Assembly (NCBI GenBank): GCA_037442925.1
Contig: JBBIPG010000030.1
Location: 1-28,021 of the forward strand
Direction of reading: 5' to 3'
Source of the DNA: Candidatus Fraserbacteria bacterium
Lineage (GTDB): Bacteria; Bipolaricaulota; Bipolaricaulia; RBG-16-55-9
Length of the DNA stretch: 28,021 nt
The position numbers and the translations under genes are program-made. Shown here in pieces: positions 1 through 28,021 of this stretch. Below the pieces are notes generated by a model that made no database searches, had not been told where the DNA came from, and saw only the letters and a program-made list of their open reading frames with translations. Within the stretch, counting starts at the first letter, position 1, and the number at the start of each line of letters is the position of its first letter.

Positions 1-99
1 TAGGGAGAGGCCGGTTGCGCCCCAGGCCATCGGGATGGGGAGGAGTGTCAGGGAAAGCAGAAGTACGAGAGCAGAGCCCAGCAGCTTCTCAGGCTTCAT
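1..99 (-). CDS. 5' end of a secreted hypothetical protein, truncated by the window edge
   Basis: Not in the ORF track. ATG at 99, 17 bp after the stop of the beta-propeller gene, preceded by AGGGGA. Translates to MKPEKLLGSALVLLLSLTLLPIPMAWGATGLSL, a signal-peptide-like sequence open to position 1. Confidence 0.65.
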   Translation of the reverse strand, partial: MKPEKLLGSALVLLLSLTLLPIPMAWGATGLSL

Positions 100-116
100 A
101 GTGAAAATCCCCTGAC

Positions 117-1586
117 TCAACGGCTCTGGGCTGGGACATGCACCCGCCCGCTGTGCTGAGGGTCCCCGCGGAACATGGGCCACGGGGAATCAGCTAAGCC
201 TGGACTACCCGTCTGAAGCGCATACACCTGGCCCTCGCAGTCCGTCTCGCCCCCTCCCCCAGTCCACTGGCAGGGGCCTACGGTAGTGAAGTAGAGCGTC
301 CCATCTTGAGCCAGTGTCGGTGAAGAACGGATATCCCCAGCTGTCTCGAAGGTCCAGAGCAGCTCGCCTTCGGAACTCAGGGCATAGATCTTGCCAGCGT
401 AGGATTCAGAGATGGGTCTGAAACTGCGCACTGAGATGGCCGTCGGCAAGTAGATCACCCCGTCGGCCCCGACGGCGGGCGTGCCGGAGATGTACTCCTT
501 TGGGTCTTGTAGAGGGAAGCTCCAGCGGATCTGGCCTTGATGGGTGAGGGCGTAGAGGGTATGCATCTGTCCGCTCAAGCCCAGATAGATGGTCCCATCA
601 GCTCCCAGAACCGGCTCGGTGCGGGCAAGCTCTCCTCTTCGTATCCAATCCCACAAGATGTTCCCTTCGGCATCGAGGGCATAGAGCGAAGTGCCCGCTC
701 CAGGCAGTTGCCCATAGGAAGAAAGATCAAGGAAATAGTGATCGCGCACGGTGATGTACAGCCTGCCCTCGGTCCCCGGCACCGCAGAAAAAGTCTTGAA
801 TCCCATAGTTAATGCCAAACTAAGAAATGGTTCAGCGAATCGTGGCAAGGGGAGCCGGACCACACGTTGCAGGCTGCCATCAGCAGAGAAGGTGTATTGC
901 AGAAGGGAGCCTCTTGCATCGTCTGGTAAGTTTCTTCCCAGAATCTCGCCAAGAGCCGCTGCTACAAGGAGAGTCCCATCCGGTTGAATTAGAGTAGGAG
1001 CTACTTCCAGGTCATATTCGCCTTCCGGCTTGGGAGTAATGTGGTCTGCCAGCTTGATAGGCCCCCATTTCACCGAGCCGCTCTGCGCGTCCAGCGCAAT
1101 CGGATCACGGTAAAGCAAAGCAGTGAAGATCGTATCTTGGCTATAGGACAATATCGATGGGTAAGGAACCACCTCCCGAGTCCACTTTGTTGACCCATCT
1201 GCTCGGACAGCCAGAATGGGCACCCCAGCACCATATATATCCCCTTGGGGATCAACCACAGGCGTTCGATCAGCCAAGCAGTCTTGAGGCTTGGCTGAGT
1301 CTTGTTCCCATTTCAAGCCTCCTTGAGGATCGAGGGCAAGAAGGCATTGCCAGGTCACATAGACTGTGCCATCAAGGCTGACCGCCGGATCACCGCTAAC
1401 AAAGCTAACCCCTGCGAACTCCAGTCGTGGGAGTTCATAGACCCACTTGAGGGAGGGCACCAACGCTCGCTGGGGTGGCTGACCCAGGGTGAGCACAGAG
1501 CCGTCCGGCTTGAGAAATGGCAGCAGGAGCATCCCAAGGAGCGCCCACCGCAACGGCGTATAGAGAGTGCACTCTCGCTTCTCCAT
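117..1586 (-). CDS. Secreted PQQ-like (BamB-type) beta-propeller repeat protein, about 489 aa
   Basis: Repeated blades of the form P-(A/V)-x-x-x-DGT(I/V)Y ... (L/I)YAL-x-x-x-G-x-x-x-W. C-terminal SPWPMFRGDPQHSG closure motif. Hydrophobic N-terminus WALLGMLLLPFL. Start moved from 1664 to ATG 1586, which has GGAGGAG 8 nt upstream and avoids overlap with the upstream ORF. Confidence 0.8.
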   Translation of the reverse strand: MEKRECTLYTPLRWALLGMLLLPFLKPDGSVLTLGQPPQRALVPSLKWVYELPRLEFAGVSFVSGDPAVSLDGTVYVTWQCLLALDPQGGLKWEQDSAKPQDCLADRTPVVDPQGDIYGAGVPILAVRADGSTKWTREVVPYPSILSYSQDTIFTALLYRDPIALDAQSGSVKWGPIKLADHITPKPEGEYDLEVAPTLIQPDGTLLVAAALGEILGRNLPDDARGSLLQYTFSADGSLQRVVRLPLPRFAEPFLSLALTMGFKTFSAVPGTEGRLYITVRDHYFLDLSSYGQLPGAGTSLYALDAEGNILWDWIRRGELARTEPVLGADGTIYLGLSGQMHTLYALTHQGQIRWSFPLQDPKEYISGTPAVGADGVIYLPTAISVRSFRPISESYAGKIYALSSEGELLWTFETAGDIRSSPTLAQDGTLYFTTVGPCQWTGGGGETDCEGQVYALQTGSPGLADSPWPMFRGDPQHSGRVHVPAQSR

Positions 1587-1605
1587 CACTCTCACTCCTC
1601 CCGAC

Positions 1606-4004
1606 TCACTGAGCGCAGATGCCCGACGTGAATCGTATCCCCGAGTACGGATCGGTGCAAGCATTCACCGTGGTGCCGCTGATCGTAGGGGGCGCTGATC
1701 CCGCAGGGGGAGTGCTGCTGACAGGTTGGGATGAGCAAATTCCCAGCGAGAGACAGAGCTGCGCGGCATCGCCTTCATGTTGCCCAAAGCTGTAGACCAC
1801 CTGCCCGTTGAGCACGACGATGATTGTCACCCTACCACCGAGTGGGTGCTGCGCCGCATAGTTTTGGATTTGGCTCTTGAGACGTTCCAGAGCGGCAGGA
1901 TCAGCACCTTGTAGCTCAATCACCACGACTCGATCCCTGCCTATGTTCAGGCATTCCCCACTATATGCGCCCAGGGCACCGCACCTATCCCTAGCTACAT
2001 TCATGGCATCGCGAAGTCGTCGCTCGAATCCCGTGCAGCAATCGGAACTGACGTCACTGGAATGGAGGAAGGGTTCAATCACGATGTATGCCACCAGCTT
2101 GTCTCCCTTGGTTGCGATTACATCGATACGCCTGTCTTCGCCACAATTCTGGGTATCGCCACCCTCAAGAATCTCGCACGCTGAGTAGAAGATGCGCTCC
2201 AGATTCCACCCTTGACCTCGGTTCAGAATCTCCGTGGCCAGACGGACCGCCTCCTGAAGCCGATAGAATCTTTCAGCATCCCTTCCCGCTCCCGAGATGA
2301 CCAAGGCCAACGTCAGATCCTGGAGATCTCCCCTGATCAGCGCTGATCCCGCCAGGCTACCCACCTGCTCGTAGAGGCTCTTCACCGCCTGGAAGAAGCT
2401 CACGCCATCCGGATAGGGAAACTGCGAGAGAGAACTGTCGATGGCACCCGGATTCAGCACGCCTTGCGCTCTTAGGCCATCGATCCAGCCCACCGCGAGC
2501 ACTCCCACCGGCCCGAACTGCTCAATCATCCAGCTCATCAGCGCTTGATCTTTCACTTGGTAGAGGAAGTACTGCAAGAAATTGAGCACCAAGCTCGCTT
2601 CTATGTTGTTATTGCCCGTGATCCTGCGCACGAAGTCGATCAGCGCGCCGACCAACTCATTAAGACCAGGATGGTTCTGTGGGTCGCGCCAGTCGGGGTT
2701 GTCTAAGATGAACTGCGAGAGCACACAGGAACTGGGGTCCGGACACTGAGCCTGCAAGGCAGCCAAGTCTTGGAAGAGCCCGGACCAGGCGGCTGCGGGA
2801 TCGGGCAAGGCGTTCATGCGGCTGGAGAATTGTTGAATGAAGCTCAAGACTTCTCCACCACAGAGGCTGATGCTCGCCAGGGTGATGCTGATGAAGTTAA
2901 AGGGTGGAGGTAGAGAGAAGCGAATCCCGATGCTGGCACACAGCAAGCTCACCCCTTGGCCTTCGACCTCGCTGCCTTGGAGATAGCCTCTCTTGAGGGC
3001 TAGATCGCGCAAGGCTTGCACCGTCTGCAGACTGGGATTGTTCCAGCCGGCCAGGAGCACGCTCATCTTGGGATCGGGGAAGAAGGCGATCCCTGGTTTA
3101 TTCAGCGCTTGGCTCACCTGGTTTTGCAGCTGAGCTGTCTCCGTGTAGAGAGCCGGTCTCGTCTCGTACTCCCACTGTTTCTGGTACCAGCGCTCATCGT
3201 AGTCCATACACTGGAGTCGGCTTACCGTGCTCGCCCGGCCCAGATAGGGAGCAGGGCAGTAGGGCAGCATGGGTTTTCGCAATTCTATCCCCTTCTTGAC
3301 CGCGGGTGCAGGCGGCGGAGGAGGCGGACTCGGAGGAGCAGGCTTGGGTGCTGGCAACTTCGGCGGGGTTGGAGTCGGCTTGGGCTTCGGCACAATCACC
3401 GGCAGATCTGGCAGCTCCACTGGCAGGATCTGCCAGCTCCCTCTGCCTCCTGAGCTGACCCGTTGCACCTTCACAGTGGTGTGCACCGCCCGATCCAGAT
3501 CGAAGCTCATCCCGCCCGGCAGCAGGGCCTGCCCTGCGGCGGTATCCACCTCCGGCACGACCACCAAAGCCGTGGCTTCCTCTTGGTCGGCATCGAGGAT
3601 GACCACTTGTGCTTGAGACCAGTCCAGTTCCTGAGCGCACACCCTGAGCTGAGGCCCCACTCAGCAATGGCTGCACTTGAGAAGCAATCTCTTGGGCGCC
3701 AATCTCATCCGGGAGGAAGAGATCGACTCCTACTGGCTCCTCAGGGCTGGAGACCTCCCCTTCCAGTTCCACCGCCAGCTGAGTGAGCTATTGGCCTCCC
3801 TCGTCTGCTCCCACTACGGCAGCCCAACTGTTGCTCTGGTGAGCCACTTCGTTCTCCAGAAGATAGAGCGCGGCATCACTGCCCGCGGGGACTTCGATGA
3901 GGGTGACCTCTGTTGCGGTCTCCTGCTGAGCACTGAGTCCTGGTCCTTTGGCCTTGCCCTTCACCTTGCAGCCGTGGGCCTTGCTAAGCACCAGCTTCTT
4001 GCCC
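1606..4004 (-). pseudogene. 5'-truncated, disrupted paralogue (orphan cassette) of the 819-aa lipoprotein at 5290-7749
   Basis: Track ORFs 3788..4132, 3194..3772 and 1606..3660 align consecutively to residue 93 onward of the 819-aa protein. No signal peptide or start codon. In-frame TAG at 3788-3790 where the paralogue has Gln. Frameshift near 3635-3638 (GVR-SGT versus expected GVR-AQELDW). The 3' 684 codons are open and include a Pro-rich linker. Confidence 0.8.
3851..4004. repeat. Direct repeat (homology arm), copy 2, paired with 7321-7474
   Basis: Ungapped hand alignment at offset 3470 gives 121/154 identical nt, and 51/54 over 3951-4004. Similarity ends abruptly at 4004/7474. Confidence 0.9.
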
Positions 4005-4058
4005 TTAGGGGAAGAACTCGTGCCCGTGAGGCTGACGGTGGGAAAGGATACACCTGGA

Positions 4059-5288
4059 TCAAGGCTTGATGAAGTCCGAAGGCCAGGGGAAATCCGGAGG
4101 ACAGAGGTCTTGCTTGTTCTCTCGGAATTCATTTTCTATTCCACTGATCCGATAAATCTCTTTTAGCTCTACTTCCGGTGCCACTTGCACCTGAACTCCA
4201 CAGCTGTTGCGTGCAAACGTGTTGCGACTGATCGTCAGACGAACTCTCCCATTGATGTGGAGCCCTGTTGCGCAGTCTTCAAACGTATTTGTTCTGATTA
4301 TCCCTGTGGAAGGTCCTTCCACCGCAAAGCAGGGTAGAAGCGTTCCTCTGCCTTTCCTAAAGAGGTTATCCTGCGCGAGGAAGATTCCACCTCCTCCAAT
4401 GGTGAGGAAGGAATCTTCAAACTGGTTCTCCATAACCGAGATGGCGCGACCGCTGATCAGCGATTCTTGAAAGCGATTTCGCTGAAGTGTCCCACTCTGC
4501 ATTAAAAGCAATGAAGAGTTGATGAATTCGTTGCCATCTAGGATCGCTTCTTCTAGGTTAATGATATTTACTCGAGTGAAGTGATCGCCTTGAAGCCACC
4601 AGGAGATGTCTCGTTTCTCTGTTGACTCTTCTGTTGCTGGTGGGAGCGGATCGTATAGGTGTGTATTCTCAAAGAAACTGTCTATCACCTGCAGTTGAGT
4701 CCCTTCCCAGACGGCTAAGGCAGTGTGCCAATTTCGGAAGATCACGCGGTCCATCTCGATCACACTCTGTGTAGCTTTCGACTCTTGAAGCCAGTTAGTG
4801 ATCTCTAGGGCAGTGTATCGTAAACTTGGGTTGAGAGCTTGATCCAGCGTGAAACCTTGAAAGGTCAGGTTCTCCAAGCGGACCCAGCTGCCTCCAAACC
4901 GAGATCCTACCCGCAGGCGCAAAGCCGGTCGATTATCAGTGATCTGGGGGAAGCCTGTCTGCCAAATGACTCCATCACCAGCTCCACGGATGAGCACCGC
5001 CGTGGCTTGAAGATCGGGGTTGGCAGGGAAAATGACACTCTCCTGATAGATTCCAGGCTGGATAAGGATGGTAGGAATCAAAAAAGGTCGAGAGGATCTG
5101 GCCGCTTCTAAGGTTTGTTCGATAGCTTGGAAGGCTGAGGCAATAGTAGGGTATGGACATCCTTGATGGCAAACCTCTAGTACCCATCCGCTGTCCGCTG
5201 GAAGAGATCCCTGCCAATATCCCTCTGATCTTGTGAGTCCAATCAGCAAGCCGCATCCAACGAAGATCAACAGTGGTATCCTAAGCAT
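4059..5288 (-). CDS. Secreted right-handed parallel beta-helix (pectin-lyase-like/NosD-like) protein, 409 aa
   Basis: Signal-like N-terminus MLRIPLLIFVGCGLLIG. Typical beta-helix cap VCHQGCPYPTI...TILIQPGIYQESV. Repeating xxN-x-F coils (GNEF, RNRF, ENQF, DNLF, TNTF, RNTF, ENEF). ATG lies 1 bp after the TAA of the 819-aa gene. Confidence 0.75.
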   Translation of the reverse strand: MLRIPLLIFVGCGLLIGLTRSEGYWQGSLPADSGWVLEVCHQGCPYPTIASAFQAIEQTLEAARSSRPFLIPTILIQPGIYQESVIFPANPDLQATAVLIRGAGDGVIWQTGFPQITDNRPALRLRVGSRFGGSWVRLENLTFQGFTLDQALNPSLRYTALEITNWLQESKATQSVIEMDRVIFRNWHTALAVWEGTQLQVIDSFFENTHLYDPLPPATEESTEKRDISWWLQGDHFTRVNIINLEEAILDGNEFINSSLLLMQSGTLQRNRFQESLISGRAISVMENQFEDSFLTIGGGGIFLAQDNLFRKGRGTLLPCFAVEGPSTGIIRTNTFEDCATGLHINGRVRLTISRNTFARNSCGVQVQVAPEVELKEIYRISGIENEFRENKQDLCPPDFPWPSDFIKP

Positions 5289-5289
5289 G

Positions 5290-7749
5290 TTAGATGATCT
5301 GAACTAAACGACATTTCAAGCTCGATGTACAAGCGGAACGGGGCTGGACTGGTTGGTAGACATCAACTGAGTTTGTATTGTCGGATTGAGACTGGCTTGC
5401 TTGAGTTTCACTGACGCACAGTCCCATTTCTATGCATAGTTGTTGAATCTCGGCCGTGACGGTAGTACCCTGAGGACCCGTACTGCACGCAATGCTCCCT
5501 TGAAAGACAACTACTGTCGGCTGTTGGCTGACGCCCCCAAGTAACGCACATGCATTCTGAACTGCTCCGGGATCTGCCCCATGAATTACTACGAATATTA
5601 TCCCCCAGTAGTTTTTAAATTGCCCATTTAGCAGGTTTCGCAATACATTCTGGGCTCCGTAAATTCGATCTCCTAGTGTCAATATCTCATTGGTTTGAAG
5701 ATAAGGTTCAATGAGGATGAAAGCAACCACGGGTGTTCCACCTAGAGCATCCGGGTATCCTGTGACCAATAGATCGCAGAGATGTTGTGCTCCTACAAGT
5801 CCACCTCGGCACGGGTTAAAGATTCTTTGAAGAGTCCATCCTCGACTGTGTAGGTTCAACGCTAAGCTCAGGGCTTGCATTGCTCGCTCAATCAACTCAA
5901 CGGCGCCTTCCTTACCTGGACCATTCTTCAGCACCTCTGCTACAGCGGATGATACTACAATCAGAAACCTATAAATCTCACAATATGCGGTATTGTTGCT
6001 GAGATAAACTTGCTCGGCTAGTGGCAGTATTGCTGTGGCCCATGCAGCAGCTCTGGGATCTGATTGCTGAGCAACTAGGTTTTCTATTAAGGAGAATACC
6101 ACAATCCCCGTCGCACCAAATCCCCAGAACTGACTCGAGGCAGCTCGACGCAAAGTCTCTGCATCTAAGACTGCTCCGGCTTCCCTCAATGATGCTTCAG
6201 TTCTCGAGAAGAATTCGTTCATGAGAGGGTCGTTTTGTCTAAGGTATTCGTACCTTCTTTGAAATTCTTCCGGATCATCTTTGACGGATGCCAACTCTGC
6301 TAGTTTACTGGCTATGTGCTCCTTTTCGTCATCATTTCGCGATTGCACCCAAGAAGCTACCCCTTGTAACCCCCAACAGACTCCGTCTGCGATCAGTCCT
6401 CCTACTCCCGGTAGCATTCCAAGTATAGTAGCAATAGCGTCACAAACGGTTGTAACGGTATCCAACCAGCCATTTTGGCATGCGGCTTCGAGTGGTTGCC
6501 GTTGCTGCGCCTTAACTGCTTGCGCTGTAGCCAGCACAGCCCTTGCTTGTTGATAAAAGCTGCTCATCTCTTCTTGGGCAAGGTTCCGAAAACCAACTAT
6601 CATAACGTCAACGTCTTGGCCCCGAAAAACGAGTATATCTTGCTTGAGGTTAGCTGCCTGAACTTTCTGCTGTACAGAGGCGATTCTCTGAGAAGCTCGA
6701 TTTACTGTCCAAGGCTGCTCATAGTCTTGGCAAAATGCCCTCCGAAACGAATTCAACCGCCCATAATAGCCATACGGGCACATGTAGAAGGATTCTGCCT
6801 GTTGCAGTTCGCTTCCTCTTCTGCTGCCGAGAGGAGGGGAGCTGACCTGCAGAGTAGATCGTGAACTTGCTGTAGGGGTACTCCGCCTTATCTTTGTTCG
6901 CATGTATGTCACACGATCTAGATCAAGATTCGAACCTGTACTCCCCCACAGACTCTGACTCACTGAGCCCATCTCTGGAACAACCACTATCGCTTCTAGT
7001 TCCTCAGAGCCATCAGAGTTGACCACTACTTGCTGATCATCGAGCAGCACTTCTGCATGAGTCCAATCTAGCTCTGCTGTGCTTAGCGCTCTTACCCCAG
7101 CAGTGTCTGCGCCGGAAGCTAAAAGCTGTTGCAACTGAGAGGCCACTTCTTGCGTGCCAACTTCATCTGGCAGCAAGAGGCTTACTTCAGTGACCTCACC
7201 GTCGCTTGATCCTTGCACACTAGCGCTCCCTTCCAGTCCTACCTCCAAGTGAATTAGCTGCTCGCCGCCTTGGGCCACTTCTCTAAAGGAAGCCCAGGAG
7301 TTAGTCTCACTGCCTGTCTCGTTCTGTAAGAGGTACAGAGCCGCATCTGAGCTTGCGGGCACCTCGATCAGGGTGACTTCTGTGATCGTTTCCTGTTGAG
7401 CCCTCAGCCCCTGCCCTCTGGCCTTGCTCTTCGCCTTGCAGCCGTGGGCCTTGCTGAGCACCAGCTTCTTGCCCCGGCGTTCGAGAGCCTGCTTCAGTAA
7501 TTGGATCTCCTGTCTGTCCTTGAGGGCCTTCTCTGCCAGTTTCTTGGCCAGTCCGGGAGCGAGATCCCTCACACAGTTTGGAGGTCTGCCCTGACCTTGG
7601 GCGGCAATGAGCCAAGTGGATGTGCCTGAGAGTTCTGGAGTGTCTGAGGAGTCTTCCAGTGGATCGTTGGGAAAGAGCTGGGAACATCCGGTGAGGATTC
7701 CGAGGAGCAGCAGGAGTCCGCCGAAACCGAGCCCGTGAAGTTTTTTCAT
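5290..7749 (-). CDS. Large Cys-rich lipoprotein of unknown family, 819 aa (candidate polymorphic effector or surface protein)
   Basis: MKK, a hydrophobic stretch and lipobox LTGC (Cys22). AAAAGGGGG SD-like sequence upstream. Strong promoter at 7777-7805. A paralogue at 1606-4004 supports coding status. Confidence 0.85.
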   Translation of the reverse strand: MKKLHGLGFGGLLLLLGILTGCSQLFPNDPLEDSSDTPELSGTSTWLIAAQGQGRPPNCVRDLAPGLAKKLAEKALKDRQEIQLLKQALERRGKKLVLSKAHGCKAKSKARGQGLRAQQETITEVTLIEVPASSDAALYLLQNETGSETNSWASFREVAQGGEQLIHLEVGLEGSASVQGSSDGEVTEVSLLLPDEVGTQEVASQLQQLLASGADTAGVRALSTAELDWTHAEVLLDDQQVVVNSDGSEELEAIVVVPEMGSVSQSLWGSTGSNLDLDRVTYMRTKIRRSTPTASSRSTLQVSSPPLGSRRGSELQQAESFYMCPYGYYGRLNSFRRAFCQDYEQPWTVNRASQRIASVQQKVQAANLKQDILVFRGQDVDVMIVGFRNLAQEEMSSFYQQARAVLATAQAVKAQQRQPLEAACQNGWLDTVTTVCDAIATILGMLPGVGGLIADGVCWGLQGVASWVQSRNDDEKEHIASKLAELASVKDDPEEFQRRYEYLRQNDPLMNEFFSRTEASLREAGAVLDAETLRRAASSQFWGFGATGIVVFSLIENLVAQQSDPRAAAWATAILPLAEQVYLSNNTAYCEIYRFLIVVSSAVAEVLKNGPGKEGAVELIERAMQALSLALNLHSRGWTLQRIFNPCRGGLVGAQHLCDLLVTGYPDALGGTPVVAFILIEPYLQTNEILTLGDRIYGAQNVLRNLLNGQFKNYWGIIFVVIHGADPGAVQNACALLGGVSQQPTVVVFQGSIACSTGPQGTTVTAEIQQLCIEMGLCVSETQASQSQSDNTNSVDVYQPVQPRSACTSSLKCRLVQII
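7321..7474. repeat. Direct repeat (homology arm), copy 1, paired with 3851-4004
   Basis: Encodes GKKLVLSKAHGCK...EVTLIEVP.SDAALYLL. About 79% nt identity to 3851-4004 by hand count. Confidence 0.9.
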
Positions 7750-7776
7750 GATGCGCCCCCTTTTGATCGCAGGGTC

Positions 7777-7805
7777 ATACTAGCATAAGATTGTTAAAAT
7801 GTCAA
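7777..7805 (-). promoter_or_regulatory. Sigma70-type promoter of the lipoprotein locus
   Basis: Minus strand TTGACA-17 bp-TAGTAT with a TGn extended -10, ending 27 bp upstream of the ATG at 7749. Confidence 0.8.
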
Positions 7806-7814
7806 GGGGGGGGG
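7806..7814. repeat. G9/C9 homopolymer abutting the -35 box
   Basis: Nine consecutive G on the + strand directly next to tgtcaa (7800-7805). Confidence 0.9.
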
Positions 7815-7860
7815 TAAGACATAGAAACACGTACTATAAGAATCCGTGCCGATGCCTGCA

Positions 7861-9159
7861 TCAACCAACCACCCGAACGATTTCATCCCGCAAATCCTCT
7901 GGGAAACAGAGTCGAGCGCGGGTGACCAGCCGATTTGTGATCGCCTGAATCAACTCCGAGTGCTCCGAAAGCTCCAGAAGATTTAAATCACGATCGACCA
8001 AAAATATACTCTCACTCACCTCATCTTCACTGCGACGAAAGAGGCCATCTACATAGGGGTCAGCTACGGCCGTATCCAGCACGAGGTAGTAATCTGGATC
8101 AAACTTCCTCGCGCGGGCAAGCTTCTGCAGTTTGTTCTTCAATCGCTCATCTCGTCTCGGCTCCATTTCCACTGTCTTGAAGATCCGCCTCTCCCGAAAG
8201 CGTCGACAGAGATCGGCCAAGATGCCATCTCCACTGTGACTCCACTCTTTGATGGCATACGCCAACACGACATCATCTAGCTCCAGGAACTCTTGAGGCG
8301 TGAGCTTTGCAGTTTGAGTGATGAGCTTGCAGAGAGGTTGGGGAGCAAAGAGATCGCGACCTTCCTGCAGGAGTTCTGCGACCCGTCTCAAGATCTGTGT
8401 GATCATCACCCCCGCCGCTCGACTGGTCTTGTGATGATAGACTTGCTGGTACATGTAGTACCGCGCCAAAACATAGCTTTCGACTGCTCGCAACCCTTTC
8501 TCTCGATCGACGGCGATCTCCCAGTCGCCTTGATGCTCTAGAATGCGTACGCTGTGGATCAGCCACTCCAGGTCGAACTGGCCATAACCGACGCCGGTGT
8601 GGTAGCTGTCACGCAGCAAGTAGTCCATGCGATCCACGTCGAGTTGGCTGGAGATAAGCTTTACGGCAAAGGACGGCTTAAAAGTCCGCTCGATGATCTG
8701 GCAAACGACCTGCGGATACGTTCGATCACAGGCCTTGAGGATCTGATGGACTTGTCCCCTCGGATGAGCGATGAGCCGAGCTGTCCAGATCTCGTGATGT
8801 TGACGCGTGAAATTCTCCAGTAAGTGGGAGAACGGGAAGTGCCCAATATCGTGGAGCAAGGCTGCTGCCAATAAGACTTCACGATATTCTTGGAGTTGTT
8901 CGACAAGCGGGCGAAAGCGATGGTCACTGGAAAGGCCTTGCATCTCTGCAATGATGCGCTTCATCAGGAACGCTGCACCCAACGAGTGCGAGAAGCGATT
9001 GTGATCGGCACCAGGGTAGACGACGTAGCTTACTCCCATAAGCTTGATGTGCCGTAGGCGCTGGACTTCGGGTGTCTCAATAAGATCTAGTACAAGCTTG
9101 TCGCGCTCGCGGTCAAAGCCCATTAGGTTGTGTACGGGATCGCGAAAGACCTTCTCCAT
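7861..9159 (-). CDS. HD-domain phosphohydrolase, dNTP triphosphohydrolase/SAMHD1-YwfO-like, about 432 aa
   Basis: Motifs [46 protein letters not shown] and MYQQVYHHK. Start placed at ATG 9159 ([10 protein letters not shown]) because the longer ORF overlaps icd. Confidence 0.88.
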
Positions 9160-9262
9160 GACTTCTTGCGAACTTGCTCCCCTCCTCCCGAAGCCGGTAT
9201 CATCAAGCATATCGTATGTATCAGGGTACAGGAAAGAAGGGAGAAAAGACCAACGCAATCTC

Positions 9263-10507
9263 ATGGCAAAGTTTTCCATAATACAAATCCCAAAGACCGG
9301 ACAAGTCATTGAGTCAGAAAACGGGAAGCTGAGAGTTCCCGACCATCCCGTCATCCCCTTCATCGAGGGCGATGGCATCGGACGCGACATCTGGCGGGCT
9401 ACAAAGCAGATACTCGATCAAGCTGTCGACAAAGCATATGCAGGCAAGAAGAAGATCGAATGGGTGGAGATCTTCGCTGGCCAGAAGGCAAAGCAGCTGT
9501 GTGGCGAGCTTCTGCCCCCAGAGACGTTGGCCGCCATTCGCGAGTTCAAAGTGGCCATCAAGGGCCCGCTAGAAACGCCTGTGGGCTCCGGTTATCGCAG
9601 CTTGAATGTCGCGCTCCGTCAAGTGCTCGATCTCTATGCCTGCGTGCGCCCCGTTCAGTACATCCCCGGCGTGCCCAGTCCCCTCAAACACCCAGAGAAA
9701 GTCAACTTCGTGATCTTTCGAGAAAACACAGAAGACGTCTATGCGGGCATTGAGTGGGAGGAAGGCTCTACCGAAGCCAAGAAAATAATCACTTGGCTCA
9801 AGAAGGAATTCAAAGTCAACGTGCGCACGGACTCAGGCATTGGCGTCAAACCCATGAGCCAGATGGCCACAAGGCGCTTGGTCCGCAAGGCCATCGAGTA
9901 CGCGATTCAGAACAAGCGCCAGCGAGTGACGCTCGTCCATAAGGGTAACATCATGAAGTACACGGAAGGAGCTTTCCGCAAATGGGGCTATGAGTTGGCC
10001 GCGGAGGAGTTTCCAGACAGGATTATCACGGAAGAAGCACTCTGGGAACGGCATGGCGGAAAGATCCCTGAGGGTAAGATCGTCATGGATGATCGCATTG
10101 CCGACATCATGTTCCAGCATGTGCTGACGCGCCCTGATGAGTTTGAAGTGATCGCCACGCCCAATCTGAACGGGGATTATTTGAGTGATGCCTGTGCTGC
10201 CCAAGTAGGCGGAGTAGGGCTCGCCCCGGGGGCAAATATCGGCGATGGAATTGGCTTTTTCGAAGCGACCCACGGGACGGCTCCCTCCCATGCCGACAAG
10301 AATGAAGCCAATCCTACAGCCTTGCTCTTATCCGGGGTCTTGATGTTCGAGTATCTAGGCTGGCAGGAGGCGGCGGGACTCGTTCGCGATGCGCTGGCCG
10401 AGACCATTCAGCAGAAGCGCGTCACGTATGATCTGGCACGCCTGATGGAAGGAGCCAAGAAGCTCTCCACAACCGCCTTTGCCGAAGCTGTCATTGAAAA
10501 CATGTGA
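9263..10507 (+). CDS. icd: Isocitrate dehydrogenase, homodimeric E. coli type, probably NADP-dependent, 414 aa
   Basis: [74 protein letters not shown]. Start at ATG 9263. Confidence 0.95.
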
Positions 10508-11430
10508 TGCGCTACCTTGAGCCCGTAGAAGCCGATCGCAATCTCTTCCTCCTCGATACGGGAATGTTGGGAGTTCAGCGCTACGGAGCGTTGTACATAG
10601 TAAGGACTCCCCAGCCTGCCATCATCGAGACCGGGTTTTCGCATACGCTGGAGAAGACATTGGCAGCGCTCGATGAGCTGAAGATCCGTCCCAGCAGCGT
10701 CGCGTACATCTTCCCCACTCACGTTCACATGGACCACGCCGGGGGAGCCGGTTTTCTGGCCGAAGCCTGCCCCCATGCGCGGGTCGTCTGCCATCACGTA
10801 GGAGCTCCACACTTGATCGACCCATCGAGACTCGTCCCCAGCGTACAGCGAGCCGTAGGCGTGCTTTTTCCCCACTATGGCACGATGAAACCCGTTCCCC
10901 CAGAACGTCTCGTACGTGTACAGGGAGGCGAATGCTTCGACCTTGGAGATCGTTATGTGATCGAAGTCGTGGACTCACCCGGCCATGCTCCCCATCACGC
11001 TTGTTTCTACGAACGGAAAACGAAAGGCCTGTTCACAGGAGATGCTGTCGGCATCTATCGCCCAGAGGCCACAGGATTTGCTATGACCACCCCTCCACCG
11101 TCGTTTCATTATGAGGACAGCCTCAAAACACTCGACAGATTAAGAGAATTGGACTTGCAATGGCTCTACTTCACGCACTACGGAGCACACTCCCAGCCCA
11201 ATGAACTCATAAATGAGTATGAAAGATCCCTTCGACGCTGGGTTGAGGACGTCGCCGCAAAGCTTCGCGAACTTAAGGACGATCAAGCCGTCAAGGAGCA
11301 TTTCGTGCATGAAGAAGCGAAGACGCTGGGCGAGTTCTATGAGCCTGTGATGTTGCGCCAAGAGGTAGAGATGAATGTTCAGGGCGTGCTGCTTTACCTC
11401 CATAAGAAGCAGCATTTACCCCGCACTTGA
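10507..11430 (+). CDS. Metallo-beta-lactamase-fold hydrolase
   Basis: THVHMDHAGG (HxHxDH), PGHAPHH, FTGDA, FTHYG. TGATG overlap with the icd stop. Confidence 0.9.
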   Translation: MRYLEPVEADRNLFLLDTGMLGVQRYGALYIVRTPQPAIIETGFSHTLEKTLAALDELKIRPSSVAYIFPTHVHMDHAGGAGFLAEACPHARVVCHHVGAPHLIDPSRLVPSVQRAVGVLFPHYGTMKPVPPERLVRVQGGECFDLGDRYVIEVVDSPGHAPHHACFYERKTKGLFTGDAVGIYRPEATGFAMTTPPPSFHYEDSLKTLDRLRELDLQWLYFTHYGAHSQPNELINEYERSLRRWVEDVAAKLRELKDDQAVKEHFVHEEAKTLGEFYEPVMLRQEVEMNVQGVLLYLHKKQHLPRT

Positions 11431-11456
11431 CAGATAAGCCCCTGTTGTGCTATGGT
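11427..11456 (+). promoter_or_regulatory. Sigma70-type promoter pointing into an intergenic region with no + strand ORF
   Basis: TTGACA (11427-11432)-18 bp-TATGGT (11451-11456) with a TGn extension. Confidence 0.6.
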
Positions 11457-11462
11457 CAATAT

Positions 11463-11645
11463 TCCCTCTACTGGGGAACCCATCCCAGAAGGGAGAAGAG
11501 CTTGGTCTGCGGCCTTGAACCGCGTCCTCAGACTGGGGAAGAATCCTGCCCTGTTAGGCAGGCAAAACCCTGGTAGATGGTAAAGGCCTACCAAAACCCT
11601 GCCCGCTGAGCCAAGCTCTTCTCATTTGGTGCCCGCTCCCATCTC
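11463..11645 (+). ncRNA. Putative structured ncRNA, about 170-180 nt rod, 6S RNA candidate
   Basis: Nested inverted repeats: 11493-11505/11611-11623 (perfect 13 bp), GGCCTT 11511-11516/AAGGCC 11583-11588, ACTGGGG 11532-11538/CCCTGGT 11568-11574 (with G-U pairs), CCTGCC 11545-11550/GGCAGG 11557-11562. Lies just downstream of a promoter and between convergent genes. Family and exact ends are uncertain. Confidence 0.5.
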
Positions 11646-11721
11646 CCTCTCTATGGCATTGAGTTGAACGGAAGTTGTGGTCATCATGAAGGACAGATGT
11701 CGATTTCCTGAGGGATTCTCG

Positions 11722-13110
11722 TCACTTGGAAAGGTGCTCGAAGCGAGCGACGAAATGTCGCAGGGGACCCGCTCCATAGATGAGCCGAAGGCCCTGGATG
11801 TGCCTTCGGCGCCTGGCAATTGAGCGGAGCGCTTCGATGACCACATCCAGATGCTCTCGCGTGTAGACGCGGCGTGGGATGGCGAGCCGCACGAGTTCGA
11901 GTCGCGGGTAGATCACCTCTCCTGTACGCTCATCGCGCTGAGAGAACATGACGCTACCGACCTCCACAGCGCGCACACCGGCCTCGAGATAGAGCTCGAC
12001 CACCAGTGCCTGTGCCGGAAACGCGCTCTGCGGGATCTGCGGAAGAAACGCTTGGGCATCGACATAGACCGCGTGGCCTCCCACCGGCCGGATGATCGGA
12101 ACTCCCTCCGCGCTAAGACGCTCCCCCAAATAACGAGTTTGTGAGATGCGATCGCGCAAGTACGCCTCATCCAGCACCTCGCGGAGCCCCTGGGCGATGG
12201 CATCCAGATCGCGGCCCGCTAGACCTCCATACGTCGGGAATCCCTCCATCAAGACCAGTCGTTCACACGCCCGCTCATGGAGTTCGTCATCGTTTAAGGC
12301 GATCAAGCCACCGATATTGGCCAAGCCATCCTTCTTGGCGCTTAGGGTGCAGCCATCGACCAGCGCAAACATCTCCCGGACGATCTCGGGGATCGACTTC
12401 TTTTGATAGCCCGGTTCGCGTTCCTTGATGAAATAGGCATTCTCGGCGAAGCGAGCGGCGTCCAAGAAGAACGGGATCTTGCAGGATCGAGCCACTTCGC
12501 TTACCTCGCACAAGTTCTCCATCGAGACCGGCTGGCCCCCACCGCTGTTGTTCGTCACGGTCATCATGACAAAGGGGATTCGATCTGGGCCCTTCTCATC
12601 GATGAGTTTCTTGAGCTGATCTACATCCATGTTGCCCTTGAAGGGATGCTCCCGCGAGGGTTCATACGCGTCCTCGATGACCAAGTTGACCGGATGGCCA
12701 CCCCGATGGAGAACATGCGCGCGCGTCGTGTCAAAGTGCATGTTGTTCGGCACGAAGTCTCCCGGCTCTATAAGACAGGAGAAGAGCACATGTTCTGCCC
12801 CACGGCCTTGATGAGTGGGCAGCACGTGGCGAAACCCCGTGATCTCCCGGACAACGGTGGAGAATCGCTGGAAGCTGCGGCTTCCGGCATACGCCTCGTC
12901 TCCGACCATGAGCGCCGCCCACTGCTCTTGGCTCATCGCCCCTGTGCCGGAATCCGTCAAAAGATCGATATATACGTCTTCGGAAGCCAGATGGAAGACA
13001 TTCAGACCGGCCTCGCTAAGCTTGCGAATGCGCTCGGCTCGGGGAAGAAGCCGGATGGGCTCGACGACTTTGATCTTGTACGGCTTATACCATTCTGCGG
13101 GATCTTTCAT
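11722..13110 (-). CDS. tnaA: Tryptophanase (PLP-dependent beta-eliminating lyase)
   Basis: [33 protein letters not shown]-lysine motif [22 protein letters not shown] and LRHF match tryptophanase rather than tyrosine phenol-lyase (FTTT, SGKKD, LRFF). Confidence 0.88.
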
Positions 13111-13124
13111 TCGCTGCTTAAATG

Positions 13125-14030
13125 CTACGCTTTCGTGCCTCCGCGATCCTCACTGGGCACCAGGGACTTCAAGAGGTCGAGAGGCAAAGGGAAGACGATC
13201 GTGCTTGTGCTCCGCTCGGAGCTGATGTCAATGAGCGTCTGCAAATATCGCAGTTGAACGGAGACCGGCTGCGACTGCAATATGCGGGCCGCTTGGGACA
13301 ACTTCTCCGACGCTTGCAGCTCCCCCTCGGCGTTGATGACCTTCGAGCGCCGCTCCCGCTCCGCCTCGGCCTGGCGTGCGATGGCTCGCTGCATCTCTTG
13401 CGGAAGCCGCACGTCTTTGATCTCGACCGTCTTGACTTTGATCCCCCACGGGTCGGTGTGATCGTCGATGATCTCTTGCAACTGCTTATTCAGTTTCTCC
13501 CTCTCCGCCAAGAGCTCATCGAGTTCGACTTGTCCTAGCACGCTACGCAACGTGGTCTGAGAGATCTGGTTGGTCGCCTGGAAGAAGTCTTCCACTTCGA
13601 CGATCGCTTTGCTGGAATCCATCACCCGGAAGAAGACCACGGCATTCACTTGAACTGTGACGTTGTCCTTCGTGATGACCTCCTGCGGCGGCACGTCCAG
13701 TGCGATCGTCCGCAACGAAACTTTCACGCCCTTATCGATGATCGGCCACAGCCAGAAGAGTCCCGGACCCTTGGCACCCAATAGGCGCCCCAGCCGAAAG
13801 ATCACCATCCGCTCGTACTCGCGCACGATTCGGATCGCACTCGCAAAGAACAGAATTACAAGCGCGATGATCAACGCCACTGTGAAGGTATTCACAGATC
13901 CGCCACCTCCCTGGAAGAATTGAAAGATTGCCTCCGGAAACGGTTCCACTTGCAACAGGAACACCAGAGCGGCCGCCAACACAGCCAGGGCTGTCGCCAG
14001 CCCTTGTCCTCCGTTCTGCGGCTCGTTCAT
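13125..14030 (-). CDS. SPFH/band-7 stomatin-like (slipin) membrane protein
   Basis: [63 protein letters not shown]. Start uncertain (ATG 14030 or GTG 14078). Confidence 0.92.
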
Positions 14031-14118
14031 AGGAATGACTGTTCGCTTCCCTTGGCCCTCCTCTCTTGGTAAGAGCACTTATATTATCGCAATCCTGCTC
14101 GTCAAAGCAAAGTCGCAA

Positions 14119-14147
14119 TTGTCAACGGCCAGCTGGGCCAATACAAT
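14119..14147 (+). promoter_or_regulatory. Sigma70-type promoter for tpiA-mutM
   Basis: TTGTCA-17 bp-TACAAT, followed by AGGAG and ATG 14169. Confidence 0.7.
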
Positions 14148-14168
14148 ACATCCCTCGCAGGAGCGACC

Positions 14169-14939
14169 ATGCGCACGGTATTGATCGTCGCGAATTGGAA
14201 GATGCATAAGACGCTCGATGAAGCCCAAGCGTTTGTGGAAGCTTTTCTGCCTCACATCGAAGCCATCGAGGGAGTGGAAATGGCACTGGCCCCGGCATTC
14301 ACGGTCCTAAGAGATGTGGGAGTTGCCTTGAAGAATTCGCCCGTGCGCTTGGCGGCTCAGAATGTTCACTTTGCGGCTCAGGGCGCCTACACGGGTGAGA
14401 TCTCCCCTCTCATGCTAAGGGATGTGGGTTGCTCCTATGTCATCGTGGGGCACTCGGAACGTCGACAGTTCTTCCACGAAGACGATGCGCTCATAAATAA
14501 GAAACTGGCAGCTGCCTTTGAGAAGAAGTTGATCCCGATTCTCTGTGTAGGTGAGACCTTGCAAGAACGGCACGCGGGCGCGACCGAAAGAGTTCTGGAG
14601 CGCCAGTTGCGGGCGGATCTGAGGGAGTTGGATAGACAGATTCTAAGCCAGTTGGTGATTGCCTACGAACCCATCTGGGCCATTGGAACCGGAGAGACAG
14701 CCAGCCCTGCGGACGCGGAGCAGGGAGCTCGTTTTCTTCGCGAACTCATCCGTGATCGGTATGGCAGCCAGGTCGCGCAATCGATAAGAATTCTATACGG
14801 GGGGAGCGTGAAGCCGGAGAATGTCAAGGAGTTGATCTGCCAGCCGAACATCGATGGCGCGCTTGTGGGCGGAGCTTCGCTTGATCCCCAGCAATTTGCT
14901 CAGATAATCAAAGCTGCTGCCAGAGCGGCGCACTCCTGA
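14169..14939 (+). CDS. tpiA: Triosephosphate isomerase
   Basis: ANWKMH, GAYTGEIS, GHSERR, AYEPIWAIGTG, YGGSVK, GGASL. Confidence 0.98.
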   Translation: MRTVLIVANWKMHKTLDEAQAFVEAFLPHIEAIEGVEMALAPAFTVLRDVGVALKNSPVRLAAQNVHFAAQGAYTGEISPLMLRDVGCSYVIVGHSERRQFFHEDDALINKKLAAAFEKKLIPILCVGETLQERHAGATERVLERQLRADLRELDRQILSQLVIAYEPIWAIGTGETASPADAEQGARFLRELIRDRYGSQVAQSIRILYGGSVKPENVKELICQPNIDGALVGGASLDPQQFAQIIKAAARAAHS

Positions 14940-15748
14940 TGCCTGAACTTCCGGAAGTTGAAACGATTCGTCGTGGTCTGGAACAAGAGATCTTGGGACT
15001 CACCTTGTGCGACGTGCCCGTTAAAGAACGAGTGCACTTATTGAAAAACTGTTCTGCTACACAACTGAAGCGCTCGTTGATCGGTCGAGAGCTCACGTCT
15101 TTGGCGCGTCGCGGGAAATATCTCATCTTTGATTTCGGAAGCTACTCCCTCGTCTTGCACCTGCGCATGAGTGGGAGACTCCTATTGCAGCCAGCAGACC
15201 ACACCCGCTTGGTCTTTGATTTTGGAGATAAGAAGCTCTTCTTCGACGATGCGCGGCGATTTGGAATGCTCTATCTTGCAAGATCCGACCATCTCGATGA
15301 ACTCCAGCCTCTACGAGAACTGGGCATCGAGCCTTTAGCCGCTGACTACACGCTCCCCGCCTTTCGAGAGCGACTCCAAACCCAGCAGGAGATCAAACGC
15401 CTCTTGCTCGATCAACGAAAGATAGCCGGTCTAGGCAATATCTATTCCAATGAGGCGCTCTTCGAGGCCCGTATTCACCCTGAGCGGTCAGCCCATACTC
15501 TCTCACGGCAAGAAACGCAGCGCCTCTTCGCCGCGATCCCCGCTGTGCTCCAACACGCTCTCCAGGCGGGTGGCACATCCATCGATTCCTATCGAACGCC
15601 TCAGGGGGAATTAGGACGATTCCAAAATGAGTTTCGCGTCTATGAGCGTGCCGGGAGGCCTTGTCCACGTTGCGGTACAGCCATAGAGCGAATCGCTCAA
15701 GGAGGGCGTAGCAGTTACCTCTGTCCGCGTTGCCAGCCGCTCAAATAG
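14939..15748 (+). CDS. mutM: Formamidopyrimidine-DNA glycosylase
   Basis: MPELPEVET, RRGKYL, HLRMSG, DARRFG, LLDQRKIAGLGNIY, C-terminal zinc finger CPRC...CPRCQ. Confidence 0.97.
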   Translation: MPELPEVETIRRGLEQEILGLTLCDVPVKERVHLLKNCSATQLKRSLIGRELTSLARRGKYLIFDFGSYSLVLHLRMSGRLLLQPADHTRLVFDFGDKKLFFDDARRFGMLYLARSDHLDELQPLRELGIEPLAADYTLPAFRERLQTQQEIKRLLLDQRKIAGLGNIYSNEALFEARIHPERSAHTLSRQETQRLFAAIPAVLQHALQAGGTSIDSYRTPQGELGRFQNEFRVYERAGRPCPRCGTAIERIAQGGRSSYLCPRCQPLK

Positions 15749-15803
15749 TCTTGATGTATAATAACCCCAACGTATTGTATCCAAGCCCGTTCGGAGGTCT
15801 GCC

Positions 15804-16040
15804 ATGAACGCGCAAAAACTGTTGAGCATCCTGTTTCTCTTGCTGGTCACATCGCAGTGGGGAAACGGCTTCTCCGTGGCGACGGCATGGACCATCTCAC
15901 CCGTGACGATTCAAATCGATTCCAGCAGACGCTATCAGATAATCAGTGGCTTCGGTGCCTCACTCACCCCGTTCGAAACGGACGGAATCTATAAGGCGCA
16001 CGACCCCACACAACCCGAGCGCGTGACGGCAACACAATAG
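15804..16040 (+). pseudogene. N-terminal remnant of a secreted glycoside hydrolase (GH30-like)
   Basis: GGAGG SD, signal peptide, then IQIDSSRRYQIISGFGASLT, the typical start of GH30-type barrels. Stops after 78 aa with no room for the catalytic domain before the hrcA promoter. Confidence 0.65.
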
Positions 16041-16111
16041 CGACTTCATCCTCGGAGCGTGACGACCGTCTCCTCTCGCTGAGCCCCTGGGTCACGCGTC
16101 AGATATAACTC

Positions 16112-16140
16112 TTGACAAGTCCTTACGAGGGCGTTATCAT
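16112..16140 (+). promoter_or_regulatory. Sigma70/sigmaA promoter of the hrcA-dnaK operon
   Basis: TTGACA-17 bp-TATCAT. Confidence 0.85.
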
Positions 16141-16152
16141 TCAACGTGTCCA

Positions 16153-16179
16153 TTAGCAGTCAATTGTGGAGAGTGCTAA
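16153..16179 (+). promoter_or_regulatory. CIRCE element (HrcA operator)
   Basis: TTAGCAGTC-N9-GAGTGCTAA, one mismatch to consensus TTAGCACTC-N9-GAGTGCTAA, directly upstream of hrcA. Confidence 0.96.
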
Positions 16180-16182
16180 TTC

Positions 16183-17226
16183 ATGGATGATCGCAAGCTC
16201 TTGGTATTGAAAGCCATTGTCGATCACTATATCAAGACGGGCCAGCCGCTCAGCTCGAAGACCTTGCTGGAAGACTATGGACTTCGCGTGAGTTCGGCGA
16301 CGGTTCGAAATGATATGAAGTATCTGGAAAAGCGCGGCCTAATTCGCAAGGAATACAGCTCGGCCGGGCGCCTGCCCACCGAGCGCGGATATCGTTTCTT
16401 TGTGGATTGGCTCGTGCAACTGAGCGAACTTACCCGTCATGATCAGCATTCGATTATGGAAAGTTACCGCTTTCAGCGTCAGCAGATCGAGGAGCTTCTG
16501 CGACAGACGGCTTTCCTGCTGGCCAGCATGAGCGGGTATGCCGGGTTTGTACTCTCTCCGCGTCTCGAAGAGACCCGTCTGGAATCCATCGCCTTCGTCA
16601 AGCTGGATGAGGAGAACGTGCTCGTCGTCGTCGTCTCCGAGCTGGGTATCGTCGAGCATTGCATGATCCGCATCTCGCTTTCACCCGACGAACTCCAAGA
16701 GATCAGCGCCCTCATTAATGAGAAGCTGAGAGGCCACCGTCTCGATGAAGTCCGAAGGGAGGCGATGCAGTTTGCCCAGGGCGATGGCTGGCATGACCCG
16801 ACTCTGCAAAACGCGTTTGCCCTTCTTAAGGAGACTCTGGAGCGCCGGCTCCAAAGACGCCTCCACGTCGAGGGCTTCTTCCGTCTGTTGCCAAGCCTCT
16901 TGGAAGAAGGACTGGAGCTTACGAAGGCGCTGGAGGTCCTCACGATTCTGGGGGATGCGGACCGATCCAGCTCGTATTTGGAATCTCTCTCATGCCCAGA
17001 AGTACGAGCTTGCATCGGCTCCGAGAACGATCTGCGGGAGCTTCGCTCTTGCAGCTTGGTTCTCATGGCGTATGGTTTTTCTGGTGTCGTAGGCATCCTG
17101 GGCCCCATCCGCATGGACTACAGCAAGGCCTTTGCGATCACGAGCTACATTGGCAATCGCCTCCGCACGATCCTCACGCTCAGCCACTGGGAGCAGATGC
17201 CAACTCTTGCAAGAGAGGTGGATTGA
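16183..17226 (+). CDS. hrcA: Heat-inducible transcription repressor HrcA
   Basis: YIKTGQPLSSK, SATVRNDM, SAGRLPTERGYRFFVD, GILGPIRMDY. CIRCE upstream and grpE-dnaK-dnaJ downstream. Confidence 0.96.
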   Translation: MDDRKLLVLKAIVDHYIKTGQPLSSKTLLEDYGLRVSSATVRNDMKYLEKRGLIRKEYSSAGRLPTERGYRFFVDWLVQLSELTRHDQHSIMESYRFQRQQIEELLRQTAFLLASMSGYAGFVLSPRLEETRLESIAFVKLDEENVLVVVVSELGIVEHCMIRISLSPDELQEISALINEKLRGHRLDEVRREAMQFAQGDGWHDPTLQNAFALLKETLERRLQRRLHVEGFFRLLPSLLEEGLELTKALEVLTILGDADRSSSYLESLSCPEVRACIGSENDLRELRSCSLVLMAYGFSGVVGILGPIRMDYSKAFAITSYIGNRLRTILTLSHWEQMPTLAREVD

Positions 17227-17228
17227 AC

Positions 17229-17801
17229 ATGGTCGAGAACCGGCAACCAAAGCAAGATCTCCCACCGCAGAGGGATCAAAACCCGACGAAGGACACGGGA
17301 GCAGTACCGTCGAGCCAGGGAGGTATCGAAGTGCTGGAGCAGAAATTGAAAGAGACCGAAGACCAACTCCAAGCCTACATTGACCGCTTACAGCACCTGC
17401 AGGCCGACTTTGAGAACTACAAGAAGCGTGTGGCTCGCGAGCAGGAGGAGTATGCGTATTTCATCGAGAACAGGCTCTTATTGAAGATCCTGCCTCTCTA
17501 TGACAACCTCGAGCGGGCATTCCGCTCCTACAACCACAACAACGATAAAGACTCGTTCATTGAGGGCATGGAGCGGATCTTTGCGCAATTCAATGAGTTC
17601 TTGAAAGCACAGGACGTACGGCTGATTGAGGCATTGGGTCAACCCTTTGATCCTTCGCTGCATGAGGCACTCTTGCTCGTCGAGACCGATGAGAAGCCTA
17701 ATATTGTCTTGGAGGAGTTTGAACGGGGCTATCGGCGCGGCGATCGGTTGCTGCGCCCCAGCCGTGTGAAAGTCAGCAAGCGAAAAGAGTCGAAGGAGTG
17801 A
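17229..17801 (+). CDS. grpE: Nucleotide exchange factor GrpE, 190 aa
   Basis: LQADFENYKKR, LPLYDNLERA, FDPSLHEA, GY...LLRPSRVKV. Start at ATG 17229 after GAGGTG. Confidence 0.95.
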   Translation: MVENRQPKQDLPPQRDQNPTKDTGAVPSSQGGIEVLEQKLKETEDQLQAYIDRLQHLQADFENYKKRVAREQEEYAYFIENRLLLKILPLYDNLERAFRSYNHNNDKDSFIEGMERIFAQFNEFLKAQDVRLIEALGQPFDPSLHEALLLVETDEKPNIVLEEFERGYRRGDRLLRPSRVKVSKRKESKE

Positions 17802-17806
17802 TTTCT

Positions 17807-19669
17807 ATGGCGAAAGAGAAGATCGTGGGAATTGATCTCGGAACTACGTTCTCTGCGCTGGCCATCGTGGAAGGCGGCAAGCCGGATATCATCCCCAATG
17901 CCGAGGGCGAACGGATCACGCCTTCCGTAGTCGCCTTTGCAGAGAATGGAGAGCGCATCGTGGGCAGCTTGGCGCGACGCCAAGCCGTCACCAATCCGGA
18001 GCGCACGATTCTGGAGATCAAGCGCAAGATGGGGACCGACCATCGGGTGAAGATTCAGACGAGCGCTTGGACCAAAGAGTTCTCACCGGAGGAGATCTCG
18101 GCCATGATCCTGCAAAAGCTCAAGGCCGATGCGGAGGAACGACTGGGTCACAAGATCAAGAAGGCCGTGGTCACCTGTCCGGCGTACTTTAATAACATGC
18201 AACGGCAAGCCACAAAAGACGCCGGCAAGATTGCCGGGCTTGAAGTGATGCGCGTCTTCAACGAGCCCACGGCCGCCGCACTGGCCTACGGCCTCGATAA
18301 AGAGAAGGATCAGACGATCCTCGTCTACGATCTCGGTGGCGGAACGTTCGACATTTCGATCCTCGAAATCGGCGAGGGCGTCTTTGAAGTGGTTGCCACC
18401 GGAGGCGACACGCAGCTCGGTGGGAAAGATTTCGATGAGCGAATCATGCACTGGCTTGTCGAGGAATTCAGAGCAGAGACCGGTATCGATCTGAGAAAGG
18501 ACTTGTCGGCCATGCAGCGGCTGAAGGACGCGGCCGAGAATGCCAAGAAGGAGCTCTCGTTCAAGCAAGAGACACCGATCAACTTGCCCTACATCACGGC
18601 CGATGCCAAAGGTCCCAAGCACTTGGAGCGAAAACTCACGCGCGCCAAGTTGGAGAGCTTGATCGGTGATTACTTAGAGCGCTCGCTCACGCTCGTGCAG
18701 CAGACGCTTAAAGAAGCCAAGATGACTGAAAAAGATATCGATCAAGTGGTGCTCGTGGGAGGCTCAACGCGCATCCCCAAGGTGCAACAACTCCTTGAGC
18801 AAGTCATCCCCGGCAAGATCAACAAGGAGATCAACCCGGACGAAGTCGTGGCGCTAGGAGCAGCCTTGCAAGGAGCCGTCTTGGCCGGAGAGATCGATGA
18901 GATCGTGTTGCTTGACGTCACGCCTCTGACTCTTTCCATTGAGACGCTCGGCGGGGTCGCTACACCCATCATCGAGAAGAATACGACCATACCGTGTGAG
19001 AAGACGCGGGTCTTCACGACAGCCGAGGACGGCCAGACTACAGTAGATATTCACATCACCCAGGGCGAGCGGAAATTCTCGGCCGACAACAAGAGTCTGG
19101 GCCGATTCCAATTGACGGGCATTCCCCCAGCCCCTCGCGGCATCCCGCAGATCGAAGTCAAGTTCGCCATCGACGCCGATGGACTTCTCAATGTCACAGC
19201 CAAAGATCTGGGCACGGGCAAGTCTGCCAGCATTCAGATTCGCGAGTCTTCGCGTCTTACGGAAGACGAGATCAAGCGCATGCAGCAAGCCGCAGTGGAG
19301 CATGCGGAAGAAGATCGCCGCAAGCTCGAAGAGATCGAGACGCGCAATCAAGCGGATCAGCTGGCTTACTCTGTGGAGAAGAGCCTGCGCGAGTTTGGAG
19401 ATAAAGTGAGCGAGGAGAGTCGGAAGAAGATTCAGACCAAAGTGGACGAACTGAAGGACCTGCTGAAGCGGGAAACCACAGTGGCAGAGCTTAGACGTGT
19501 TATGGAGGAACTCAAGCAAGCTTCCTTTGAGCTGGGCCAGCAGATCTACCAGAAGCAGGCCGAAGCGGCCGCGGCAAGCCAAGCGAGCGCCGATGGCAGC
19601 GATCAGAGCCGCAAGGGCACCGGAGACTATGTCGAAGCCGAGTACGAGAAGGAAGACGACAAGAAGTGA
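17807..19669 (+). CDS. dnaK: Chaperone DnaK (Hsp70), 620 aa
   Basis: [55 protein letters not shown]. Start at ATG 17807, 8 nt after AAGGAG. Confidence 0.98.
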
Positions 19670-19670
19670 G

Positions 19671-19713
19671 AGCAATCAGCTGGCTGACTGCTGACCGCTG
19701 AAGACTGAGAGCT
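19671..19713. repeat. Degenerate heptamer tandem repeat with an inverted copy, dnaK-dnaJ spacer
   Basis: GCTGACT-GCTGACC-GCTGAAG-ACTGAGA-GCT (19683-19713), preceded by AGCAATCAGC, which is complementary at 9/10 positions to 19683-19692. Confidence 0.7.
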
Positions 19714-19717
19714 ATCC

Positions 19718-20827
19718 ATGGCTGAGAGAGACTATTACGAGCTCTTAGGTGTCACCCGCGAGGCCTCGCCGGACGATATTAAGAAGGCATACCGGCGACT
19801 GGCGAAGAAATACCATCCCGATATCTCCAAGGATGGCACCAGTGCCGAGAAGTTCAAGGAGGTCGCGGAAGCCTATGAGGTGCTATCTGATCCGGAGAAG
19901 CGCGCGCAGTACGACCGCTTTGGTCATGTAGGGCCAGAGCAAGGCTTCGACTTTGACATTCGCGATTTCCGCCGCGCACGCGAAGCGTTCGAGGAGTTTG
20001 GCTTCGGAACGGCTTGGGACGATCTCTTTAGCATGTTCTTTGGCGAGGGGATGCGCACCGCAGGGACCCGTGTGCAGAAGAGGACCCGAGCTCAACGCGG
20101 CGAAGATCTCGAATACAGACTGCGACTTACGCTGGAGGACGCCGCCCAAGGCACTCGGGTTAAAGTGACTGTTCCCAGATACGTTCCGTGTGAACACTGC
20201 CGCGGTACGGGTCGTGAGCCAGGATCGAGCGTGCAGGTGTGTCCGACATGCCACGGGCGCGGTCAAATCGAGCACCGGCGTCGAACGATGTTGGGTAGCT
20301 TCATCAACGTGATGACTTGCAACCAATGTGAAGGCACGGGGCAGATCGTTCAGAATCCGTGCCGGAAGTGTGACAGTCAAGGCCGGATCTGGGAGCAGAG
20401 TCGTATCACGATCCAGGTGCCGCCGGGGGTGGATACGGGCTCCCGGCTGAGACTATCCGGCGAGGGAAACTCCGGCGTGAACGGCGGACCGCCGGGGGAT
20501 CTCTATATTGTCGTCGAGCTTGCCCCGCATAATACATTCACACGCAAAGGGGACGATCTCTACTGCGAAATCCCCATCACGTTCACCCAAGCTGCCCTGG
20601 GGGCCAAGATCAAAGTCCCCACGCTCTACGGACAAGAGGAATTGAGCATACCAGCAGGGACTCAATCTGGAGAGACATTTGTGTTGCGCGGCCAGGGGAT
20701 TCCGCACCTGAAGGGCCAAGGACGAGGGGATCAGTACGTGATGATTAAGGTCGTGACTCCCAAGAATCTCACGCGTCGGCAGCGACAGTTGCTCGAAGAG
20801 TTAGATCGAGAGCTGAAAGAGGCGTAA
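19718..20827 (+). CDS. dnaJ: Chaperone DnaJ
   Basis: J-domain with HPD, G/F-rich region, four CxxCxGxG-type motifs (the last CRKCDSQG), GDLY C-terminal domain. Confidence 0.98.
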
Positions 20828-20844
20828 GCCGCCCTTCACCTCCA

Positions 20845-21609
20845 TTAGCCATGGAACGTCAACCCGCCCGATACACTGAGCACTTGGCCTGTGATGTAAT
20901 TTGAGGCATCCGATGCAAAGAAGAGCACAGCATCGGCGATGTATTCCGGTTTTCCCAGGCCGAAGGGCATGATCTTCTCTATCGAGGTCAGGACTTTGTT
21001 CGCGAACTCATCTCGCTTCATCTCATTGTAGAGGGCAGTGTCCGTTGGGCCAGGGCAGATCACATTGACTCGAATGTTGTAGCGGGCGAACTCGCGCGCC
21101 CAGGTCTTGCTCATCGCGATCAGAGCGCCTTTGGTGCCGGAATAGACGGCCTCGCCCGTGCTGCCTACGCGTCCTGCATCGGAAGCGATGCTGATGATCT
21201 TGCCTTCTTTTCTCTGGATCATGTGCTCGACGACGGCGCGGGTGACGTAGATCGGGCCTTTGAGGTTGATGTTAATGATCTTATCCCATGTTTCCGGAGT
21301 GTTCTTGATGAACAGCTCAAGTTTATCCCAGCCAGCATTGTTGACGAGAATGTCAATTTGCCCGTAGTGCTTGATTGCACTCCCCACCATGTGGCGGACG
21401 TCGGTGTAGTTTGAGATGTCTGCCGTGATGGCAATTCCCTTGCCACTGAACTGTGAGATGAGCTTGACTGTTTCATCTGCTCGCTCTTGGCTGATGTCGT
21501 TGACGACGACGTTGGCGCCGTTTTCCGCCAGTTTCAACGCAATGGCGCGGCCAATCCCACTGCCAGCGCCTGTGACCAATACAGTCTTCCCCTTGAGATC
21601 GACGTTCAT
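20845..21609 (-). CDS. Short-chain dehydrogenase/reductase, BadH (2-hydroxycyclohexanecarboxyl-CoA dehydrogenase)-like
   Basis: TGAGSGIG, NNAGWD, SDAGRVGSTGEAVYSGTKG (YxxxK), CPGPTDT, GQVLSVSGGLT. AAGGAG SD. The SDR call is firm; the substrate is uncertain. Confidence 0.85.
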   Translation of the reverse strand: MNVDLKGKTVLVTGAGSGIGRAIALKLAENGANVVVNDISQERADETVKLISQFSGKGIAITADISNYTDVRHMVGSAIKHYGQIDILVNNAGWDKLELFIKNTPETWDKIININLKGPIYVTRAVVEHMIQRKEGKIISIASDAGRVGSTGEAVYSGTKGALIAMSKTWAREFARYNIRVNVICPGPTDTALYNEMKRDEFANKVLTSIEKIMPFGLGKPEYIADAVLFFASDASNYITGQVLSVSGGLTFHG

Positions 21610-21629
21610 TTTCGCTCCTTTACGTCTTT

Positions 21630-21658
21630 ATTGTTCTTGGAAGCGCACAGCCTGTCAA
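21630..21658 (-). promoter_or_regulatory. Possible internal promoter for the SDR gene
   Basis: Minus strand TTGACA-17 bp-AACAAT overlapping the ATP-grasp stop codon. The -10 box is imperfect. Confidence 0.4.
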
Positions 21659-22626
21659 ATAGAAGGGATGAGGCGGCGCCCTGCTGCATCGAGTTCTTTC
21701 ACCAGCAACTTAGCTACTCTGGCCCAGCCGTTCAGCCCATGCCGCTCCTCCACGCCGGGAGAGTAGTTCGTTGTCCCATTGACGTCATATGTGATCTTGT
21801 TGCCATGCTGATCTTCAATGAACTCAATTCCCGCTAGATCAATCTCGTTCTCACGCAGGAACGCAATATATTGCTCGATGATGGGATCATGGAAGCCTTC
21901 ACGCAGCGCAAAGAGGCTCTGGCGGTCTGAGTTGTCATTCGTGTTTGTATCGGTCGTGGGGCAGAAGGCATCGCCCGTCTCGCAGCGCTCGGCCGGGCAG
22001 AGTTGAAACCCACGGCTGGTGTCCGACTTGATGGCATACAAGAATTCTCCGTCGATGATCTCTACGCGGGTGATGAACGGCTCTTTGGGTTCAACATACT
22101 CTTGCAAGAGCGTGATGTGATCCGGTGGAGGCACAAACTCCGAGGAGTCTACGTACACATCAAAGGCTTCGAGGGAGCGGAAGAGCTGAACTCCCAGTCC
22201 CTTGCCACCGCGATTGTGCTTGGTGATGAACGGAAATGGCATTCGTCGAGCTGCTTCTTTCAGTGCCGAAGAACCACCGGCCACGGCGATGGTGTGAGGT
22301 GTCCTTAAGCCCGCTTTTCTTAACGCGGCATACTGTCGGACTTTGCTCATCTCTAGGGCAAACGCCCTACTGCCGTTGATGACCCGGCGCCCGTGGCTCT
22401 CCAGCCAGACGAGCAGTTCGCGCGTGAAATCCACGCTCTCCGTGTGTCCGCGCGTATGAGAGGAAGGACTCATGCGATTGAGGAACACGCCCTCCGGCGG
22501 CTCCTCACTCAGGTCGAAGTGTCCCGTTTGAATGAACCACTCTTCGTACGGCAGACCTGCCCTCGTAAGCTCGCGAGTCAGAGGAGGCAGCCAATCGGGA
22601 TTCTCATAGAGGATGTAGATCTTCAT
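21655..22626 (-). CDS. RimK/glutathione-synthetase-like ATP-grasp ligase, 323 aa
   Basis: VING...SKVRQY, PFITKHNRGGKGLGVQL, LLQEYV, AGIEFI, YDVNGTTNY. Start at ATG 22626 after AAAGGAG. Confidence 0.85.
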   Translation of the reverse strand: MKIYILYENPDWLPPLTRELTRAGLPYEEWFIQTGHFDLSEEPPEGVFLNRMSPSSHTRGHTESVDFTRELLVWLESHGRRVINGSRAFALEMSKVRQYAALRKAGLRTPHTIAVAGGSSALKEAARRMPFPFITKHNRGGKGLGVQLFRSLEAFDVYVDSSEFVPPPDHITLLQEYVEPKEPFITRVEIIDGEFLYAIKSDTSRGFQLCPAERCETGDAFCPTTDTNTNDNSDRQSLFALREGFHDPIIEQYIAFLRENEIDLAGIEFIEDQHGNKITYDVNGTTNYSPGVEERHGLNGWARVAKLLVKELDAAGRRLIPSI

Positions 22627-22701
22627 GGGAACTCCTTTCACAAGTTTTTTGCGGAATCGAACTATTCGTGAGGTTGCAAGAAGGGAACTCGAACGGCGGG
22701 A

Positions 22702-22770
22702 TCAGTGGAGCGTCAACAAAGGCGCTCGCCCACATTCACTTTGGGTGCAACAAAGGCGATCACTTAGCAT
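22702..22770 (-). CDS. Putative Cys-containing leader peptide MLSDRLCCTQSECGRAPLLTLH (22 aa)
   Basis: Below the ORF-track cutoff. Lies between the promoter at 22806-22834 and the ATP-grasp gene. Strong SD GGAGGGAG 8 nt before the ATG. Tandem TGT-TGC codons. Confidence 0.65.
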   Translation of the reverse strand: MLSDRLCCTQSECGRAPLLTLH

Positions 22771-22805
22771 TGTGTGTGCTCCCTCCGTATCACTGAAATC
22801 TGCTG

Positions 22806-22834
22806 ATTATAGCTGAGAGAATGCGGAGCGTCAA
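22806..22834 (-). promoter_or_regulatory. Sigma70-type promoter for the leader peptide and ATP-grasp gene
   Basis: Minus strand TTGACG-17 bp-TATAAT. Confidence 0.85.
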
Positions 22835-22862
22835 GGTCCACATTCTGGAGATGAGGGAGACT

Positions 22863-22891
22863 TTGAATGAACCCATGCGGCCATGTAAGAT
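22863..22891 (+). promoter_or_regulatory. Sigma70-type promoter for the DUF3179 gene
   Basis: TTGAAT-17 bp-TAAGAT, followed by AGGAGG. Confidence 0.6.
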
Positions 22892-22918
22892 GAACACAGA
22901 TTAGGAGGGATGCTGTCG

Positions 22919-24181
22919 ATGAGACGCTCGACTGTCTTTGTGTTACTGACCCTGGGCTTGGGAGCCATACTGCTCAGCTGGCTCCTTACTGGCCCCTGGG
23001 GACAGTCACTCTTCCGGGCTGCTCAGCCCTTAGCCGCTGACGTAATCGCTGCTCTTCCTGAGGTAGGACTGCCTGAGGATGCGATCCGGCATGGCAATCT
23101 TGGCCTGAAGTACCTCACTGCCGAAGAGTTGCGCGAGCTGAAGGTTTCCATGGATTTAACGAATGTGCCCTATCTGGGGTCGCTCGATCTCGACCGTTGG
23201 GCTCCTGTTCTCCCCATGGATGCCATTGCCTCCATCACACATCCTGATTTCACCACGGCTGAAAAGACCGATCTCTGGCTCAAGGACGATGATCTCGTCC
23301 TGGGCATCGTCTACCGAGATATTGTGAGATCCTATCCGGTACGCATCCTAGATCGACACGAAATCATCAACGACTGGTTCGGCGACATTCCTGTGGCTGT
23401 GACGTATTGTCCTCTCTGCTATTCCGCCCTTGTCTTCAAACGGCCTCGGATCGCAGATCAGGTCTTGGAGTTTGGAGTCTCCGGTCGGCTCTACAATGCG
23501 AATCTCCTGATGTACGATCGACAGACCGGTTCACTCTGGGACCAGTTTATGGGCAGAGTGATTGCCGGGCCGTTATTAGGAAAGACACCCCCGCTAGAGC
23601 GCATGCCGGTTGACGTTGTCTCATGGGGGATTTGGAAGCAAATTCATCCCGACACGCAAGTTCTCGCACGGCCCAGTCAAATAGAGACGCCCAGAGGGAG
23701 GAGATATTTCGCCCCCAGCCGTTACGAGCGCTACGCCTATGACGAGTATCGCCTGAAGCCGGAAGTGGGTTACGGTGTGGATATTCGCGAGCTGGATCTG
23801 AAGGGGATGAATAGCAAACGCAAAATCGTGGGGATCGTGGTCAACGATCAACCCAAAGCCTACGTGGAATTCGTCGTCAAAGAAGTCAAAATCATAAATG
23901 ACGTGGTCGGTAGAGAGCCCATTCTGATTCTGAGCGCTCCGGACGATCGTATCCGGGTTTTCCGGCGAACCCTCCACAGTCAGGTACTGCAGTTTGCTCT
24001 TAGGGATGGTCAAATCATCGATCAAGAGACTCAGACGGTGTGGAGCTTTGATGGGGTCACACTCTCTGGACCCTTAAGCTCGCCAAGCAGCCGCCTGGAA
24101 GAACTTGTCGTAACCTCCTCTTTCTGGTTTGCCTGGGTTGCTTTCTACCCCGACACAGAGCTTTACTCTGAGGCACACTGA
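22919..24181 (+). CDS. DUF3179-domain exported protein with a CxxC motif
   Basis: N-terminal TM/signal segment, DAIASI..P.F, YPVRIL..HEIIND, VTYCPLC, FGVSGRLYNANLLMYDRQTGSLWDQ, FWFAW.AFYPDT. ATG 22919 fits the SD spacing better than 22910. Confidence 0.85.
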   Translation: MRRSTVFVLLTLGLGAILLSWLLTGPWGQSLFRAAQPLAADVIAALPEVGLPEDAIRHGNLGLKYLTAEELRELKVSMDLTNVPYLGSLDLDRWAPVLPMDAIASITHPDFTTAEKTDLWLKDDDLVLGIVYRDIVRSYPVRILDRHEIINDWFGDIPVAVTYCPLCYSALVFKRPRIADQVLEFGVSGRLYNANLLMYDRQTGSLWDQFMGRVIAGPLLGKTPPLERMPVDVVSWGIWKQIHPDTQVLARPSQIETPRGRRYFAPSRYERYAYDEYRLKPEVGYGVDIRELDLKGMNSKRKIVGIVVNDQPKAYVEFVVKEVKIINDVVGREPILILSAPDDRIRVFRRTLHSQVLQFALRDGQIIDQETQTVWSFDGVTLSGPLSSPSSRLEELVVTSSFWFAWVAFYPDTELYSEAH

Positions 24182-24282
24182 CCCCTTCTCCCTAGAAATC
24201 GAATTTGGAAGTGTGCGCACTACAGAGTCTATAATGGTGTGACATTCCAGACATTACTTAGAAACAACACAGGTGATCTCTG

Positions 24283-25377
24283 TTGAGCTTTGGTCAGTAT
24301 TTCATCGCTCGCACGCTGCTTGCGATCCCGATGATCTTGATTCTGGCAACTGTGGTCTTCATTCTATTGCGAGTGATGCCCGGGGATCCGTGCTTGGCGA
24401 TCCACGGAGGACGCAGCACGAAGCCGGTCTTGGAAAGCTGCCGCGAGAAGGCCGGGCTCAACCAGCCTCTCCCTCTTCAGTACGTGGACTATCTGACGGG
24501 TATCTGTTGCCGGGGCCAGATAGATGGGAATTACCCGTACTTACATTGGGAGCCACTGGACTTCGGCATCTCGTTCCGCTCGGGCCGAGCGGTACGCACG
24601 GAGATCTTGAGCAAACTGCCTGCGACCATGGAGTTGGCTCTCTCGGCCATGCTTATTGCCGTCTTAATTGGGCTTGTATCAGGAATTTGGGGCGCAGTCA
24701 AGAGGGATCGCCTCATCGATCATGGCCTGCGAATCTTCAACATCGCCGCCTTTGCGATTCCGATTTTCTGGTTGGGGCTGATGCTCCAGATCGTCTTCGG
24801 CGTCTTCTTCAATCACTGGTTTGGTTGGGGACTACCCATCGGTGGCCGCCTAGGCAGCATCAATGCCCTGGCCCTCAAGGAGCAGTGCGCTGATCTTGGC
24901 TGGTGTAGTGGATTTTACCTTATCGACAGCGTGCTTGTCGGGAACTGGACAGCTTTCGGCGATGCGTTGCTCCACCTCTTGCTACCCGCCTTCACATTGG
25001 GATTGGTCCTCTCGGGGATCATCGGGCGCATCAGCCGAGCAAATATGCTCGAAGTTCTCGACAAAGAATACGTGACGACGGCTCGTTCGAAGGGGCTGGA
25101 AGAGCGCTGGGTGGTTTTAAGTCATGCCCTGCGAAATGCACTCATTCCCATCGTGACCGTAATTGGCCTCCAGTTTGCGGTTCTGTTGGGTGGAGCCGTG
25201 CTAACGGAGACGGTCTTCACGTGGGACGGACTCGCTAGCTACCTGATCCGAGCCATTGGAGCCCGCGATTACAATGCCATACAGGGTTTCGTCGTCTTCT
25301 TCGCCATCTTTGTGTCCACCGTGAACTTGATTGTCGACCTCCTGTACTCACGACTCGACCCGAGGGTCAGATACTGA
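24283..25377 (+). CDS. Peptide/nickel ABC transporter permease (DppB/OppB family)
   Basis: MPGDP, GLNQPL..QY, LPATMELA, P.FWLGL, EAA-type motif YVTTARSKGL, HALRNALIP, LDPRVRY. TTG start after AGGTGA. Confidence 0.93.
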   Translation: MSFGQYFIARTLLAIPMILILATVVFILLRVMPGDPCLAIHGGRSTKPVLESCREKAGLNQPLPLQYVDYLTGICCRGQIDGNYPYLHWEPLDFGISFRSGRAVRTEILSKLPATMELALSAMLIAVLIGLVSGIWGAVKRDRLIDHGLRIFNIAAFAIPIFWLGLMLQIVFGVFFNHWFGWGLPIGGRLGSINALALKEQCADLGWCSGFYLIDSVLVGNWTAFGDALLHLLLPAFTLGLVLSGIIGRISRANMLEVLDKEYVTTARSKGLEERWVVLSHALRNALIPIVTVIGLQFAVLLGGAVLTETVFTWDGLASYLIRAIGARDYNAIQGFVVFFAIFVSTVNLIVDLLYSRLDPRVRY

Positions 25378-26216
25378 TGCGGCTCAATCCCTCGCTCACA
25401 GTCGGGCTTGTGATGGTGCTCTTCGTGGCCACCCTCACAATCTTCGCGGAGTTCATCGCCCCCTATGGCCCTGTCGAGCCGGTCGCTGGGCAATTCCTAA
25501 AGCCTCCCAGCGAAGCTCACCCCATGGGCACAAACAATCTGGAATACGATTTGTTGAGCCGAGTCATCTATGGTGGCCGCGTGCCGCTCATAGTGGCAGC
25601 CATCTCCACAACGCTCTCCCTGTTGATCGGGGTCCTATTGGGGTGGTTTTCGGGCTATTTCGGGGGTCTCATCGATCGATCGCTCTCTTTGGTCATGGAC
25701 GCCATGTACAGCTTTCCGGCCTTGATTCTCGCCATCGCCATCGTGGCCGTGCTCGGTCCCGGTGTGGTCAACATGGTCGTGGCCATCTTTATCGTTTACA
25801 TCCCCACCTACTTTCGCGTGGTACGCAGTCAAGTTCTCCAAGTCCGTGAACAAGAGTTCATCGAGGCCAGTCGCGCTCTCGGTCTCGGGCATGCACGAAT
25901 ACTCTTCCGGCACATCGCTCCCAATACGATCACATCCGTTATGGCCATTGTATCGTTCAACATCGCCGATGCGATCTTGACGGAGGCTGCCCTGAGCTTT
26001 CTGGGTCTTGGGCTGCCTCCTACGGTCAACCCGGGGGATCTGTGGGCGGCGGACTGGGGGGCCGACATACAACTCGGTCAACGCTTCCTCCAAGGAGGAC
26101 ATTGGTGGTTGATCACCTTCCCAGGGCTCATGATCGTTTTCGTCTCCTTGGGGTTCGGACTGATCGGTGAGGGAGTCAACGATCTCCTAAACCCACGACG
26201 GCGTCGACATCTTTGA
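25377..26216 (+). CDS. Peptide/nickel ABC transporter permease (DppC/OppC family)
   Basis: HPMGT, SGYFGG..D, EFIEASRALG, RHIAPN, EAALSFLGLG, WWLITFPG. Confidence 0.93.
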   Translation: MRLNPSLTVGLVMVLFVATLTIFAEFIAPYGPVEPVAGQFLKPPSEAHPMGTNNLEYDLLSRVIYGGRVPLIVAAISTTLSLLIGVLLGWFSGYFGGLIDRSLSLVMDAMYSFPALILAIAIVAVLGPGVVNMVVAIFIVYIPTYFRVVRSQVLQVREQEFIEASRALGLGHARILFRHIAPNTITSVMAIVSFNIADAILTEAALSFLGLGLPPTVNPGDLWAADWGADIQLGQRFLQGGHWWLITFPGLMIVFVSLGFGLIGEGVNDLLNPRRRRHL

Positions 26217-26237
26217 GCCGCCCGGCTTCCTTCGTAC

Positions 26238-26267
26238 TTGACTTTCTCCGTCCAACTGGTCTACTAT
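26238..26267 (+). promoter_or_regulatory. Sigma70-type promoter for the substrate-binding protein gene
   Basis: TTGACT-18 bp-TACTAT. AAGGAGG SD before ATG 26333. Confidence 0.6.
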
Positions 26268-26332
26268 TCACATGTTAAGAAATGGGCAAGTTGGAGCAAA
26301 CTCCCTTGCGCCCTAAAACCTAAGGAGGGTAT

Positions 26333-27925
26333 ATGTCGGCAAAACCTCGCTTTGTTGGGCTAGTCGCGTTGTTGGTCGGTCTGGTGGCGACGATGACATT
26401 TACCGCCTCAACTCAAGAGAATGTCATCATCGTCGGCACCACGGACGGCATTACGGCCCTGGACACAGCAGATTCCTATGATTACTGGACTTGGCACGTC
26501 TTCCAGAATACAGCCCAGGGCCTCGTCGAGCTGGCTCCGCGGCCGGATGGCACCCTAGCCATTGAGCCCAAGCTGGCTGAGAGCTGGACGGTCAGCGATG
26601 ACGGGACGGAATACACCTTCAAGCTCAGGCCCGGCATCAAGTTCTGGGACGGTGCAGACTTCAATGCCCAAGCGATGAAGTTCTCTATCGACCGCGCCCT
26701 AAGGCTGCGAGGACCTGCTGGCGGCGTCGATGTCATGTTGGCCGGTGTCGTGGGCACGGAAGTCGTGGACGACCTCACGTTCAAGATGATACTCGATGGA
26801 CCCAGTGGCACCTTCCTCAGCCGCCTCACCCAGCCACCCGCCTACGCCGTCAGCCCCAAGTCCACTCCCGCAGACCGGCTGGCCGTGGATGGCTCCAGCG
26901 ATATTCTCTATGCGGGCACCGGTCCCTACAAGTTGGCGGACTACGAGGCGGACGTGCGCACGGTCTACGAGTCCTTCCCTGGGTATTGGAACACGGCGGA
27001 CGCCCCACGCACAGCCAAGGTCATCACCCAGTTCTTCAACCCCGGTGCGGCCGCTCAGCTAGCGGCTGCGTTGCGCGCTGGTGACATCGACGTGGCTTTC
27101 CACACGCTCAATCCCGAAGATGTGCTCTCCCTCAAGAACGACCCCAACGTCAAGGTCCTGGACGAGGTGCCCAGCCTCAACATCCGCTACATGGTCCTCA
27201 ACGTGACCCGCGAGCCCTTTGATGACGTTCGCGTGCGCAAAGCCATCGCGCTCGCCGTAGATCGCCAGGAAATCGTGGACAAGGTCTTCTTCGGGATCAA
27301 CCAACCGTTATACAGCATGGTGCCTCCGGGGTTCTCTTCACACATTGATGCCTTCCCAGAGCGCGATCTGGCACAAGCCCAAGCGCTCATGCAAGAATAT
27401 GCGCAAGCGACAGGCAAGTCACTGCCCTTGCGGATTAAGATGACAGCTACCACGCGATACGGAGACACGGAGCGGGATGTGGCCGTCGTGGTGGCTCGCG
27501 CGTTAGAGGAGACCGGTGCGTTTCGAGTCGAGCTCGAGATTCTCGAGCGCGTGACGTTCTTCGATCGGCTGGATCAGGGCCAGCTGGACTTCTTCCTGCT
27601 GGGGTGGTTCCCGGACTTCATTGACGCGGACAACTTCCTGGCGCCGTGGCTGCTGGATGCGCCCAAGGCGTTGGGGACCTTCTTCGATGAGCACCCGGCG
27701 TTCCCGACGTATAAGGCGCTCTTTGAGCAGGAGCGCACCTCCAGCAATCAAGCGTTTCGCGACATGATGTTCCGGTTCTTGCAAACGGCGACCGCACAGG
27801 ACGTACCCCTCATCCCGCTGTGGGTGAACACGCTGCAGAACATTGCGGCCACTCGCGCCAACATCAGTGGTGTGGAGATCGATGCGTCCGCAACGTTCCG
27901 CACCTGGAAGATGGAGAAGAAGTAA
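26333..27925 (+). CDS. Peptide ABC transporter substrate-binding protein (SBP family 5, DppA/OppA-like)
   Basis: P.LAESWTVSDDG.EYTFKLRPGIKF.DG, GTGPYKL, PFDDVRVRKAI..AVDR, GW.PDF.DAD, P.IPLW. Confidence 0.93.
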   Translation: MSAKPRFVGLVALLVGLVATMTFTASTQENVIIVGTTDGITALDTADSYDYWTWHVFQNTAQGLVELAPRPDGTLAIEPKLAESWTVSDDGTEYTFKLRPGIKFWDGADFNAQAMKFSIDRALRLRGPAGGVDVMLAGVVGTEVVDDLTFKMILDGPSGTFLSRLTQPPAYAVSPKSTPADRLAVDGSSDILYAGTGPYKLADYEADVRTVYESFPGYWNTADAPRTAKVITQFFNPGAAAQLAAALRAGDIDVAFHTLNPEDVLSLKNDPNVKVLDEVPSLNIRYMVLNVTREPFDDVRVRKAIALAVDRQEIVDKVFFGINQPLYSMVPPGFSSHIDAFPERDLAQAQALMQEYAQATGKSLPLRIKMTATTRYGDTERDVAVVVARALEETGAFRVELEILERVTFFDRLDQGQLDFFLLGWFPDFIDADNFLAPWLLDAPKALGTFFDEHPAFPTYKALFEQERTSSNQAFRDMMFRFLQTATAQDVPLIPLWVNTLQNIAATRANISGVEIDASATFRTWKMEKK

Positions 27926-27953
27926 CCCAGTAGCAAGCTAGGACGCTAAGGTC

Positions 27954-27992
27954 GGGGGCAAGTGCATTGCCGCTTGCCCCCTTCTCTTTCTT
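27954..27992 (+). terminator. Intrinsic terminator after the SBP gene
   Basis: Hairpin GGGGGCAAGTG-cattgc-CGCTTGCCCCC followed by TTCTCTTTCTT. Confidence 0.75.
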
Positions 27993-28021
27993 ACCCCTTG
28001 CTGGAAAATTCACCCCACTTG

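Follow-up and report, generated by a model that had tools for sequence, protein, structure and literature searches.

The window, by which we mean the whole 28,021-nucleotide stretch of DNA that was analysed, belongs to a genome (G000) of 2.07 Mb that is 94% complete; below, C-numbers denote contigs within each genome and X1 to X4 denote sequencing runs. Five co-oriented genes, all on the minus strand, lie at its start (Table 1), and they follow one another as an earlier sequence-only reading had described: a predicted lipoprotein of 819 amino acids (carrier A) is separated by 1 bp from a gene for a secreted beta-helix protein (P1), then comes a headless paralogue of the lipoprotein (orphan B), and after a further 19 bp a secreted propeller gene (P2; PF13360, E = 1e-13) and the beginning of a small outer-membrane-like gene. 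The reported identity of 48 of 61 amino acids at the start of the orphan is exact, and a sequence check located every one of the listed paralogue motifs. A promoter had been proposed ahead of the series, and the best promoter-like site (TTGACA-17-TAGTAT, 7805-7777) does lie there and matches the consensus at 10 of 12 positions, seven sites of this quality being found against 3.8 +/- 1.9 in shuffles. The orphan is indeed headless, but it is also broken by a stop codon and a frameshift, and it is no tandem copy of A.

Table 1. Features of the carrier-partner locus, with the basis of each assignment.
Feature	Position in window	Strand	Basis
Sigma70-like promoter TTGACA-17-TG-TAGTAT	7777..7805	-	Same block precedes carriers C14, C11 and C28a
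Carrier A, intact 819-aa predicted lipoprotein	5290..7749	-	Reading frame
A, predicted signal peptide II (lipobox LTGC, Cys22)	7684..7749	-	Sequence
A, conserved N-terminal alpha/beta "escort" domain, about residues 59-311 (predicted)	6817..7575	-	Mostly confident model
A, motif CPxxYxGR..C, where the conserved half meets the variable one	6757..6780	-	Sequence
A, variable helical middle, poorly modelled	5890..6756	-	Sequence and model
A, predicted PD-(D/E)xK (restriction-endonuclease) fold domain	5425..5889	-	Model and sequence
Partner P1, 409-aa predicted secreted right-handed beta-helix	4059..5288	-	PF13229, E = 9.8e-7
Spacer between P1 and orphan, 52 nt, unique in the genome	4007..4058	-	Bridged by X1 contig 3953-7486
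5' remnant of the orphan, lacking a signal peptide; left homology arm	3635..4006	-	Sequence comparison
Orphan carrier B body, 674 open codons	1606..3630	-	Closest to paralogue C26
Partner P2, 489-aa predicted secreted PQQ/BamB-type beta-propeller	117..1586	-	PF13360
151-aa outer-membrane-like gene, 5' end only (first 33 codons)	1..99	-	100% identical to G000:C1:94579-94677
Flanking HD-domain gene, outside the system	7861..9390	-	Domain search and synteny

At the thresholds applied, searches of Pfam, NCBIfam and PADLOC assigned carrier A to no family (the best Pfam match had E = 0.09), and among the curated models searched none for an S-layer or other characterised lipoprotein family matched it. 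Domain searches of A and B found no FHA, Rhs, MafB or PAAR/VgrG domain, nothing usable came from a language-model search with the whole of A, and profile searches of the PDB by sequence returned helical designed proteins or noise only. The structural model of A has a mean pLDDT of 73 and a pTM of 0.48, with the N-terminal domain mostly confident and the C-terminal domain confident. Within the middle region, a glycine-rich hydrophobic stretch (6397-6444) is a possible membrane-contact hairpin.

The C-terminal domain of A has a predicted PD-(D/E)xK fold. The best 10 structural matches of the A model are all restriction-endonuclease-fold proteins, with Z values that, at 8-9, are moderate and modestly above the 7-8 typical of unrelated models: Upx, described as a PD-(D/E)xK defence nuclease (PMC13099982; Z 9.3, rmsd 3.4, 120 aligned), the P. 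abyssi repair endonuclease NucS (Z 9.3, rmsd 3.2, 104 aligned), R.BspD6I and N.BspD6I (both Z 8.8), AF1548 (8.6), and FokI (7.9). The corresponding domain of paralogue C27, modelled separately (pLDDT 79.6), gave the same class of matches with a best Z of 8.5, and the CdiA-CT structures 4zqu, 4g6u, and 4g6v aligned with it at Z 6.6-6.7 (4zqu 6.7); neither model had a Foldseek match at E<=0.001. The assignment draws on the agreement of these two models, on the motif E..D..ExK in the domains of C27, C28a, and C9, on a match of C28a to YraN (E = 1.3e-4), and on a language-model lead to Tox-REase-7/-2 (score 0.89), which is a lead only, the Tox-REase Pfam models giving no match. Two of the motifs listed in the sequence-only reading, GWxLxRIF and IEP[FY]L, coincide with the first and third core strands of the fold.

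Most copies appear to lack the catalytic lysine. A retains D659 and E681, and its lysine position is degenerate (IEPYL, with proline replacing lysine); the body of B, which ends in a Pro-rich linker and nuclease-like domain (IDV...IEPFL), is degenerate at the same position, so that both copies in the window belong to an EP[FY]L class. Of 75 domains, comprising 69 of 106 collected proteins (chosen for reaching the C-terminus) and six from G000, 41 are of this class, 14 carry RGDHC, 14 have other sequences, and only six have E/QxK; the first Asp is kept in 40. Within G000, the E/QxK motif is intact in four of 12 copies (ExK in C27, C28a, and C9; QxK in C40). A quick, unfinished tree places intact-motif domains on both sides of the midpoint root, its deepest split, which suggests that the lysine was lost repeatedly and that the degenerate forms then radiated. 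We considered preferential silencing of intact-motif copies, since nonsense codons occur in two of three full-length intact copies and none of five degenerate ones, and set it aside because the cases are too few.

The sequence-only reading had predicted a multicopy family with a conserved N-terminal and a variable C-terminal half, and this is what G000 contains: 12 carrier C-terminal domains on nine contigs, with eight full-length carriers (10-17 cysteines in those scored) and a carrier N-half at the end of contig C14 whose continuation is probably the start of C11. Directly behind each of the 12 C-termini, at a distance of 1-119 bp, lies the gene of a repeat protein that is predicted to be secreted: a beta-helix in 10 cases and a PQQ and an RCC1 propeller in one each. 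That reading had held that uniform single-copy genes with no coupled partner, or a match to a known family, would count against it; with 12 paired copies and no curated match, this case failed. Arrays of carrier, partner, orphan, and partner, also predicted, recur on C28 of G000, C18 and C1 of G036, C5 of G018, and C12 of G034.

Carriers were found in nine of 151 genomes sampled across the phylum, all from one order, which probably belongs to Bipolaricaulota/Fraserbacteria; when 35 genomes of this order were searched with a profile, 12 were positive. A profile search of 1.84 billion representatives had 101 matches at E<=0.001, without taxonomy; pattern scans for related loci yielded none of 152 metagenome candidates and one of 83 genome candidates, and a DNA motif scan found five short metagenome contigs. 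The halves of the carrier also occur in other settings, the C-terminal half behind Ig-like (ASH/PKD) repeats and the N-terminus, in G049, fused to a C-terminus that resembles alpha/beta-hydrolases (PF02089 at E = 6.5e-4 and 2e-3, both short of the curated cut-off). Literature searches gave no account of this lipoprotein-partner family, for papers on Fraserbacteria at the level of titles and the openings of abstracts, and the broader ones brought up known systems only; members could be listed in supplementary material, for instance in Additional File 1 of PMC3482391.

The orphan could in principle be the decayed tandem duplicate of an ordinary paralogous expansion. Its 5' remnant lacks a start, has an in-frame TAG (3788-3790) where paralogue C27 reads TGG, and is missing 2 nt near 3632-3636, lesions that sequencing error may explain, none of the X1 pieces listed of the B allele spanning 3632-3790; two more G000 copies also have nonsense codons. 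On the other hand, the orphan is 79% identical to A over 156 nt only, as compared with 80% over 1025 nt for C26 and 82.5% over 703 nt for C27, and since these closer paralogues lie on other contigs, its likely origin is import and not a local duplication. B also has its own partner and 674 codons of open frame, and orphan-partner units exist in three other genomes, all of which largely refutes simple decay, an account that we regard as hardly credible.

The surroundings of the orphan suggest instead that its slot is a two-allele site. In the relatives G103 and G036, pdhB comes immediately after the HD-domain gene, and this arrangement marks the empty site. The pdhB gene of G000 is on contig C1, where it lies behind another pair of carrier and beta-helix, the outer-membrane-like gene, and one further gene; window positions 1-99 form a right homology arm in common with C1. 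In run X1, which may be the source sample and in which no contig spans the locus, depths (one figure per contig) were 16.7 for A-P1, 17.9 for the C1 flank, and 18.6 for the shared gene head, as against 11.4 for the C1 cassette and 3.9-5.2 for B-P2, so that 11.4 and about 5 together compare with about 17. Synteny and depths thus point to two alternative cassettes between the same arms. A relative in run X2 has A-P1 and B-P2 at ~91% identity, and a contig that may be its copy of B has a 2-nt insertion at 3636. Contigs of run X3 cover A-P1 but almost none of B-P2, the unique stretch of the C1 cassette is absent from the contigs of both X2 and X3, and run X4 was shallow; these gaps in coverage were not counted as evidence.

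Exchange between cassettes is also visible elsewhere. Carriers C1 and C11 are 97-100% identical over 300 nt and then drop to background, which on the sequence is a recent crossover just upstream of the CP motif, and G000 and G036 have the same pair types at chromosomal positions that differ between them. In four matched pairs, both carriers and partners have dN/dS values of 0.15-0.35, indicating purifying selection, a pattern unlike that of an arms race.

A coupled partner had been part of the original proposal, and partner and C-terminal domain do co-vary. Among 26 carrier/beta-helix pairs from seven genomes and one metagenome contig (pairs with propeller partners were left out, as was G103, on account of an assembly gap within its C-terminal domain), the nearest neighbour of the C-terminus and that of the partner were identical in 16, where shuffling gave a mean of 1.0 and a maximum of 8. 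The Mantel rho was 0.34 (p = 2e-4, a value that overstates significance because the pairs are related by descent) and reached 0.51 for the 10 pairs within G000. Eleven of the pairs had an N-terminal segment that could be scored, and in these the partner agreed with the C-terminus in six and with the N-terminus in none. The 10 discordant pairs, A/P1 included, mostly have low similarity. Since adjacency and common descent also produce co-variation, these figures show co-transfer of domain and partner, not binding.

P1 ends with the family motif LCPxD(F/Y)xWPxxFxKxP, and the 10 beta-helix partners of G000 have the conserved end LCPxDxxWPxxFxKxP. A hydrophobic, signal-like N-terminal stretch was present in all 27 beta-helix partners examined, a call made by a hydropathy check rather than a trained predictor, and proteins bearing such N-termini cannot be ordinary cytoplasmic immunity proteins. 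Departures from the usual pairing were also seen, with a carrier lacking a beta-helix partner in G055 and beta-helix genes of the partner type without an upstream carrier on C22 and C81 of G000.

Downstream of several cassettes lies the 151-aa gene or a remnant of it. Its product matched nothing in Pfam or NCBIfam, and from its sequence pattern and terminal Phe we infer a small outer-membrane beta-barrel. The gene is present in five of the nine genomes of the family, four of which also have carrier matches. On C32 of G149, an outer-membrane-like gene directly follows the carrier. Three Omp85 matches were found in G000.

The promoter block of A is common to four of the eight full-length carriers (A, C14, C11, and C28a), and the other four lie behind predicted c-di-GMP-I-clan riboswitches that score above the gathering threshold; Rfam gave no match within the window itself. 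G000 has 17 c-di-GMP-I-clan matches, most of the others preceding genes whose products look secreted or surface-bound by their N-termini; the sequencing runs listed for the locus included none of RNA. Such a regulon, mostly of secreted proteins, would suit a variable adhesin or coat complex, in which lipoprotein, beta-helix, and small barrel serve attachment or the evasion of phages and predators and the nuclease fold is a repurposed scaffold that grips its own subunit and plays no part in discrimination between cells. Beta-helices and beta-propellers are common binding scaffolds, and the Ig-like ASH/PKD domains in other members and the many cysteines of the scored full-length carriers point the same way. 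The intact catalytic motifs in several lineages and the silent headless pairs behind intact genes are left unexplained by such a complex, and we judge it quite unlikely. Still more improbable is the binding or degradation of extracellular DNA at the cell surface in biofilms, with the partners as accessory matrix proteins: a nuclease fold outside the cell and c-di-GMP-type control of four carriers agree with it, but it has no need for 12 divergent variants with co-varying partners, and the catalytic residues are mostly lost. Riboswitch control fits adhesion just as well as it does the kin-discrimination reading given below.

The arrangement had been proposed to be analogous to CdiA/CdiI-type systems, and it agrees with these in the coupled partner, the orphans, the recombination, and the toxin-type fold, but not in the secreted partners, the use of mostly one fold, or the frequent loss of the lysine. 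Toxin-then-partner order with orphan pairs is a known polymorphic toxin architecture as outlined in PMC3482391, and, as in the CDI, Rhs, and MafB loci covered there, headless modules that bear a homology arm come after an intact gene and its partner, and exchange is by recombination. The present system differs from those in its lipoprotein carrier and in its predicted extracytoplasmic partners, which are themselves a paralogous family. The secretion component Hcp (PF05638) was not found in G000 at its 94% completeness. Tox-REase-7/-2 and YraN/UPF0102 proteins share the fold with the present domains, and a minority of these also the motif E..D..ExK, but here there are extra C-terminal cysteine-containing elements and a Pro-rich tail ending in Cx(3-8)C.

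The closest known architecture is, by analogy, that of the myxobacterial SitAI lipoproteins. As these are described in PMC5562445 and PMC8546572, the two systems share many dispersed loci per genome, a lipoprotein whose N-terminal escort domain is conserved and whose nuclease-type C-terminus varies, a downstream cognate gene, and an optional accessory gene. SitA proteins, which are delivered by TraAB outer-membrane exchange, have C-termini that according to these papers are active, non-homologous nucleases toxic in the cytoplasm, whereas here mostly one fold occurs without its catalytic lysine. Similarly, SitI neutralises SitA and SitI1 is SUKH-like, whereas here the partner is predicted to be a secreted beta-helix or propeller. 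The accessory gene (SitB in SitAI) is placed downstream here, unlike in SitAI, and no SitA family model matched A in the Pfam and NCBIfam searches.

Measured against polymorphic toxins in general, the family has a trafficking N-terminus with a variable C-terminus, a toxin fold, a downstream cognate gene, and orphans with recombination, but catalytic residues are intact in only six of 75 domains, and the partners, judged by their hydrophobic N-termini, would not be in the cytoplasm, the compartment that an immunity protein against a nuclease should share. With apparently extracytoplasmic partners and mostly degenerate nuclease sites, it therefore falls short of a classical toxin-immunity system. 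All the C-terminal domains might nonetheless be toxic, through variant sites or membrane damage, with the partner as an extracytoplasmic immunity protein. The fold is common to CdiA-CT and Tox-REase toxins, the gene order and orphan pairs are those of PMC3482391, the motif survives in four of 12 G000 copies, and in G049 the same N-terminus carries a different, hydrolase-like C-terminus. However, the rarity of E/QxK, together with a first Asp kept in little more than half of the domains, sits badly with universal toxicity, and gaps of 1-119 bp between carrier and partner are too short for a cytoplasmic immunity gene, which the producer of an active nuclease would normally need. We consider this explanation unlikely.

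Mostly degenerate nuclease sites, together with partners that have signal-like N-termini and leave no room for a cytoplasmic immunity gene, favour the reading that these are toxin-derived envelope lock-and-key cassettes, likely for kin discrimination on cell contact, to which we assign a probability of roughly one half, binding and function both being predicted. The carrier family would descend from polymorphic nuclease toxins, and the lipoprotein would present a variable nuclease-fold key at the cell surface, where, or in the periplasm, the cognate partner would capture the C-terminal domain; the small outer-membrane protein possibly anchors the partner. Keys with an intact E/QxK motif, the minority, may have kept the ability to cleave nucleic acid in cells that lack protection; the degenerate majority, A and B included, might signal identity by binding or act through hydrophobic helices. 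Homologous recombination, with the conserved N-terminus of the carrier as one arm and the downstream beta-helix end or outer-membrane gene as the other, would be the likely way of loading new keys.

Were this so, the family would add to polymorphic conflict systems a new carrier and a new partner logic, with a secreted beta-helix or propeller in place of cytoplasmic immunity, as well as large radiations of nuclease domains without the catalytic lysine. Bipolaricaulota/Fraserbacteria lineages are placed beside Thermotogae and are described as having an outer-membrane tether (bioRxiv 10.1101/2021.05.31.446380), and the cassettes would provide a first concrete handle on cell-cell interaction in this uncultured, Thermotogae-neighbouring lineage. 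More tentatively, the family may be a disarmed toxin system turned into a non-lethal, recombinable identity code, with pseudo-nuclease keys, extracytoplasmic beta-helix or propeller locks, cyclic-dinucleotide control, and alleles that segregate in wild populations of a deep-branching diderm lineage; the natural 12 x 12 matrix of domains and partners could show how toxins become recognition tags. An analogy, one of behaviour only and with no sequence relation to the present pairs, is found in IdsD and IdsE of Proteus mirabilis, T6SS-delivered membrane proteins that form a non-lethal, cognate self-recognition pair.

The nuclease-like C-terminal half of the carriers, a family of predicted lipoproteins, is borne on Ig-like (ASH-type) repeats at two loci in related genomes, L067 (G034:C12:1-9000) and L066 (G029). 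At L067 the array comprises three units, and the partners are of the WD40 and beta-helix types; the partner in G029 is a PQQ propeller resembling P2, the propeller encoded in the window. Three relatives of ~1200 aa with divergent N-termini (P0076, P0082, and P0087) have PKD/Ig domains inserted ahead of the CP motif (CPxxYxGR..C) and the nuclease-like domain. The carrier-type N-terminal domain is in turn joined to PKD and alpha/beta-hydrolase-like C-termini in three lipoproteins of G049 (L024, L025, and L028), which adjoin arrays of paralogous secreted proteins of ~200 aa each. At L017:7243-8433 (G055), the carrier is followed not by a beta-helix partner but by a gene for another nuclease-like domain, which has a hydrophobic anchor at its own N-terminus.

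Within the genome of the window (G000), the carriers on contigs C28 and C40 each have one in-frame nonsense codon in the N-terminal domain (TAG or TGA), and the nuclease motif is intact in both. Short motifs of the (L/V/I)(S/E)(A/G/T)Q type recur in linker regions, both in carriers and in lipoproteins unrelated to them, and it is possible, if speculative, that they act as a processing or export signal.

Locations of recurrent features in G000
Feature	Location	Position
(L/V/I)(S/E)(A/G/T)Q-type motifs	intact window carrier (residues)	~113-120, 178-181, 218-223
(L/V/I)(S/E)(A/G/T)Q-type motifs, other lipoproteins	C42, C15, C43	
151-aa protein gene (5' end)	window	1-99
151-aa protein gene	C1	94222-94677
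151-aa protein gene	C11	2049-2504
151-aa protein gene	C40	1762-2217
151-aa protein gene	C24	28915-29370
c-di-GMP-I-clan riboswitch match (example)	C58	6503-6589
c-di-GMP-I-clan riboswitch match (example)	C65	1391-1474
c-di-GMP-I-clan riboswitch match (example)	C8	594-676

An uncharacterised, hydrophobic, multicopy protein of 151 aa, with a signal peptide and a terminal Phe, is probably a small beta-barrel; it had no match in Pfam or NCBIfam, and 11 matches in G149, a related genome. Matches to c-di-GMP-I-clan riboswitches lie at 17 sites in G000, an unusually high number for a 2-Mb genome (nine in G103, of the same genus), upstream of genes for secreted Ig/PKD-like proteins, other lipoproteins, and two CRP-like regulators. 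Elsewhere, the window holds an ordinary hrcA-grpE-dnaK-dnaJ heat-shock operon (16183-20827), and its remainder is taken up by housekeeping genes (icd, tryptophanase-like, tpiA, fpg, and a peptide ABC transporter), all named by inspection.
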